From assembly GCA_038888155.1 (NCBI GenBank), contig JAWAJB010000003.1:96001-160000 (forward strand): a stretch of 64,000 nucleotides of DNA, read 5' to 3'. Numbering within the stretch: position 1 is the stretch's first letter; each line of letters starts with the position of its first letter. This stretch comes from Desulfurococcaceae archaeon (lineage in GTDB: Archaea > Thermoproteota > Thermoprotei_A > Sulfolobales > Desulfurococcaceae). Positions 1 through 64,000 of the stretch are shown here, in pieces. Under the pieces are notes generated by a model. It saw nothing but the letters and a program-made list of their open reading frames with translations, ran no database searches and had not been told where the DNA came from. Position numbers and translations under genes: made by a program.

Positions 1-245
1 AGGAGCGAGCAAAGCAACTCTACTTTAGGGTTATGAGCGAGCTCGAGACGAGGAGAGCGCGCATAATTTCACTAGATTCGGAGCTTAGAACGAGGCACTA
101 CTCAATAGAGCTACCTCATTCAACTAGGTACCTTTACCCGCTGGCTGCAGCTGTAGTGCTACAGCTACTAGCCTATTACCTTGGAGTCGCAAAGGGTTTG
201 CCAGTCGATACTCCTCCTGGGCTGGCGAAAACGATAACAACTTAG
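1..245 (+). CDS. glmS: Glucosamine-6-phosphate synthase (isomerizing), C-terminal fragment running off the left edge
   Basis: C-terminus ...LQLLAYYLGVAKGLPVDTPPGLAKTITT matches the GlmS SIS-domain end (QLLAY...G.DVD.PRNLAKSVT); frame is open back to the window start. Confidence 0.8.
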   Translation, partial: ERAKQLYFRVMSELETRRARIISLDSELRTRHYSIELPHSTRYLYPLAAAVVLQLLAYYLGVAKGLPVDTPPGLAKTITT

Positions 246-370
246 TTGGGCAATAGAGTACGTAAGCTGTTGTTTAATCCAACTCAATACAGAGCATAAA
301 ATTACGGCTAGGAGCTCTGGGGAGTTATCGCGAGTTTTACGCGGGCTTTGAGGTCAATGTAGATCTACAT

Positions 371-1036
371 CTACTGTGAAAAACGAATGCCCATCTCCCT
401 TAGGATGCTGACAGAGGTTACAGCTGGGTCTTTCGAAGAAGTTATAGCTGAACCCACAACTACTACATCAATTCCTTGGCTGACAATAGGCCCTATAGTG
501 CCTGGTTTAAGCCCTCCTGCAACGCCCACTCTAACGCCTAGCTCCTCCTTTGCCCTGATCGCCTCTTTAACTAGCTCTTCCCCAGTTACCCCCCTATACC
601 TCTGCGAGCTGATGCCTACGTGAAATAGAATTATGTCTGGTTCGTACCTAGCTACTTCAACCGCCCTCTTGTACGGCTCTCTCTGGCCTATTAAATCTAG
701 AACGAGTCCTTTTCCGTACTGCTTCTTTGTCTCAAGTGCTTCCCTCAATGTGTCATCGTCGGCTACTGCTAAAACGGTGAATGCATCTGCTCCAGCTTCA
801 AGGACTATTTTAGCCTCAGCTCTAGGTACGTCCATTGTTTTTGTATCTGCGACTAGGTAGCACTTAGTTAGCTCTTTCAGGGCTTTCACTGCGAGCTTTC
901 CCCAAGCCTTTAGTAGGGGGGTTCCAACCTCAATCCACGTGTGATCACAGTTTGTTGCTACTGCTACTTTGGATGCTACATCTACTGCCTTAACTAGGTC
1001 CTCGAGGTCTAAAGCCACCTGTAGCACGGGGTACAT
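371..1036 (-). CDS. 3-hexulose-6-phosphate synthase (HUMPS/OMPDC-fold)
   Basis: PVLQVALD, IEVGTPL, VADTKTMD, VAGG, VVVGSAIT motifs; ATG at 1036 preferred over the upstream TTG. Confidence 0.85.
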   Translation of the reverse strand: MYPVLQVALDLEDLVKAVDVASKVAVATNCDHTWIEVGTPLLKAWGKLAVKALKELTKCYLVADTKTMDVPRAEAKIVLEAGADAFTVLAVADDDTLREALETKKQYGKGLVLDLIGQREPYKRAVEVARYEPDIILFHVGISSQRYRGVTGEELVKEAIRAKEELGVRVGVAGGLKPGTIGPIVSQGIDVVVVGSAITSSKDPAVTSVSILREMGIRFSQ

Positions 1037-1114
1037 ATTATTTAACCCAATTATACTCAATGTAAACGAGCTTATTTTATCCTTCTTTCACTACGTGAAA
1101 ATGGATGTTAGCGC

Positions 1115-1855
1115 ATGGAGGCGGGCATCGACGTTAAACGCGTGAAAGAGAGGATAAGAGAGAGAATTTGGAGCCTCCTCGAGCAGACCAACGCTGCAGC
1201 GTTTCCTAGGCCCGTTACAGGCAGAATACCTAACTTCAAGGGTGCTGATAGAGCCGCTGAGCAAATAGCCACACTAAGGGAGTGGCAGTCAGCTGAAGTA
1301 ATAAAGGCCAACCCAGACTCGCCTCAGTACTACCTTAGGCTAAAGGCCCTTCTTGAGGGTAAGCTAGTTGTTATGGCCTCACCTAAGCTCCAAAGCGGCT
1401 TTATCCTGGTAAACCCATTTAAAATACCTCGTGATAAGTACTCGCGCGCTGCAACAATCAGCGGCTCATTTAAGTACGGGGGCTTTGTCAAGCTACAGGA
1501 GATACCAAAAATAGATGTAGTGGTAACAGGATGTGTAGCTGTAGATAGGCGGGGCACGAGGCTAGGTAAAGGCGGCGGCTTCTCTGAGCTCGAGTACGGC
1601 ATATTGAAGGAGCTTAGGTTAGTGGACGAGGGCACGCCCATTTTAACTACTGTTCACGATCTACAGGTTGTCGAAGACACAGTCCCCATTGAGGTGCACG
1701 ACCTCACAGTGGATTTCTACGCTACGCCGACGCGCCTAGTGAAAACATCGGGTGGAAAGTACAGGCCGCAGGGCGTTTACTGGGAGCTTCTAACCCCCTC
1801 GCTAAGGAGCCTAGGAGTTATAAGGGAGCTTATTGCCCTACGGGGATATAAATAA
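1115..1855 (+). CDS. 5-formyltetrahydrofolate cyclo-ligase family protein
   Basis: GRIPNFKGA, NPDSPQ, RLGKGGGFSELE, HDLTVD motifs. Confidence 0.85.
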   Translation: MEAGIDVKRVKERIRERIWSLLEQTNAAAFPRPVTGRIPNFKGADRAAEQIATLREWQSAEVIKANPDSPQYYLRLKALLEGKLVVMASPKLQSGFILVNPFKIPRDKYSRAATISGSFKYGGFVKLQEIPKIDVVVTGCVAVDRRGTRLGKGGGFSELEYGILKELRLVDEGTPILTTVHDLQVVEDTVPIEVHDLTVDFYATPTRLVKTSGGKYRPQGVYWELLTPSLRSLGVIRELIALRGYK

Positions 1856-1898
1856 AAAAGTACGCCTAGGAGTATAATGCAGTGATTGGTCGATAAAA

Positions 1899-2987
1899 AT
1901 GAATATTGAGAGCTTGCTAGATCTAACTGTGGGACTTGTAAATAAGCGCCTCAAAGAGCTTTTCAGCGAGATGTACGGGGAGATCTCAGCAGAGGCCCCT
2001 CACGCTCGAGACCTAGCTGGCGTAACCGAGGACTACACGCTTCGAGGCGGTAAGAGGCTTAGAGCTATGCTAGTTTTAATTGGATACTGGAGCAAGCACT
2101 GGGGCACCGACGTAAAACAGGTGTTAGACGTAATGGCTGCAGTAGAGCTACTTCAGAGCTACTTGCTAATACACGACGATATAATGGATAGGGACGAGAT
2201 GAGAAGAGGGGGTCCAACGGCTCACGTATCCTTTGCTAGGATCTGTAGCCAGAAGCAGTGGAAGGACTGCAATCACTACGGAGTTTCGCAGGCTATAGTG
2301 GCGGGAGACCTGTTAGAGGCCTTCGCGGTCAGGTCGCTGTCATCGATAAGGGCTAGCGGAGATCTTTTAAACGACTTGATCTCAACGTACTCAAAGGGGC
2401 TGCGTAGAGTTGCCTACGGCCAGTTCCTCGACGTAGTGTACTCGCAGCTTCCTCTAGGTGAAGTCCACGAAGAGGACGTTGTGCTCGTTTACAAGCTGAA
2501 GACATCCTCCTATACTGTAGAGTTGCCGCTACATCTTGGGTCGATTGCCTCGGGCAAGTACAGTGCTAAGTTGCTCGGGGATTTGACCAACTACGCAGTG
2601 CCTGCAGGCATAGCATTTCAGATAAGGGACGACATCATAGGCCTTTTCGGAGATCCAAGCGTGACGGGCAAACCAGTAGGCAGCGATATTAAAAGCAAGA
2701 AGAAGACGCTACCAGTAGTCAAAGCGCACGAGCTTTCAAGCGATAGCGATAAGAAGATGCTCGAGCTTGTGTACAATACGTTGCAGGAAGATGAAGTAAG
2801 CAACGAACACGTCGAGGAAGTTAGGAGAATAGTTCGCGACTCGGGAGGCTTGAAGTATAGCGAGGAAATGATTAAGATTTATCTGAATAACGCAAAGGAT
2901 GCCCTAGAGTCTTCAAGTGAGCTCTGCGAAGAAGCTAAAGAGGCCCTTAAAGTGCTCGCAGATAGGTTATCCTACAGGGATAAGTAA
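1899..2987 (+). CDS. Polyprenyl diphosphate synthase (GGPP synthase)
   Basis: GGKRLR, FARM LIHDDIMD..RRG, GQFLD, KT, SARM FQIRDD. Confidence 0.92.
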   Translation: MNIESLLDLTVGLVNKRLKELFSEMYGEISAEAPHARDLAGVTEDYTLRGGKRLRAMLVLIGYWSKHWGTDVKQVLDVMAAVELLQSYLLIHDDIMDRDEMRRGGPTAHVSFARICSQKQWKDCNHYGVSQAIVAGDLLEAFAVRSLSSIRASGDLLNDLISTYSKGLRRVAYGQFLDVVYSQLPLGEVHEEDVVLVYKLKTSSYTVELPLHLGSIASGKYSAKLLGDLTNYAVPAGIAFQIRDDIIGLFGDPSVTGKPVGSDIKSKKKTLPVVKAHELSSDSDKKMLELVYNTLQEDEVSNEHVEEVRRIVRDSGGLKYSEEMIKIYLNNAKDALESSSELCEEAKEALKVLADRLSYRDK

Positions 2988-3024
2988 AGCAAAAGAATTT
3001 GTCCAGAAACAGCCAAGTCGAGCT

Positions 3025-3303
3025 TTACTCTCCCCTTTCTATGTGGTGATCAACGCATACTTTTTCTTCGTTGTTATCTATTTCCCTCAGGGGCGGTATG
3101 TTAGGCGTCCTCAGCAGCCCGACTCCAATTATTAAGAATATCGATATAAATATGAGGAACATTACAAAAACAGTGAGTTTAAGTGTTAGGCTTTGAATTT
3201 CAGGAGCGGAGAAAAACAAAAGATATACGTACAGCTTTAGAACAATTATTGACACCAATACGCTTAAAAACCCTGCTAGCATTCTGCGACTCAACTGCTT
3301 CAC
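3025..3303 (-). CDS. Small membrane protein, two TM helices, unknown function
   Basis: Two hydrophobic stretches; GTG start with upstream promoter-like AT tract; fills the gap. Confidence 0.55.
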   Translation of the reverse strand: MKQLSRRMLAGFLSVLVSIIVLKLYVYLLFFSAPEIQSLTLKLTVFVMFLIFISIFLIIGVGLLRTPNIPPLREIDNNEEKVCVDHHIERGE

Positions 3304-3398
3304 CGTAGAGATTAACTCCTCGTTTAGTTACTGTAGCCTGTTACTATTCACATTTAACCTACGCTTTGCATTAATATTTTAGTGTCGCGGTTAATAAA

Positions 3399-3644
3399 AT
3401 GGGTAGGAGGAAAGGAGCAATAGAGGAGTGGCTAAAAAAGGTTTTCTTTAGTGGGCACAAAGAGCAATATATTGTCTTTGTAAAGCACAGATCGGACGGC
3501 GAAGAGACCTTAAAGCCCATTCCAGGCGATTTAATTGAGGATGTAAGAGGGGGCTGTATCTTTATTGGAGATGAGGTAATACCGTATCACAGAGTAGTGG
3601 AGATTAGGACAAAAAAAGGAGCTGTTATTTATAGAAGAGGTTAG
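3399..3644 (+). CDS. DUF504/UPF0248 family protein
   Basis: HR..., IPYHRVVEIR signature, 81 aa. Confidence 0.8.
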   Translation: MGRRKGAIEEWLKKVFFSGHKEQYIVFVKHRSDGEETLKPIPGDLIEDVRGGCIFIGDEVIPYHRVVEIRTKKGAVIYRRG

Positions 3645-4921
3645 ATCCAGCCGCGCAGCTTCATAGCCTTAACTACTCTATCCACAGCAATAGCGTAGGC
3701 AGCTGTCCTCATTGGGTACTTTGATAGCCTCTTCTGCCAGTCGTCGAAAACTCTGTGGAAGTTGTTAGACATCATTTTGTCCAACCTTGCAAGGGCCTCA
3801 TCGTCTGTTAACCAGCATCCCATCTTGTTGTGGCTCCACTCTATCCAGCTCATTGTAACGCCTCCAGCGTTAGCCAGTATATCTGGTATAACTACTGTTC
3901 CCTTTTCATGTAATATCTGATCTGCATCTGGGGTTGTCGGTCCATTAGCACCCTCTGCTATGATCTTTGCCTTTACCCTAGGCGCGTTCTGCGCCGTGAT
4001 AACATTCTCAATAGCTGCTGGCACTAGAATATCAACGGGGATTTCAAGTAGCTCCATGTGGTTGCCGAAGGCCTTAACGTCACCCTTCTTGTAGCTTGTT
4101 ACGCTGTCAGTTGCCTGTTTGACCTTCATAGCTTCATCTACATCAATCCCCTTGGGGTCGTATATGTAGCCTTTGCTATCGCTTACTGCTACTACGGTAG
4201 CTCCCCACTCCGCTAGGTACTTAGCTGCATATGAGCCTACGTTGCCAAAGCCGTGCACTGCAACTGTTCTACCCTCTAGCCCTCCGAAAACCTTTTTAGC
4301 TGCCTCTCTAGCCGCTAACGCAACGCCGTATCCAGTTGAGATAACTCTTGCGCGTAGTCCTCCAATGTCGGCTGGTTTAGCTGTTACTACGCCCCAAGCT
4401 GGGTATCCGACTATTTTGCTGTATTCATCAAAGTACCACGCCATTGTCTGTGGGTTTGTATACACGTCTGGTGCAGGTATATCGAGGTTTTCGCCTACCT
4501 CGCGGGCTATTCCCGCGAAGTACTTTCTGCTGAGATCCTCTATCTCTCTAGCGCTGAGCTCTTTGGGGTTAACTCTTACACCTCCCTTGCCTCCACCATA
4601 AGGTAGGCCTGCTAGGGCGTTTTTCCAAGTCATCCACATCGATAGAGCAACGGTTTCTCCAGCAGTTACGTTCTCGCCGTACCTCACTCCTCCCTTGTAG
4701 GGGCCTAGCGCGCTGTTGTGTTGGCTTCTCCAGCCAAGGTAAGTAGCAATTTTTCCATTGTCGCGCTTGATAGTTATCTTCACTTGTACTAGCTTCTCAG
4801 GATGGGATAAGACCTCAACTACTTCGTCCGACAGCCCAAGGATGCTGGCGAACTCGCGTAGTTGTTTTACTGCCATTTGATAAACTGGGTCTTTTTCATA
4901 CGAGTATCCATGTTCAGACAT
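3641..4921 (-). CDS. gdhA: Glutamate dehydrogenase (NAD(P)-dependent)
   Basis: GPYKGGVRY, GGGKGG, DIPAPDVYT, GFGNVG, EGANGP, PDILANAGGV; ATG at 4921. Confidence 0.95.
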   Translation of the reverse strand: MSEHGYSYEKDPVYQMAVKQLREFASILGLSDEVVEVLSHPEKLVQVKITIKRDNGKIATYLGWRSQHNSALGPYKGGVRYGENVTAGETVALSMWMTWKNALAGLPYGGGKGGVRVNPKELSAREIEDLSRKYFAGIAREVGENLDIPAPDVYTNPQTMAWYFDEYSKIVGYPAWGVVTAKPADIGGLRARVISTGYGVALAAREAAKKVFGGLEGRTVAVHGFGNVGSYAAKYLAEWGATVVAVSDSKGYIYDPKGIDVDEAMKVKQATDSVTSYKKGDVKAFGNHMELLEIPVDILVPAAIENVITAQNAPRVKAKIIAEGANGPTTPDADQILHEKGTVVIPDILANAGGVTMSWIEWSHNKMGCWLTDDEALARLDKMMSNNFHRVFDDWQKRLSKYPMRTAAYAIAVDRVVKAMKLRGWI

Positions 4922-5062
4922 AGCACTTCCCTTTACTATATATGGCAACCGGGTTTAAAAACATGCTTTAGTTATACAGTTATATATATATGATAACCTC
5001 AATCAAATGATAAATTACAGATTTTATTGCAAAGTATATAGACATATATAGATATTTATGCA

Positions 5063-5120
5063 TATCAGCCCTCACACGGCTCCTCACAGTAGCCCTCGGA
5101 ACCGAAGTCGCTCATCACCG
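5063..5120 (-). ncRNA. Box C/D methylation guide sRNA
   Basis: Minus strand: C box GTGATGA (5118-5112), 12-nt guide GCGACTTCGGTT, D' CCGA, spacer, C' GTGAGGA, 12-nt guide GCCGTGTGAGGG, D box CTGA (5068-5065); canonical archaeal bipartite layout. Confidence 0.88.
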
Positions 5121-5166
5121 TAAAGGTAATATATTGGTATCCTTTAATATTTATCGTGGTGTCTCG

Positions 5167-5712
5167 ATGAAGCCAGCAATTCTAGTTATTGACATGCTAA
5201 AGGAGTTTGTATACGGTAGGTTAAAGAGCCCTACGGCGCCGGCAATAATTCCAGCAGTAAAGGCGCTAGTAGAGAAAGCCCGCTCGAAAAATATCCCAGT
5301 GATCTACCTCCTCGACAGGCACTATCCCTTCGATAGGGAGGTCAATTTATGGGGCCTTCACGCTATGGTTGGGGACAGCGAGGCTGAGGTAGTAGACGAG
5401 TTGAAGCCCAGTAGCGGAGACTTAGTCCTATACAAGAGATCATATACTGGATTCCGCGACACGGGCCTTGAGGGAATCCTTAGGGATCTAGGCAGAGATA
5501 CTGTTGTTTTAACGGGCATTCACACGCATATATGCGTTTTACACACTGCAATAGATGCGTATTACGCTGGATTCAACGTTGTAGTAGTCAAGGACGCCGT
5601 AGCCGCTTTTAGCCAGGAGGATCACGACTACGCAATTAAGTACATGGAGAAGATACTTGGAGCTAAGCTGATTGATACAACTGAAGCCCTCGCTCAGTTA
5701 AGCAACCTTTAG
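5167..5712 (+). CDS. Isochorismatase/nicotinamidase family cysteine hydrolase
   Basis: ILVIDM, D.H, K.SY.GF, GIHTHICV (Asp-Lys-Cys triad). Confidence 0.9.
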   Translation: MKPAILVIDMLKEFVYGRLKSPTAPAIIPAVKALVEKARSKNIPVIYLLDRHYPFDREVNLWGLHAMVGDSEAEVVDELKPSSGDLVLYKRSYTGFRDTGLEGILRDLGRDTVVLTGIHTHICVLHTAIDAYYAGFNVVVVKDAVAAFSQEDHDYAIKYMEKILGAKLIDTTEALAQLSNL

Positions 5713-6467
5713 TGGCACTTCTTCTTCCAGTGTTCAATGATATCCCCTTCAACAGGACTCGGCTTTGCAAGTATAACTACGCTGTGCGGCGGCGGGGGGT
5801 ATGCGTAGCCCTTAATGTCTACAAGCGAACCAACGCATATTTTCTCGTCCTTCCAACCCAAGCGGGCAACCCCAAGCGATAGCTGTTTCTCTAGGATACC
5901 CCCCTCGTCTAGGTAGAGCAGTATATCTACAGCTTCACTGATGGTCATGAACTTCAATTCATCTACCCTTAGATCCAACAAGACAATAGTGTGGAGATTT
6001 CTCTGGAGATTGCCGTAAATAGCCTCAAGCGTGCTATAGGGCTTAAAAGAAGTTGGATACACTAGGGTAACGTGTTTCCCAAACCTGTAGGACTGTAGCC
6101 CCAGCCTGCTATACGCCATTGTTATAAACGAGATTCCGTTAACGATCTTCACCTCGACGCCCTGCTTAGTTGCTTCGCTAAGTAGCGCGTCGTGAGTTGT
6201 CGCAATGAACGGATCGCCAGGTACAGCTATTACGACTTTCCTGCCCTTAGCTTCTTCCACAACCCTCCTCATAGAATCGCCCTCTAGGTCTCGCCTACTA
6301 GCGTACACGTACTTGGCTTGTGGATTAAAAGACTCGATCTCGGCAAGGGGGTCCTCGTACATAGACGTGTATGTATCGACGAACACGATATCGGCTGTTT
6401 TCAGCTCCTCGAGGGCCTCTAATGTTAAGTGCCTAGTTGAGTAGCCTAAGCCAATGAAAACCAACAT
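5709..6467 (-). CDS. dph5: Diphthine synthase (diphthine methyl ester synthase)
   Basis: MLVFIGLG, DTYTS, GDPFIATTH, GLQSYRFGK, LHTIVLLD, PPPHS. Confidence 0.93.
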   Translation of the reverse strand: MLVFIGLGYSTRHLTLEALEELKTADIVFVDTYTSMYEDPLAEIESFNPQAKYVYASRRDLEGDSMRRVVEEAKGRKVVIAVPGDPFIATTHDALLSEATKQGVEVKIVNGISFITMAYSRLGLQSYRFGKHVTLVYPTSFKPYSTLEAIYGNLQRNLHTIVLLDLRVDELKFMTISEAVDILLYLDEGGILEKQLSLGVARLGWKDEKICVGSLVDIKGYAYPPPPHSVVILAKPSPVEGDIIEHWKKKCH

Positions 6468-6698
6468 GGTCGACGCTGTCCCTCCAAATACCAGGTATAT
6501 CAAGGGCGTCGTTGCTTAAAGTCTTGCATCCCTGAATTTCTGTATCCACGCCAATGAGTTAGACGCTGAAGGGCCCTTGGTCCCCTCAGGAGGCGACTTA
6601 GAAAAGACCGCTTCTAATTCCCACAGCAGAACTCTAGTTAAATACTTGCTCAACACTTAATTTTTGGCTTTAAGCATTAAAGTCCTCTAGGTGTAGCC

Positions 6699-7487
6699 AT
6701 GAGCCACGTATTCGTTAAGTTGGGAGGGAGCTTTATTACGCATAAGGATAAGCCAGTAAGTGTTAACTACCACGCACTTAAGCACTTGAGGGAAATCTTC
6801 AGGGCTGTGCTTAGGCAACAGGGCATAAGTGTTCTAGTGGGCAACGGGGGCGGTAGCTTCGCTCACTACACTGTCCTAAAGTACGCTAATACCTGCAACA
6901 AAGCGCTGTTAGTTAAATGCCATGAGTCTACTAGAATGCTCAATAGGATGATTGTCGACTACTTGTTGGAAAGCGAGATCTTGGCTACGAGCGTTCAAAC
7001 GAGTAGCATTGTGTACTACGATGAGAGCTCACAGGACATAGACGTCTTCACTAAGCCTGTTGAAGTCCTCTTGAGCTTGGGAATAATCCCAGTGGTTTAC
7101 GGCGATTGCGTGCCAACTCTGAGTAAGCCAATTATAGTTTCAACCGAGAGGCTGTTCGAGCTTATCGCGAGGTATATAAAGCCGAGGAGAATAGTCCTTT
7201 TAAGCGATGTAGGCGGAGTTTATACGTGTGATCCTAAGGCTTGCGAGAACCCCGTAGTTATAAACAGGATAACGCCCTCCAATATAGCTGAAGTGCTTAA
7301 AGTACTAGAGCAAAGTAAACACGCTGATGCAACAGGCGGAATGTTCACTAAGGTACAGTATATGAGCAGGTTAGCTGTGAAGCTTGGGATAGATGTCGTG
7401 ATAACGTCGGGGTTTGACGTAGAATCTTCAGTTTCAGCAATTCTTGGGGGAGAGCCTCTAAGGGGGACAGTAATAGCCCCCAGCTAG
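6699..7487 (+). CDS. Isopentenyl phosphate kinase
   Basis: KLGGSFIT.K, GGGSFAH, PVVYGD, DATGGM..K amino-acid-kinase motifs of the IPK subfamily. Confidence 0.85.
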   Translation: MSHVFVKLGGSFITHKDKPVSVNYHALKHLREIFRAVLRQQGISVLVGNGGGSFAHYTVLKYANTCNKALLVKCHESTRMLNRMIVDYLLESEILATSVQTSSIVYYDESSQDIDVFTKPVEVLLSLGIIPVVYGDCVPTLSKPIIVSTERLFELIARYIKPRRIVLLSDVGGVYTCDPKACENPVVINRITPSNIAEVLKVLEQSKHADATGGMFTKVQYMSRLAVKLGIDVVITSGFDVESSVSAILGGEPLRGTVIAPS

Positions 7488-7673
7488 GGGCCCCTCAACT
7501 GCATGCGTAGCCTCTGAGCTAGCCTACTAGGAGCGCATTGTCAATTAATCCCTAGCTCTCTTGCCTGTTTTTGAGTGTAGCTTTGAGTTGCAACCTGGGC
7601 TACTCCAAACTTATGATCTCCATTGATATCTTTAAATAACCTTGTCAAGTAATTATCTTGAAGGTGCTATGCC

Positions 7674-7895
7674 TTGCCCAAAAGACAAGCAGTGTTGTTG
7701 AGAAACGAGCTAGACAAACTGGGCTTAGAGCTACTGGATGTCTACAGCTACAAAGAGGGCGACTTCATAAGAGCGCTCAATAGGCAAACAGGCAGAGTGC
7801 ACGTTCACAAGAGCACAAGAAAAATAACTGCCTTGACCTCTATGGATGACATCAAAGAGCTAGCTTCTAGCATAGCAGGGCGCAGGTCAAGATAG
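7674..7895 (+). CDS. Small hypothetical protein
   Basis: TTTAAATA box at ~7631 and GGTG RBS upstream; protein-like composition. Confidence 0.6.
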   Translation: MPKRQAVLLRNELDKLGLELLDVYSYKEGDFIRALNRQTGRVHVHKSTRKITALTSMDDIKELASSIAGRRSR

Positions 7896-9344
7896 TTGCT
7901 TTTTCGCTTTAATCCAGCTTGTTTCAAGCCCCTTGTCCATTAGCTGTATGCCCACGCGTGTTAGCTCATTTCTAATGCTATCTGATAGATCGTAGATGCC
8001 GCGCTTCCTCAGCTCTCTCCTAGTTTCAACAAGTATTTTTAATACCTCGTTGAGCAGTAGATCAGCCTCTGAGACCCCCTCCTCTTCAACAGCGGTGAAG
8101 ACGTAGTTAAATGACCTTAGAGCTCTAAGGGCTAGTGAAGTTAAGAAGTACTTGGGGTTATACTGTATTTCCCGGAATACTACAGTCAGTAGCTCGCTTA
8201 CGGTAGCAATTGCCTGCGGGGTATTAAAGTCGCTACTGAGGCTTTCGTAGAACTCGTTGTTGATTTCAATGAGCCTCCTAGCCAGCTTTATGTCATTGTC
8301 ATTTAAGTAGTGCATATCGCGAGCTTCTGCCCCCAGCTTCTTCAACAAGTCATATGCAGCTACCAGCCTCTCTTTTAATCTCATGGCTTGCTCTAAGTTC
8401 TCCTCTGTAAAGCTCAGCGGCTTCCTGTAGTGAACGTGTAGGTACCATAGCCGCAGTGCGCTGTAGTCCCACTTTGCTAATGCCTCCCTTAGCGGCACTA
8501 TGTTTCCAAGGCTCTTGCTCATCTTGTCTTGGCCGATCATAACAAGGCCCGTGTGCATCCATATTGAAACCCACGGCCTAGCTCCGAAAAGAGCCTCGCT
8601 CTGAGCGCGCTCGTTCTCGTGGTGAGGAAAGATCAAGTCTGTGCCCCCTCCGTGTATATCAAACCTGCCCCCCAAGTAGCGTGAGCTCATAACGCTGCAC
8701 TCGATATGCCAGCCCGGCCTCCCCTTTCCCCACGGGCTATCCCAGTAAGGCTCGCCTGGTTTTGCCCTCTTCCATAGAACGAAGTCGTATGGGGCTTTCT
8801 TGTCGAGTAAGAACTCCTTCTCTTGATCCCACAGCTCTTTTTCACTCCTGCCCGAGAGTCTACCGTAGTCATCATACTTATCTACTTCGAAGTAAACGCT
8901 ACCGCTTGGTCCCACGTAGGCGTAGCCCTTATCTATTAGTTGTTGCACGAAATCTATGATCTCCCTGATGTGTTGAGTTACTCGAGGGTGATGATCAACA
9001 CTTATGCGCAACTTGTTGAGCACCTCAAGGTAGTCTCTCGTGTACTCGTCTGCTATTTCGCTCCAGCTCCTGTTAGTCTCATTGGCCCTCCTAATGATCT
9101 TGTCGTCAATATCAGTTATGTTCATTACGTGTACGACGTTGTAGCCTCTCAGCGCTAGGTATTTCTTCAGTGCATCATATACAACATAGGTCCTTCCGTG
9201 CCCGAGGTGAGTGTAGTCATATACTGTTGGGCCGCACACGTAAATTTTGACTAAGTTCTGCTCTGCAGGCTCAAGCAGTTTCTCGCCTTTACTTAACGTG
9301 TCATAGAGCTTAATTTTCTCGAAGTGTGACACAATCCTAATCAA
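7887..9344 (-). CDS. cysS: Cysteinyl-tRNA synthetase
   Basis: YVCGPTVYD, HLGH, ITDIDDK, GRPGWHIECS, FPHHENE, KMSKS. Confidence 0.97.
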   Translation of the reverse strand: MIRIVSHFEKIKLYDTLSKGEKLLEPAEQNLVKIYVCGPTVYDYTHLGHGRTYVVYDALKKYLALRGYNVVHVMNITDIDDKIIRRANETNRSWSEIADEYTRDYLEVLNKLRISVDHHPRVTQHIREIIDFVQQLIDKGYAYVGPSGSVYFEVDKYDDYGRLSGRSEKELWDQEKEFLLDKKAPYDFVLWKRAKPGEPYWDSPWGKGRPGWHIECSVMSSRYLGGRFDIHGGGTDLIFPHHENERAQSEALFGARPWVSIWMHTGLVMIGQDKMSKSLGNIVPLREALAKWDYSALRLWYLHVHYRKPLSFTEENLEQAMRLKERLVAAYDLLKKLGAEARDMHYLNDNDIKLARRLIEINNEFYESLSSDFNTPQAIATVSELLTVVFREIQYNPKYFLTSLALRALRSFNYVFTAVEEEGVSEADLLLNEVLKILVETRRELRKRGIYDLSDSIRNELTRVGIQLMDKGLETSWIKAKKQLS

Positions 9345-10075
9345 CCCCTGTAATATCTATCAAATACCTCCATTAAAACTCCTCCAACTCTAATAAATTC
9401 CTCTGTGAGCCCCTTAGTAAAAAAGCTTCTGTATGCTTCCTTATCGTGCAAAACGTTGCTTACGATGAGAACGCAGGCTGCCTCAAATCCCCGCATCCAC
9501 CCAAGGATAAATAAAGTTGCAGCCTCCATTTCTACGGCTATTACCCCGTACTGGCTCATTGACTCTGCGAGCTTGGGCGACTCAGCGTAAAAAGCATCGC
9601 TTGTAAATACAGGTCCGCACTTGTACGCGATGTTGTTTTCCTCGAGCAGGTCCATTACTCGGCTAGTCAACCTGGGGTGTGAGCCTGTTGCTCCGCAGAG
9701 ACCGGGCATGTACTGACCGATAGTACACCCGCCCGTATGGTAGACTGAGGAAGTAGCCACGACAACGTCGCCCACTCTAGTGTCGCTCCTTATTCCTCCA
9801 GCAGTTCCAAACCTTATTATTCTCTTGGCCCCAAGGGCCTTGAGCTCCTCGAACACCATAGCAGCGCTTGGTCCCCCAATGCCGTGATTTGCTAAGGTCA
9901 CTCTCGTGCTCTTGTAGAAGCCAGTAATTACCTTAAAGCCTCTATAAGTGTTTACAACCTTGGCATCAGTCAAAACACTTGAGAGGATCTCGACTCTAGC
10001 GGGGTCCCCGCACGCTATTACGTTGGGCGCTATATCTTGGCTGGGCGCCTTAATTAGCACAGGCAAGGTGAACAC
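9341..10075 (-). CDS. Purine nucleoside/5'-methylthioadenosine phosphorylase (hexameric PNP/UDP family)
   Basis: GDPAR, HGIGGPS, RFGTAG, SDAFY, VEME. Confidence 0.9.
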   Translation of the reverse strand: MFTLPVLIKAPSQDIAPNVIACGDPARVEILSSVLTDAKVVNTYRGFKVITGFYKSTRVTLANHGIGGPSAAMVFEELKALGAKRIIRFGTAGGIRSDTRVGDVVVATSSVYHTGGCTIGQYMPGLCGATGSHPRLTSRVMDLLEENNIAYKCGPVFTSDAFYAESPKLAESMSQYGVIAVEMEAATLFILGWMRGFEAACVLIVSNVLHDKEAYRSFFTKGLTEEFIRVGGVLMEVFDRYYRG

Positions 10076-10627
10076 CTACCTCTTGCGTTGCTTCTTCTTC
10101 CTCCCGCTGCGCTTCCTTTTCTTTTTGCGTTGCCTGCGCTCCCTGACCTTTGGCTGAACTAGCTCGTGCGGAAAAACTACCCTTGTGTCGTCTTCGCCCT
10201 CTATTATAGCGAAGTCGTAGCCTCTGTCCCTTACCTCGAGCACTCCGTCATATATGATCATCTGTGAACTGGGCTTGAATTCGTGGATAGCCTCGCATCT
10301 TTCAGCCTCTCTGCACTTAACGAGGAGAATTCTCCTAAGGTAGGAGGGCTTGGGGCTAATTACTGCAAGCCCGCTATCCTGTCCTCCATCCCCCAACACT
10401 ACTCTCAGCCCCGGCGTCTCTACCTCAGCCAAGATAAAAGCCCCGCTCGCTCTCTCCTTGATCACGCGCTCAGCGGCTATCTCGATGAGCTTATCTATAA
10501 TTTCCGCTTTAGCTACGCCGTTAGGTACTTCGAGGGCTTCCCACTTCTCTTCATCTACGTGGTACCCGGTTATAGTTACAGCAGGGTCTTCTTGGAGCTT
10601 TGTCGACAGTTTGAGTACTCTGGTCAT
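10076..10627 (-). CDS. Hypothetical protein with very basic C-terminal tail
   Basis: Abuts the phosphorylase start; ends RERRQRKKKRKRSGRKKKQRKR. Confidence 0.7.
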   Translation of the reverse strand: MTRVLKLSTKLQEDPAVTITGYHVDEEKWEALEVPNGVAKAEIIDKLIEIAAERVIKERASGAFILAEVETPGLRVVLGDGGQDSGLAVISPKPSYLRRILLVKCREAERCEAIHEFKPSSQMIIYDGVLEVRDRGYDFAIIEGEDDTRVVFPHELVQPKVRERRQRKKKRKRSGRKKKQRKR

Positions 10628-10694
10628 GACCTGCAAAAAACTGGCACCCCAGTGGGTAACTATTAAATAACTACGTGAGCATGCTTAATATCAG

Positions 10695-11192
10695 GTGACA
10701 ATAATGGAGGTCAGGATTTTTAAAGTCCCAATTAAGATCCCCGAAGGCGCAAATGTCATCATTGCTAGAAGCCATTTTATAAAAACAGTCGAGGACGTAT
10801 ACGAAGTCCTTGTTACAAGCGTGCCTGGGATAAGGTTCGGTCTTGCGTTCAATGAAGCCAGCGGCAAGAGGCTGGTCAGGCACGAAGGGAACGACGAGGA
10901 GCTAGTGAAAGCAGCTGTAGAGTCAGCGATGAATATAGGCGCAGGGCACACGTTTGTCCTATATATTAGAAACGCCTACCCCATAAATGTTCTGAACCAG
11001 CTAAAGAACACTCAAGAGATAGTGTCTTTGCTAGTTGCAACTGCTAACCCAGTTGAAGTGTTAGTTGCAGAGACGTCTCAGGGCAGGGCCGTTATAGGCG
11101 TGGTTGACGGCTACACTCCTCTAGGCGTTGAAAGCGAGGAGGATAGGCGGGAGCGAAAGGAGTTCTTAAGAAGGATAGGCTACAAAAAATAG
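10695..11192 (+). CDS. Adenosine-specific kinase family (DUF355) protein
   Basis: [46 protein letters not shown]. Confidence 0.9.
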
Positions 11193-11254
11193 CTCTATTG
11201 TACTGCAGTTACGTAATTAAACGCAGCATTAGGAGGGAAGCCCAGCGCTCATTG

Positions 11255-11578
11255 CTAGTAGCCAGTGTTGGATTCGCTAACAACGTCTACAACGTGTGCT
11301 ATTACTACGTCTTCTTGCACTTTAAATACCTTAACTTTTACCCTTGAGCCGCTTGTCGCGTTAGGTATAATGATTTTTTTATCCTTATAGTACACAACCC
11401 CCTGTCCCTTTTCGTTAATGTCGTAGACTTCAACTGTTAGAGTATCGCCTACTTTAATTATAGGGCGCTCTTGCGTTTTAATTGGCGGGTATATGCTGAA
11501 CCTCTGTATGTTGCTAGTATATGGATTCCATTTATTTTTCTTGTTGTATCTCGACACATTCACACACTTTATAGCCAT
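11255..11578 (-). CDS. Single TRAM-domain (RNA-binding) protein
   Basis: P.IKVGD...VEV.DI...GQGV......IIIPNA..G.RVKVKV.KV. Confidence 0.85.
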   Translation of the reverse strand: MAIKCVNVSRYNKKNKWNPYTSNIQRFSIYPPIKTQERPIIKVGDTLTVEVYDINEKGQGVVYYKDKKIIIPNATSGSRVKVKVFKVQEDVVIAHVVDVVSESNTGY

Positions 11579-11629
11579 GAAATCATCATAAATACATGTA
11601 CTTAAAAACCTTTCGGTGGTGCGCTGAAG

Positions 11630-12262
11630 TTGGACTTTTTAAGGCACATAGTGAACCCCATTATCAATAAGCACATAGAGCTGAGAACGCTAGAACTAAA
11701 GGAGGCTGCAGAGGTAAAGAGAGCGCTTTATCAAGCGGAGGAGAAATACAAGTTCAGCATCTACAATGGAGAGCCCAGCAACTTGATCCACTTCTTGAAC
11801 TCCGAGGACTTCGAGACCTTAGTTGAGCTCTTTAAGTCATCCAGCGCGCTAAATGTTCTCGTTGAGATACTAGAAAGGGCGGGCGAAGTTTATAAGGAAA
11901 ACAGGTCGCTCTACGAGACAATAAAGTCAGCGCTAAGCCTCATTAAGGGAGGAGACCAGAGCGGGGAGAGAGCTCAAACATTACCCCCCGTGGGCGAAGA
12001 TCTTGGGAAACTAGGCAGCTACCTTGAGAGCTTAGGCGCAAGAAGAGTAGTAGTTGGGGGAAACACGTTGAGAGCTACAGTAAGCGATGACCTTGAACTA
12101 AAGATTAGCGTCTTGAAGAAGAGCATCAAGCTAGAGCTCAAGCTCGCCAGACCTCAAGAAAAGGAGCTGTTATTAGCCAACTTGAAGAAGGCTGAAAGCT
12201 TGTTAGAGAAAATTAGCAGCAACTTAGCTGGTAGAAACTATAAGGTCTCTAGCGATAAATAA
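11630..12262 (+). CDS. Hypothetical protein
   Basis: 210-aa ORF with TATA-like box and GGTG RBS; no family recognised. Confidence 0.7.
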   Translation: MDFLRHIVNPIINKHIELRTLELKEAAEVKRALYQAEEKYKFSIYNGEPSNLIHFLNSEDFETLVELFKSSSALNVLVEILERAGEVYKENRSLYETIKSALSLIKGGDQSGERAQTLPPVGEDLGKLGSYLESLGARRVVVGGNTLRATVSDDLELKISVLKKSIKLELKLARPQEKELLLANLKKAESLLEKISSNLAGRNYKVSSDK

Positions 12263-12620
12263 ACTACCCGCTATCAACCTCCTAATTAGCGCTCCGGCTT
12301 GGCACCCCCTTAACAAGAGCTATTGCTCTCACGTGCTCTGTAAGCTAATACTATTTCATTGCCTTTAGTCCTTTGGGCTTCTCGCGGATTGCACACGAAT
12401 GGAATATTAGCGCCCCAAATTGAACCGCGTGAAGGCAAGCAACCTGAGAACATAAGGAACACGAAATATAAACCTATCCCTCCACAATCGCGCCACACTC
12501 GCTCTCTAACTGCGAAATACCAGGCAACAACTCTAAGGAGAGCTCACTCTAGCCCTGCCCTAGCGTTTAAGTGTAAAGAGCCTATAAGAGCACTTTGCTA
12601 GACATATAATAGGGGGCTAG

Positions 12621-13754
12621 TTGGTTGACTGGTTTGTCGCAATAGTAAATATCAGGCCTGACGCCATCTCAGTGTGGACAGATCCGCATGTGAGGGACAG
12701 GCTCTCACACTACTACAGCGTAATGAAGAACGAGAGACCCGCTCGATTCATTTTGGCTAAGCTCACTCCCGTTGACTTAGACTCGAGCTCTCGCGAGATC
12801 CCCCTAAGCGAGTTGTGGAGTATTCACAACAGGGCAAAGCAGGAGTTCAGCAAAATATGCCGCGAATTTCAGGCGAGATCAGTCAAGCTAGAGGACCACG
12901 AGAAGCCGCCGTTCAGCTACCTCGATCTAAAGGCTGTTATAGCACGAAGGCTTATGAGCCCGTGTAGGCTCTGCGAGCGTAAGTGCGGGGCGTTGAGGGG
13001 AGAAGGCAAGATTGGCATGTGCATGGTTGACAAAGATGCAATAGTTCATAGCTACTTCCACCACGTTGGGGAGGAGGCCCCCCTTGTACCCAGCGGGACA
13101 ATATTCTACGGAGGCTGTAACTTTAAGTGCGCTTTCTGCCAGAACTACGATATCAGCCAAGTCAAGGCAAGAGAAGGAGAAAGGCTCTCCCCTCGCGACT
13201 TAGCATCAATTCAGGTCTACCTCAGGAGGCGAGGAGCTAGGAACATAAACCACGTTGGCGGGGAGCCAACCCCCCATATACCGTTTATACTCGAAAGCAT
13301 GAAGTATTTAGACGTCAACACACCGCAGCTATGGAATAGCAACATGTACATGTCCGAGGAATCCATGAGGCTCCTCGAGGACATTATTGATATATGGCTT
13401 CCTGACCTAAAATATGGCAACAATGCCTGCGCGTGGAGGCTCAGCAAGGTTAGGGGCTACTGGGAAATAGTTACTAGGAACATTAGAAGAGCCCACGAGT
13501 GTGGAGATATTATAATAAGGCACCTCGTGCTACCTAACCACATTGAGTGTTGCACTAAGCCAGTCTTGGATTGGATTGCTGCTAATGCCCCTAGAGCGCT
13601 ACTTAATATTATGGAGCAGTATAGACCTGAGCATATAGTTGCAAGGTACCCCCATATGTACTCAGATATTGCTAGGAGGCCTACGAGGGAGGAGATGATG
13701 AGAGCATACCAGATAGCAGATGAGCTAGGGATAGTGTACAAGCCTGTATCATAA
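12621..13754 (+). CDS. Radical SAM protein, PflX / PFL-activase-like
   Basis: C.LCER.C, GEEAPLVPSGTIF, CNFKCAFCQN, GGEPTP, IIRHLVLPNH..CC. Confidence 0.9.
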   Translation: MVDWFVAIVNIRPDAISVWTDPHVRDRLSHYYSVMKNERPARFILAKLTPVDLDSSSREIPLSELWSIHNRAKQEFSKICREFQARSVKLEDHEKPPFSYLDLKAVIARRLMSPCRLCERKCGALRGEGKIGMCMVDKDAIVHSYFHHVGEEAPLVPSGTIFYGGCNFKCAFCQNYDISQVKAREGERLSPRDLASIQVYLRRRGARNINHVGGEPTPHIPFILESMKYLDVNTPQLWNSNMYMSEESMRLLEDIIDIWLPDLKYGNNACAWRLSKVRGYWEIVTRNIRRAHECGDIIIRHLVLPNHIECCTKPVLDWIAANAPRALLNIMEQYRPEHIVARYPHMYSDIARRPTREEMMRAYQIADELGIVYKPVS

Positions 13755-13758
13755 CTAA

Positions 13759-14139
13759 GTGAGTTGTCGTGAGATCATGGGCGAGGAACCAAGTAGCTTA
13801 AAAATAGAGGAGCTCTTCTTCGACGAGTACTACAGGGTGTTGGTGCTCGAGGACTTAAATAGATTCATCATTTCAGTAGATGTTTACAAGCCGGGTTGGG
13901 ATTACACCAACTACAAAGATGTATGTATAAACGAGACCTGCCTCCTCCTGAAAGAGCTATCCCCGTCGGAGATCAACCTAGATGCCGCTATGGGGGGAGT
14001 TGAGAAAGTTGTTGTCGTGGGAGTTAAGGTTGGGGCTAAGTTCGAGACAATTGGCGTTAAGTGGTTTATGAAGCATAAGCCAAGTAGCGAGGAAGTCCGC
14101 AGCATCTACGAGCGCTCTTGGAGAATTATAAGGCAATAG
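13759..14139 (+). CDS. Hypothetical protein
   Basis: Operonic with the PflX-like gene; protein-like composition. Confidence 0.65.
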   Translation: MSCREIMGEEPSSLKIEELFFDEYYRVLVLEDLNRFIISVDVYKPGWDYTNYKDVCINETCLLLKELSPSEINLDAAMGGVEKVVVVGVKVGAKFETIGVKWFMKHKPSSEEVRSIYERSWRIIRQ

Positions 14140-14224
14140 GGCGTGATTAGAGCATATATACAAAAGCATAAATACTGAATTAGTGTTTTTCAAACAAAGA
14201 AGCGACACAGTGAGGAGTATTTTT

Positions 14225-16669
14225 ATGGGAGAGGCGATTAAGCCGAGAATTGAAACTACTAGGTGGTCGCTCAGCACCGAACTAGAGCTCATAGATATGT
14301 GGGAGAAAGAGGGGCTATATCACTTTTCCACTTCTAAAGAAGACCAGCGGGAAATAATAGCCATAGATACCCCTCCGCCCTACCCCAGCGGAAAGTGGCA
14401 CGTAGGAGGAGCTGCGCACTACGCACAGATAGATATGATTGCAAGGTACTTCAGAATGAAGGGCTTTAACGTGCTTGTGCCCTTCTACGCAGACAGGAAC
14501 GGTCTCCCAGTAGAAGTACAGATAGAGAGGACGTATAAGATAAACGCCCATGAAATGGCTAAAACTAAAGAGGGCAGATTAAAGTTCCTCGACCTCTGTA
14601 GAGACTTCCTCAACAAGACAGAGAAAGAGATGGTCAACATTTGGAGAAGATTAGGGTGTAGCTTCACCTACTGGAGGGATGGGACAGACAGCGAAGAGTA
14701 CAGAAAAGTAACTCAGTCAACCTTCATTGAGCTCTTTAGAAGGGGATTAGTCTACGAGGCAGAAAGACCAGTTAACTGGTGCCCGCGATGTAAGACAACT
14801 CTAGCTGATGCAGAGCTAGAGCACGTTAACGAGGAAACCTACTTATACTATGTAAAGTTCTTTATAGAGGAATTGAACAGCTACGCTGCCGTAGCTACAA
14901 CTAGGCCGGAGCTCTTGAAGTCCTGCAAGGCGCTTGCGTTTAACCCAAGGGATCAAAGGTACAACCGCTTCGAGGGGTACCACGCTGTTAACCCGCTCTA
15001 CGGTCACAGGATGCCGATTTTAAAGCACGATATCGTAGATCCCGACTATGGAACTGGGCTCGTAATGGTGTGCAGCTACGGCGATCACGCAGATGTAGTG
15101 ATGTTTAGAGAGCTTAAATTAGAGCCCTTAGTCATAGTAGACAAGAACGGAATTCTAACGAGTGAGGCTGGCCCGTTAGCTGGACTTAGCGTTGCTGAAG
15201 CCAGGAGAAAAGCCGTTGAGCTCTTAGAGAGTAAAAACGCTATTGTCAAAAAGGAGCGAGTAACTCATAGCGTACCAGTATGCTGGAGATGCAAGACGCC
15301 CGTTCAGATCCTGCACTCAAGCGAGTGGTTCTTGAAACAACTCGAGTTTAAGGACAAGCTTGTAGACGTACTCAAGCAGATTAGCGTAAAGCCTGAATTC
15401 CACAGAGTAAAGGTACTTGACTGGATTAACAGCGTTGTTACAGATTGGCCGATAAGCAGGGACCGCTACTACGCCACTGAGATACCCGTGTGGCGCTGCA
15501 GGAAGTGCGGGTCCACTATTGTCCCGGAGCCCGGTAAGTACTACAGGCCGTGGATAGACCCACCTCCCTGGGATATCTGCCCTGTTTGCGGGTCGCCTAG
15601 TAGTGAGCTAGAGGGCGAGAAGAAGGTGTTCGATACGTGGTTTGACAGCAGCATATCAGTTCTCTACGTTAGTGGCTACTTGAAGAGCAACTGGTTGTTT
15701 GAGAGAGCGTTCAAGAACGCTCTAAGGCCCCAAGGGATAGACATAATCAGGACGTGGCTCTACTACACTTTGTTGCGCGTTTATCAGTTAACAGGTAAGC
15801 CGGCTTTCAAGTGGATCAGGCTAAGCGGCATGGGGCTCGATGAGAGAGGGGAAGCCATGCATAAATCCAAGGGCAACGTAATTGACCCCGATCCAATATT
15901 GGATAGATACGGAGCAGATGCCTTTAGGTATTGGACTGCAGCTAGCGCTAAGCTTGGCTATGATTACCGCTACAGTGAGCCCATGATAAAGACTGGTTTA
16001 ATGTATGTGACAAAGCTGTGGAACATAGCTAGGTTTATCTCCAGCTTCCCCGAGCCAGAGGAGTACGAGCTGAGGCCTATCGATAAGTCCACTTTGGCTC
16101 TCTTAAATAAACTTGTAGTAGCTGTTGAGGGCGGATACAGGGAATTAGATGTATATACGCCAATAAGCGAGCTGTACCAATTTACGTGGAACTACTTTGC
16201 ATCGCACTATTTAGAGCTAGTAAAGACGAGGGCTTACAATACCACCGGAAAGTACGGAAAGCTAGAGCAACAGGGAGCTTGGTACACTCTCCATCGCGTA
16301 TTTAAGAGCATGCTAGTAATGTTGGCCCCAATCATGCCTTTCGTTACTGATGCAATATACAGAGCTCTGTACGAGAAGAGCGTGCACAGGGAGAGGTTCC
16401 CTGAGCCGGATGCGAGATACCCCGCTGAAGCTGCAGACCTAGCGGTTAGCTCGCAGAGGGCAAATCACGCGCTGTGGAAATACAAGAAAGAGCGTGGCAT
16501 GAAGCTCAGCGACCACATAAGTAAAAAGGTGTTCCTCCCCAACTACTTGAGGCCAGTTGCAGAGGAGATGTCAGATCTCCACGGATTACAGCAAGTTGAA
16601 TTCTACGGGGAAAATCCACCCAGCAATGCCGTTGAAGTAGGAGGCGGAGTTTATATAGAAGCTACTTAA
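14225..16669 (+). CDS. valS: Valyl-tRNA synthetase
   Basis: IDTPPPY.SG.WHVG, ATTRPEL, DWPISR, FDTWFDS, RPQG.DIIRTW, AMHKSKGN. Confidence 0.96.
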   Translation: MGEAIKPRIETTRWSLSTELELIDMWEKEGLYHFSTSKEDQREIIAIDTPPPYPSGKWHVGGAAHYAQIDMIARYFRMKGFNVLVPFYADRNGLPVEVQIERTYKINAHEMAKTKEGRLKFLDLCRDFLNKTEKEMVNIWRRLGCSFTYWRDGTDSEEYRKVTQSTFIELFRRGLVYEAERPVNWCPRCKTTLADAELEHVNEETYLYYVKFFIEELNSYAAVATTRPELLKSCKALAFNPRDQRYNRFEGYHAVNPLYGHRMPILKHDIVDPDYGTGLVMVCSYGDHADVVMFRELKLEPLVIVDKNGILTSEAGPLAGLSVAEARRKAVELLESKNAIVKKERVTHSVPVCWRCKTPVQILHSSEWFLKQLEFKDKLVDVLKQISVKPEFHRVKVLDWINSVVTDWPISRDRYYATEIPVWRCRKCGSTIVPEPGKYYRPWIDPPPWDICPVCGSPSSELEGEKKVFDTWFDSSISVLYVSGYLKSNWLFERAFKNALRPQGIDIIRTWLYYTLLRVYQLTGKPAFKWIRLSGMGLDERGEAMHKSKGNVIDPDPILDRYGADAFRYWTAASAKLGYDYRYSEPMIKTGLMYVTKLWNIARFISSFPEPEEYELRPIDKSTLALLNKLVVAVEGGYRELDVYTPISELYQFTWNYFASHYLELVKTRAYNTTGKYGKLEQQGAWYTLHRVFKSMLVMLAPIMPFVTDAIYRALYEKSVHRERFPEPDARYPAEAADLAVSSQRANHALWKYKKERGMKLSDHISKKVFLPNYLRPVAEEMSDLHGLQQVEFYGENPPSNAVEVGGGVYIEAT

Positions 16670-17330
16670 GCGCTTTCTTCACAGATCGCTCTAAGCTCCA
16701 CGAAATCCTGTCGAGGAGAGTAGTTAGCGGTCTTCCCCCAAATACAGGTTTAACTTTCCCTCTCCTAATTGCATCTAGGACCGAGCTAACAGAGAGCTCC
16801 TCTACTTCAATAACAGTGTACGCTGTTGCTATCTCAGCTAGGATGTGCGCATCGCTGTTCGCTATACCTGGCTTGCCGAGAAGCTTTGACGCCTTAATGG
16901 CTCTGTAATTAGCTCCCTTAGTTGAGGAAGAGTTCCAGATCTCAATGGCGCTCCAATCCTCGTACTCAAAGATAGCGTCCCCTAGGCCGAGCCTAGCTAT
17001 ATCGAATGGGTGGGCTGGCACTATTAGACAGCTCTCCTCCTTTGCCTTGTCTATTAGTAAATCCAGCCTCTTGGGGAAATCTACCTCCTCATCGCAATAC
17101 AGTAGCACGTCTCCCCTGTCAGTTCTTACCTCTGCGCTGGGAACCACTAGGAGGTTATTCCCAACACTAAGTTTCCTAGCTGCAATACTTCCAGCGAATG
17201 TGTCGTGATCAGCTATAGCTACAGCGTTGATGCCCCTCTCAATAGATGCGTAGACTATTTCTGCGGGGCTAGCTCTGCCATCGCTGTACAACGAGTGAAC
17301 GTGTAGATCCGCCCTAATTAACATTCCCAT
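16662..17330 (-). CDS. PHP-domain metallophosphoesterase
   Basis: DLHVHS.YSDG, IADHD, AHPF, NSDAH. Confidence 0.9.
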   Translation of the reverse strand: MGMLIRADLHVHSLYSDGRASPAEIVYASIERGINAVAIADHDTFAGSIAARKLSVGNNLLVVPSAEVRTDRGDVLLYCDEEVDFPKRLDLLIDKAKEESCLIVPAHPFDIARLGLGDAIFEYEDWSAIEIWNSSSTKGANYRAIKASKLLGKPGIANSDAHILAEIATAYTVIEVEELSVSSVLDAIRRGKVKPVFGGRPLTTLLDRISWSLERSVKKALK

Positions 17331-17382
17331 CAGCTGCTCTGTGTTTTTATAGCAGTAATTGGCTATTTAACTTGGTGCGCGA

Positions 17383-17601
17383 ATTGGGGTTAAAGTCAGG
17401 ATAGAGCAAGCTAAGTGCAATTCGTGCGGACTTTGCGCAGAACACTGCCCTACTTTTGTATTTACGCTAAGGGGAAACAAAGTCGAAGTGGACAGTAGCA
17501 AGTGCATTGAGTGCTATGGGTGTATCTTGCTCTGTCCTCTGCAGGCAATTAAGGTCGAGATCTCGGGCACGCAAATGTTTGGCTTGGATGATTGCTGTTA
17601 A
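17383..17601 (+). CDS. 2x[4Fe-4S] ferredoxin (not in ORF track)
   Basis: Translation (I)GVKVRIEQAKCNSCGLCAEHCPTFVF...DSSKCIECYGCILLCPLQAIKV...; two CxxCxxCxxxCP motifs; the best in-frame start is ATT, downstream of GGTG. Confidence 0.85.
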   Translation: MGVKVRIEQAKCNSCGLCAEHCPTFVFTLRGNKVEVDSSKCIECYGCILLCPLQAIKVEISGTQMFGLDDCC

Positions 17602-17606
17602 GCATG

Positions 17607-17843
17607 CTAGTAGTATGGTTTGAGCTCCCCCTTGCAGAATGGACACTTGTAGTGGAGCTTCCTAGAGTCTGCTGCGCAGAAATACGCCTTTAAGCCCTGC
17701 TCTATGCACTTTGGACAGTAGTAGACGCTCTTTTGATCGTACCCGTGGAAGAAATCGATGGTTGTGTTGCATATAATGCACTTCTCTGTTGTCCACCCTC
17801 TGTGTCCCGATTTATTAGCGCCCTTGAGCAGCCCCACAGTCAA
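17607..17843 (-). CDS. Small Cys-rich zinc-finger protein
   Basis: CIIC, CPKC, CAAD, CPFC motifs in 78 aa. Confidence 0.7.
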   Translation of the reverse strand: MTVGLLKGANKSGHRGWTTEKCIICNTTIDFFHGYDQKSVYYCPKCIEQGLKAYFCAADSRKLHYKCPFCKGELKPYY

Positions 17844-17907
17844 GATTTAACACCCTTAATGCCTTTACTATATCAAAGGGGTTTTTAAAGGCAGTGGTGT
17901 TGTTGCA

Positions 17908-18588
17908 GTGATTATAGTCGCAACATCAGATGTCCACAGCCCAGAGCACCTTCAACTGTACTTGGAACTAATCAAGAACACGAATTTAGATCCTCAAGTA
18001 GTGCTCTTCGCTGGGGATATGGTAGATAAAAACAAAGTGCTTGCCTTTAAGCCTATATACGAGGCAACTAGGAAGAAGTTCCCCTCTGCTAGGATAATTT
18101 CAGTTTTCGGGAACGAGGAGTACCGGGGGTTCGAAAAGCTCTACGAGGAAATGTACAGAGACGTGATCTGGCTCAACGACAGTTATGCAAAGCTCCAAGA
18201 GGATATATGTATAATTGGGACGCGCGGCGCTCTAGATAGACCAACAACTTGGCAGGCCCGCAACATACCTGGAATAGAGAAGTACTATAGAGAGTTGCCG
18301 TATATGGTTGAGAAATTAGCTATCGAGCTGAGGCAGGGCGCTTGCAAAAAGATTATCTTGGTATCGCACTACGGTGTAACCCACTTAAATCTAGTAGGGG
18401 AGAGGAAAGAGTCCTATCCCTACTTGGCCTCTACTCGCTTTGAGAGCATCCTCAGGGGAGAGCTTGTAGACTTAGTTATACACGGGCACATTCACATGGG
18501 CAAGCTCGATGTCGTCAATATAAGAGGCATACCGGTGTACAACGTTTCTCTGCCAGCTAGGAGAAAGCTAGTTGAGGTTAGGCTGTAG
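17908..18588 (+). CDS. Calcineurin-like metallophosphoesterase
   Basis: SDVH, AGD, FGNEE, SHY, HGHIH. Confidence 0.9.
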   Translation: MIIVATSDVHSPEHLQLYLELIKNTNLDPQVVLFAGDMVDKNKVLAFKPIYEATRKKFPSARIISVFGNEEYRGFEKLYEEMYRDVIWLNDSYAKLQEDICIIGTRGALDRPTTWQARNIPGIEKYYRELPYMVEKLAIELRQGACKKIILVSHYGVTHLNLVGERKESYPYLASTRFESILRGELVDLVIHGHIHMGKLDVVNIRGIPVYNVSLPARRKLVEVRL

Positions 18589-19461
18589 CTACCTCAACCC
18601 CTCAAAGGAGCCGAGAGAGGAAGTCAGCACAACAACTTCGCTAGCCCACTCGAAGAGTAGCTTATTCCTCCTGAACAGCAGATCTAGCTCGTACATGAGC
18701 TTTGAGCACTCAGGAGTGGCCATGTACTTACACGTTTTTACCTCTTGGGTTCTTTCCTTGAATTGCTGGGGTAAGTGCGGCTCTACAAGCTCCATGTAGA
18801 AGGCCACAGAAGTTGCAGCTAAGCTCTTGTAATCCCTGTAAAGGTCGCTGAACTGTTTGAGGTAGCTAAATACAGCCCCCTCGCGCGCTTCGACTATCGA
18901 GAAACCGCGCCACTTAGAGCTAAGCACCCTGTACAGGTCATTGAAGGTAACTCCCGATCTAAGTATTGCGATTTGCGTGTAGCCTAGTGACTGCAGGTGC
19001 TCGAACATGTCATCTCTATCTATGATTTTCAAGGAGTCAACAAACTGCCTTATATCACTCCACTTGCTCACAGAGTTTATTGTTTCAATGGCTTTTTTGA
19101 ACTTAGCGCTCTCGCCTAGGATGCTCTCCACGCCGCTGAGCCCTAGGGAGACCCCAACTATTAAAAGCGGAGTAATGTACTGGGGATGGGTTGCATTGCA
19201 CAACCTGAAGGAGTCCTTTAATGCGCTTGAGTAGAGCTTACCGTAATCTACGCTCGTAGAGGCTATCTCCCCACGCTTGATCCTCTCTCCAAGCGAGATC
19301 GCCTCTGCTACATGGTCTACAGACGCTATGAGGTTGCACATCACCTCGTCAAACGCTCTAACTGGAGCTAATCTATGTAAACCCCCAGGCTTAATGTAAG
19401 CAGCTAAACCTGTGATAGCGCCGCGAATAAGCGTTTTCGCAGATATTAATTCGCTGCTCAT
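18589..19461 (-). CDS. Divergent CitG-like (triphosphoribosyl-dephospho-CoA synthase family) protein
   Basis: N-terminal KPGGLHR, all-helical character and ~290 aa resemble CitG family; other motifs degenerate. Confidence 0.5.
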   Translation of the reverse strand: MSSELISAKTLIRGAITGLAAYIKPGGLHRLAPVRAFDEVMCNLIASVDHVAEAISLGERIKRGEIASTSVDYGKLYSSALKDSFRLCNATHPQYITPLLIVGVSLGLSGVESILGESAKFKKAIETINSVSKWSDIRQFVDSLKIIDRDDMFEHLQSLGYTQIAILRSGVTFNDLYRVLSSKWRGFSIVEAREGAVFSYLKQFSDLYRDYKSLAATSVAFYMELVEPHLPQQFKERTQEVKTCKYMATPECSKLMYELDLLFRRNKLLFEWASEVVVLTSSLGSFEGLR

Positions 19462-19497
19462 AACTTATCACGCGTTACTCAGGGCCCTTCCAAGTGC

Positions 19498-19674
19498 CTA
19501 TAATACTTTAATTGCGTGCTCGCCTATTATTTGTAACCTGCTAAACGCGGACACGCGAATTTTTAACTCTACAGCTCGCTCGTTTTTATGTAGAACCTCG
19601 ATCTCTAGTAGCTCTCCCTCGTGGTTGAGAGCAAAGGTGTTGGCACTATATAAACCGTAATTCAGGTAACTCAT
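19498..19674 (-). CDS. Possible 58-aa protein (not in ORF track)
   Basis: MSYLNYGLYSANTFALNHEGELLEIEVLHKNERAVELKIRVSAFSRLQIIGEHAIKVL; ATG start, fills the gap, same strand as the CitG-like gene. Confidence 0.35.
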   Translation of the reverse strand: MSYLNYGLYSANTFALNHEGELLEIEVLHKNERAVELKIRVSAFSRLQIIGEHAIKVL

Positions 19675-19702
19675 TGTTGATGCACACTTAGGTGTTAAGA
19701 CT

Positions 19703-19993
19703 GTGGCTTTAGCTACCGCAGTATTAACGTGTAAAGGGGATTTGGTAGTCAGCTACAACGAAGCGGAGGAGCTAGTTATCTACGATATGCAGGCCAAGAG
19801 AGTTATCTCTAGGTTGAGAAAGCCTAGTAACGCTCTACTACTAGAAGAAATTCTCGAAGACTTTGATCCGTGGGTGATATTCTCGGAGGACATACCCGCC
19901 GATATCGTAGACGCAATTAGGGATATGGGCATCAAGGTCCAGTTAGTCAAGGGATACACTGTAGAGGGCCTTATAAGCGAGCTATTTGTCTAA
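19703..19993 (+). CDS. NifB/NifX (FeMo-cofactor-binding fold)-like small protein
   Basis: Size and pattern (AEELVIYD...L...DV.....I...GIKV....G.TVE.LI) resemble the family; HFG motif absent. Confidence 0.5.
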   Translation: MALATAVLTCKGDLVVSYNEAEELVIYDMQAKRVISRLRKPSNALLLEEILEDFDPWVIFSEDIPADIVDAIRDMGIKVQLVKGYTVEGLISELFV

Positions 19994-20009
19994 CGAGGTG
20001 ACTTAAAAA

Positions 20010-20294
20010 GTGGTATACCACATTGCAATAGATGTGCTTAATCCTACTAGTAGCGTGGATGAGGGAACTAGGCGAGCAATATCTGAGAAGTGCACCCTAG
20101 TTTGTAGCAATGAGCAACTAGGGCTATCCATATATGGGTGCACCCCAGGCGTTGTCTACATCCAGAAAGCCGGAGGCTCGCTCCTAATAGATATTATAGG
20201 TGGAGAGGAAACCTTCTTTGAGAATATCCTAAAGGCCCTTCCAAAGCACAGCGTAATGATAAGGTTGCTGGAGAGGGGTACACCAGAAGCCTGA
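20010..20294 (+). CDS. Hypothetical protein resembling a degenerate AdoMet decarboxylase (SpeD/SpeH) fold
   Basis: HIAIDV...GLSIY...LLIDII...ILKAL...IRLLERG parallels class 1B AdoMetDC; no ESH cleavage motif. Confidence 0.5.
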   Translation: MVYHIAIDVLNPTSSVDEGTRRAISEKCTLVCSNEQLGLSIYGCTPGVVYIQKAGGSLLIDIIGGEETFFENILKALPKHSVMIRLLERGTPEA

Positions 20295-20301
20295 CCTAGA
20301 A

Positions 20302-20841
20302 GTGATGCACATGAGTAGCGCTGATGTCGTAATAAAGCTCGACGAGAGCACGTGCAGGGGCTATGTAGATGACCCCTCTCACATAAGCGAACTAGCTGAG
20401 AGATGGTTTGGCAAGCTACACTTTAAGAGGCTTGTCCTCGATCTCGTAGAAGTAGCATACATTGTGTCCCAGCTTCAGGGAAAGGCAGTAGTTCTGGACT
20501 CCCAAGGAAGAGCCATTAAGAGCATTGAAGGGCTCGTGGAGGTATACGGGAAGTGCTTTGAGAGCCTTTTCTGGCCTATGCTCTCTGTGCTAAAGGACCT
20601 GCGCGAAAGGGGGAGAAGGGTTAGAGTACTAGAGCCTATGAAATTCTTAGTCAAGGACAAAGAGGGAGAATTAAGACTAATATATATTCTCGAAGAGAAG
20701 TCAATTATCAACATAGACTCTTTAACTAACATAGTCGAGGAGGCACGTAGGAATAACCTTAAAGCCTCCCTAGCCATTGTCAGTCTACAAGGTGAGCTAA
20801 CATATTACGATTTAAACCAAGCAGAAATTAAGGTGAATTAA
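20302..20841 (+). CDS. endA: tRNA-splicing endonuclease, structural (non-catalytic) subunit
   Basis: L.LDLVE.AY, V.KDLRERG, LAIV...GELTYY; lacks the Tyr-His-Lys catalytic triad, as in crenarchaeal alpha2beta2 enzymes. Confidence 0.8.
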   Translation: MMHMSSADVVIKLDESTCRGYVDDPSHISELAERWFGKLHFKRLVLDLVEVAYIVSQLQGKAVVLDSQGRAIKSIEGLVEVYGKCFESLFWPMLSVLKDLRERGRRVRVLEPMKFLVKDKEGELRLIYILEEKSIINIDSLTNIVEEARRNNLKASLAIVSLQGELTYYDLNQAEIKVN

Positions 20842-20842
20842 A

Positions 20843-22141
20843 TTGAGCGAACCACACTACAATCCGCCTCGAGGCATGAGGGATATTGTAGGGGAGGAAG
20901 CAGAGCTCTACGAGCACCTCTTCTCTGAATTTAAGGCCGCTGCGAGGAGGCACGGCTTCATGCCCATAATAACCCCTACTGTAGAGTACTTCACGCTATT
21001 CGAGGCAAAGAGCGGCGAGGAGATAAAGAGATCAATGTACGTGTTTGAGGATAAGGGAGGAAGATTGCTCGCCCTCAGGCCAGAGGTTACTGCCAGCGTT
21101 GTTAGGGCTTACCTTAAATCGCTTAGGTCGCTACCGAAGCCTATTAAGGTTTACTATGTATCTCAGTGCTTTAGGTATGAGGAACCCCAGCACGCTAGGT
21201 ACAGGGAGTTTTGGCAGGGAGGCCTCGAAGTAATAGGAGAGCAGGACATTAACGCTGATCTACTTGTTGCTATTGCAGCCAGCGATTTCCTAGATAGAGT
21301 GGGGGTGAATCACCTTTACGAAGTAGGGAACGTCTCAATATACAGGGGCTTTATGCGCAAACTCGAGGTCAGCGGAGGGCTCCAGGACTACATACTGCAT
21401 TTAATAGATAAGGACCAAGTTGACGCTGCAATCAACAAGCTAAGAGAAGTCGCTGGAGAGCGGGGAGCCGAGATCTTCAAGTCTCTTCTATCCACAAAGG
21501 ATTTAGATAGAGTAGAGGGCTTTATTGCAGACTACGGAGATCTATTGGGGGAGCTTCGCGAGATCATTTTAACTGAGCACGCTAGAACAAGGGGCTTTAT
21601 TGATACCCTTCGAGAGATCGGCTACAGCGCTGAATATGAGCCTAAACTTGTAAGGGGATTGGCCTACTACACAGGGCTAATTTTTGAGTACAAAGTAACT
21701 GGCACTCAAGCGCTTCCCAGTATTGGAGGGGGCGGAAGATACGACGGACTTACGGAAGTTTACAGCGGCACATTTGAGTACTCTACAGGCCTGGCGCTAG
21801 GTATTGACAGAGTAGCGCTAGCTTTAAGCGGCAGGCCCCTACCTCAAACAGGTAAATACGTTGTCGTATTGATACTAGGAGATGCACCGCTTCACGTTGG
21901 TTACAGAACGCTTAAGGCAATTGTCAAGGGTACTAACGTAAACGGCTACGTTTACAGGGCTAGGTCCCTATCCAGGGGCTTAGAGCACGTCAATAAAGCT
22001 GGGTGCGAGCTCGCGGTCATCATCGGTGAAAGAGAGCTTAAGGGTAATAGCGTAATAATTAAGAACATGAAGACAGGAGAACAGGTTCAAGTCAGCTTGG
22101 GTTCAATCCTAGAGGCCGTCAAGAACATGATTAGTTCATAG
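20843..22141 (+). CDS. hisS: Histidyl-tRNA synthetase
   Basis: PRGMRD, LRPEVT, FRYEEPQ..RYREFWQ, LVRGLAYYTG, GGGRYDGL. Confidence 0.97.
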   Translation: MSEPHYNPPRGMRDIVGEEAELYEHLFSEFKAAARRHGFMPIITPTVEYFTLFEAKSGEEIKRSMYVFEDKGGRLLALRPEVTASVVRAYLKSLRSLPKPIKVYYVSQCFRYEEPQHARYREFWQGGLEVIGEQDINADLLVAIAASDFLDRVGVNHLYEVGNVSIYRGFMRKLEVSGGLQDYILHLIDKDQVDAAINKLREVAGERGAEIFKSLLSTKDLDRVEGFIADYGDLLGELREIILTEHARTRGFIDTLREIGYSAEYEPKLVRGLAYYTGLIFEYKVTGTQALPSIGGGGRYDGLTEVYSGTFEYSTGLALGIDRVALALSGRPLPQTGKYVVVLILGDAPLHVGYRTLKAIVKGTNVNGYVYRARSLSRGLEHVNKAGCELAVIIGERELKGNSVIIKNMKTGEQVQVSLGSILEAVKNMISS

Positions 22142-22238
22142 CCAGCCTATCATCTATCAACTTTTAGAGAGATATAAGTGCCTTTACGAATTTAAACCTA
22201 AAGGTACTATTTACTAAGAATCTCTGAGGTGAAATCTC

Positions 22239-23687
22239 TTGGCTAGAGCTAAACTCGAGAAAATTGGGGAGTATGAATGGCGCATACCCTCTAACCTCAA
22301 GCCGTGCATGAAGACAGACGCAATCATATTCTCAGACGAGTACCTCCTAGAGAAAATGGAGAGCGATTTGACGTTGGATCAAGCTGCGAATGTAGCGTGT
22401 TTGCCGGGCATCAAGCTCTACTCCTATGTAATGCCTGATGGACACCAGGGGTACGGCTTCCCCATAGGCGGTGTAGCCGGCTTCGATGTGGAGGAGGGCG
22501 TTATAAGCCCGGGCGGAGTTGGCTACGATATAAACTGCGGTGTTAGGGTTCTAAAGACAAACCTCATGCTGGATGACCTAGAGGGCAAACTAAAAGAGCT
22601 TGTAGAAGTAATGTTCAGGAATATACCGAGCGGTGTAGGCTCCACGGGGCAGTTAAGGCTATCTTTCAGGGATCTCGACGACGTGCTAGAGAGAGGTGTT
22701 AAGTGGGCCATCGAGAAGGGCTTCGGCTGGGAGAGAGATGCTGAGCACACTGAAGAGCAGGGATCCATGAAGGCCGCAAGAGCTGACAAGATAAGCAAGG
22801 TAGCCAAGCAGAGAGGACACGAGCAGCTTGGAACACTTGGAGCAGGCAATCACTTCCTTGAAATCCAGGTTGTAGATAGGATATACGATCCCCACATAGC
22901 CTCAGTCATGGGAATTAAAAGCGTTGGACAGGTAGCAGTGATGATCCACACTGGTAGCAGGGGGCTTGGCCACCAAGTTGCAAGCGACTACTTAATGGTA
23001 ATGGAGAGAGCTATGAAGAAGTACGGCATCTCTGTGCCAGATAGGGAGCTAGCAGCCCTTCCCTTTCACAGCTCTGAAGCCCAGGATTACTTCGCTGCTA
23101 TGGCTGCAGCTGCAAACTTCGCTTGGGCTAATAGACAGATAATAACGCACTGGGTGAGGGAGAGCTTTAGGAAAACCCTACAAGCGGCTCCCGAGGAGCT
23201 GGGATTAGATGTGATATACGACGTAGCTCACAACATAGCCAAAGTTGAAGAGCATACTATAAACGGAGAGAAGTACAAAGTAGTTGTTCACAGAAAAGGA
23301 GCTACGAGGGCATTTCCCCCGGGTCACCCCGATATACCTTCGGATTACAGCAAAATTGGCCAGCCAGTTTTAATACCTGGAAGCATGGGGACTGCTAGCT
23401 ACATACTTATTGGGCTCAAAGAAGGAGCGAGAACGTGGTACAGTGCACCACACGGCGCTGGTCGGTGGCTTAGTAGAGGAGATGCCATAAGGTCTTATAC
23501 GCCTGACCGCGTAATATCCGAGCTAACCCACAAGGGGATCTTTGTGAGAGCTGCAAGCAGGAGAGTTATAAGCGAGGAGGCCCCCGAAGCGTATAAGGAC
23601 GTAGATAGAGTTGTGCTCGTAGCCGATAAAGTGAGGATCGCTAGACCTGTCGCTAGGTTGACTCCAGTAGGCGTTGTAAAGGGCTAG
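22239..23687 (+). CDS. rtcB: tRNA-splicing ligase RtcB (no intein)
   Basis: MPDGHQGYGFPIGG, VGYDINCG, GNHFLE, HTGSRG, HRKGAT, PGSMG, HGAGR. Confidence 0.97.
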   Translation: MARAKLEKIGEYEWRIPSNLKPCMKTDAIIFSDEYLLEKMESDLTLDQAANVACLPGIKLYSYVMPDGHQGYGFPIGGVAGFDVEEGVISPGGVGYDINCGVRVLKTNLMLDDLEGKLKELVEVMFRNIPSGVGSTGQLRLSFRDLDDVLERGVKWAIEKGFGWERDAEHTEEQGSMKAARADKISKVAKQRGHEQLGTLGAGNHFLEIQVVDRIYDPHIASVMGIKSVGQVAVMIHTGSRGLGHQVASDYLMVMERAMKKYGISVPDRELAALPFHSSEAQDYFAAMAAAANFAWANRQIITHWVRESFRKTLQAAPEELGLDVIYDVAHNIAKVEEHTINGEKYKVVVHRKGATRAFPPGHPDIPSDYSKIGQPVLIPGSMGTASYILIGLKEGARTWYSAPHGAGRWLSRGDAIRSYTPDRVISELTHKGIFVRAASRRVISEEAPEAYKDVDRVVLVADKVRIARPVARLTPVGVVKG

Positions 23688-23891
23688 AGCTTATCGGAGC
23701 TTTTTGCTACTGTTGTGCTGACTTAGCTTTTAGCGCTAACTCGTTATCGGCGTGGAAAGACAGAGGATGTGCCCACTTAATAAACCCCCTCGTTAGGAGT
23801 GCTCCAAAAGGTGACTAAGTTGTCCTTATGCAGGCCCTCAAGTCAATGTAAAGTAGATGGAGAATTGGAGGAGACGTTGTTTAGCACGCTG

Positions 23892-24584
23892 CTACTTCTT
23901 TGATGGTATAAACTTCCCCAGTATTTGGGCAAACATTGGTAGATTTCTGCTCTGTATCCACACTCTGCCGGGACCCTTTGTCTCAACTACTAGCCCCTCC
24001 CCACCTAGGAACAGCGTTTTAAGTCCTCCCAACTTCTTTATGCTCCAACTAACTCTCCCCTCGAGCGCAACGAAATGGCCGTTGTCAATTACGAATGCCT
24101 CTCCAGAGGGTATATTGATCTCCTCTATTGCACCGTAGCTGTTTAGGAAAACTATTCCCTCACCCGCAGCTTTAAGCCATATAAGTTCGCCCTCAGCTAT
24201 TAACCCCTTTAACCCCCTCCAGCCAACTGTAAGCGTTATGTTCCCTATGTGGCCTAGGTAGCTAGTGTCCTGTATAAGTATTTCATCCTTATTCAGCTCT
24301 ACTGCTGCTATGTCTCCAGGGATACTTGGGGCAGCCCATATCTCTGCATTGGATTGAGCCATAAACGTGTTTAAAAAGAAGCTCTCTCCTCCAGCAAGGA
24401 CTCTCGCTAAGCCGGACTTCACGCCGAGGGAGCTCGTGTTGATCTTAACCTCTCCTCGGTGCATCATATATGATCCGGGCTCAATAGTTACAGATTCGCC
24501 AGGGCTTAACTGGAGCTTCAGAATGGAGTAAGCCGGACCTTTATCAACTCTGTACTGAACCACTATTCCCATCCAAGTGAGCAA
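23892..24584 (-). CDS. TIGR00266/AIM24 family protein
   Basis: L.PGES...EPG.Y, GGESFF.N, GEG.VFL.SYG, IDNGHFVA, GGEGLV...GPG.VWIQSR. Confidence 0.9.
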   Translation of the reverse strand: MLTWMGIVVQYRVDKGPAYSILKLQLSPGESVTIEPGSYMMHRGEVKINTSSLGVKSGLARVLAGGESFFLNTFMAQSNAEIWAAPSIPGDIAAVELNKDEILIQDTSYLGHIGNITLTVGWRGLKGLIAEGELIWLKAAGEGIVFLNSYGAIEEINIPSGEAFVIDNGHFVALEGRVSWSIKKLGGLKTLFLGGEGLVVETKGPGRVWIQSRNLPMFAQILGKFIPSKK

Positions 24585-24881
24585 TCGACATGGGGGTTAA
24601 TATAAGAGGAATTTGCCCACAACTCATACAAAGTCGCTATGATTATCGCTCTCTTTAACAAGCCAGCAACGTTTGCCTTTACTTAGAATTTTTTAATGGC
24701 GTAAAATTTAATTGACCTGCTTGGTTGTCAAACTTATTTAAAGACCGTGTCCTCTAAAACAAGTAACAGCGCAGTAGCCTTTAGGCGCAAGTCCCTAATT
24801 GTCCTCTCCTTGGGTCAACATTAACGCGCTTTTTGGCCGGCTGAAGTTATTATATTCTAAAAAGCTCTTGTAATTTGAGGT

Positions 24882-25847
24882 GTGGTGGCGCTTTTGCGTG
24901 AATTGAGTTACAGCGAGTACCTCCAGTTCGCCTCAAAGCACAATAAAGTAGTTATAGAAGATCGGGAGATCAAGCTCGAGCCTATAGATGTTAAAAGGCT
25001 TAAGCCCTCTACCAAGGAGTTAACAGATACCTCGACAACTGTTTGGAGCTTCCCAAGGCGGGGTTCTTGGGCAACACATAGAGGAGATTATAGGGGTAAT
25101 TGGGCCCCACAGATCCCGAGGGCCCTCATAGAGAAATACTCTAGGCCGGGCGAAGTAGTTTTAGACCCTATGGTTGGTTCGGGGACTACTTGTGTGGAGG
25201 CGAGGCTCCTAGGTAGAAACTGCATTGGAGTTGATGTAAACTACAACTCTGCAATTTTAGCTCTCCACAGGCTTTACTGGCTAGAGGAGTACGCTAGGAG
25301 GTGGAGTGGTCCAGTTAAGCCAGTCGAGGTGGAGAACGTTGAGAAATCATGGAGTAAGATCTACCATGGTGATGCTCGGAGTATCTCTTTACTACAGGAT
25401 AGCTCTGCTGACCTAGTGGCAGTACACCCACCATACTGGAACATCATCAAGTACGGCCAGGATGGGAAGGCTGAGGGAGATCTCTCGAGGGCTAGAACGC
25501 TAGAGGAGTACGTGAAGCTCATGAGCGAGGTCGCGAGCGAGCTGTATAGAGTCTTAAAGCGTGGAGGATACTTAGGCATCTTAATAGGTGATACCAGGAT
25601 CCGCAAACACTACATTCCTGTATCTCACTCCGTGCTTCAGGTGTTCTTGAAAGCAGGTTTCCTGTTAAAAGAAGAAGTGATCAAAGTACAGCACAAAATG
25701 AAAACAACTAGGGAGGTGTGGAGCAAAATGAAGGAAAAAGACTTCTTGCTGATTTATCACGAGAAGCTATACATATTCAGGAAGCCTGCGGATGCTAGCG
25801 ACGCAGTCAAACATAAAAGTAGCGGTAAGTTGTTGCTATTAACATAA
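24882..25847 (+). CDS. Amino (N4-C/N6-A) DNA methyltransferase-like protein, orphan
   Basis: TTVWSFP.RG.W, motif I VLDPMVGSGTT, motif IV HPPY, RVLK.GG, HE.LYIFRK. Confidence 0.85.
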   Translation: MVALLRELSYSEYLQFASKHNKVVIEDREIKLEPIDVKRLKPSTKELTDTSTTVWSFPRRGSWATHRGDYRGNWAPQIPRALIEKYSRPGEVVLDPMVGSGTTCVEARLLGRNCIGVDVNYNSAILALHRLYWLEEYARRWSGPVKPVEVENVEKSWSKIYHGDARSISLLQDSSADLVAVHPPYWNIIKYGQDGKAEGDLSRARTLEEYVKLMSEVASELYRVLKRGGYLGILIGDTRIRKHYIPVSHSVLQVFLKAGFLLKEEVIKVQHKMKTTREVWSKMKEKDFLLIYHEKLYIFRKPADASDAVKHKSSGKLLLLT

Positions 25848-26248
25848 GCTTCTGCAACCATATCCTTCCACGTAGCTGGAATTATGAGTGCATCTTTTCT
25901 GCTTAATTATGTCCCACTCGCATAACAGATAGATCACTTTGCCCCCACATTGTTCCTCATCGCCTTGAGCCTAGCAAATTTGTCCCTTTCGATCTCATGT
26001 GTAACCTCCATGAAAATAGAGAGCAGTCCGTGGGATAGCTAGTTCAGTGATAGATTACTTATATTTTTCACGTTGTTTATTGAGAGCCCGCGCGTGTTGT
26101 TATACCTTGATCCCCCATGGTATTTCTAAAAGGAGTGCCTAGGACTCCAATCTCCCGATATTCACAACACCAATTTACATTTACTAACTCCTAACATCTT
26201 TAATGGTTATTTCTTATACGCATATGCGCTTGCTCTATGGGCGCAAAC

Positions 26249-27177
26249 TTAGAGCTTATGGATTTTTACTATCAGTGGTAGGTACTCTCTACCGAGCATA
26301 TCTAGCTCTTTAAAGTACACTACCCTCATTTCGCGAGTATTTAAGCTGGCTTTGTACACGGTCCTTTCCACCAAGCTCAAGACATAGCTATCTATAGCAT
26401 TTTCCCCTCCTTTAACTGCTCTCAGCAAGTAGAGCGTTGCCGGAAGAGTAAAGTAATTCTCTGCTATGCCCGCCTCTCTTGGTGGAATGGCTTTTGCTAG
26501 GATTGCTTTGTCAATCCAGCTAATATTATCTGGCTCTTTTGCCTTGTAGAAACCTGCTAGCTTGGAAGGAAGGTAGAAAGCAAAACCTCGCTTGGATCTA
26601 TTTACAAGCAATCTATCAATGGAAATGGCATGTCCTCTAATAAGGTCCACGCTTATCCTGTAAAGCCTTTTAAGCCCGCCGTATCTCTTCTCTCTTAAAT
26701 GAATATACGCGGGTACTTCGGCGTTTTTACCCACAACTACAGATATGTGGAGGTCAAAGCCTACTCTAGCTACTAATTCTACGTCTTCGCCGTAGTTTAG
26801 ATCTCTCCACCCCCCTTTAGACAGTATTGCTTCCCGTTTAGCTATGATTGGGCCTACGTGTACAACTAGCTTTGTCTCGTAAGCGTATTCTAATGCCCTA
26901 TGAAAAGCCTCATTGTATCTAGATCAAACCAGAGTGCTGTGCTTCCCTCTGCGCACTTATATAGCGCCAACTGCCTGCCTAGACCCCTGGTACACTCATA
27001 TCGGTAAATCCTTAGATTAAGCTCTTTTCGAAGCTCCAGCAGTCTCTCCCATGTGCCGTCGCTCGAGTAGTTATCTACAATTACTATTTCGGCCTCGGGC
27101 CTCCAAACGCTCCGAATAGGCTACTCAACCCATTTTATATTGTTGCACACTGTTCCGTATAGGCATATTTTATCTAT
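26249..27177 (-). pseudogene. GT2 glycosyltransferase pseudogene
   Basis: Reconstructed IDKICLYGTVCNN..WVE*..EIVIVDNYSSDGTWE..RGLGRQ..WFDLDT / YNEAFH..GGWRDLNYGED..; in-frame TAG at 27123-27121, frameshift near 26915, start codon reads ATA; ORF 26249-26734 is only the C-terminal part. Confidence 0.85.
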
Positions 27178-27199
27178 GCCGTTCGCCTCTCTGGCGGGC

Positions 27200-28342
27200 C
27201 TAACTTTTAATCAGTCCGTGCTTTCTAAGCAAATCGATAAACCTCTCCCTGAAAACACCGGCGCTGAACTCCCTTGAGCGCTCTACCGCAAGTCGCTTCA
27301 ACCTCCTAGTCTTATCTTCTTTTGCTTCAAGGTCTCTAACTAGCTTAGGTACTTCGCCTAAGTTGCTGTACCCCAGCTCAGCGCTTATTGGGGAAACAAT
27401 ATCAGTCCAGGCGCCACCATCTCTGTAGACTAGCGGAATGCACCCAGCAGACATAGCCTCGACAACCGCTATGCCGAAGTGCTCTGCGAACTGTGGATGC
27501 ACGTAGAAAGTAGCCCTTTGGAGTAGCTCCCTTAGTACGTTGCTCTGAGCGTTTATCAGCATGTGGAAGTTCCTAGCCCCGCATCTCTTTATCTCTTCTT
27601 TTACTTTCTCTGCAACGCGATTGCTAATATCTAGCTCATAGCTCCTCTCACCAGTTGAACCAACTAGGTACCAATCGTAGTCAGGCACCTTTGCTGCTAC
27701 GCTCGGCAGCAGTTCGAGGTTTTTCTCTGGGGTGTACCTAGATATTGTTACTATGATCTTTTCCTTTTGTCTGCCGTCGTAGGCAAAGTACTCGACATCT
27801 ACAGGTGGGTAAAGCACCTCGGCATCAATGCCGTAGGTTTCCTTTGTGAGCTTTGCTGTCCACTTGCTGTTAGTTAAAACAACCTTAGGACGGCCGAGTA
27901 TCTTCTTAGCTCTGTGCTCAACGAGCCAGTTGTACAGCCCCCAGTGGATAGAGCTAGAGGGAGAAGTCGAAAGCATGATGGGGTAGTGGATGTAGGATAT
28001 ATCGACATCTACGGGTACATTTAGCCCCGTGTCTATTAGAATCCTATTGTCTTCTTTAATAGACCATAGCTTTGATGTAGCCTTTTCTAAAAGCAACAGC
28101 CTCCTATACCTTACAAATCTACCAGTATAGCCGAGAATTTTTTCAAGTAGGCTGTCAGCCTCTATAACCTGGTAATCGCCCGGCAATCCAAGCCGCTCTG
28201 CTATTTTTTTCATGACGCTGGCCGAGTTAGTTACATACACTACCTCAATACCTGCGTTTCTCAAAGCGCGTGCAATTTCTAGGCTAACTCTCTCGCCTCC
28301 TCCTGCTATATTAAATAAGTGAAGCACATAAGCCGTTAACAA
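27200..28342 (-). CDS. GT4 (GT-B) glycosyltransferase
   Basis: GGGERV, NSKWT, LYPPVD, SRY.PEKN, EHFGIAVVEAM.AG. Confidence 0.92.
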   Translation of the reverse strand: MLTAYVLHLFNIAGGGERVSLEIARALRNAGIEVVYVTNSASVMKKIAERLGLPGDYQVIEADSLLEKILGYTGRFVRYRRLLLLEKATSKLWSIKEDNRILIDTGLNVPVDVDISYIHYPIMLSTSPSSSIHWGLYNWLVEHRAKKILGRPKVVLTNSKWTAKLTKETYGIDAEVLYPPVDVEYFAYDGRQKEKIIVTISRYTPEKNLELLPSVAAKVPDYDWYLVGSTGERSYELDISNRVAEKVKEEIKRCGARNFHMLINAQSNVLRELLQRATFYVHPQFAEHFGIAVVEAMSAGCIPLVYRDGGAWTDIVSPISAELGYSNLGEVPKLVRDLEAKEDKTRRLKRLAVERSREFSAGVFRERFIDLLRKHGLIKS

Positions 28343-28527
28343 GGCATTCCAACCTCGGCCTCAGATTAACTTAATATACAGCGTTCTCAACAATTTATGA
28401 GTGAACTGACGGCTTTAAAATAAGACTTATTGTTAAAGGTAAAGCTCGCAAAGTAGTTTTTAAAGCGACGCTATCATTATCTGTTGCTGTGTTTAATCAA
28501 GCCATCTCTTAAAAATTCACCAATGCG

Positions 28528-29499
28528 GTGTTGCTCGTGGTCTCACTGCCTGTGCTAATTCGCAGAATGCTCGGCAGGCGTGGGACGTTTTTACTAAGGC
28601 GCATAGCCTCTAACATAGCTTATTACACCGGGCATTACGAGTACGCCAATTTCACTAGCAGACAGAATGGTATCTCAGCATTGATGTGTACTTATAATGA
28701 AGAAGATTGGGTAGAGCCAGCAGTGCTCTCTATTAAGAACCTAGTAGACGAGTACGTTATCGTGGACTCCTCCACCGACCGAACTCCCGAAATAATAAAT
28801 GCCGTTAAGAATGAACACGGACTGAACATTAAGCTACTGAGAGTCCCCCCTGGGGACATCGTCAGGGCAAGGACAGCAGCTCTTGAAAACTCATCATTTA
28901 AGTGGCTACTATTCTTTGACGCGGATATGGTTCTACACGAGCGCGCGGTTAAAGCAGTGAAAGAGCTCACAGAGAGCTTAGATCCCAGGAGGCACTACAT
29001 AGTTTACTGGAAATACCTCTTACTTTGCGGCGACTTAAACCACCTCTGTGGCGAAGAGCCATACCATGTTGAGCGTTGGCTAATTACATACTCTAGCAGG
29101 CTAAGGTACAAGTACCTCGACTACGGCAGAGGCGTTGCAATGGATTACCTATATGCACCGCTAAGGCTCTACAAGCCTATATTACTAGACGAGGTGCTAG
29201 GGGTTCACCTGACGCGAGTAAGGACCCCCGAGAAGCTAGCAATGAAGCACATTAGGCTAGAGCACCGAAAGCTATTAGTGGAGCACACAATGAGAGGGCT
29301 TACAGCAGAAGAAGCAGTCTTGAGAATCGCGCGAGAAACTTACGGCACAGACGACCTTAGAGAGCTCGGAGAGAAACTAATAAGAGATATGACCTTTATG
29401 CTACCGCGCTATGATGAATCTAAGTACGGTCCCCTACCACAAGTACTACTGAACTACGTAAAGAACAACAAGCCACTCAAAATTAACTCTACGGGCTGA
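28528..29499 (+). CDS. GT2 glycosyltransferase
   Basis: ISALMCTYNEE, VD.STD.T, FFDAD (DxD). Confidence 0.88.
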   Translation: MLLVVSLPVLIRRMLGRRGTFLLRRIASNIAYYTGHYEYANFTSRQNGISALMCTYNEEDWVEPAVLSIKNLVDEYVIVDSSTDRTPEIINAVKNEHGLNIKLLRVPPGDIVRARTAALENSSFKWLLFFDADMVLHERAVKAVKELTESLDPRRHYIVYWKYLLLCGDLNHLCGEEPYHVERWLITYSSRLRYKYLDYGRGVAMDYLYAPLRLYKPILLDEVLGVHLTRVRTPEKLAMKHIRLEHRKLLVEHTMRGLTAEEAVLRIARETYGTDDLRELGEKLIRDMTFMLPRYDESKYGPLPQVLLNYVKNNKPLKINSTG

Positions 29500-30338
29500 A
29501 GCAATTGCTACTATTAATGAGATCCTCTACCCTCCCATCTATCCCTTGCTTTCAGCCTTAATTGATTTGCAAGCACTTACTCGTCGCAGTATTTACAAGG
29601 CGAAAATCGAAAAACTGTACCATTGTAGCAAGTGCCCAGAACTTCTTCCTCGAGAGTCTAACCTTATTCAACTGTTGCTCGCTACAAGGGCCTCTGTCAT
29701 TCTCCTAATCGCCAAGTTTATTGACATTTTGACCACTAATCGATGGCCCCAGTCCCCCCATGCCCTAGGAGAGCCAACGCCTTTCTACAAATGAATTGAG
29801 GGTTACCAAAGGGCGCATCAGAATGGTGCCGAGTGCTGTAGCTAAAGCCCTAGGGCTACAATGCCCCAAACATGTAATATGATCTCCACAGTTGCAATTG
29901 CCATCAAGCTCTTGCGTGTGCATCCTCAGTGCTCTAGAGCCTTCAGCAACCCCAATGAGCTCAGATCTGCCCGGCGATTACTTTAAAGGAAATACTCGCG
30001 ACAGCCCCATCTAGGTCCCATTTACTGAGCCGAAGCCACTTTTACATATTTGTCGTAGGCATTTAGTATATAAAAACCTAATTTTCTATCTTAGTACTAA
30101 CAACTCTGGTGAATAGGGATGAACACTTGGGACAAACTCACAGAGGCCGCTGCTGAAGGTGTTGAAATTATGGGCATTAGTAGCAGAGTAGCGTTACCAA
30201 CACGTCTTAAAGCCCAAGCGATAGTACGCTGGTTGACATAAGCGTACCTCATAGGGTTATGGTAGAGAACACGGCACCTAAACTCCATTATAGTTTCCTT
30301 GATTGAGCGGCTAGAAATACAGCACGAGATGATCGCCA

Positions 30339-31841
30339 GTGAAGGAGAGAAAGATAGTATATGCGTTGATAATAGCGTTCGCCATTTCATTTGCGACCTC
30401 ATACTATTTAAGGATCCCGGAAGACAAGTTGGGAGTTGAAATAATAAATTATTGGAGAACAACTACGGGGAACGCTGGAGATATTAATGATCTAGCAAGT
30501 TTTATCAAGCAGGCAATTTCGCTAGGCGTGTTTTTAACAGTAATAATTCTCACTGTAATCTCAATGGAGTACCGGTACTATGGTACATTCCTTGGGATAT
30601 CGTTAATCACAATGCTTGGAACAGCGCCGCCCCAGAGCTTAATTAGCGGAGTTGAGTGGAACTTAATAATGTTTCTAATTGGAAGCATGACGCTTGCATT
30701 CATACTTAGGACTCTCGGGGTTTTCGAGTACATAGCTATAAGGATACTCGAGTTTTCAAAGGGCTCTGTGAAGAAGCTACTCTTCACTATTTTACTCTTT
30801 TCCTGGTTTCTAGCGATGATTGTCGATGAAGCCACAAGCATAGTCTACGTAACTCTTTTAATATTCGAGATAAAAAGGCTATCCCGCCACGACGTAATGC
30901 CGTTGGCCATTCTCTCGGTTTTAGCGACGAACATCGGAAGCATGGCTTTGCCAGTTGGAAACCCCATTGGCATTTACATCTCCTTTACAGCCCACCTCTC
31001 CGTTTCAGACTTCTTCCTTAGGGCCCTGCCTCTCTCACTATTACTACTGCTTATAACATTCGCTATTGTCTACTACCTGAACAAGAGCTACCTAAATGAC
31101 CTCGCGCTCAAGCTAGACCCCGAAAGAATCGAGAAGAGAATGGAGGCTTACTACTCAAATATTCGAGGAGAGGAGTTAGTGAAGGTCAAAATAGGACTGG
31201 CCCTCACTGTATTATTCCTCTTCACAATATCTCTAGCCGATTTCCTAGCCGAGGCTCTAACGAGGTTTTCGGGAAACGCTGTGGAAGCTCACTCCCTGCT
31301 ATCGTTCATACCTTACGCTTTCATATTGCTCGCTGGACTCCTATACGGGCCGCAGAGGCTTGAAAAAGCCATTATAAGGGGGGTCGAATGGGCATCCATA
31401 CTATTTTTCATATCCTTGTTCATGCTCGGCTTTTCGCTACTATACACTGGAATAGCCTCAAAGCTTGCGTACGTTACTATCAAGCTGAGCGACGTTGCTG
31501 GAAATAACTACGCGAGATTTCTAGTAGAAGTAATTCTAGTGTTCTCAGCCCTCTTGAGTAGCGCGCTTGACAACTTAAGCGTAATAGTGGCGCTAACTCC
31601 CATAGCTAAGACCGTTGAGGCAGTATTTTCCACGAAAAAAATCTACTGGAGCATGCTCTACGGTGGAGTTCTAGGCGGAAACTTCACCCCCGTTGGCTCC
31701 ACTGCAAACATAGTCGCAATAGGATTGCTAAGCAGAGAAAAGATTAGCGTGTCCTGGAGCAATTGGTTCAAAATTGCAGCAATTCCCACGCTGGTACAGG
31801 TCTTGATGGCTGCCTTCTGGCTTTACATGTTTCCCGCTTAA
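30339..31841 (+). CDS. ArsB/NhaD/CitMHS-type (ion transporter superfamily) permease
   Basis: Polytopic; ATNIGS...PVGNP, SSALDN, LGGNFTPVGSTAN. Confidence 0.88.
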   Translation: MKERKIVYALIIAFAISFATSYYLRIPEDKLGVEIINYWRTTTGNAGDINDLASFIKQAISLGVFLTVIILTVISMEYRYYGTFLGISLITMLGTAPPQSLISGVEWNLIMFLIGSMTLAFILRTLGVFEYIAIRILEFSKGSVKKLLFTILLFSWFLAMIVDEATSIVYVTLLIFEIKRLSRHDVMPLAILSVLATNIGSMALPVGNPIGIYISFTAHLSVSDFFLRALPLSLLLLLITFAIVYYLNKSYLNDLALKLDPERIEKRMEAYYSNIRGEELVKVKIGLALTVLFLFTISLADFLAEALTRFSGNAVEAHSLLSFIPYAFILLAGLLYGPQRLEKAIIRGVEWASILFFISLFMLGFSLLYTGIASKLAYVTIKLSDVAGNNYARFLVEVILVFSALLSSALDNLSVIVALTPIAKTVEAVFSTKKIYWSMLYGGVLGGNFTPVGSTANIVAIGLLSREKISVSWSNWFKIAAIPTLVQVLMAAFWLYMFPA

Positions 31842-32263
31842 TGCTTGCTAGACATCATTAAGCGTTTAGTTAGTTGCCGAAAGAGAGCTTAAGTTGATGT
31901 AAGTTTAGTGTAGCAGATGAAAGCGCGAGGACTGAAAATACAAAAAATTTGCGCCTAAGTCCCCCTGTAGTTGAGATTGTAGCCGCAAACGCCCTGCTGA
32001 AACGCATAGATAAACAAGGGGGAATGTTTAGAGGTAAAAACAACGGCAACACTTATCTACATTCTAGTTTCTCATTGGTAGAGCATATTGGCCCATATTG
32101 CAGGAAACCAAGGATCTACTCCTAGAACCCAGTTGAACTTCCTTTGAAGTAATGGCCGCCTGCAAATGAAAACATCGGGGGACTTAACAAAACCCCCAGC
32201 TCCTCGACCCGCAGCAAGTGCTTTACGCGTTATAGAGCAGATTAAACAGCTGTGCGCTCACTG

Positions 32264-32320
32264 CCGCAGGTTTGGCCTCGATCAGCATGAGTGGCTTCAG
32301 AGGCTATTACGTCATCACTC
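32264..32320 (-). ncRNA. Possible degenerate box C/D sRNA
   Basis: GTGATGA-11 nt-CTGA-8 nt-ATGCTGA-12 nt-CTGC just downstream of the thrC stop; terminal D box has a mismatch. Confidence 0.4.
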
Positions 32321-32325
32321 TAGCA

Positions 32326-33465
32326 CTAGTTACTAGATCCTCGTTGACCCTCACTTACGAACACTCTATAGAGCGTGGAATCCACGCCGCCCAAGTACTT
32401 TAACCCGCTACCCGTTAAGGGGATTAAGACCCTACCACTTAACTCCTTCCTCGCCAACTTAAACGCGGCATAAGCTGCAGCACTAGTTGGCTCTACGGCA
32501 AGCCCCATCCTATAGAGGTCTTTCAGCGCATCAACTATTAAATTATCGTTAACTACTACCGAGAAGCCGCCCGACTTCTTAATGGCCTCAGCTATGTATG
32601 GTAGCCTAGGGGCGTTAGTCAACCTTATTGCATCAGCTAACGATGTAGGGCCTGTGCAGTCAGCAGCTATAATCTCGCTTAAGTAGCGGCTTAGGGAGTC
32701 GTAACCGCATGCCTGAACGCCTACTAACTTAGGCACAGTTGATATAAGCCCTAGCTCGGCTAATTCGTTAAAGCCCTTCCAAGTACCTAGCAATAAAGTG
32801 CCGCTCGCTACTGGCGTCACCACGTAATCAACGTACTTTAATTCTTCGTACACCTCGTACGCTAGCGTTTTAGTGCCCTCGACGAAGTAGGGATTCCACG
32901 TATGCCCTATGTAGTACCCCTTATTGCTTAAATCGCTGAGCACTTTCCTCGAAGCTTCATCTCTGCTGCCAGCTCTGACAACCTCAGCTCCAAAAGACTT
33001 TATAAGCGAGTACTTGCCTACAGGAATATCGCTCGGCACGTATATGCGCGCCTTAATACCTGCGCAGGCAGCGTAAGCTGCTATTGAAATACCAGTATTA
33101 CCCGAAGAGTCTTCTAGGACTTCATCAACGCCTAGGTCAACAGCCTTAGAAACCGCTACAGCAGAGCCCCTATCCTTAAAACTGCCAGTAGGGTTTAGAT
33201 ACTCCAGCTTAAAGTAGAGGGAGTTGTTCTCCGAAGACTTAACTACCGTGGGAGTTAAACCTTCCCCCAAAGAGACATGGCGGTATATGTCCGGAAGAAG
33301 GTTTGAGTACCTGAAAACGCCTCTCACATTGCTATTAACAAGCCACTTAGAGCTCCTGAGATCTATTGAAACTTCCAGGACGCCCCCACAAGAGCATCTA
33401 AACAACCTGTAGTTTTCTCCATAAACCTTCCCGCACAGCTTACACTTAATTGAGTACTTAGCCAT
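32326..33465 (-). CDS. thrC: Threonine synthase-like PLP enzyme
   Basis: N-terminal CxxC...CxC, SLGEGLTP, LNPTGSFKDRG, EDSSGN.G, EPTSA, LTGSGLK. Confidence 0.88.
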   Translation of the reverse strand: MAKYSIKCKLCGKVYGENYRLFRCSCGGVLEVSIDLRSSKWLVNSNVRGVFRYSNLLPDIYRHVSLGEGLTPTVVKSSENNSLYFKLEYLNPTGSFKDRGSAVAVSKAVDLGVDEVLEDSSGNTGISIAAYAACAGIKARIYVPSDIPVGKYSLIKSFGAEVVRAGSRDEASRKVLSDLSNKGYYIGHTWNPYFVEGTKTLAYEVYEELKYVDYVVTPVASGTLLLGTWKGFNELAELGLISTVPKLVGVQACGYDSLSRYLSEIIAADCTGPTSLADAIRLTNAPRLPYIAEAIKKSGGFSVVVNDNLIVDALKDLYRMGLAVEPTSAAAYAAFKLARKELSGRVLIPLTGSGLKYLGGVDSTLYRVFVSEGQRGSSN

Positions 33466-34187
33466 TAGGGCTCCCACAGCTTATAAGAACGCTGAAATAA
33501 AAAAGCATAATTACAGTATTGATTACGGATGCAAACGTCAAATTAATCTCTTCAACCGAGTCCGCTCAACGTACACAACCCCGCTAACGCCGGTTTTACG
33601 AGCTCATCTCCATCAGCTATTAAATTCCGTATTCGCGGGTCAAAGCCCTTACATGTAGGCCGCCTTCATGGGAATTCCTTTAGGGGCGCCTGCTTCCTAT
33701 GCTTGAGCTGTCCCAAACCTCCTAGTTCTGCAGCCGCACTGCTCGAGCCTAGCTAGGTTGTTAGTAGATAATAATTCCTTGACAAGTGGATGTATTTCTG
33801 CTAGGCTACTCAGGCAACAAGCATAGCCTCGCCCGAAAGAGGTTGATAAACGCTGTCCGAGTTGCCTACGTGCGCTGAGGTTCCAAACCTAATGTAGTTT
33901 CTAGAATTCCTTGGGACAAGCTAAACAATAATATATCCAGAGAGGATACCTCACATCTGCATCAGGCTACACTACAGCAAGTCCAACCAAGGCAGCTCTT
34001 CTCTTTTCATACTTGGTTCTCGTCAGCCCCTTGAACCACCTAAGGCGTGAGGCCCTTGAAACCCCACCATAAACCCCTCAGAGTGAGCGGGCTCGTCTAT
34101 CATCCAAACTGGAGTTCAGTTATGATCAACAAGTTTAATAAGTGCGTAGCCTATTTACGCGTGAAGGATGTTGAAAGGATTAGTATC

Positions 34188-34649
34188 ATGAGAGTTATTG
34201 TGGTTTTCGAGACGAATTACGGTAACACGAGACGCGTGGCAGAGGAGATACGTGAGGGAATGAAGGAGGTTAGCGGGGTAGAGGTTGTCCTCAAGGAACT
34301 TAAGGAGGTAGACGTGAGGGATATCGCTAACTTTGACATGATCTTGATAGGCTCTCCAAACCACATGGGCGGTCCTACGAGAGGCATTAAAGCGTTCATC
34401 GATGAGCTCGGTAGGCTACGGCTGGAGGGAGTTATGTACGCTGCCTTTGACACGTACATGGGGGGAGATCGCGAGAAGGCTGTGAGGAAGATTGTCGAGC
34501 GAGTGAGCAAGAGAGCTCCATGGCTGAAGCAGGTGGCAGGTGGCTTATCCGTGAGGGTGCAGGGCCTGAGGGGACCTGTTGCGGAAGGCGAGCTCCCTAA
34601 ATGCAGGGAATTCGGGAGGAGCATAGCAGCCCAGCTTAAGAGAGGCTGA
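34188..34649 (+). CDS. Flavodoxin
   Basis: ETNYGNT FMN-phosphate loop, IGSPNH.G, AAFDTY; ATG at 34188. Confidence 0.88.
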   Translation: MRVIVVFETNYGNTRRVAEEIREGMKEVSGVEVVLKELKEVDVRDIANFDMILIGSPNHMGGPTRGIKAFIDELGRLRLEGVMYAAFDTYMGGDREKAVRKIVERVSKRAPWLKQVAGGLSVRVQGLRGPVAEGELPKCREFGRSIAAQLKRG

Positions 34650-34652
34650 TAA

Positions 34653-35045
34653 GTGATGGGCAGGAAGTTAAGGGGGTCGCGGAGAGTTGCTTTCATCAGC
34701 TCCCTATGGGTTGTCCAATCAGTTGGCAGGCTTTTCTTCGCCGCACTCGGCACGCCTACAGGAATGGGGCGGTTCCTAGACACTCCAGTATCGTCTACGG
34801 TCTCGTTTTTGCTCTTCACGATGTTCCTCTCTTTGGGGGTCTTAGGGCTCATCGCCGCTCTCGGGCTCCTAGCAAGGCGGAAATGGGGTCTTTGGCTCAC
34901 GATCATAGCCAGCGTAGCAACTATAGTCTTTGACGCGTGGGGGTTAACAATACAGCTCACAGCCGCCATTGGTCTCATCGTGCCGGTTATATCAATCCTA
35001 GTTCTCTACCCCAGGAGATCACAGCTATTCACTGCTGCAAGCTGA
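34653..35045 (+). CDS. Small membrane protein (~4 TM)
   Basis: Hydrophobic ORF immediately after the flavodoxin; G.....A.GL..RRKWG pattern. Confidence 0.7.
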   Translation: MMGRKLRGSRRVAFISSLWVVQSVGRLFFAALGTPTGMGRFLDTPVSSTVSFLLFTMFLSLGVLGLIAALGLLARRKWGLWLTIIASVATIVFDAWGLTIQLTAAIGLIVPVISILVLYPRRSQLFTAAS

Positions 35046-35417
35046 CTCCCTATCGCGCAGTCTAAGCCTCTATTGGTTTAAGCGAGCTCTTCTAGATCTA
35101 TAGTGGTAAGGGGAATCTACTTACTGGATATACTCAACGAGTTCAACGGCACCCGAAACAGCCCCGATCTTGAGTCGATCGATCGCCTTCGGCTTTCCAT
35201 AATCAACTACACCTCTCTCGCTATGGACTCTCCACATGAAGATTTTGCCAATGCTGAGGACCTCAGAGCCCTCTCTCCATCATTCTTGCTTTGCACCTAC
35301 TGGAGAACCCTTAGCCTATCACTATCATCACGGCTCAAGGGTTCAAAACTTCATGCAAATGCCTCGCTGTCCAGCCCACGGCATTAGCTCATAAATAATG
35401 GGCAAGCATAAGTGTAG

Positions 35418-35492
35418 CGGGCCCGCCGGGACTTGAACCCGGGACCTCCGGCTCCGAAGGCCGGCGCCCTGTCCTGGCTAGGCTACGGGCCC
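35418..35492 (-). tRNA. tRNA-Arg (anticodon TCG), intronless, CCA not encoded
   Basis: GGGCCCG acceptor stem, CCGGC-CT-TCG-GA-GCCGG anticodon arm, CCGGG-TTCAAGT-CCCGG T arm. Confidence 0.97.
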
Positions 35493-35529
35493 TCGCGGCT
35501 CTTGTGCGCCCGCTTGAAAAACCAAGGGC

Positions 35530-36129
35530 TTATGCAGTTTTAAACAGCAGCTCCTTGACGTTGTAGCCCTCTCTCGTGAACACAAGTAGGTCTACGCCAT
35601 CTCCTGTTAGCACATCTCTCTCTATTACAGTCTTAATAGCCTCTATAGCTACTTTCTCTGCTTCTTCAGGAGCAATATCCTCTCTGTACTTAGGCTCTAT
35701 GTAGCCTAGCGCTAGCTGTGAGCCAGAGCCCACGGCAACGTATCGCTCCTCTATTAAGCTTCCAGCGGGGTCGAGCACGTAGAGCGACGGGCCCTCGTCG
35801 TCGTAACCTCCCACTACTACCTCTGTGAACATTGGGAACAGCTTATAGCTGTAGAGCACTACTGAAAGCAACTTCGCGAGGCTCTTAGTTCTGATCTCCC
35901 TGTTGTGCTGCAGCTCGTACTGCTTTGCCTCAAACTTGAGCACCTTGACTAAGTAGCCAATATCGCCCATTAGCCCAGCGAACGCAACGCCGCACCTGCT
36001 TGTCACTGGGTAGACTTTTTTGGCCTGCTTACTTAGAACGAAGCCGTCATAGGTTACTCTCTTGTCGCTAGCTAGCACAACGCTGTTTTTCGTCTTTAAG
36101 CCAATAGCTGTACCGGGTATTAACGCCAT
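35530..36129 (-). CDS. psmB: Proteasome beta subunit (paralogue lacking the canonical TTT N-terminus)
   Basis: GTAIGLK..VVLASDKR, GGYD..GP.LY.LDP.GS, GSGS..A.G..E, ERD..TGDG. Confidence 0.93.
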   Translation of the reverse strand: MALIPGTAIGLKTKNSVVLASDKRVTYDGFVLSKQAKKVYPVTSRCGVAFAGLMGDIGYLVKVLKFEAKQYELQHNREIRTKSLAKLLSVVLYSYKLFPMFTEVVVGGYDDEGPSLYVLDPAGSLIEERYVAVGSGSQLALGYIEPKYREDIAPEEAEKVAIEAIKTVIERDVLTGDGVDLLVFTREGYNVKELLFKTA

Positions 36130-36273
36130 GGTATATCTCCTATTAGCTATAAGTCTACAGAGCTATTAAATCCAGATACGCCGCAGTGAAATACTTTCGG
36201 CAACCCCTCAGACTGCAGTTTAAAAAACACGCAGTATAAGAACAGGGTAGCCTAAGTTTATGCTGGTGATAGA

Positions 36274-36867
36274 GTGAAGTGCACCTGCTGCGGAGGCGCC
36301 CTAGTTTGGGACTACCGGAGCGGGGAGGTTGTGTGCAGTAAGTGCGGGGTAGTGCACGACAGGCTAACATCGCTTGAGGTAGCGGGCTTCAGGGAGTACC
36401 TGTACAAGGCCTCCGAGGAGAAACACAACAGGCCTCGTGGGACGCGCACCGCGAAGATAGTCTCCTCGGGGTACAAATACGCGGTCAGGCTCTACAGAGT
36501 AGGTAGCAGGTTAACTAAAGGCAGGCCTTGGCTCGAAGTAGACTACGAGAAGGTGTTCAGAAGCGGCAAGTTCGTGCACTCAATTAGGTCGAGGGCTTCG
36601 CTAAAGGCCGCTAAGAACATCGAGCTGGGTGGTTGCTGGGGAACAGTCAAGAGAGGGCTTGAGTACGTAGATTCTGTGAACCCAGCGTACCTAGCTAGGA
36701 GCGAGAGAGGCAAGTACGCGCTAGCCTACATAGTGGCCAGGAGACTTGAGACAGGGAGGATACCCAAGCAGGACGAAGTACTAGAGGTATTCAACATCAG
36801 CATTATGAGTTATAAGCGTTTATGCGCAATAGCTGAGAGGCTCGTTAGGGGATACCTAAGCGCGTGA
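36274..36867 (+). CDS. TFIIB-type zinc-ribbon protein
   Basis: CxxC..LVWDY.SGEVVC.KCG.V at N-terminus; C-terminal helical/HTH-like region; not a full TFB. Confidence 0.75.
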   Translation: MKCTCCGGALVWDYRSGEVVCSKCGVVHDRLTSLEVAGFREYLYKASEEKHNRPRGTRTAKIVSSGYKYAVRLYRVGSRLTKGRPWLEVDYEKVFRSGKFVHSIRSRASLKAAKNIELGGCWGTVKRGLEYVDSVNPAYLARSERGKYALAYIVARRLETGRIPKQDEVLEVFNISIMSYKRLCAIAERLVRGYLSA

Positions 36868-36953
36868 GCTAGTCGTTCGCGGCGCAGAGCTTTGATAATA
36901 AGAGTTAGTTAAGCTTATAGTAAGCAAGCGTTATTCCTAAATAGGTCTCAGAG

Positions 36954-37958
36954 ATGGCTTTCGCTAAATACTACATTAGAGATTACACTGAGCTATACGC
37001 CTATCTAAATGAGAGCCTAAAGAGAATAAAGCCCAGAGTAGGAGAGCCGCTTAACGAGCTCCTGAAGAGGAAGCTCGCTTTCTCCTACGAGGTTATTCTA
37101 AAGGAGCTGGAGCGGGTCTACGCAGTGCTAAGCGAGGTTAACTCCTCTGGTAGCTTTTACAGGGAGCTATTCAAAGCGTACGTAGGAGAAGATCCTCACG
37201 CATTAGCGCAACTCGTAAGGAGGAGGATCCAGCTAGCCAAGGAAGTGTACAGGGAGTTTGCAGGAGAGCTCAACGAGGTGAGCGGGACGAGGGGGAAGAA
37301 CTACGCTGAGCTGTTCAGGGGCAACATAGGTAGATTGCTATCGCTGTACAAGAGGATCAACAGGAAAGTCGTCCTCGTTAAAGTGTTCCTAAAAGAAGTA
37401 TCTAAGATGCCAGATGTGAGAGGAGATTACGTGGTGGTTATTGCGGGCCTCCCTCAGGTCGGGAAGTCAACTATCCTCTCAAAGCTAACATCAGCTAAGC
37501 CAGAGATTGGCACTTACCCGTTTACAACGAAAACCCTCATAGCGGGGCACATTTCAGTAGAGCCCTACGGGAGAATTGTGCTCATCGACTCCCCTGGCGT
37601 ACTAGACTCGCCAATTGAGGAGAAGAACATCATTGAGCGCAAAGCCGTACTAGCTGTCAAGCACCTAGCTGACCACATGCTGTACGTCTTCGCCGCAGAC
37701 AGAGCGTTTTACTACACGCTTGACGAGCAGGTCAAAGTTTACTACGCGCTTAGAGCAATTCTGGGGGACAAGCCAACTAGCGTCGTAGTCAACAAAGTTG
37801 ATACCGTTGATGAGATTTACCTACGGGAAGTTCTCAACGCAGTGAAAGGAGCTACCTCTACCTCTCCCATTCCAGTATCAGCTGTAACAGGGCTGAACCT
37901 AGATAAGTTGAGGGATGCGCTAATAGGATACTTTATGGGTAGAAGCCAACGCCGCTGA
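36954..37958 (+). CDS. NOG1-family GTPase
   Basis: GLPQVGKS, YPFTTK, DSPG.LD, NKVD, SA. Confidence 0.9.
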   Translation: MAFAKYYIRDYTELYAYLNESLKRIKPRVGEPLNELLKRKLAFSYEVILKELERVYAVLSEVNSSGSFYRELFKAYVGEDPHALAQLVRRRIQLAKEVYREFAGELNEVSGTRGKNYAELFRGNIGRLLSLYKRINRKVVLVKVFLKEVSKMPDVRGDYVVVIAGLPQVGKSTILSKLTSAKPEIGTYPFTTKTLIAGHISVEPYGRIVLIDSPGVLDSPIEEKNIIERKAVLAVKHLADHMLYVFAADRAFYYTLDEQVKVYYALRAILGDKPTSVVVNKVDTVDEIYLREVLNAVKGATSTSPIPVSAVTGLNLDKLRDALIGYFMGRSQRR

Positions 37959-39006
37959 CCGTTATTATTCCAGGCCTGTTGAGATCTCCGCTTACTTTTA
38001 CTGATGCCTCTGGGAAGAAAACCTTAAGCACCTCAATAGCTGTGAGCAAGTGCATCGTGATCTTCGCAACTCCAACTCTACTACTCCCCCTCGCCAAAAA
38101 CAAGTAGGGTATTAGCATGTCCCCCATGTGCCTGTCAAAGCTCATTCCCGTTTCGTAGTCCTCTATCAGACTTCTTGCCGCCTCTTCGCCTACTTTCTCA
38201 GCCGGTTTGCCCCTCTCGCCCACGGAGTCCCCAGCAACTCTAACCTTGTTATCTGTTTCAACGTAGATTAGTATACCGCTTCCAGGACCTAGGTGGGGGT
38301 CTCTATCCGGGGGATACGTCTCTAAGACAGCTCTTGGCTCAAGCCCAATTACCCTGCTCAACGCGCGTAGGGCAGAGTCCAATTGCCTCTTAGCTACGTG
38401 GTGAGGTAGCTTGACGCAGTGGCTTATTGCGCACAAATTAACTGGTTTGCCGCGAGATACTAAGTCAATTGGCTTGATAGGCCCCTCAACTGGAGCTACA
38501 TTTAGCTCTACTAATCCCCCTCCTCTAGGGTAGTGCCCGCGCCTGTGTAGCTTGATGTCTACGTTTATGCCTAAGTGCTTAATGTTGTAGCTAAAGACGT
38601 GTACCATGTAGTCTATGGGCGGGCTCATTGACACGTTTGTTCCTCCAGTTAAGGCGACCCTTGACTTGCAGTTGCTGTAGAGCAGAACAGGTAAAATGGC
38701 CTGTATTACCAGCGACGTGCTTCCAGCTGTTCCAATATCGAACTTAAAATCGCCGCACAGCCTCCTCTTTGGCTTAAATACAATTGACGTGCTTCCAACG
38801 CGGTTGTTCTCCACTTCTGCTTGAGTTAGCTCTGCGATTGCATTTACAGCTGTTAGGTGCTGAGGTCGGAGGCCTGGGTTGCTCCGCTTAACTCTAATGT
38901 TGTAGATCTCCACAGGTTTGAGGAGGAGAGCTGAAAGCGCTAAGGCATACCTAAGTACTTGTCCCCCTCCCTCCCCAATGCTACCATCTATTTTGACTGT
39001 GCTCAT
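37933..39006 (-). CDS. rtcA: RNA 3'-terminal phosphate cyclase
   Basis: IDGS.GEGGGQ.LR, PGLRPQH, GTAGS, RGHYPRGGG, DRHMGD. Confidence 0.96.
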   Translation of the reverse strand: MSTVKIDGSIGEGGGQVLRYALALSALLLKPVEIYNIRVKRSNPGLRPQHLTAVNAIAELTQAEVENNRVGSTSIVFKPKRRLCGDFKFDIGTAGSTSLVIQAILPVLLYSNCKSRVALTGGTNVSMSPPIDYMVHVFSYNIKHLGINVDIKLHRRGHYPRGGGLVELNVAPVEGPIKPIDLVSRGKPVNLCAISHCVKLPHHVAKRQLDSALRALSRVIGLEPRAVLETYPPDRDPHLGPGSGILIYVETDNKVRVAGDSVGERGKPAEKVGEEAARSLIEDYETGMSFDRHMGDMLIPYLFLARGSSRVGVAKITMHLLTAIEVLKVFFPEASVKVSGDLNRPGIITVSGVGFYP

Positions 39007-39517
39007 CTACGCACAGCCTCTTAACTCTGTCTACTCCCTTTACTTCATCGATGTACTCTGAGACCTCGGCTGGCACTAGGTCTCTCCACTCGTCGTTGCC
39101 CTCTAGCATTAATCTCCTGATCTGCGCCCCGTGATACCTCTCTGGCTCAAGCAACTTCACTCCCTTCGTCTTAAACCCAAGCCAACTAAACAAGTAAAGG
39201 ACTTGGGGGTTGCCTGAAGCTACTACCTCGACTTGGGGCGAGAGCGACAGCAAGTAAGATGACCACGCCAGCGGCATATTTATGTCCGGGACAGGGATTA
39301 CCCAAACTCTGCCTATGAGGTTGTTTCTAGCGATAACCCTGTACAGCATCTCCCAGCGCTCGCCGGCAGTAAATGGGTTTTTACACGTGTACCCTTCTTG
39401 CGCGCTACCTATAGCTACAACTACCTCGCTTACCTCTGAGAGGAGCTGGCTCAGCGCGCTTAAGTGTCCTTTGTGGAAAGGCTGAAATCTACCTGGGAAG
39501 AGCGCTCTCTTAAGCAA
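38981..39517 (-). CDS. Nicotinamide-mononucleotide adenylyltransferase
   Basis: GRFQPFHKGH, IGSAQ, NPFTAGER, W..LVP. Confidence 0.93.
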   Translation of the reverse strand: MLKRALFPGRFQPFHKGHLSALSQLLSEVSEVVVAIGSAQEGYTCKNPFTAGERWEMLYRVIARNNLIGRVWVIPVPDINMPLAWSSYLLSLSPQVEVVASGNPQVLYLFSWLGFKTKGVKLLEPERYHGAQIRRLMLEGNDEWRDLVPAEVSEYIDEVKGVDRVKRLCVDEHSQNRW

Positions 39518-39537
39518 ATTTAAACACCACCATTAAT

Positions 39538-41475
39538 TTAAGAAGTTAAATTAATTGAGTCTAAGTTTGACGGAGTGTATATCTTCTCCACGAACTGCCT
39601 TATCTCCCTAGATTTGCGTAAAAGCGCTGCAAGCGCTTCAATGGAGTTCCTCTCACCGTGATTAAGTATAATTGTCTTTGGCTTCGGGTTCATGTCGCGC
39701 ACGTACGCGAGAAGCTCCCTTTGATCGCTGTGGCCGCTGAACCCATCAATGCTGTGTACTTCTAGTTGCACCTTGATGACCTCAACTCTGTTCTCAGAAA
39801 CTGTTGGGACTTCCTTAATTCCGTCCTTCACCGACCTTCCAAGAGTTCCCTCTGCTTGGTAGCCCACGAAGACAATTGCGTTTTTAGGGTCGCTAGCTAG
39901 TAGCTTGAAGTAATCTACAGCCGGCCCTCCGTTCAACATGCCGCTTGTCGCGATTATTATAGAGGGCCTATCCTCTATTACGTCTGGTCTAGCAACAGGG
40001 CCTTCAAGTATCTTTACATTACTAGTTATAAATGGGTTCTCGCCATCGTAAATAGCGTCTCTTATTTTCTTGTTCAAGTACTCTGGGTACTGGAGGTGTA
40101 TTGCTGTCACCTCGTTTACCAGCCCCTCCACGTAGATGTTCATTCTCGGTATTAAGCCCTGCTCAATTGCGCTGTTCAAGATCAACATGATTTCCTGCCC
40201 TCTGCCGGCTGCAAATACAGGTATCAGCATTATACCGTTCCGCTCAGCAACTCTCTTAGCTATCTCAACAAGCCTTGACTCAGCGCTAGACCTTGACTCC
40301 TGTATGGTAGCGCCGTACGTGCTCTCCATTATCAGCGCTTCTGCCCTAGGGAACACTACGTTTGCCCTGCTAAGTAGCCTTGAGTCAGCGTACTTGAAGT
40401 CCCCAGTATAAACAACATTGTACATGCCCATTCCTATGTGCAGGTGCACTATAGCCGAGCCCAGCAAGTGCCCTCCGTTGTACATTGTCAGCTTTATATC
40501 CGGCGCTACGTCAGTTACTTCGTCGTAGTCCACTGCAATCGTGTGTAAAAGCGTTGATACGAGGTCTTTCTCTCCGTAAGGCAGGTACTTCCCCGATGTC
40601 CTAGACACGTCTAAGAGGTCCTTTAACATAATAGTTAAGAGCTCTCTAGTTGGCTTCGTCACGTAAACAGGGCCGCGGTACCCGTACTTGTACAGCAGGG
40701 GAAGCGATCCAATGTGGTCTAAGTGCGCGTGAGTTACTATTATTCCATCGAGCTCATCGAGTTTAAGCATATCTATTAGCGGGTAAGCTCTATTGGGGTC
40801 GTCGAAGGTGCCTACGTTTATCCCGAAGTCGAGGAGGGCCTTGCTCTCTCGGGTTTCAACTAGAATAGCTGACCTCCCTACCTCCATGAAGCCGCCTAAG
40901 GATGTTATCCTCGCATAGTTGTTCTTGTATATTATATCCCTGTGAACTCTATCCCCTAGCTCTCTGAGGAAATCCAACCTGTAAGAGCTCTGCTTCAGTA
41001 TAATTGAAGTTACCTCCTTTAGCGTCTTTGACTCAAACGGGGTTGTCCTCAGAGGTATAACTCTCCACCCCGTCTCGGCGAGGAGGACGTTTCTAAACAT
41101 GCTGTTCTTCCCCACTAGGAGTCCCGGCTTCTCTGCTTTAACAATAACTTCCCCGCTTGCATCGTCAAAGAAGATCTCGCTTGGGTCAACGCCAGCCTCT
41201 TTAGGCGCGTGCTCGAGTATTTTCTTCTTGGCCTCAACGGGGTCTAGTCTAACTTCACCTGAAACTCTCAACACAATTCTCTTGCGCACTTTCTTCGCGA
41301 TATTCTGGGCTAGCATGGGGTGCTTTACGAGGGCAGCTCTGTTCTTAACGTAGATCACAATGAAGGGACCTTCGAACTCTATGCTGGCTAGCCCGAGGTC
41401 TTCAGGTATCTCTTCCATTATGCTCTTCAACAACGTTAATTTGTTCTTATCTAGTAAAACTCTACCTGATTTCAC
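39538..41475 (-). CDS. Beta-CASP ribonuclease aCPSF1 (FttA), KH + MBL domains
   Basis: IEFEGP, KPGLLVGK, LGG..EVGRS, THAHLDH, GHLLGS, MESTYG, FSGHSD, LNHGE. Confidence 0.95.
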   Translation of the reverse strand: MKSGRVLLDKNKLTLLKSIMEEIPEDLGLASIEFEGPFIVIYVKNRAALVKHPMLAQNIAKKVRKRIVLRVSGEVRLDPVEAKKKILEHAPKEAGVDPSEIFFDDASGEVIVKAEKPGLLVGKNSMFRNVLLAETGWRVIPLRTTPFESKTLKEVTSIILKQSSYRLDFLRELGDRVHRDIIYKNNYARITSLGGFMEVGRSAILVETRESKALLDFGINVGTFDDPNRAYPLIDMLKLDELDGIIVTHAHLDHIGSLPLLYKYGYRGPVYVTKPTRELLTIMLKDLLDVSRTSGKYLPYGEKDLVSTLLHTIAVDYDEVTDVAPDIKLTMYNGGHLLGSAIVHLHIGMGMYNVVYTGDFKYADSRLLSRANVVFPRAEALIMESTYGATIQESRSSAESRLVEIAKRVAERNGIMLIPVFAAGRGQEIMLILNSAIEQGLIPRMNIYVEGLVNEVTAIHLQYPEYLNKKIRDAIYDGENPFITSNVKILEGPVARPDVIEDRPSIIIATSGMLNGGPAVDYFKLLASDPKNAIVFVGYQAEGTLGRSVKDGIKEVPTVSENRVEVIKVQLEVHSIDGFSGHSDQRELLAYVRDMNPKPKTIILNHGERNSIEALAALLRKSREIRQFVEKIYTPSNLDSINLTS

Positions 41476-41565
41476 GTTTAACCCCTTAGGATGGAAGCAG
41501 TTAACTAGTTAAGTAGCTATTGGTTTATATATTACAGGGCTTTTTAAATGTAACCACCAAATCGC

Positions 41566-42189
41566 TTAAGTCAGGGGCTCTAGGGCTTTCTTGAACTTAA
41601 TGGTTTCCTCTTTTAGTACTCCATCTTTGCCTATTACTAGCACGTCAACCCCCTCGCCCGAGAAGCTATCCCTACCTAGAGCGCTAGTTACTGCCCTAGC
41701 TGCTAGGTTAACAGCATCCTCTACGGGCAGGTTTTCCCTGTAGCCTGACTCCAGTACTCCTAGGGCTATTGGGGAGCCGCTGCCAGTTGCAGCGTATTTC
41801 TCCTTAGTGACTGTTCCATAAAGGTCTAAGTAGTAGAGGCTGGGACCTTCCTTGTCGTAGCCCCCAAGCAGGAGCTGGACAATAAATGGGTAAACCCTTA
41901 AGTACAACGAGAGGGTAAGAGATAGATAATTGGCTAGGCTGCTAATGCTTAGGGCCCTACCAGTGCTAACTTCGTACTTCTTCGCGAAAAACCTAGCGTT
42001 TTCAACGATGAACTGAGCGTCAGCTACTAAGCCAGAAATAGTGAGGGCAGCCCTCTCGTTCACCTTTGATATCTTTCTCACATCCTTGTGGTAGATAGCT
42101 GCGCCCGCCGTTGCTCTCTTATCGGCAGCTAAAACAACGTAGCTACCCGTTGTAATGCCGACCGTTGTAGTCTTAGACTCTGCTTTCAT
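41566..42189 (-). CDS. psmB: Proteasome beta subunit, catalytic type
   Basis: Short propeptide then TTTVG, AADKRAT, GLVADAQ, TGSGS. Confidence 0.95.
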   Translation of the reverse strand: MKAESKTTTVGITTGSYVVLAADKRATAGAAIYHKDVRKISKVNERAALTISGLVADAQFIVENARFFAKKYEVSTGRALSISSLANYLSLTLSLYLRVYPFIVQLLLGGYDKEGPSLYYLDLYGTVTKEKYAATGSGSPIALGVLESGYRENLPVEDAVNLAARAVTSALGRDSFSGEGVDVLVIGKDGVLKEETIKFKKALEPLT

Positions 42190-42264
42190 CTAAGCTGCAC
42201 CTGAGTCAGTTTAAGCAACTGTTTTTACTTTTATTACATGCTCACTTAATATAGCTATCGAGAA

Positions 42265-43329
42265 GTGGTGGCCTTGAGCGACGTCCACGAAATTAAGTTG
42301 CCAATGAAGGTTATTGTGGGGAGCCAGGCTGTAGTCAAAGTCGTTGAAGTGCTAAGGGACATCAGCAGCCAACGCATTCGCATAGGCATTGTGACGGGGG
42401 AGAGCACGTACAGAGCTGGCGGTCGCTTGGTAGAGGAGCTCTTGGGCGAGAGCGCTGATATTACCACTTGGATTGTCCGAGAATCTGTTCTGCAAACAGC
42501 AAAAGAGATCTCCAGTAAAGTCGCTGAAAGCAAGGTAAAAGTGCTTCTAGGCGTGGGAGGAGGCAAGCCCATTGATATAGCCAAGTACGCTGGACACAGC
42601 GCGGGCGTGCCCGTGATAAGCGTGCCCCTTTCGCCCAGTCACGACGGCATTGCAAGCCCATTTTCAAGCATTAGGGGCACGGAGCGGTCGTACAGCATGT
42701 ACACAGCTGTCCCCTACGCAGTTGTAGCAGACATAGACTTAATATCGAGGGCCCCTAAGAGGCTCATATTATCCGGTCTGGGCGACCTCCTGGGGAAGTT
42801 AGTCTCAGTTAAGGACTGGGCTTTAGCTCACAGGCTACGAGGAGAATACTACGGCGAGTACGCTGCCCAGCTTGCTCTCCTGAGCGCAAAGCACGTCATG
42901 AAGTATCACGAGTTAATAGCAAGCGCAACTCCAGAGGGCATTAGGGTGCTCGTTGAGGCCCTAATAAGCAGCGGGGTCTCAATGTGTATTGCGGGCTCGA
43001 GCAGGCCAGCTAGCGGTAGCGAGCACTTATTTGCTCACGCCCTTGAACTACTGGCGCCAGGCAAGGTGCTTCACGGCGAGGCTGTTGCCCTCGGCACTGT
43101 AGCCATGCTATACGTATACGGGGATCCCCTGTGGGCAAAGGTCAAGGAGATCGTGAGGAAAGTAGGGCTACCCTCTACAGCCAAAGAGCTAAATGTACCA
43201 GGGGAAACGCTCGTTAAGGCGCTCACAATAGCTCACACTATTAGGCCAGAGCGCTATACTATATTAGGCGAAAAAGGGCTATCAAGGGAGGCAGCTCTTA
43301 GAGTTCTCGAGGGGACGGGTATATTGTAG
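42265..43329 (+). CDS. egsA: sn-glycerol-1-phosphate dehydrogenase
   Basis: GGGKPIDIAK, SHDGIASP, SSRPASGSEH, LHGE, RPERYTIL. Confidence 0.95.
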   Translation: MVALSDVHEIKLPMKVIVGSQAVVKVVEVLRDISSQRIRIGIVTGESTYRAGGRLVEELLGESADITTWIVRESVLQTAKEISSKVAESKVKVLLGVGGGKPIDIAKYAGHSAGVPVISVPLSPSHDGIASPFSSIRGTERSYSMYTAVPYAVVADIDLISRAPKRLILSGLGDLLGKLVSVKDWALAHRLRGEYYGEYAAQLALLSAKHVMKYHELIASATPEGIRVLVEALISSGVSMCIAGSSRPASGSEHLFAHALELLAPGKVLHGEAVALGTVAMLYVYGDPLWAKVKEIVRKVGLPSTAKELNVPGETLVKALTIAHTIRPERYTILGEKGLSREAALRVLEGTGIL

Positions 43330-43333
43330 TACT

Positions 43334-44026
43334 CTAAGGCCTCTTTATTACCTCTTGGAACACTAGCACGCTCACGCTGTCCTTGAACAAGTCAAATACG
43401 TCTGCTGCTAGCGCTAGCTTAGCGTAGTTAATGTTCTCGTGGGATATATATTTGCTGGGCAGAGTTATTGTTAATTTCTTCTCGCTCTCCTCATAGCTGA
43501 CTCCCAGCTCCTCGCCAGGTATTCTGAGGTGCCTGACGGCTAAGTTCTTTAGCTTTTCGAGGGCATCCTCGAGCTTCCTCAAAACCTTTACCTTGTACGT
43601 GAGGACCTTTCCTGCAAGCGGATGGTTAAAGTCTACAACTACTCTACCCCCGCTGATCTGCTTCACAATACCGCGCGAACCGCCAATCTCTACGGCGTCT
43701 CCGATTTTCACGCTGTATCCTCTTCTCTGGAACTCCCTCAAGCTAAATACTCTTACCTTGTTTGGATCTCTTTCTCCGAAGGCCTTATCCGGCGGAACCT
43801 CTATTTCTCTCTCTTCGTTTTCATTCATTTGAGTGATTTCATCTTCTACAAAAGGGTTGACCCAGCTTTTCCCCAGAACTACTAAAGTAGGGCCGTAGAC
43901 CTTACCGGACTCGAAGATGTTCTCCTTCTTAGCTAGCTCTGCGTCAGTTGTGTCTATTACAGTGTTTGTATCCTTTATCTTAACTGTGTACTCTACTAGC
44001 ACGAAATCCCCCTTTGCGAGAGGCAT
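43334..44026 (-). CDS. FKBP-type peptidyl-prolyl isomerase (long archaeal SlyD-like)
   Basis: GDFVLVEYT, IDTT, PDKAFGERD, VDFNHPLAGK. Confidence 0.93.
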   Translation of the reverse strand: MPLAKGDFVLVEYTVKIKDTNTVIDTTDAELAKKENIFESGKVYGPTLVVLGKSWVNPFVEDEITQMNENEEREIEVPPDKAFGERDPNKVRVFSLREFQRRGYSVKIGDAVEIGGSRGIVKQISGGRVVVDFNHPLAGKVLTYKVKVLRKLEDALEKLKNLAVRHLRIPGEELGVSYEESEKKLTITLPSKYISHENINYAKLALAADVFDLFKDSVSVLVFQEVIKRP

Positions 44027-44218
44027 AGCTCACACCTTAACCAGCGAATTCACAAGTGTAACAAGTCTTAATAAGCATAATAAATACACTTGAGTAAGTT
44101 GTTACCTCAGCGCACAGCTAACTAGCGGCGCATTGTGCGGAATCGAGTTTTTAAATCCTTGATAGTTTTAAGTAGTTTAGGCTTCAAGGTTGGAGCTCAT
44201 TAAGCAAGGTGTTTTAAG

Positions 44219-44446
44219 TTGAGCGATACTGCGCACAAGATACTCGAGGAGAACATTGGAAACATTGTGTTAATCAAGACAAGAGAGGGCATTTCACTTA
44301 GGGGAAGGCTCAGAAGCTTTGACCAACACTTGAACATAGTCCTAGAGGAAACTGAGGAGATTAGGAGCGAGGAATCTCCCCGCAAGCTTGGAACAGTTGT
44401 CGTAAGGGGGGACAACGTAATATTGATCTCCCCCGTAACTGAGTGA
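44219..44446 (+). CDS. Sm-like archaeal protein SmAP1
   Basis: G.L.SFDQHLNIVL, VVRGDNV; upstream of rpl37e as is typical. Confidence 0.93.
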   Translation: MSDTAHKILEENIGNIVLIKTREGISLRGRLRSFDQHLNIVLEETEEIRSEESPRKLGTVVVRGDNVILISPVTE

Positions 44447-44464
44447 GAGTAGAGGTGCATTAAC

Positions 44465-44653
44465 GTGGTCAAGGGGACTGCAAGCCTCGGTAAGCGCGGG
44501 AGGAGCAAGACTCACATAAGGTGTAGGAGATGTGGAAGGCACAGCTTTAACGTAGCTAAGGGCTACTGTGCAGCTTGCGGCTTTGGTAGGAGCAAGAGGA
44601 TAAGGAGGTACAGTTGGCAGAACAAGAAGGTCAGCGGGGTAAGGATAGTTTAA
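44465..44653 (+). CDS. rpl37e: 50S ribosomal protein L37e
   Basis: [24 protein letters not shown]. Confidence 0.97.
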
Positions 44654-44729
44654 AAAGCCCCTATTTTAATTCTTAACCACAGTGTTATACAGAGTGATTT
44701 CTCTGTATTCCTACCTCGGTGAAGAAGCA

Positions 44730-45932
44730 ATGGCGAAATACCTCATTAAGGCTAAAATAGTTATTGATGGAGTTGTTGAAAAGCACGATATTATAGGCGC
44801 GCTCTTTGGACAGACTGAAGGCCTCTTGGGGAGCGAGTTCGACTTAAGGAACCTCCAGGATAAGGGCAGAGTTGGGAGAATTCAGGTTAACACGAAAACC
44901 CACAGCAACAAAACTGTTGGAGAGGTCCTAATACCTAGCAACCTAGATAGGATCGAGACAGCCCTTTTGGCGGCAATGATCGAGACTGTTGATAGAGTTG
45001 GACCTTACGATGCCGAAGTAAAGGTAGTTGATATACACGACCTCAGGATGGAGAGAATCAAGAAGGTAGTTGAGAGAAGCGTAGAGTTGCTAAGAGTATG
45101 GGGAAAGGAGAGAACTCCAGACGTCAAGGAGGTAATTAGAAGCATACAGGAACAACTAAAGGCCCCCGAGCCTATATTATATGGCCCTGAGGAGTTGCCC
45201 GCTGGGCCTGATATTGAAAAAAGCGACACAATTATAGTAGTAGAGGGAAGAGCAGATGTAATAAACCTGCTGAAATACGGCTACACGAACGTAATTGCCC
45301 TCGGGGGGGCTAGGAGGGTACCAGAAACAATTAAGTCGCTCTCCTCAAATAAGAAGGTAATTGTAATGGTCGATGGCGACCATGCAGGGGAGCTAATCCT
45401 AAAGGAAGCCTTGAGGTCACTGAAAGTAGACTACATTGCTCGAGCCCCTGAAGGCCGTGAAGTAGAGGAGCTAACTAGCAAGGAGATCGAGGAGACGCTC
45501 AGTAGAGCCCAGCCCGCCCTAGAGTACCTCGAGAGCAAAGCGAAGCAAGAAAATAAGGAAGCTCTATCGCTACTCCAAACTCAGCGGAAACTGCACAAAG
45601 TGCCCGAGGAGCTTGTGGAGTCAGCCACAATAACGGTCCCTAACAATATCATAGAGAGCTTAAAGGCCCTCCAGGGCACCCTTGAGTCAGTCGTCTACGC
45701 GAGCGATTGGACTGAGATTAAAAGGCTTCCAGTTCGAGACTTAGTCGCAGAGCTCGAGGCTTTTGAGCCTGGAAAAGCCTACGCAGTTGTTCTAGACGGA
45801 ATTATAACTCAAAGGCTCGTTAATGTAGCTACTAGCAAGAACATTAAATTAATTGTTGGAGCTAGGGTTGGAAAGCTACAGCTTAAACCGGCTGAGCCAA
45901 CCTTTATAACTTTCAACGAGCTCGCGCCCTAA
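44730..45932 (+). CDS. dnaG: Archaeal DnaG (TOPRIM; exosome-associated)
   Basis: KY.I.A..GVVEK.D..GA.FGQTEGLLG, VVEGRADV, DGD..G..I, DGIITQRL. Confidence 0.95.
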   Translation: MAKYLIKAKIVIDGVVEKHDIIGALFGQTEGLLGSEFDLRNLQDKGRVGRIQVNTKTHSNKTVGEVLIPSNLDRIETALLAAMIETVDRVGPYDAEVKVVDIHDLRMERIKKVVERSVELLRVWGKERTPDVKEVIRSIQEQLKAPEPILYGPEELPAGPDIEKSDTIIVVEGRADVINLLKYGYTNVIALGGARRVPETIKSLSSNKKVIVMVDGDHAGELILKEALRSLKVDYIARAPEGREVEELTSKEIEETLSRAQPALEYLESKAKQENKEALSLLQTQRKLHKVPEELVESATITVPNNIIESLKALQGTLESVVYASDWTEIKRLPVRDLVAELEAFEPGKAYAVVLDGIITQRLVNVATSKNIKLIVGARVGKLQLKPAEPTFITFNELAP

Positions 45933-48323
45933 TTATTTTTTACCGAAGTACTCAAGTAAGCTCCTCTTACCAGCGCTAGTCTTCTTTAGCTGCATATCTG
46001 TTACCCCAAAGCACTCAAGAATTCTAAGCGCGGCCGGCACTATTTGGTGATCGATGTAGTAGTTGTAGTCTATGATCTTGGGGTCCTTTACGAGCATGTA
46101 AGGCTCAGATCTATCTGATATCCTGCCGGACCCCTTGACAACAACAAACCCAACCTTATCCCCTATATCCACTTTAAACCCCTGCCTCATCAGCTTCTTG
46201 GCTACGCTCAGGTGCGGCGTTTCAGCGTCGTACTCCTCAATAGGCTTAGTGAGGGTCTTCCATATGACTAGCTTTCCTAGCGGTATTCTCCCCTGCGCTA
46301 AATCCGAGATCACCCCCCTAACGTAATCAACTGCCCTGTCAACGCTTCCCTCCTTGAGGATTATCTCTGTAACCTTCTCCTGGACTTCTTTGGCGATCTC
46401 AGCCCAGTCCCCCCTTACGGCCTCGAACCCCACGATGTCAATTCTATTGTCGCCTAAGAGGCCTGCGTACCTCTTCTTAGCCTCACTGAAGAACACTCTC
46501 TTGTATACCTTGTCTACTTTAATTTCGAAACCTAGTTCCCTCTCTACGAGATCAACTAGTCCCTTTATCTTGTCCGGCTCGTACGACACAAATAGCGAGT
46601 CGGTGTCCCCGTAAATCACCTTCAACTCTAAACTCCCTGCAAGCTCTATTGCCTTCTTGATTAATCGCCTCCCCCACGCTGTTACAGCTTCTGCGCACTC
46701 GCGGCAATACCACCTAGCGGCAACCCAGCCCATGTATCCATAGGCGGCGTTTGCAAGTATTTTAACTGCGCGTTGCCGCTCATCAAGTAGCCTATGCTCG
46801 TACGTACCTGGAGGATGCTTCTTCATTTCCTCTCTAATGGATTTTCTAAGCTCTAGGAGCTTGGTTAAGACGCTCTTGAAGAAACCAGGAGGAGCGGCCC
46901 TAAAGCAGTGCCTCACCTCGGGGGCCACGTAGCTCTCCTCCTCATTGCACCCCTTGTTCCTTATAATAGTGTCAGGACCTACGTTGTACTTAATCATTAT
47001 GCTCGGGTACATGCTCGTGAAGTCCAGCACAGCAATATTCTCGTGTATACCTGACAGAGGCCGAAGAACTATAGCGCCCTTATATGGCTCTACCTCTTTT
47101 TCCTCTCTATTTGGTATTAGCTCGTTCCGCTTTGATGCCTCGTACATTAAGAACCACTCTAGCCTGTAGCCAACGCTAGCTGTCCCCACTTGATCTAGCG
47201 GGAGCCTAGTCAAGTACGAGAGCTGGACTGCAAACGGGAGGAACTTCTCGCCGAGGCCAAGTGTAGCGAGCGTGTCGTCTAGGTTGTACTTCAGTAGCTC
47301 CTGCCTCCTATCGCGGTCTTTCCAGTACTTTGGGAAATCGCTGTAATCTACAAGCGTCCTCTCGTTCCGCTTCATCACTCCGAGGTAGTCTGCCACTATG
47401 TCGAGGCTCTTTAGCTTGATCTCAGGTATCTCCTCGGCGTAATTCAACAGGTCGACGTTAAGCCTGCCGGGAACAGAGACGTGCCCATAAGTGCTCGTAG
47501 TAGGGGGCGAGCCCTTTCTCCTCCCTATATCCAGCCTGAGGCCGTGCACTTTTGCTCTCTCGAGCATGTAAGGCCAGTCAAATGCGTTGCTGTTGTATCC
47601 GAGGAGTATGTCTGGGTCGTAATTCAGCAAGTACTCGGAGAACTCTGAGATCACTTTGCTGTCGTCTACTTCATCTGCAACGAACTGCCTTACCTCCCCT
47701 CTATCTGTGGCAGTTCCAATTATTATTATAGGGTCTCTGCTAGCTCTAGGCGATGTGTGCTCGGTGTAGACCTCTATGTCTACAGCCATTACCCTGAGGT
47801 CCTTAGGTGGCGTGGAGTCCTCGAGAGACTTTATTTCCCCAGCCACTTCGTACTCGTCGCTCACCCTATAAGACCCCGTTGACCTTTGCTTAGCCAATTT
47901 AGCTGTGTGCCACCCGCAGGGCCTAAGCTCTTTGTCCAGTATATACCTCATGCTGAACCTTATGTCTGCCTCTAGGACCTCGGAGATACCGCTCAGCTCT
48001 TTCACCTTTTCGCGGTACTTCCTAACAGTTTCGGGAATAACTGTAGTTACTCTCACGGCCTTTACGGGCCTGCCAAAGAACAGCTTGTCTACTTGCTCTA
48101 CTCCAATTAATGGCGACGACCCCTCTGACAGCGATTTAACCTTGTTGATTACGCTTGGCGCCTCAGCCGCCTCGCGCAATACAGCGTAAAAGTACGGCCT
48201 AAAGCCCCTGTCGCGCAGAACAATTCTCCTCCCCTCTCGGTTAATTGCCCACATAATTACGTGAGGCTCTCCCCCCACTACTTCATACGTGACGTCAAGT
48301 AAGTAGAACTCTACTTCCTCCAT
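45933..48323 (-). CDS. polB: Family B DNA polymerase, crenarchaeal PolB3 type, no intein
   Basis: Exo I DIE, Exo II YN...FD, DFTSMYPS, K..AN..YGY, YGDTDS, KKRY; 796 aa. Confidence 0.95.
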   Translation of the reverse strand: MEEVEFYLLDVTYEVVGGEPHVIMWAINREGRRIVLRDRGFRPYFYAVLREAAEAPSVINKVKSLSEGSSPLIGVEQVDKLFFGRPVKAVRVTTVIPETVRKYREKVKELSGISEVLEADIRFSMRYILDKELRPCGWHTAKLAKQRSTGSYRVSDEYEVAGEIKSLEDSTPPKDLRVMAVDIEVYTEHTSPRASRDPIIIIGTATDRGEVRQFVADEVDDSKVISEFSEYLLNYDPDILLGYNSNAFDWPYMLERAKVHGLRLDIGRRKGSPPTTSTYGHVSVPGRLNVDLLNYAEEIPEIKLKSLDIVADYLGVMKRNERTLVDYSDFPKYWKDRDRRQELLKYNLDDTLATLGLGEKFLPFAVQLSYLTRLPLDQVGTASVGYRLEWFLMYEASKRNELIPNREEKEVEPYKGAIVLRPLSGIHENIAVLDFTSMYPSIMIKYNVGPDTIIRNKGCNEEESYVAPEVRHCFRAAPPGFFKSVLTKLLELRKSIREEMKKHPPGTYEHRLLDERQRAVKILANAAYGYMGWVAARWYCRECAEAVTAWGRRLIKKAIELAGSLELKVIYGDTDSLFVSYEPDKIKGLVDLVERELGFEIKVDKVYKRVFFSEAKKRYAGLLGDNRIDIVGFEAVRGDWAEIAKEVQEKVTEIILKEGSVDRAVDYVRGVISDLAQGRIPLGKLVIWKTLTKPIEEYDAETPHLSVAKKLMRQGFKVDIGDKVGFVVVKGSGRISDRSEPYMLVKDPKIIDYNYYIDHQIVPAALRILECFGVTDMQLKKTSAGKRSLLEYFGKK

Positions 48324-48384
48324 GACGACCCTCTTGTTGATAACTACTGTTTAAGAGACTCAAAAACGCTAACCTCTAGTAGTA

Positions 48385-49455
48385 GTGGTAGAGATGCGCA
48401 TAGTAGAGGAAGACCTCAAGAGGGGCTCACTCAAACTGCTAGTAGAGACTCTCGACGACCTGTGGGTTCTCTACAACATAGTAAATGAAGGCGACACTAT
48501 CTACGCAAAGACAACTAGAGAGGTTAAAGTAGGGGATAATTCCCACGGCTCGAGATTACCTATGACTCTGGGGATCAAGGTTCAAAGAGTAGAGTTCCAG
48601 CAATTTAGCGACAAGTTAAGAGTGGGAGGACTTATAGTAAATGGACCCGAGAAGTACGGCGTAAAGGGAAAGCACCATACCCTATCAATTGGAGTTGGCG
48701 ATGTCTTGGTTATAGTTAAGGACAAGTGGGAAGACCCTCAGCTAGAGCTCATCAAGAGGTTCGCAACTAGAAGGGAGGCCCTGCTGATAATTGGTATAGA
48801 CTACGACGAGGTATGCGTGGGAGCCCTAAGCGAGCAGGGCGTGAAGTACCTTTGGGAGGAGGTGCACAACATGCCAAGTAAAATGTACCAAGTTGATTAC
48901 AACGAGCTAGTTAAGGGCTTTGCTGCTCGCGCGTTAAGAGCAGTGGAGGAGATAATACAGCGAGAAGAAGTTAAGGCGGTAATAATAGCGGGGCCGGGGG
49001 ACATGAAGAGCCACTTAAGGTCTGAGCTGCTAAGCAAAATTAGCCTGCCTATATATATAGACTCGACCTCAACTGGCGGGTGTCAAGGGGTTAGAGAAGT
49101 CCTCAATAGGGATGTAGTCAAGGAAGTTGTTAGCGACTTAAATATAGTGAGGGCTAAGGGCGCGCTCGAGGACTTCAAGCGGCTACTCGTACTCGAAGAC
49201 CAACTAGTTGCTTACGGACTAGAAGAAGTTCACCGCGCGTCGCTTATTGGAGCTATTAGCAAGTTGCTCGTAGCGGATGAACTACTCAAGCTCCCCGAAG
49301 AAGAGGAGAGACAGCGGGTACTCGACGCTTTGAGAAATGCCTCCAATCACAGAGCAGAGATAATAGTTGTGCCGAGCAAGAGCGATGTAGGCTTAGAGCT
49401 GCTAGGCTTTGGGGGGATTGTAGCAATTCTCAGGTTCAAGCTAGGCAAGATCTGA
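48385..49455 (+). CDS. pelA: Pelota/Dom34 ribosome rescue factor
   Basis: LDDLW.L, LRV.G.I, HHTL, AGPG, VAYG, GGI.AILRF. Confidence 0.93.
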   Translation: MVEMRIVEEDLKRGSLKLLVETLDDLWVLYNIVNEGDTIYAKTTREVKVGDNSHGSRLPMTLGIKVQRVEFQQFSDKLRVGGLIVNGPEKYGVKGKHHTLSIGVGDVLVIVKDKWEDPQLELIKRFATRREALLIIGIDYDEVCVGALSEQGVKYLWEEVHNMPSKMYQVDYNELVKGFAARALRAVEEIIQREEVKAVIIAGPGDMKSHLRSELLSKISLPIYIDSTSTGGCQGVREVLNRDVVKEVVSDLNIVRAKGALEDFKRLLVLEDQLVAYGLEEVHRASLIGAISKLLVADELLKLPEEEERQRVLDALRNASNHRAEIIVVPSKSDVGLELLGFGGIVAILRFKLGKI

Positions 49456-50160
49456 GTAAGCCCTCCTCAACAGCGGCTTCTCCTTAAGTAGGCGCTTAAC
49501 TCCTTCCTCGAAGCTCTCCCCTGGGAGTAGGGCTAACTTGCCGAAAATGCCCGTTCTACCGGCCTCATCTCTTCTAGTCAGCACTTTAACTCTCTCCTTC
49601 ACTACGCTCACGTCGACCCCAAGAACCCTAGCGGTGTAATCCTCGTAGCCTACAACAGGGGCCTCTAAGTGCCCTCCAGGAGTTGGGAGGATGAGCACAA
49701 GGCTCTTGTTAACCCCGGGGACGCGCTTACCACTTAAGAGCTCGTGCAGGGTTAAGAAACCGCCGAACTTGTAGAACTCCAGCTCATGAGGCTTGTAGTC
49801 TGCGAGCGGGAAGCTGACTGTTACTCGCTCTTCTTGGTCTAGCGCAATGTATGCCTTCAACGTAGTTGTGGGCGTAGCGGCTACTAGGTACTTAGCGTAG
49901 GGTTTAAAGCCAGCCCCCTCTAGCGCTAGCTCAACTGCGTATCCATTAACTCTCCTAGGTATAACTATATCGATATCGCTTTTAGCCCAGACGTCCCCTC
50001 TAGCTAAGCTCCCGTGGAGCCAGGCTTCAATGCCCTTCGTCGAGAAGGCCTCCACGACTCTAATCGCTGTTGACCTCAGCTCCTCTAAGAGCTTCCAGTG
50101 CTCCTCGCTGTAAATTACTTCCCTGAACTCGGGCTTGTACCTAACTTTGACCCTAGACAA
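49441..50160 (-). CDS. Nucleotidyltransferase-domain protein (COG2413-like)
   Basis: HGSLARGDV...SDIDI, EFYKFGG, RVPGVNK.L, RRD..GRTG.F. Confidence 0.85.
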   Translation of the reverse strand: MSRVKVRYKPEFREVIYSEEHWKLLEELRSTAIRVVEAFSTKGIEAWLHGSLARGDVWAKSDIDIVIPRRVNGYAVELALEGAGFKPYAKYLVAATPTTTLKAYIALDQEERVTVSFPLADYKPHELEFYKFGGFLTLHELLSGKRVPGVNKSLVLILPTPGGHLEAPVVGYEDYTARVLGVDVSVVKERVKVLTRRDEAGRTGIFGKLALLPGESFEEGVKRLLKEKPLLRRAYSDLA

Positions 50161-50267
50161 GAGCTTCCCTTTAGTAAGGGATTTTAAAATGGCCTAAAAT
50201 AACAGCTGAATAATTAAGGCGCTAGGTAAATTAACCGCAGAGAAGAATATTATATAGTGGTGTTTCA

Positions 50268-51341
50268 ATGGAGCCACGACTATACGTAGCTACGCTGGCA
50301 TCGCTTTGGCTTGTTATAAACATTGTATATAAGCTTTACCTGCAAAGAGCGAAGTTCAGAAACCTCAGCGTTGACTTAAAGTACTGGTTTCTGCTTATAA
50401 TTAAGAGGCAGAGCTCGCCTGCTCCGTCGAGCAAGTACAGAGGTCCCTACATTGCGCTCAGCATACTCCTATACGCAGTAGCCTCTGCCCTCGCGTTCTA
50501 TACCCTAATATACACGTTGTACTCGGGTCTGTTTATGCAAGTTCGAGGAACAGTTGTACTAGTACCTGGGCTGAACATCACTGGCGAAGACCTCGTCTTC
50601 TTTCTACTTGCTGTAGGTATAGCTGTTTCTCTCCACGAGTACTTTCACGCTAAGCTGGCCTTGAAGGCAAATATACCAATTAAGTCCTACGGATTTGCGC
50701 TCGCTTTAATATTCCCCGCAGCCTTTGTTGAAATAGATGAGAGCTCCTTTGAGAGAGCCGCTAAAGTCGCAAAGGTAGGGATCCTAGCCGCTGGAGTGTC
50801 AATAAACTTAGTTCTATTTGGTCTCTCAGCGCTCCTTTTGAACTCGATTGCATCCCCAGCTGGTTTAACAGTCGTAGAAGTCGAGGAGGGTGGCCTCGCT
50901 TGGGCTAGCGGAATAAAGCAGTACGACATTATATACAGCATTAACAACACAGAGGCCACTCTAACCTCCCTAAGGGAGTACTTAAGCATTAACAGGACAG
51001 TGACATTAGAGCTTGAAGTGTACAGGCCTGGAGTAGGGTTCCTCAGCATAACGCTAGTGAAGGTCGCAACTGTTAACAGGCTAGGGGTGTATATCTCGTT
51101 AGCTCCGCCTAGGCAGCTCGCTTCACTAGTGCATCCAGCGGGGTTCATCACACTGTTCAAGCTCACTTACTGGAACTACGTAGTTAACTACAGCCTGGTG
51201 TTCCTCAACGCGCTACCGCTGTTCATAACTGACGGAGGCAGAGTTTTCAGAGAGGTCCTTGGCGATAAGCTAAGTAAAGCGGTAAACACGCTAGTGTTAA
51301 TTGTGCTGGCGGTATCCCTACTTGTGAGCTTGAGGCTTTAA
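50268..51341 (+). CDS. Site-2 protease (M50) with PDZ-like insert
   Basis: HEYFH, AFVE, AGV..N, NALP...TDGG. Confidence 0.92.
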   Translation: MEPRLYVATLASLWLVINIVYKLYLQRAKFRNLSVDLKYWFLLIIKRQSSPAPSSKYRGPYIALSILLYAVASALAFYTLIYTLYSGLFMQVRGTVVLVPGLNITGEDLVFFLLAVGIAVSLHEYFHAKLALKANIPIKSYGFALALIFPAAFVEIDESSFERAAKVAKVGILAAGVSINLVLFGLSALLLNSIASPAGLTVVEVEEGGLAWASGIKQYDIIYSINNTEATLTSLREYLSINRTVTLELEVYRPGVGFLSITLVKVATVNRLGVYISLAPPRQLASLVHPAGFITLFKLTYWNYVVNYSLVFLNALPLFITDGGRVFREVLGDKLSKAVNTLVLIVLAVSLLVSLRL

Positions 51342-51353
51342 ATAGCCATAGGT

Positions 51354-51641
51354 GCCCGCGGGCGAGCTTTACGCGCCAAGTAGGGCAACCCGCTAGAGCC
51401 TTCTCACACCGGCTCCCACCGGTGACCCATGAACGCTGGTGTCCAGGGTTAGGTTGCTCCCTTCCGGGCCTGGCCAGGTTCCCCCAGCTAAGGTGGTTGA
51501 CCCCCTCCCTCCAGAGGGAGCTCCACCTCCACCAGCCCCATGGGGCGGAGTTCACTGCCTGCATGTGAGGGATAGCGGGCGCCTCTACCTGACGCGTAAT
51601 TGTCTGCCCTGGTAGTCCAGGGCCTACCCCTACCCGCGGGC
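51354..51641 (-). ncRNA. ffs: Signal recognition particle (7S) RNA
   Basis: Helix 8 GCCAGGCCCGGAAGGGAGCAACC; terminal helix GCCCGCGGG/CCCGCGGGC; long helix 5; TTTATAAA box ~25 nt upstream. Confidence 0.95.
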
Positions 51642-51665
51642 TAATAAATAGTTTCTTTGAAGCTA

Positions 51666-51673
51666 TTTATAAA
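51666..51673 (-). promoter_or_regulatory. TATA box of SRP RNA gene
   Basis: TTTATAAA 25-32 nt upstream of the predicted SRP 5' end. Confidence 0.65.
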
Positions 51674-51698
51674 TCATCCTAGGAATTTAGAGTTTTAA

Positions 51699-52367
51699 TC
51701 ACGGTTTAACTGGTCTTAGGCAACCGCTCTCCAGAAAGTATTCCTCATCTACATCGAAGTGCGTGCTTAAGTCTACTGTCGTTATCAATGCTACAGCTCT
51801 TTCCTTCTCAACGAAGCTCTCTATGTAGCTGTGGACTATTTTCATTGTATCGTCGTCCAGGCTAGAGTAGGGCTCATCAGCGACGATCAGCCTCGGCCTC
51901 TTAACTAGAGCTCTCGCTACAGCGACTCTCTGCCTCTGGCCCCCAGAGAGCTGGCTGGGGTAGGAGTTTTCAAGGCCGTGTAGCCCAAGCGCCTCAACTA
52001 ACATCCTAACGGCCTCATTTCTCCTCTCCTTGTTCACCCCTATGATCTTTAACGGCAGCTCAATGTTTTCATAAACTGACAGCTCTGGGAGCAACTTACA
52101 GTCCTGATCAACGTAGCCCAGCTCCCTCAGCCTTATTGAGGCAACCATGGACTCGCCGAGCTTCCACACATCCAGTCCGCGGTAAAATACCGTTCCTATG
52201 TGTGGTTTTATCAGCATAGACGCGACTTTTGCAAGAGTTGTCTTACCAACGCCGCTTTTACCGCGAACGAGGGTAACCGTGCCTTCAACTAGCTCTAAGT
52301 CAACGCCCCTGAGAACGAACTCGCCGCTGTACCTAAGCCACACGTTGGATAACTTAAGATAGGACAT
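51699..52367 (-). CDS. ABC ATPase, LolD/MacB-like
   Basis: GKSGVGKTT, Q-loop, LSGGQRQR, IVADEP; H-switch reads TTVD. Confidence 0.92.
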   Translation of the reverse strand: MSYLKLSNVWLRYSGEFVLRGVDLELVEGTVTLVRGKSGVGKTTLAKVASMLIKPHIGTVFYRGLDVWKLGESMVASIRLRELGYVDQDCKLLPELSVYENIELPLKIIGVNKERRNEAVRMLVEALGLHGLENSYPSQLSGGQRQRVAVARALVKRPRLIVADEPYSSLDDDTMKIVHSYIESFVEKERAVALITTVDLSTHFDVDEEYFLESGCLRPVKP

Positions 52368-53835
52368 GCAGATAACCTGCGTTAAATACTACGCTCCTAC
52401 AGTTAGGTAAGCTAGAGGGTAGCTTTATAAAGTCCACGGGAGATATTGGCACGCCATATATGTAGTTGCCCCTAGATAGAACAGCGAGTCCGCGTTGTCT
52501 GCACAAATCTACAGCCGTTAGCGGAGATATCTCAACAACTTCAGGCACCATGTAGGCGTACTTCGGGTCGCCAGAGATAGGAGCATCAATCGCCTTTAAC
52601 TTTACGAGATCTCCGAGAACTACGTCGTACTCTCCATACCTCCAGTAGAAGGTATAGGGATCCTCGCCGAGAGTTACCGTGGCAGTGCATCCCGCTGTAA
52701 TTACTGCTAACAGTGTGAACACTGCTAAACTGGACCTAGAGTTGCTCTCGCCTAGGCTAATACTCATCAATATAAGGGCGAAGACGAGGTAGTTGGCAAC
52801 CCTGTGGACAATCCCAACTGCTTCAACCGCATAGGACAAAATATATAGAAATATTGTCGCAATAGGCAGTAGAACACCCGCTCTCAGTCTACCTGCGGGC
52901 AGTTCAGCAGACTTGTAGGTAGCGGAGGAAATCAAAGGAACAATGTATAGGGCAAATGGAACAACGCTGATAGGCGCTGTAACAGTGTAGAGAAGCGATA
53001 TAACTGCTGGGAGCGCGGCAAAGGCCATAAGTAAACTAGAGCCCAGCCTGCCGAGGAAAAGGTAGGCTAAGTACACAGCTACTGCGTATAAGCCGAGTGA
53101 GGACAGGTCGTAGGCCGACATCCTCAGGGGTAGCTTGGTTGTTGCAGTTGAATAGATCGCAAAGGCTGAAAATAGAAGCATGCAGCATACTAGATACCTG
53201 CTGCTCAATTCTAGGGGCTTTCTGGCTCTAATCTTCCACGCGAAGTCGGCGTAGGCAGCGCTGAAGAGCACAGCCGTGCACATAGCGCTTGCAAGGGGGT
53301 GGCTTAGTACTAAAGCCGTAGAAAGTATGGATAACGCCAGCCAGCCCCTCAACTTATTCTCACGAGATGCTGCAAGGTAGAGAATTAAGGGAATTAACGT
53401 ATAGCCGTAGAACTCTTTGAGGTATGCAGATGTATAAATAGCGAACGAGGGCATTGAAGATATAGCTAGTGAAGCTAGTAAGCGGGATCCGCGGATACTC
53501 GCTAACCTACCTGCAAAGGTGTAAACTAGCACAAACATTGCTGAAGAGAGCATAGCTACGCCGATAAACATGAAAAACCACTCTATAGGCACGCCAGTGA
53601 CGATGGCGTACACAACGCACTCTAGTGTTGAGAGTGGATACTCAGCGTGGTGGCCGAAAGCTTCCGCTAGAGAGTATATGCCTAAGTTAGGGTTTTCTAG
53701 GACGCGCCTCGCTAAATGTACAAGAGGCCATACGTCGTTTGAGAAGAAAGTGCCCGTGTAAATACTCGGCAGTAGCCTAATTAAAGCAGTAAAGAGGAGA
53801 ATTGCCACAATAGGAACCAATCCGCTAAACTTCAA
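52354..53835 (-). CDS. Polytopic membrane protein, GT-C-like
   Basis: >10 TM; first loop SNDVW...YP, internal KE and LSHP motifs, soluble C-terminal tail. Confidence 0.6.
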   Translation of the reverse strand: MKFSGLVPIVAILLFTALIRLLPSIYTGTFFSNDVWPLVHLARRVLENPNLGIYSLAEAFGHHAEYPLSTLECVVYAIVTGVPIEWFFMFIGVAMLSSAMFVLVYTFAGRLASIRGSRLLASLAISSMPSFAIYTSAYLKEFYGYTLIPLILYLAASRENKLRGWLALSILSTALVLSHPLASAMCTAVLFSAAYADFAWKIRARKPLELSSRYLVCCMLLFSAFAIYSTATTKLPLRMSAYDLSSLGLYAVAVYLAYLFLGRLGSSLLMAFAALPAVISLLYTVTAPISVVPFALYIVPLISSATYKSAELPAGRLRAGVLLPIATIFLYILSYAVEAVGIVHRVANYLVFALILMSISLGESNSRSSLAVFTLLAVITAGCTATVTLGEDPYTFYWRYGEYDVVLGDLVKLKAIDAPISGDPKYAYMVPEVVEISPLTAVDLCRQRGLAVLSRGNYIYGVPISPVDFIKLPSSLPNCRSVVFNAGYLHVLS

Positions 53836-54919
53836 GGGCTCTTACCCCTCGAACGGCTCCTACTGCACATAGAGTGTAGTTGGCTACGGCTGTGTAGACA
53901 ACGCTCTGGATGCCTATTTCTAAGGGTATAGAGTAGTCCAAGAAAATTAGCGGCGGCATTAAATTTAGGCTGTACACTGCCAGGGACAGCACTACAGAGA
54001 TGAGTGTTAATACAGCTGTAAAAGAAAGCAGCACAAATACAAGGGCCCTCCTCGAAGCTCCTAGGGCTACAAATAGCTTCAACTCTCCGCGAAGGGCCTC
54101 CGCTATCCCTAACCCCAGTACAGGCAGGCCTAGAAGTGCTACTACAGATATTGAGTAGGCTGCGTAAATTATGTAATCCCTGTAGATCCCTAGCTTAAGG
54201 AAGTAAATCTCCGTTGGGCTTTCAGCGCCTCTTAGCTCAAAGATATCTCCTCTGCGAATTGCTACAAGGAAGGCCCTCCTAATTAGCCCCTCTAAATGTT
54301 GCTCGGCTTCAAGCCCTAAAGCCCTATAAACTTCATTTAAAGCGGTATTATCGTAGATGTACGCTACGGCAAAGCTGTAGTAACCTGGCTTAACGCCTCG
54401 AAGCCTAGCTATAGTAGAGTAGCTAACGCCGAGACCCGGTTTATCACCAATGCCGCACACTCTAAGGATTAAGACCTCACCGGTAAAAAGTGATTGAATA
54501 GGCAGGAAGCTACCCACAGCTGGGCCAACTCTACTTAGCACGCTTGTACTTGGGTAGAGGCATGTATCGTTGGCGATAGGCGTCTCGTAAAGCACAGTTG
54601 GTTCGCCGCCTAGAAGCCCAACAGTTATGAAGATTGGCTGTATCTCTACTTTGTCAACGGCGCTTAACTTTCCCTTGATGTACTCAAAGTTTATTAACGA
54701 TGTAAAAGGAGAAATAGCATCGCTAGATATAATGATAGTAGAGGTAGCAGCGGCGTCTCGAGGGTAGAATACATCGTACACTCTAGACAGAGAGCTTACG
54801 TAGCCAATCGCGTAGAGCGACAGCGTTGATAAAGCTGTAGAGACGAGAAGGGCGAGCACAAATAGGCTGACCTTTTTACTGAGAAGATATATTAGGATTG
54901 CCCTAAAGCAGCTTAACAC
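53825..54919 (-). CDS. FtsX/MacB-like ABC permease
   Basis: 1 TM + extracellular domain + 3 TM; RGELKLFVALGASRR equals the R.EI...ALGA motif. Confidence 0.75.
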   Translation of the reverse strand: MLSCFRAILIYLLSKKVSLFVLALLVSTALSTLSLYAIGYVSSLSRVYDVFYPRDAAATSTIIISSDAISPFTSLINFEYIKGKLSAVDKVEIQPIFITVGLLGGEPTVLYETPIANDTCLYPSTSVLSRVGPAVGSFLPIQSLFTGEVLILRVCGIGDKPGLGVSYSTIARLRGVKPGYYSFAVAYIYDNTALNEVYRALGLEAEQHLEGLIRRAFLVAIRRGDIFELRGAESPTEIYFLKLGIYRDYIIYAAYSISVVALLGLPVLGLGIAEALRGELKLFVALGASRRALVFVLLSFTAVLTLISVVLSLAVYSLNLMPPLIFLDYSIPLEIGIQSVVYTAVANYTLCAVGAVRGVRALEV

Positions 54920-55832
54920 CTCTAACCTCCCTCAAACTTATTACAATAGACACCAAAAGTGAGATACAAAGTACTTCAATCACCGCGAAAGCAATTGAGG
55001 TTTGTAGCAGTAGTGGTAGAGCAGGCCAATATAGGCTTATCAGCTTGTGTAGAGCGTTGAGAGCCACTGCACTTAGTGAGAGGAGGAAGACTGCTATCAA
55101 TGAAGATACAGTGAAGGAAGCAACAGTGAATCCTAGGGCAAGCTTTCCTCTACTGACGCCTAGATTAATCAAGGCAGTAAATTCCTCGCTGAGTATTCGC
55201 TGAACTCTCATTACAGCTAAGTAGGCCATTGGAATGTAGGCGAGGAATAAAGTGTTTAGCCAAGCCGTAGATGTCTCCCTAAGGCTTTCCTCTACGTATG
55301 CCAAAGCTCGCTTAAAAACGTCAGCCTGAGTTGCACTACAGAGCTTGACTCTACTTTCAACAGACATAAAGCCTACCTGTATAACGGCGTAAATGCCCTC
55401 GTGAACGTGTGAAACGCACTTCTCTACGTCCCCAATAACAACGTACTCGCCGCGGTGCTTTTCGTACACATCAGCTGGAATAGATATGAAATCGCAGTTT
55501 TCAGCAACTGCCTTAAAATCGACAAGGCCACTTCGTAGAAAATCCTCAGGGGTTGCAACTAGGGGCAGCTCAACGCTACCTATACGGGCAATGCCTGCTA
55601 TTTGCAAATCAAAGCAGCTATCGCGCCCATTAAAAACAACTAGCTTTATGCACTCCACGCTGCTTTGTTGCGGAACTGTATCTACAAATACAGTTAGGCT
55701 TGGGACAGAGAGCAGAACTGCCGACAGCAATAAGGGGGGCGCAAAAGCGGCAATTAAGACTTTATATGCGCCTTTCCTAAAGATAGATAGAAGAATTGCA
55801 GAGATAATCCCTCTCAATTTCACACTCAGCAA
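54903..55832 (-). CDS. FtsX/MacB-like ABC permease (second paralogue)
   Basis: Same topology; EEFTALINLGVSRGK motif. Confidence 0.7.
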   Translation of the reverse strand: MLSVKLRGIISAILLSIFRKGAYKVLIAAFAPPLLLSAVLLSVPSLTVFVDTVPQQSSVECIKLVVFNGRDSCFDLQIAGIARIGSVELPLVATPEDFLRSGLVDFKAVAENCDFISIPADVYEKHRGEYVVIGDVEKCVSHVHEGIYAVIQVGFMSVESRVKLCSATQADVFKRALAYVEESLRETSTAWLNTLFLAYIPMAYLAVMRVQRILSEEFTALINLGVSRGKLALGFTVASFTVSSLIAVFLLSLSAVALNALHKLISLYWPALPLLLQTSIAFAVIEVLCISLLVSIVISLREVRGVKLL

Positions 55833-55861
55833 ACCCCCACAGTAAACATGTTAGGCAAAAG

Positions 55862-56779
55862 CTACGCGCTAGATCTATTAATTAGCTCTTTTATTAAACG
55901 CCTTATCCTCAGCTCCATTCGCTTGAGATACATTGATAGAATCGCCAGCATGAACGCCTGAAGTCCCGCTATAGTTAAGAACACAGCCACTAAGCCCTTA
56001 ACGTAGTAGTTTATCCCAGTAAAAAAGTAGTGGTAGGCTACATATCCCCCTATTATGAGCCCGGGAATAACTATTGTGCTGGCACACATTAGCAACATCG
56101 TGACCGGGCTATACCTCCACGCTAGCCTTACGATATCTATTGCTATCTGAAGCCCACTAAAAGCGGTAAGCTTCTTTCTACCAAGCCTTTTCCTGTACTC
56201 AATTCCGTACTCGTAGTAAGGTATTCCCTCCCCTACTACGTGGGCAACTAACTCTACCTCAATGCTAAAGTTCTTTGTCTCGAACAGCATGTCCCTGAAC
56301 TCATCAATGTTGAGCAGGTACATGCCAGTACAAACGTCATATAAGTTGCCGCCAATTAAGACGTTGAATAAGTTGGTTAGAAGCCAATTACCAAGCCTAT
56401 TCAAAATAGGTATGTTCTCCCTTCCGTACACCCTCTTGCCTGAAACGAATGAGATGCCCCTCTCTTTAGCTTCTTTAAGCAAAGTAGGTATGAACTTAGC
56501 TGGGTAAGTGTAGTCGCCGTCCATAACCAGTACGTACTTTGTTGAAACACGCCTCAGCCCGGTTCTAATAGCATCGCTTTTGCCGTTGCCCTCTTGCTCA
56601 ACCAGCACTACCCCTCTGCTCTTCACAATCTCAGCTGTCCCATCAGTGCTGTGCCCATCAACAACGATAACCCTCTCCCTAGGAACACCTACCGATAAAA
56701 CCTCATCTAAAACCCTCCCAATTGCCTCCTCTTCGTTTTTTACAGGAATAAGCACTGTAATGTCTTCTAGGTAACTCAT
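55862..56779 (-). CDS. GT2 polyprenol-phosphate glycosyltransferase (DPM1/GtrB-like) with two C-terminal TMs
   Basis: LIPVKNEE, VVDGHSTDGT, GK..AI, MDGDYTYP, G.R, D..TG, F.IEVE, R.G..KL. Confidence 0.9.
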   Translation of the reverse strand: MSYLEDITVLIPVKNEEEAIGRVLDEVLSVGVPRERVIVVDGHSTDGTAEIVKSRGVVLVEQEGNGKSDAIRTGLRRVSTKYVLVMDGDYTYPAKFIPTLLKEAKERGISFVSGKRVYGRENIPILNRLGNWLLTNLFNVLIGGNLYDVCTGMYLLNIDEFRDMLFETKNFSIEVELVAHVVGEGIPYYEYGIEYRKRLGRKKLTAFSGLQIAIDIVRLAWRYSPVTMLLMCASTIVIPGLIIGGYVAYHYFFTGINYYVKGLVAVFLTIAGLQAFMLAILSMYLKRMELRIRRLIKELINRSSA

Positions 56780-56906
56780 TTCAGCCCCTCTGACATTAAT
56801 TTAGTAGCTCGCAGAATTAAAAAATCTATTTACATCCATGCAGGGGAGCGTTGAAAAGGCCGTCCTACACTTGCTGAGCGAGCGCATTGGCGCTTATAAC
56901 AATTAG

Positions 56907-56931
56907 GTCTCTATAAGCAATTAATAGAGAC
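56907..56931. promoter_or_regulatory. Inverted repeat GTCTCTAT-N9-ATAGAGAC between divergent operons
   Basis: Perfect 8-bp arms directly upstream of TATA-like TTTAAGTA (56932-56939). Confidence 0.5.
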
Positions 56932-56989
56932 TTTAAGTACACGAAGTCCAAGTTTGAAGTCTTCACCCTGTGTTCATTGGTGTTGTCAA

Positions 56990-58630
56990 TTGGCATCCAG
57001 AGTGGACTACGAGAAAGGCATAGTTGCAGGGTATTTGGCAATTATATCTATTGTAGCTTTAATGGCCCAAGGTACTTACAGAGAGTACATTGAGTCCGCC
57101 CTCAGGCTTATGTTCTCTGAAGACTACAGCTACTTGCTAGTTGTACTTACACTAGTTATTTACGCTATTTACTCCTATATAAAGCGCGCAGGCTTTACAA
57201 GTGAAATACAGCTTAGTAGACTGCTTGTATCTCTTCTCTTAGCTGTAAGCTCTATTGCACTGTACTACGCCTCTAAGTTAACAGTAGAGCTCTCTCTACA
57301 CGTGCTTGGATTAAGCTTCGCCGCTGCAGTTGTATCTGTATTGATTATACTATTCAAACCAGCAAATATTGGAGAAGCCACTTTATTTTTAACCCCCCTT
57401 CTCACTGCGCCCATTCCAGCTAATGTCGTAGACGCAATTACGATAGGGCTCTCTAAATTTCTAGGCGCGCTAGTAGCTACCTCTACAGGCGCTAGACTTA
57501 TAAGCACTGACGATCTCTCCCTAATTGAGGTCGAGACAAGCCAGGGCGCTATCACAGTTAGCGTTGAGGCAACATGTAGCGGAATCCCGTTGCTTAGCGC
57601 AGTAGTGGCGACTATTGCGATATTACCGCACTACCTTGCTTCAACCCGCGAGAACGCGCTCAAGAAGCTTAGGACATCGCTAGTAGCCCTGTTGATTAGC
57701 CTCTCTATAGGACTCGTTGGAAGCTATGCGAGGGGGGCGCTCATTGTATTAGTTGCGAGATGTTGCGGTGTAGACGCTGCAATTGCCTCCCTCTGCTACA
57801 TGCCCTCAGCAATTTACGCGGCACTCTCAGCTTCTCTAGCCTATGCCTTGATCAAAAGATCAGCTGGAGTGAACTCAGCGCAGGCAAGTACAAGCAGAAA
57901 ATTCTTGAATTTCGAGTACATGACCTTGACGGTAGCAATAGCAGTAGCAGTTATGATGCTAATACAGGGCTTGACTTTTATAGGGGCAGGCAACAGCTAC
58001 ATGCGTAGTAGTATTGCAGTTGGAGCAAATGCCTTTAGTGAAGTGCTAAAAAACCCAATCGCGCATTTTTTTAGCAACAAGGCAGAAGTTATAGACTCAG
58101 CGCACGATGTCCTTCTAACTAGGGCCATGGGGGCTATATCCCTTTACAGAGTGAGCGCTACAGTTAACAGCACGCAGTATCTTGGATTTGTAGAGTTAGT
58201 GGATACTCCTGCAAGATTGCACACACTGCAGCTGTGTTTAAGGCTTCAGGGCTTCAGCGTGATAACATCTTGGGGAGAGCTTTACAAGTCCCTTCAACTG
58301 GGGTACATTATCGTGGAGAAAGAAAACACCAAGTACATTCTACTATATACCTTGCTTCCCGTTGAATTTCAAGCCCCAGGAGAAAGCCAGGCGCTCTACG
58401 CAAGGATTTCAATATTCAAGCCGTACAGAGGCGTTCAAGACTTAGAGTCTGTTAGAGCAGACTTACTGGAAGCGATAAGCATTAAAATCAGCCATGAGGC
58501 TGTAAGCCCGTGGAGCAACACTATAGGCGCCTTCAGCTTATCTATTGTAGCTTTATTTATTTCGCTTGTACTGTATTCTCTCATGGTTTACGCATACAGG
58601 TATATTCACCTAAAGGGGGCTAGACCTTGA
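56990..58630 (+). CDS. Exosortase/archaeosortase-family protein fused to an EpsI-like domain
   Basis: Multi-TM domain with VEATCSG (catalytic Cys) and downstream Arg (SYAR), then an extracellular domain with ARLHTLQLCLRLQGF (H...C....G motif of EpsI), and a C-terminal TM; TTG at 56990 after GGTG. Confidence 0.8.
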   Translation: MASRVDYEKGIVAGYLAIISIVALMAQGTYREYIESALRLMFSEDYSYLLVVLTLVIYAIYSYIKRAGFTSEIQLSRLLVSLLLAVSSIALYYASKLTVELSLHVLGLSFAAAVVSVLIILFKPANIGEATLFLTPLLTAPIPANVVDAITIGLSKFLGALVATSTGARLISTDDLSLIEVETSQGAITVSVEATCSGIPLLSAVVATIAILPHYLASTRENALKKLRTSLVALLISLSIGLVGSYARGALIVLVARCCGVDAAIASLCYMPSAIYAALSASLAYALIKRSAGVNSAQASTSRKFLNFEYMTLTVAIAVAVMMLIQGLTFIGAGNSYMRSSIAVGANAFSEVLKNPIAHFFSNKAEVIDSAHDVLLTRAMGAISLYRVSATVNSTQYLGFVELVDTPARLHTLQLCLRLQGFSVITSWGELYKSLQLGYIIVEKENTKYILLYTLLPVEFQAPGESQALYARISIFKPYRGVQDLESVRADLLEAISIKISHEAVSPWSNTIGAFSLSIVALFISLVLYSLMVYAYRYIHLKGARP

Positions 58631-59577
58631 GCGCGTTTGACTTCGACAAGATAAGGGAAACGCTTAGAGAAGTTGTCAGCGCTATTTCAAAAGTACACGT
58701 TGGCAAACAGGATATAGTAAAGTACGCAGTCGCAACCCTCCTTGCGGGTGGACATCTACTAATTGAGGGCTACCCTGGAACTGGGAAAACACTGTTAGCT
58801 AAGGCGCTCGCCAAAGCAATAAGCGGTGAGTATCGGAGGGTGCAAGGCCACCCAGATATACTACCCAGCGACATTATTGGTTTCCATATGTATAGGCCTG
58901 GCGGCGAAAGGATATTTATAAAAGGACCAATATTTACTAACATACTGCTTTTCGACGAGTTGAACAGGACTCCAACGAGAACTCAGGCTTCACTGCTAGA
59001 GGCCTTGCAGGAATACCAAGTAACAGTGGATGGGATATCATACCCAATCTCGAGGCCGTTCATGCTTATTGCCACCCAAGTCGCAGAGAAGCACGCTGTA
59101 GGCTCGTATAAAGTTATGGAGACCTTGGCCGATAGGTTTACACTGAAGCTCTCCAGCTACTACAACCCTCCCGAAGAGGAAGCTGAAATAGTCGCCAAGG
59201 CCGATGCAATCTCATCTCTCCCAATAGAGCCCGTGATAAGTCTTGAGGACCTCAAAGCCATTTATGAATCTCTGCCAAGTGTCGTTGAGGTAAGCCCCCA
59301 TGTAATCGATTATATTGTCAGACTAGTAAACTATGTTAGGTCGCACCCCTCAGTTGCCTACGGGCCATCGCATCGCGCCACAATAGATATTGCAAGGCTC
59401 TCAAGGCCGCTAGCCCTTCTCGATGGGCGAGATTACGTAATACCGGATGACGTGAAGTCTATCTTTGTAGGCACAGTTGCACATAGAGTAAAGTTAAAAG
59501 AGGAGCACGAGCTTGAGGGGTTAACCGCAGAACCAATTATGCTGGAGGCACTGAATAATGTCCCAACTCCAAAGTAG
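58627..59577 (+). CDS. moxR: MoxR-family AAA+ ATPase
   Basis: GHLLIEGYPGTGKT, RVQ..PDILPSD, KGPIF, DELNR.P...Q..LLEALQE.QVT, DRF, GRDYV.PDDVK, HR. Confidence 0.95.
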   Translation: MSAFDFDKIRETLREVVSAISKVHVGKQDIVKYAVATLLAGGHLLIEGYPGTGKTLLAKALAKAISGEYRRVQGHPDILPSDIIGFHMYRPGGERIFIKGPIFTNILLFDELNRTPTRTQASLLEALQEYQVTVDGISYPISRPFMLIATQVAEKHAVGSYKVMETLADRFTLKLSSYYNPPEEEAEIVAKADAISSLPIEPVISLEDLKAIYESLPSVVEVSPHVIDYIVRLVNYVRSHPSVAYGPSHRATIDIARLSRPLALLDGRDYVIPDDVKSIFVGTVAHRVKLKEEHELEGLTAEPIMLEALNNVPTPK

Positions 59578-60283
59578 CGTAAGCAAATACTTCCAACCGC
59601 TAAAGCTGTATGCGCCAGCATACTCTGCTCTGCTTTTATATTCAGCTTTGATCTCGGTATTCTACTTCTATAAAGCCCAACTTATTCCACAATACCTCGC
59701 TATAGCGGTTTTATTTGCCCTACTCAACGCAGTGATGGCGCTTAGGAAGTTAATAGCACACTATATCCCAGTAACCCTCTACACCCTAACCGCGCTTGTC
59801 TACATGCTGTCCTCTCAAATGCTTGGAGGATTAGAGGGACTGCTTGAGGACGCAGTTGATGCGCTTCTCATCATAACGTTATTATTCACTTACGCCTACT
59901 GCAATTATCCAAGAGACCTGCAAGGAGCAATTCGACTGTACATTCCATTTATAGTGCTAGTTTCAACAATCATAGGCATTTACTTAGGCGTTGAGCGCCC
60001 CCTCCGGTTCTCGCTTCTAACGCTTATTGACTTGCTTGCATCTATTGCTGTATCTTTAGATAGCAGAGCCCCCCTTAGGTACGCATCCCCCCTGCTTTTC
60101 TTCTTTTTGCTCTACACCTCACCAATTGTAAATGTTAAGGCAGCCTCCCTAATTCTGTTCTCGCTACTTCACCTAACTAGAAACAAGTTGATATTAAGCA
60201 ACAGTCATAAACACATTAATTATGCAAACGCCGTTCTCAGCCTAGACTTATTGATTAAACCTATAGCGGTGTCACTGATATGA
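59558..60283 (+). CDS. Polytopic membrane protein
   Basis: Almost wholly hydrophobic; overlaps both neighbours. Confidence 0.7.
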   Translation: MSQLQSSVSKYFQPLKLYAPAYSALLLYSALISVFYFYKAQLIPQYLAIAVLFALLNAVMALRKLIAHYIPVTLYTLTALVYMLSSQMLGGLEGLLEDAVDALLIITLLFTYAYCNYPRDLQGAIRLYIPFIVLVSTIIGIYLGVERPLRFSLLTLIDLLASIAVSLDSRAPLRYASPLLFFFLLYTSPIVNVKAASLILFSLLHLTRNKLILSNSHKHINYANAVLSLDLLIKPIAVSLI

Positions 60284-60969
60284 ACACGCGCCTCTTCATT
60301 GTAGGCGTAGATGTAGTTATCATCTCAGCGCTACTAGCCCTCTACGGGTTAGCAGCAGGCGATCAGGGCCTTGTGGGAATAGGCACATCGATAGGTGTAG
60401 CAGGGAGCGTACTAGTTGCTTATAGCACCACTCCTAAGGAGCCTGTGCTCGGGGCAGTCCTCAGCTACACATCTATGCTAGCACACGCTGTTACAGCAGT
60501 AGCGGAAGACCTGGACCTCTTGAACAGCCGAGTATGCGCACACAATACGCCTTCCCTTGCTCTGATTTCATTCTCAAAATCTAAGTGCCCCAATAACCCT
60601 AACCCGGGTATAGGCCTCGCCGAAGGGTCCCCGTACATCTCAATTCCTGTCAGCGTGTTCCAAGAGGTAGGGGAACTAGAAGAGAGGAATGCACAAAACT
60701 TCGAGGAATCTCTCAACTCGCTACTAGTTGACGAACTTGGCGTGTGCAGTGCTGTTAGAGTTGAGCAGAGAGGAGATCTATTCATTGTTGACTTACTTGG
60801 TATATCGAAGCTACTAGCTGAGTACAGTAAGTATCCAGTAGACCCCGCTGCCCTCCTCTTGCTAGCTATTACTGCAAAGATAATGGGTGAATGTAGAGTA
60901 CACCTAGTTGAAAAAGAGTCAGCGCCAACGCATGAAAGGTTTGTAATAAGGGTGGAGGAAATTGCCTAG
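60280..60969 (+). CDS. Membrane-anchored hypothetical protein (2 TM + soluble domain)
   Basis: ATGA overlap with the upstream gene; N-terminal hairpin TMs. Confidence 0.75.
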   Translation: MNTRLFIVGVDVVIISALLALYGLAAGDQGLVGIGTSIGVAGSVLVAYSTTPKEPVLGAVLSYTSMLAHAVTAVAEDLDLLNSRVCAHNTPSLALISFSKSKCPNNPNPGIGLAEGSPYISIPVSVFQEVGELEERNAQNFEESLNSLLVDELGVCSAVRVEQRGDLFIVDLLGISKLLAEYSKYPVDPAALLLLAITAKIMGECRVHLVEKESAPTHERFVIRVEEIA

Positions 60970-61213
60970 AAGACAAGAGCTCTTGCCGTTTATCTACGTC
61001 CTGCTAGTAACTTCAATGAATATCTCTCTTTATACACTAGGTGAAAAGAGAGTTGACGCATACCTTGCATTAAATGTGCTGTTGTACTTTATTTCCTACG
61101 CAGTAGTTAGGCCATTTTATGCTGCGCCTCTCTTAGTTAAGGCGTTAAACGCTTCACTTTTGCTCGTATTTGCACTCATAGTGGCTTTCAGAGTTTACGA
61201 GGTGCTGTTCTAG
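60962..61213 (+). CDS. Small 3-TM membrane protein
   Basis: Hydrophobic, operonic overlaps, GGTGGAGG RBS. Confidence 0.7.
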   Translation: MPRRQELLPFIYVLLVTSMNISLYTLGEKRVDAYLALNVLLYFISYAVVRPFYAAPLLVKALNASLLLVFALIVAFRVYEVLF

Positions 61214-62958
61214 TGAAGAGAAGGTTTTACATGCTTGTAGCGTTGCTCATGCTGGCAGCCTACCAAGTGCAAGCTCCTGCACTTAGCTCTTCAAGCAACA
61301 CTGACTGCCTCTACCTACTTGAACTTATGGATATAGTGTTAGATTACGCAATTAAGGGAGACACTAATGGTGAGTTAATGTCTCATTACCTCCTAGAATC
61401 TGCAGTACCTACTGAACTTAGGAGCCTACACGTTAATGCATACAGAGCAGTCCTCAACTACTACAGCATTTTGCGCGGAGTTGAAGGGAGCTTAAGCACT
61501 TCACTGCCGCGCCTTGCTCAAGTGAACCTAGAGCACATTGAGAGTTACGCTAATAGGCTTGCTGGGTGCAGCCGCGATAGAGAGGGGGCAAGAGCCATTC
61601 TCGCCTCTATAAACTCGAAGATCCGCAGGCTGGAAGAATTCGCGTTTCAAATAACTAAATTCCACTATGTAAATCAAACAGGTGAAGGCTACTACATACT
61701 TCAGCTCAAAGACTTGTACCTCCCCTATGAGGCAGTTGAGCTCGTTGTCTCCAAGGAACTTCAGCCCGGTTCGGTTGAGGTGTACACTTATCCAGACCAC
61801 GTTAAAATATCTGACTTTAAGCCCGCTGAAATTAATGAAACGCACTGCAAATTTACAGTAGATCTCCCCTCGGCATTTACTATTGAGATGTTGCACTCAA
61901 CAATTGCACAAGAGGTCCCTCTCGCCCTTTACTTGAGGCTAGTGAACGGCTCGTATAGACCTGTCGCGCTACTAAAAGTCCAGTACGGATTGCCGAACAT
62001 CCAGCTGGACTTCCCTAGGGCAATCAAGTACAGCGAACCGCTAAATATCACTTTAGTTTCAGACAGGCTCTACAACGCAACTCTGTACTTCAACAACTTT
62101 AAGTTTGCCGCTATGCTGCTTAGGCCAGGCATGACGCACATCTCGCTAGATTACTCTTCACTAAACTATACCTTTGGGTTGAACAGAGTCAAGCTATGTG
62201 TAAATGCTACGCGAGAAACGCTATCGAGGTGTTTCGATAGACCAGTCTACATAGAGCCCCTATATCCGCGCGTAAAAGTAGTTGCTGAAAACGTGTCTAT
62301 TGCTTGGCTAGGCTATGCAGCTCTGCTAATTAGGAACGAGGACGCAGGTGATGTGCGCGTAACTGTGATCGACTTAAGCCCAAAAACTTTATTCTTAGCT
62401 GGTGGCGAGATGCAAGAGGTAGAGATATACAGCGGCTTTTTGCCTATACAGGTAGTAAATCTTAGAGTTGTAGTTGAGCCGACTAATGAGGTATACAGCA
62501 CTTTAGAACAAAGCTTGAGCGTAATCGCTATTAATGTCCCGGCTTTAATTCTCCTCACTGTAGCATCCGTTTTAGTTGTGCCCTCAGTAGCGGGGCATGA
62601 AAGGAGCTTTACCCTAGCATTTACTTCAGCCTTGGGGAAGGCACAGAGGGCTTCTCCCAGCACGAAAGCGCCATTAAAGAGCGGTATTTTAAAGCCGCAC
62701 GAGCTGGGCCTAAATTCGCGGATAGCAGAGCTCTACTACACTCTACTAAGAAAGCTAAAGCTAAGGCTGCCCCTTTTGAGCGAAACCCTTAGGGAACACT
62801 ACACAGCTACACTAGGGCTTACACCTGAAAAACTTAGAGAGAAGCTGTGGAGACTTCTACTGCTCGTAGAGAGAGACCTCTACTCAAGCAAAAAACCCGC
62901 GTATAAAGAAGCTGAAGGGCTATACAGTGGTGTCCTAGATGCTACTACCGAGAATTAA
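61213..62958 (+). CDS. Secreted/membrane protein with C-terminal DUF4129-like domain
   Basis: Signal peptide MKRRFYMLV..., large extracellular region with several NxS/T sequons, TM, then ELYY...SETLREH...VERDLYS. Confidence 0.7.
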   Translation: MKRRFYMLVALLMLAAYQVQAPALSSSSNTDCLYLLELMDIVLDYAIKGDTNGELMSHYLLESAVPTELRSLHVNAYRAVLNYYSILRGVEGSLSTSLPRLAQVNLEHIESYANRLAGCSRDREGARAILASINSKIRRLEEFAFQITKFHYVNQTGEGYYILQLKDLYLPYEAVELVVSKELQPGSVEVYTYPDHVKISDFKPAEINETHCKFTVDLPSAFTIEMLHSTIAQEVPLALYLRLVNGSYRPVALLKVQYGLPNIQLDFPRAIKYSEPLNITLVSDRLYNATLYFNNFKFAAMLLRPGMTHISLDYSSLNYTFGLNRVKLCVNATRETLSRCFDRPVYIEPLYPRVKVVAENVSIAWLGYAALLIRNEDAGDVRVTVIDLSPKTLFLAGGEMQEVEIYSGFLPIQVVNLRVVVEPTNEVYSTLEQSLSVIAINVPALILLTVASVLVVPSVAGHERSFTLAFTSALGKAQRASPSTKAPLKSGILKPHELGLNSRIAELYYTLLRKLKLRLPLLSETLREHYTATLGLTPEKLREKLWRLLLLVERDLYSSKKPAYKEAEGLYSGVLDATTEN

Positions 62959-63781
62959 GGCCTATACGCTATTTATTGCGCTCGGAGCTCTAGTTGGGCT
63001 GTTTACACTAATCTCTCTGCCGTCAACTGTGCCCTACAGCGTGGCTAATCGGGGACCCAGCGGGCTTTATACTCTACGTACATTGTTGAATGCTGAAGTA
63101 CTGTACTCACTAGACGGACTGGAAAGCTTCAGCAGCAAGAGCACGCTGTTGATCTCAGCTCGCTCTAAGCCTATTGGCGAGGCTCAAAAACTGCTCAACT
63201 TCGTAATGGAGGGGGGAACGGCCCTGATTTACGGATCACCAGAAAACGTTATTAACTTGCTCAGGGAGATGGGCATATACACGAGCTTCAGGGGATACGT
63301 TCGGGACATAGTATTCAACGTTGAAGGCAACTTAAACACTGTCGTAGCATATAATACTAGGTACACGAGGGTTGTTTTTAAAAATCCCTATACGCTCGGC
63401 GTGGATTTCAGCGAAGAGGGTATAGCTGCGTGGAGCAGCGTATTTTCACACGTCGATATAAATGGAAACGGCGCGTACGATCTAGGTGAGCCGATAGGCA
63501 TGTTTCCACTTGGTTTAGAGATTGCCTATGGTTCCGGTAAAATAGTGGCCTTGTTTACTGAGCAGCTACTGGAAAATGATGTCTTAGATTATAACCTAGA
63601 GCTTATTACCGCAGAATGTGAAAACAAGAGAGCATTAATAGATCAGTCTGAGGTAGCGCTCTACCCAATGGAGGCTCTAAGGGCTTACTTTGTGCACAGT
63701 ATGCCCCCCGCTAATGCACATTTAGTTTTAGTCCTAGTAGCAATACTCTCTACGGTTGCGTACTATGCAACTAAGAGATGA
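62939..63781 (+). CDS. DUF4350-like membrane-anchored protein
   Basis: N-terminal TM, PYS..N.G.SGL, FV..GG..LI, G.GKIV, N; D.NGNG.YD loop; C-terminal TM + KR. Confidence 0.7.
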   Translation: MLLPRIKAYTLFIALGALVGLFTLISLPSTVPYSVANRGPSGLYTLRTLLNAEVLYSLDGLESFSSKSTLLISARSKPIGEAQKLLNFVMEGGTALIYGSPENVINLLREMGIYTSFRGYVRDIVFNVEGNLNTVVAYNTRYTRVVFKNPYTLGVDFSEEGIAAWSSVFSHVDINGNGAYDLGEPIGMFPLGLEIAYGSGKIVALFTEQLLENDVLDYNLELITAECENKRALIDQSEVALYPMEALRAYFVHSMPPANAHLVLVLVAILSTVAYYATKR

Positions 63782-64000
63782 AGCTCTAAAGTATGGAGCC
63801 CTAGTTGTGGAAGTTGCTGGTTGTTTAGCTGCTTATACCCTCGCTGGCTACCCTACTCTAGTTCTGTTGCCCTTTCCAGCTCTACTACTAGTGGGAAACC
63901 CGCACATATGGCTTATATCCTCGCTATCCTATTGTTTTCTACTTTCAACGCTTTTAGATCAACCGGTATTGAACCTACTTGCAGTGCTATTAGCATCTGC
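63765..64000 (+). CDS. Partial hydrophobic ORF running off the right edge (possibly the DUF58 partner of MoxR)
   Basis: ATG at 63765 overlapping the previous stop; open to the end: MQLRDEALKYGALVVEVAGCLAAYTLAGYPTLVLLPFP...; the DUF58 identity is inferred from context only. Confidence 0.6.
   Translation, partial: MQLRDEALKYGALVVEVAGCLAAYTLAGYPTLVLLPFPALLLVGNPHIWLISSLSYCFLLSTLLDQPVLNLLAVLLAS

Follow-up and report, generated by a model that had tools for sequence, protein, structure and literature searches.

The cluster at positions 51,699 to 64,000 of the window (the whole 64,000-nucleotide stretch of Desulfurococcaceae DNA analyzed here) is probably a Desulfurococcales version of an envelope machine conserved among archaea, in which a core is joined by usual partner modules and, optionally, by an exosortase. 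As judged from gene families, the core would comprise a MoxR ATPase, three membrane proteins (5-TM, 2-TM, and an 83-aa TM protein), a surface protein that ends in a DUF4129-like tail, DUF4350, a DUF58-like protein, p141, and the C- and N-terminal parts of DUF1616. Its usual partners would be a LolCDE-like ABC transporter of type VII, built from a LolD-like ATPase and two FtsX-like permeases and encoded in one operon with a GT-C protein, and a GT2 resembling dolichol-phosphate-sugar synthases. The putative accessory part, which only some lineages carry, this one among them, is an exosortase-EpsI fusion with the 5-TM protein. The original prediction, which had read the cluster as a single system for sorting and glycosylating surface proteins, is partly supported.

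Gene content of the cluster

The ORF listing places 13 genes in this range, in two divergent groups (five minus-strand, eight plus-strand) on either side of one spacer. The cluster reaches 16 genes once contig L001, which extends beyond the window, is counted: the right arm continues past the ORF cut by the window's end with three co-directional genes (141, 168, and 185 aa). Three of the minus-strand junctions are overlaps of 11–17 nt and one is a gap of 29 nt; all plus-strand junctions overlap, by 1–26 nt. Measured to the first TTG, at 56954, the spacer is 174 bp long; measured to a later TTG (56990), which corresponds to the start of a 95%-identical homologue of the 558-aa protein (P0001), it is 210 bp. 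These counts bear out the earlier description of at least 12 tightly packed genes around a spacer of about 210 bp. The spacer may have a promoter role. The features are as follows:

51699..52367, minus: ABC transporter ATPase, LolD/FtsE-like, 222 aa (PF00005, 98.2 bits)
52354..53835, minus: GT-C-fold glycosyltransferase-like membrane protein, 493 aa, inside the ABC operon (by fold only)
53825..54919, minus: FtsX/LolC-type permease, 364 aa (PF02687, E 6e-3, 17 bits, under cut-off)
54903..55832, minus: second, divergent FtsX-like permease, 309 aa (hhalign to the 364-aa family)
55862..56779, minus: GT2, polyprenol/dolichol-phosphate sugar synthase-like, 305 aa (PF00535, 87.3 bits)
56780..56953, no strand: spacer between the divergent arms, rich in A+T and containing TATA-like words
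56954..58630, plus: exosortase-family polytopic protein with EpsI-like external domain and C-terminal TM helix, 558 aa (homology and predicted structure)
58627..59577, plus: MoxR-type AAA+ ATPase, 316 aa (PF07726 AAA_3, 138.8 bits; PF17863 AAA_lid_2, 59.8 bits)
59558..60283, plus: membrane protein with five TM helices (5-TM), 241 aa, without a known family (topology)
60280..60969, plus: 2-TM protein with soluble domain, 229 aa, putative core component (conserved linkage)
60962..61213, plus: small 2-TM protein, 83 aa, putative core component (topology; conservedly adjoins the 229-aa gene)
61213..62958, plus: 581-aa protein with a signal peptide, a large external domain, a single TM helix, and a DUF4129-like tail on the cytoplasmic side
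62939..63781, plus: DUF4350 protein (arCOG01314-type), 280 aa, with a TM helix at either end (PF14258, 34.1 bits; cut-off 30.4)
63756..64000 and onward (L001:4756-6387), plus: 543-aa membrane protein with DUF58-like domain (PF01882, 20.1 bits; cut-off 23.4)
L001:6436-6861, co-directional with the right arm: p141, 141 aa
L001:6855-7361, co-directional: DUF1616 C-part, 168 aa (PF07760, 29.2 bits; cut-off 31.6)
L001:7374-7931, co-directional: DUF1616 N-part, 185 aa (PF07760, 107.1 bits)

The calls originally made for the left arm hold. Profile matches make the assignments of the LolD-like ATPase and the Dol-P-sugar-synthase-like GT2 clear. The top NCBIfam rows for the ATPase were LolD (E 6e-43) and FtsE (E 1.2e-42), both under equivalog cut-offs. 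The GT2 carries two C-terminal TM helices, matched TIGR04182 AglJ (E 6.5e-52, 176.7 bits; cut-off 325) and the Dol-P-hexose transferase NF041391 (E 1.5e-34), and aligned end to end with the ArnC-type NF007986. A LolC-like identity of the 364-aa permease (TM1, a loop of ~200 aa, then three TM helices) is supported by its family profile, which matched E. coli LolC chains over the C-terminal TM region (E 7.8e-4). The 309-aa permease shares this topology and aligned with the 364-aa family over the C-terminal helices (hhalign probability 85%, E 6.4e-6); searches of Pfam and of PDB sequences returned nothing for it.

The 493-aa protein had no match in Pfam or NCBIfam, and a GT-C fold is supported by its predicted structure (pLDDT 63, pTM 0.67). 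All of the best 25 Foldseek matches in the PDB were GT-C enzymes (best E 6e-4, probability 1.00), among them STT3/PglB/AglB, ArnT, AftB/AftD, and DPY19, with TM-scores of just 0.33–0.46 for a low-confidence model. Matches to Atlas structures led to clusters carrying PMT_2/STT3, and all seven of the homologues compared keep Asp34, which lies in the first external loop.

In the right arm, the MoxR and DUF4350 assignments are clear and the original calls stand; DUF4350 is fused to the following DUF58-like gene in five loci (L043, L044, L054, L064, and L069). The DUF58 assignment of the 543-aa protein is weak, while the signature G-x-Y-x-G-x-R-x-Y-x-x-G-D ... I-H-W-K-K is invariant in its family (15/15). 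The DUF4129 call has likewise proved weak: the 581-aa protein itself had no Pfam match and PF13559 matched one of 12 homologues, at the C-terminal end and under the cut-off (23.6 bits; cut-off 24.8). Within that tail, the motif P520, E524-T-L-R-E528, E553, Y557 is invariant (16/16). Pfam gave no match for the 241-aa 5-TM protein and nine homologues, and only four clusters were found for it, all unnamed. Family searches with the 229-aa protein also gave no match. Two loci encode fusions of p141 with the DUF1616 C-part (L072 and L077).

Linkage of the core and its partners

We compared 32 loci around homologues of the 558-aa protein (20 kb fetched) with 18 p141-centred loci from genomes without a linked exosortase; counts across related genomes are not independent samples. 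The core families occur together, in several gene orders, in 21/32 and 18/18 of these loci, respectively, and because the same families recur together, the arrangement is not due to chance. Both sets of loci conserve the 229-aa gene, in 21 of 32 cases around the exosortase and in most of the 18 around p141. No core cluster lies near the exosortase in the other set of 10/32 exosortase-centred loci, which counts against the favored reading. The exosortase lies before MoxR or between DUF58 and p141, and the ABC/GT-C module and the GT2 lie on either side and either strand of the core. Since gene order differs, the linkage outlasts rearrangement; the two arms are thus co-located in related genomes, as originally predicted. 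Of the 21 core loci with an exosortase, 10 contain GT2 and 11 ABC/GT-C; at least one of the two is present in 16, and five have both. The p141-centred loci contain ABC/GT-C in 11 cases (plus two weak matches to the 493-aa protein only) and GT2 in eight.

It is very improbable that these are separate systems, adjacent because membrane-protein genes cluster, with the GT2 serving general N-glycosylation, the ABC transporter an unrelated export, and the MoxR core acting alone. The GT2 is AglJ-like and could serve a general pathway, FtsX-type ABC transporters are common, and five of the 21 core loci lack both GT2 and ABC/GT-C within the 20 kb fetched. However, an orthologue-grade GT2 (E 1e-86 to 1e-149) or ABC/GT-C lies within ~10 kb of the core in 16/21 and at least 14/18 loci, and this proximity holds in several families of the class although gene order and strand vary. 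For a single-copy gene in a genome of 1.3–1.6 Mb, we estimate the chance of falling within a 20-kb window at ~1–2%.

On phyletic grounds, the exosortase is an accessory and not the organizer of the cluster, because it was found in 67 of 301 sampled genomes of the class compared to 99 for p141, and because core, ABC/GT-C, and GT2 are linked without it. Both genes occur in 55 genomes, and 44 of the 99 p141-positive genomes had no exosortase match. The 5-TM protein, present in 29/301 genomes, is accompanied by the exosortase in 28 of these; in the window's genus, it is present in all nine exosortase-positive genomes and none of the six exosortase-negative ones.

This distribution bears on the original prediction in its exosortase-centred form: a single machine, with the exosortase-EpsI protein as key enzyme, for carrier charging, glycosylation, cleavage or lipid-anchoring, and LolCDE-like extraction of a dedicated envelope protein. 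All parts of such a machine are present and linked, the catalytic Cys and Arg are kept, an EpsI-like domain is present, the exosortase gene lies within the cluster in 21/32 loci, and, by analogy, a LolCDE-like transporter and a lipid-anchoring enzyme would make a coherent pairing. We nevertheless consider this reading unlikely: core, ABC/GT-C, and GT2 occur together without an exosortase match in 15 loci from 15 genomes, nearly half of p141-positive genomes lack the enzyme, and one genus encodes it far from the cluster (L048, L055, and L056 versus L083–L085).

The exosortase-like protein

The 558-aa protein itself matched no exosortase or EpsI HMM (PF09721 and TIGR04178 included), but its homologues support membership of the exosortase/archaeosortase superfamily. 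Relatives at 36–45% identity match PF09721 with 50–54 bits, and in the family of 72 sequences PF09721 is found in 53 and TIGR04178 in 54. Matches are to bacterial models (EpsH 37/72, XrtA 34/72, XrtV 28/72, and XrtD 20/72) more often than to archaeosortase models (ArtE and ArtC, 3/72 each), and the structure of the 558-aa protein matches an XrtD-named cluster. The predicted EpsI-like domain stands on structure: residues 349–515 of the model (pLDDT 91.5) match EpsI/PF11984 clusters with a TM-score of 0.63, whereas none of the 72 family members matched PF11984 or TIGR02914 by sequence.

The protein could be inactive, because both exosortase HMMs fail and Cys281 stands where 57/72 relatives have His. 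In that case, it might be a catalytically dead scaffold or receptor, kept for its EpsI-like domain and contacts with the 5-TM protein. Consistent with this, Cys281 is limited within the family to this protein and its 95%-identical twin, Asn257 is replaced by Ser (as in 8/72), and both HMMs fall below detection although relatives score well. Several observations nonetheless make a dead scaffold distinctly improbable. The ORF is full-length; Cys208 (kept in 64/72) and Arg260 (kept in 67/72) are intact; position 281 is not strictly conserved, with 15/72 non-His residues including five Arg; and the divergence from relatives (41–42%) resembles the 39–55% of neighboring membrane proteins. Moreover, the available text on ArtA names Cys173, Arg214, and Arg253 as critical (PMC6098224, PMC9263693) and does not name a His (PMC9263693).

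The original prediction also supposed an envelope protein with a sorting signal as substrate, and our screen yielded none: no protein family sharing a C-terminal sorting motif emerged from the 56 ORFs that end in a TM helix followed by a basic tail. The best in-cluster candidate, p141, was rejected, its C-terminal motif being just as well kept where the exosortase is missing and, in two genomes, lying inside a fusion protein; this also counts against an exosortase-centred machine.

Possible expression signal

In one metatranscriptome library, short contigs 99–100% identical to genes of both arms were found at a depth of 2–5. The organism's RNA is present in this library, since the neighboring SRP RNA reaches a depth of 188, but contaminating DNA could be the source of the contigs.

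Proposed mechanism

For the favored reading, a core with partner modules and an optional exosortase, we infer the following biochemical steps. MoxR and the DUF58 protein would spend ATP on assembling or switching a complex in the membrane, with domains of its DUF4350, DUF1616, and 581-aa subunits exposed at the outer face. The GT2 would load dolichol phosphate with sugar in the cytoplasm, and the GT-C enzyme would transfer the same sugar onto protein or lipid at the outer face. There, the ABC transporter may perform mechanical work, as in MacB and LolCDE. Where present, the exosortase would cut the C-terminal membrane anchor off a putative surface protein and pass the protein to another acceptor.

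Comparison with known systems

The ABC module resembles the LolCDE/MacB type VII transporters in its LolD-like ATPase and two FtsX-like permeases (TM1, large external loop, three TM helices). In contrast to these, its host is an archaeon without an outer membrane or Lol partners, and a GT-C gene lies between permease and ATPase genes in every locus with the module. Polyprenol-phosphate sugar synthases of the GT2 family are paired with GT-C transferases in the ArnC/ArnT, GtrB/GtrC, and Ppm1/PMT systems. The cluster shares with such pairs a GT2 with C-terminal TM helices and a GT-C-fold protein with an invariant external-loop Asp; a flippase gene was not recognized within it. Compared to AglB/STT3, the 493-aa protein lacks the large C-terminal domain (targets 640–870 aa).

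Bacterial XrtD/XrtB-type fusions (PF09721 and PF11984) share with the 558-aa protein a polytopic domain with Cys and Arg, a TM helix, an EpsI-like beta-rich external domain, and a total length of ~530–575 aa. Here, however, the host is archaeal, a C-terminal TM helix is added, the genomic partner is a MoxR machine instead of an EPS locus, and no PEP-CTERM-like family was found. ArtA of Haloferax volcanii, of the same superfamily, is described in the available text as cleaving, in substrates that become lipid-anchored, a three-part signal at the C-terminus (motif, TM helix, and basic tail) (PMC6098224, PMC9263693). The 558-aa protein differs in that no ArtA model matched, an EpsI-like domain is added, and a PGF-CTERM-like family was not found. 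As far as its available text goes, a 2018 review assigns archaeosortases to part of the Euryarchaeota and describes the Sulfolobales as lacking one.

Our literature search found no report of function for any component of the cluster. The original statement, that no characterized crenarchaeal system with this combination of parts was known, overlooks a 2015 prediction, the arCOG01314 (DUF4350)-associated "putative novel secretion system" of archaea, proposed in the available text to be a secretion or membrane-remodelling system (Makarova, Galperin, and Koonin, 2015, Biochimie; PMC5898192). By its protein families, the right-arm core from MoxR to DUF1616 is that putative system: Table 2 of the paper matches in DUF4350, MoxR, DUF58/vWA-like, pfam07760 (DUF1616), 2–3 TM, and 5-TM proteins, and the components are mostly membrane or external in both (PMC5898192). 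The words "exosortase," "archaeosortase," and "EpsH" are absent from the text of the paper available to us (PMC5898192). Relative to the system as described there, DUF1616 is here split into two genes in reversed order with the 141-aa partner ahead, and the core has further linked partners: a LolCDE-like ABC transporter whose genes enclose a GT-C, a GT2, and, in some genomes only, an exosortase-EpsI fusion.

Organization of the gene cluster

The ORF listing contains five minus-strand genes (51699-56779) that diverge from eight plus-strand genes running from 56954 to the end of the window. The spacer between the two arms is 174 bp long, or 210 bp if the gene for the 558-aa protein starts at the TTG codon at 56990, the start of its 95%-identical homologue. 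Adjoining genes overlap by 1-26 nt at 10 of the 11 junctions, bearing out the original prediction of a tightly packed divergent array of at least 12 genes around one spacer of about 210 bp. The window ends within the last ORF, which in full on the contig encodes 543 aa and is followed by three further co-directional genes (141, 168, and 185 aa), making a unit of 16 genes. At the right end, the 185-aa gene is followed by an unrelated beta-lactamase-fold gene in the opposite orientation. Two features adjoin the left end of the array:

51360-51629, minus strand: archaeal SRP RNA gene, matching RF01857 at 132 bits over the full length and lying next downstream of the ABC ATPase gene that closes the array on the left
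50268-51341, plus strand: PDZ-containing membrane peptidase of family M50 (site-2 protease type), adjoining the SRP RNA gene

Because the SRP RNA gene overlaps the same stretch, a 105-aa ORF at 51247-51564 is probably spurious. The related loci searched showed no M50 peptidase next to the cluster.

The assembly carries a second, paralogous cluster with another gene order and lacking an exosortase, and a third, partial triad of p141 (the 141-aa protein) and DUF1616 genes at a contig end (contig C8, 27815-29335). The second cluster comprises:

Contig C27, 377-12586: genes for a 493-aa-like membrane protein, ABC ATPase, MoxR, DUF4350, an 83-aa TM protein, DUF1616 N-terminal and C-terminal parts, and a p141-like protein

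The closest relative of the window's cluster is that of locus L052 (genome G106), from a genome placed in another genus. At 2.42 Mb with 6.43% contamination, the assembly compares with 0.9-1.5 Mb for genomes of the same genus, and the bin may mix two or more organisms.

Evidence for transcription came from one metatranscriptome library, in which seven short contigs (99-100% identical, depth 2-5) lie on genes of both arms, namely those for the 309-aa permease, GT2, MoxR, the 229-aa protein, and DUF4350; SRP RNA reached a depth of 188 in the same library. These contigs would fit a low level of transcription in both arms, and may also stem from DNA carry-over. One contig of this library joins 56726-56788 to 55701-55846, going back 1088 nt, and another lacks 2 nt at 60867; as each is a single contig of low depth, errors of assembly or differences between strains are the probable cause. 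Among the raw-read RNA runs, X2 and X3 gave no reads and X4 gave three, all at the edge of the SRP RNA gene, which bears neither way on expression.

Components of the conserved core

Profile searches confirmed two of the predicted core families directly. MoxR matched AAA_3 (138.8 bits) and AAA_lid_2 (59.8 bits), both above cut-off, and the DUF4350-like protein (PF14258; arCOG01314), with TM helices at residues 9-27 and 260-278, scored 34.1 bits against a cut-off of 30.4. The 543-aa protein scored 20.1 bits to the DUF58 model PF01882 (cut-off 23.4), over model positions 2-25 only; four of 16 DUF58-like or fused ORFs scanned with this model scored 19.6-20.9 bits, and the DUF58 signature motif was invariant in 15 of 15 homologues, hinting at a DUF58-type protein. 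The predicted DUF4129 identity of the 581-aa protein was not borne out by profile search: the protein has no match to PF13559 at E 10, and a single one of its 12 homologues matches, at 23.6 bits (cut-off 24.8). It does have a conserved cytoplasmic tail after its TM helix, which in its position is DUF4129-like.

The 185-aa protein matched PF07760 with 107.1 bits over model positions 5-118, the N-terminal part of DUF1616, and the 168-aa protein with 29.2 bits (cut-off 31.6) over positions 153-236, the C-terminal part. By these complementary matches, the two constitute a split DUF1616 protein (PF07760; arCOG02884) encoded by two genes in reversed order. Fusions link other components: five loci (L043, L044, L054, L064, and L069) encode DUF4350 and the DUF58-like protein as one chain of ~800-840 aa, and two (L072 and L077) join p141 to the C-terminal part of DUF1616 (315-321 aa). 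The 241-aa 5-TM protein encoded between the MoxR and 229-aa genes had no Pfam match and belongs to no recognisable family, a search with it returning only four clusters, all unnamed. Profile searches of the PDB with the 581-aa, DUF58-like, 229-aa, 309-aa, and 493-aa families gave nothing significant; entries for nsp15 and apolipoprotein E (E 0.02-1) were discounted as noise.

The ABC transporter and glycosyltransferases of the left arm

The 222-aa ABC ATPase is closest to LolD and FtsE. Two FtsX-like permeases had been predicted alongside it. The 364-aa permease scored 17 bits to PF02687, below the cut-off of 25.5, while its family profile matched LolC chains at E 7.8e-4; the sole match of the 309-aa protein was this 364-aa neighbour (hhalign, 85%), which supports its assignment as a distant paralogue. 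Both proteins have the topology of type VII permeases of the FtsX/MacB/LolC kind, with a first TM helix, a large loop, and three further TM helices. Topology and the LolC match of the larger protein are consistent with the FtsX-like description, with no Pfam score above cut-off.

The 493-aa protein matched no sequence family, and its predicted relationship to GT-C proteins was corroborated by structure. In the ESM Atlas, its model is structurally similar to clusters that contain PMT_2 and STT3. With the model made here (pLDDT 63, pTM 0.67), the top 25 Foldseek matches in the PDB were all GT-C proteins (probability 1.00, best E 6e-4, TM-score by query 0.33-0.46). All seven homologues compared keep Asp34, which lies in the first external loop. 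These model comparisons support a GT-C fold and a putative glycosyltransferase function. The GT2 protein (PF00535, 87.3 bits; two C-terminal TM helices) is of the AglJ/Dol-P-hexose-transferase/ArnC kind, in agreement with its description as polyprenol-P-sugar synthase-like. It falls below the equivalog cut-offs for AglJ (TIGR04182; 176.7 vs 325 bits) and for Dol-P-hexose transferase (118.9 vs 375 bits) and, judged by these scores, is of the AglJ kind but not an AglJ equivalog.

The 558-aa protein as an exosortase-EpsI fusion

The original prediction placed the 558-aa protein in the exosortase superfamily and gave it an EpsI-like domain. With the threshold relaxed to E 10, the protein itself still had no match in Pfam or NCBIfam, and a six-frame search of the whole window genome with PF09721 was likewise without a match. 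However, homologues at 36-45% identity scored 50-54 bits to PF09721 (cut-off 25.7), and 53 and 54 of the 72 aligned family members matched PF09721 and TIGR04178, respectively. Since the 558-aa protein matches its homologues at E 1e-95 to 1e-113 (phmmer), its membership of the exosortase superfamily is assigned by transitive homology: the predicted family stands, though through homologues rather than through an HMM match of the protein's own. Clustered at 50% identity, the family falls into about 100 groups, almost all with proteins of 530-570 aa, and public records name homologues 'archaeosortase/exosortase family protein'. Bacterial exosortase models were matched by many of the 72 members (EpsH 37, XrtA 34, XrtV 28, and XrtD 20), archaeosortase models being far rarer (ArtE 3 and ArtC 3).

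Hydropathy analysis identified nine TM segments ahead of residue 340, in keeping with the polytopic membrane core of about eight helices expected of the superfamily. In the confident AlphaFold model (pLDDT 91.5), a polytopic core leads into an extra TM helix and then a beta-rich domain at residues 354-507, and the C-terminus is formed by another TM helix. In ArtA, Cys173 and Arg214 are critical and Arg253 is a third polar residue, according to PMC9263693. Cys208 and Arg260, conserved in 64 and 67 of the 72 members and both present in the window protein, are the presumed counterparts of ArtA residues, from motif context rather than alignment with ArtA. Position 281, the candidate third polar residue, is His in 57 and Arg in five of the 72 members; the window protein and its 95%-identical twin have Cys there. 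A PDB profile search with the exosortase gave no match at E <= 1, and a Foldseek search of the PDB gave none at E <= 0.001, leaving the core without a solved-structure match; weak Foldseek matches covered the C-terminal domain only and were to small beta-rich proteins (e.g., 3lyd, PsbP, and DcrB).

For the C-terminal domain, no sequence link to EpsI (DUF3485) was recovered: PF11984 was matched by none of the 72 members at E <= 0.001, and no EpsI model was among their NCBIfam matches. In an ESM Atlas structure search, residues 361-512 aligned with an EpsI-named cluster, all members of which carry PF11984, and with an XrtD-named fusion cluster carrying both PF09721 and PF11984. These matches, between predicted models on both sides, had a TM-score by query of 0.63, which the tool flagged as one that 'meets the bar for a name'. 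The EpsI-like domain is thus borne out in fold and in position after the exosortase domain, but not by a PF11984 match, and the modeled fold suggests that it likely works like EpsI. We conclude that homology and predicted fold identify the 558-aa protein as an exosortase-EpsI fusion, the window copy being a divergent member of its family.

Conservation and phyletic distribution

The exosortase family was found in 67 of 301 genomes in a sample of the class, including 35 of 54 from the window's family. A related-locus search with a 7-row alignment gave six loci. We annotated 20 kb around 32 exosortase matches using the window's proteins and iterated profiles. The core set, consisting of MoxR, the 229-aa, 83-aa, and 581-aa proteins, DUF4350, the DUF58-like protein, p141, and the two DUF1616 parts, was present in 21 of these loci, with one more cut by a contig end; in the other 10, three from one genus and seven from a divergent paralogue group, the exosortase occurs alone, without the core. 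The position of the exosortase gene varies: it either precedes MoxR or separates the DUF58-like gene from p141. The 21 core loci contain GT2 in 10 cases and the ABC/GT-C module in 11, on either side and either strand of the core; 16 have at least one of these and five have both. The two arms are therefore co-located in related genomes, as predicted.

The small protein p141 marks the core well, occurring in 99 of the 301 genomes, and 44 of these 99 have no exosortase match. We analyzed 18 loci centred on p141, 15 from genomes without an exosortase match and three from a genus with the exosortase elsewhere. All 18 contain the core and none the exosortase; 11 have the ABC/GT-C module next to the core, two more give weak matches to that module, and eight have GT2. 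The envelope gene set is real and conserved, and the exosortase is not its centre. The 5-TM protein follows the exosortase closely in distribution: it was detected in 29 of the 301 genomes, 28 of them exosortase-positive, and within the window's genus in all nine exosortase-positive genomes vs none of six exosortase-negative ones.

Exosortase-EpsI proteins also occur outside this setting. Five loci (L060, L061, L065, L066, and L067) encode divergent paralogues (profile E ~1e-45) outside the cluster, with an aRF1-like ORF about 3 kb upstream. A 401-genome sample of the phylum yielded more distant relatives (E 1e-13 to 1e-34) from 19 genomes belonging to other classes, where the open frames that contain them are longer, at 680-780 aa (e.g., 12316-13992 on contig C26 of genome G354 and 23111-24025 on contig C2 of genome G578). 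Several carriers, including G045, G060, G070, and G152, are complete single-contig genomes and may be cultured strains.

Search for candidate substrates

The window genome encodes 56 ORFs of at least 150 aa that end in a TM helix and a basic tail; no C-terminal motif was shared among these beyond one paralogous pair. Within the cluster, p141 begins with a signal, followed by a helical domain and a strongly conserved C-terminal TM end (S-I-P ... L-P-R ... W-F-K-x-R-R-K-W), and it adjoins the exosortase in several gene orders. We rejected p141 as a dedicated substrate on three grounds: the motif is equally conserved in 15 exosortase-free genomes, it is internal to the p141-DUF1616 fusions of L072 and L077, and p141 itself occurs in the 44 genomes without an exosortase match. 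Complex prediction with the exosortase and p141 families (score 0.00, mark 0.32, run without controls) was evidence neither way. The DUF4350 C-terminus was likewise dismissed as a sorting signal, having no conserved motif ahead of its TM helix, and no obvious substrate gene lies beside the stand-alone exosortases.

Interpretation and comparison with known systems

It is conceivable, though in our judgment improbable, that the exosortase-EpsI fusion and the 5-TM protein form a plug-in sorting module for the cargo of the MoxR-driven arCOG01314 machine. In such a scheme, the module would act on a TM-anchored surface protein glycosylated by the GT-C enzyme, either releasing it or giving it a lipid or glycan anchor, and the LolCDE-like transporter would then extract the converted protein. 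Every step of the proposed mechanism is inference. If true, it would provide Thermoproteota with a sortase-like protein-sorting pathway, undescribed for crenarchaea in the literature searched.

The literature on DUF1616 (PMC8241124 and PMC6393860) leads to Makarova, Galperin, and Koonin (2015; PMC5898192), who predicted an arCOG01314-associated secretion system or, alternatively, a membrane-remodelling complex. Table 2 of that paper lists DUF4350, MoxR, an Ig-vWA protein, pfam07760 proteins, and 2-3 TM and 5-TM proteins; the words exosortase, archaeosortase, and EpsH are absent from its main text. By PMC5898192 and PMC8241124, arCOG01314 loci also occur in genetically tractable archaea (Thermococcus or Haloferax). 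Among the literature searched, arCOG01314 was mentioned by this paper only, and no experimental follow-up of the prediction was found. Full-text searches combining exosortase with MoxR or DUF58 returned no paper. According to a 2018 review of archaeal surface biogenesis, archaeosortases occur in a subset of Euryarchaeota and Sulfolobales lack one; compared with that Euryarchaeota-only assignment, an exosortase-EpsI type enzyme is now placed in crenarchaea.

The core of the cluster is thus a known system, albeit one that is predicted only. As in Table 2 of PMC5898192 for the arCOG01314 system, DUF4350, MoxR, vWA/DUF58-like, pfam07760, and small TM proteins are co-located, here in one co-directional array, and this component set recurs, matched by components, in 21 of the 32 exosortase-centred and all 18 p141-centred loci. 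The attachment of ABC/GT-C and GT2 genes to this core, and of the exosortase-EpsI fusion with the 5-TM protein in a subset of lineages, is undescribed in the literature searched. Few uncharacterised membrane gene sets are as widespread among archaea as the arCOG01314/MoxR envelope system. To it, the Desulfurococcales version adds three modules with chemistry understood elsewhere, namely a Dol-P-sugar synthase with a GT-C protein, a LolCDE-like mechanotransducing ABC transporter, and an exosortase, and these therefore offer concrete, testable handles on the machine through the glycosylation and handling of a surface component.
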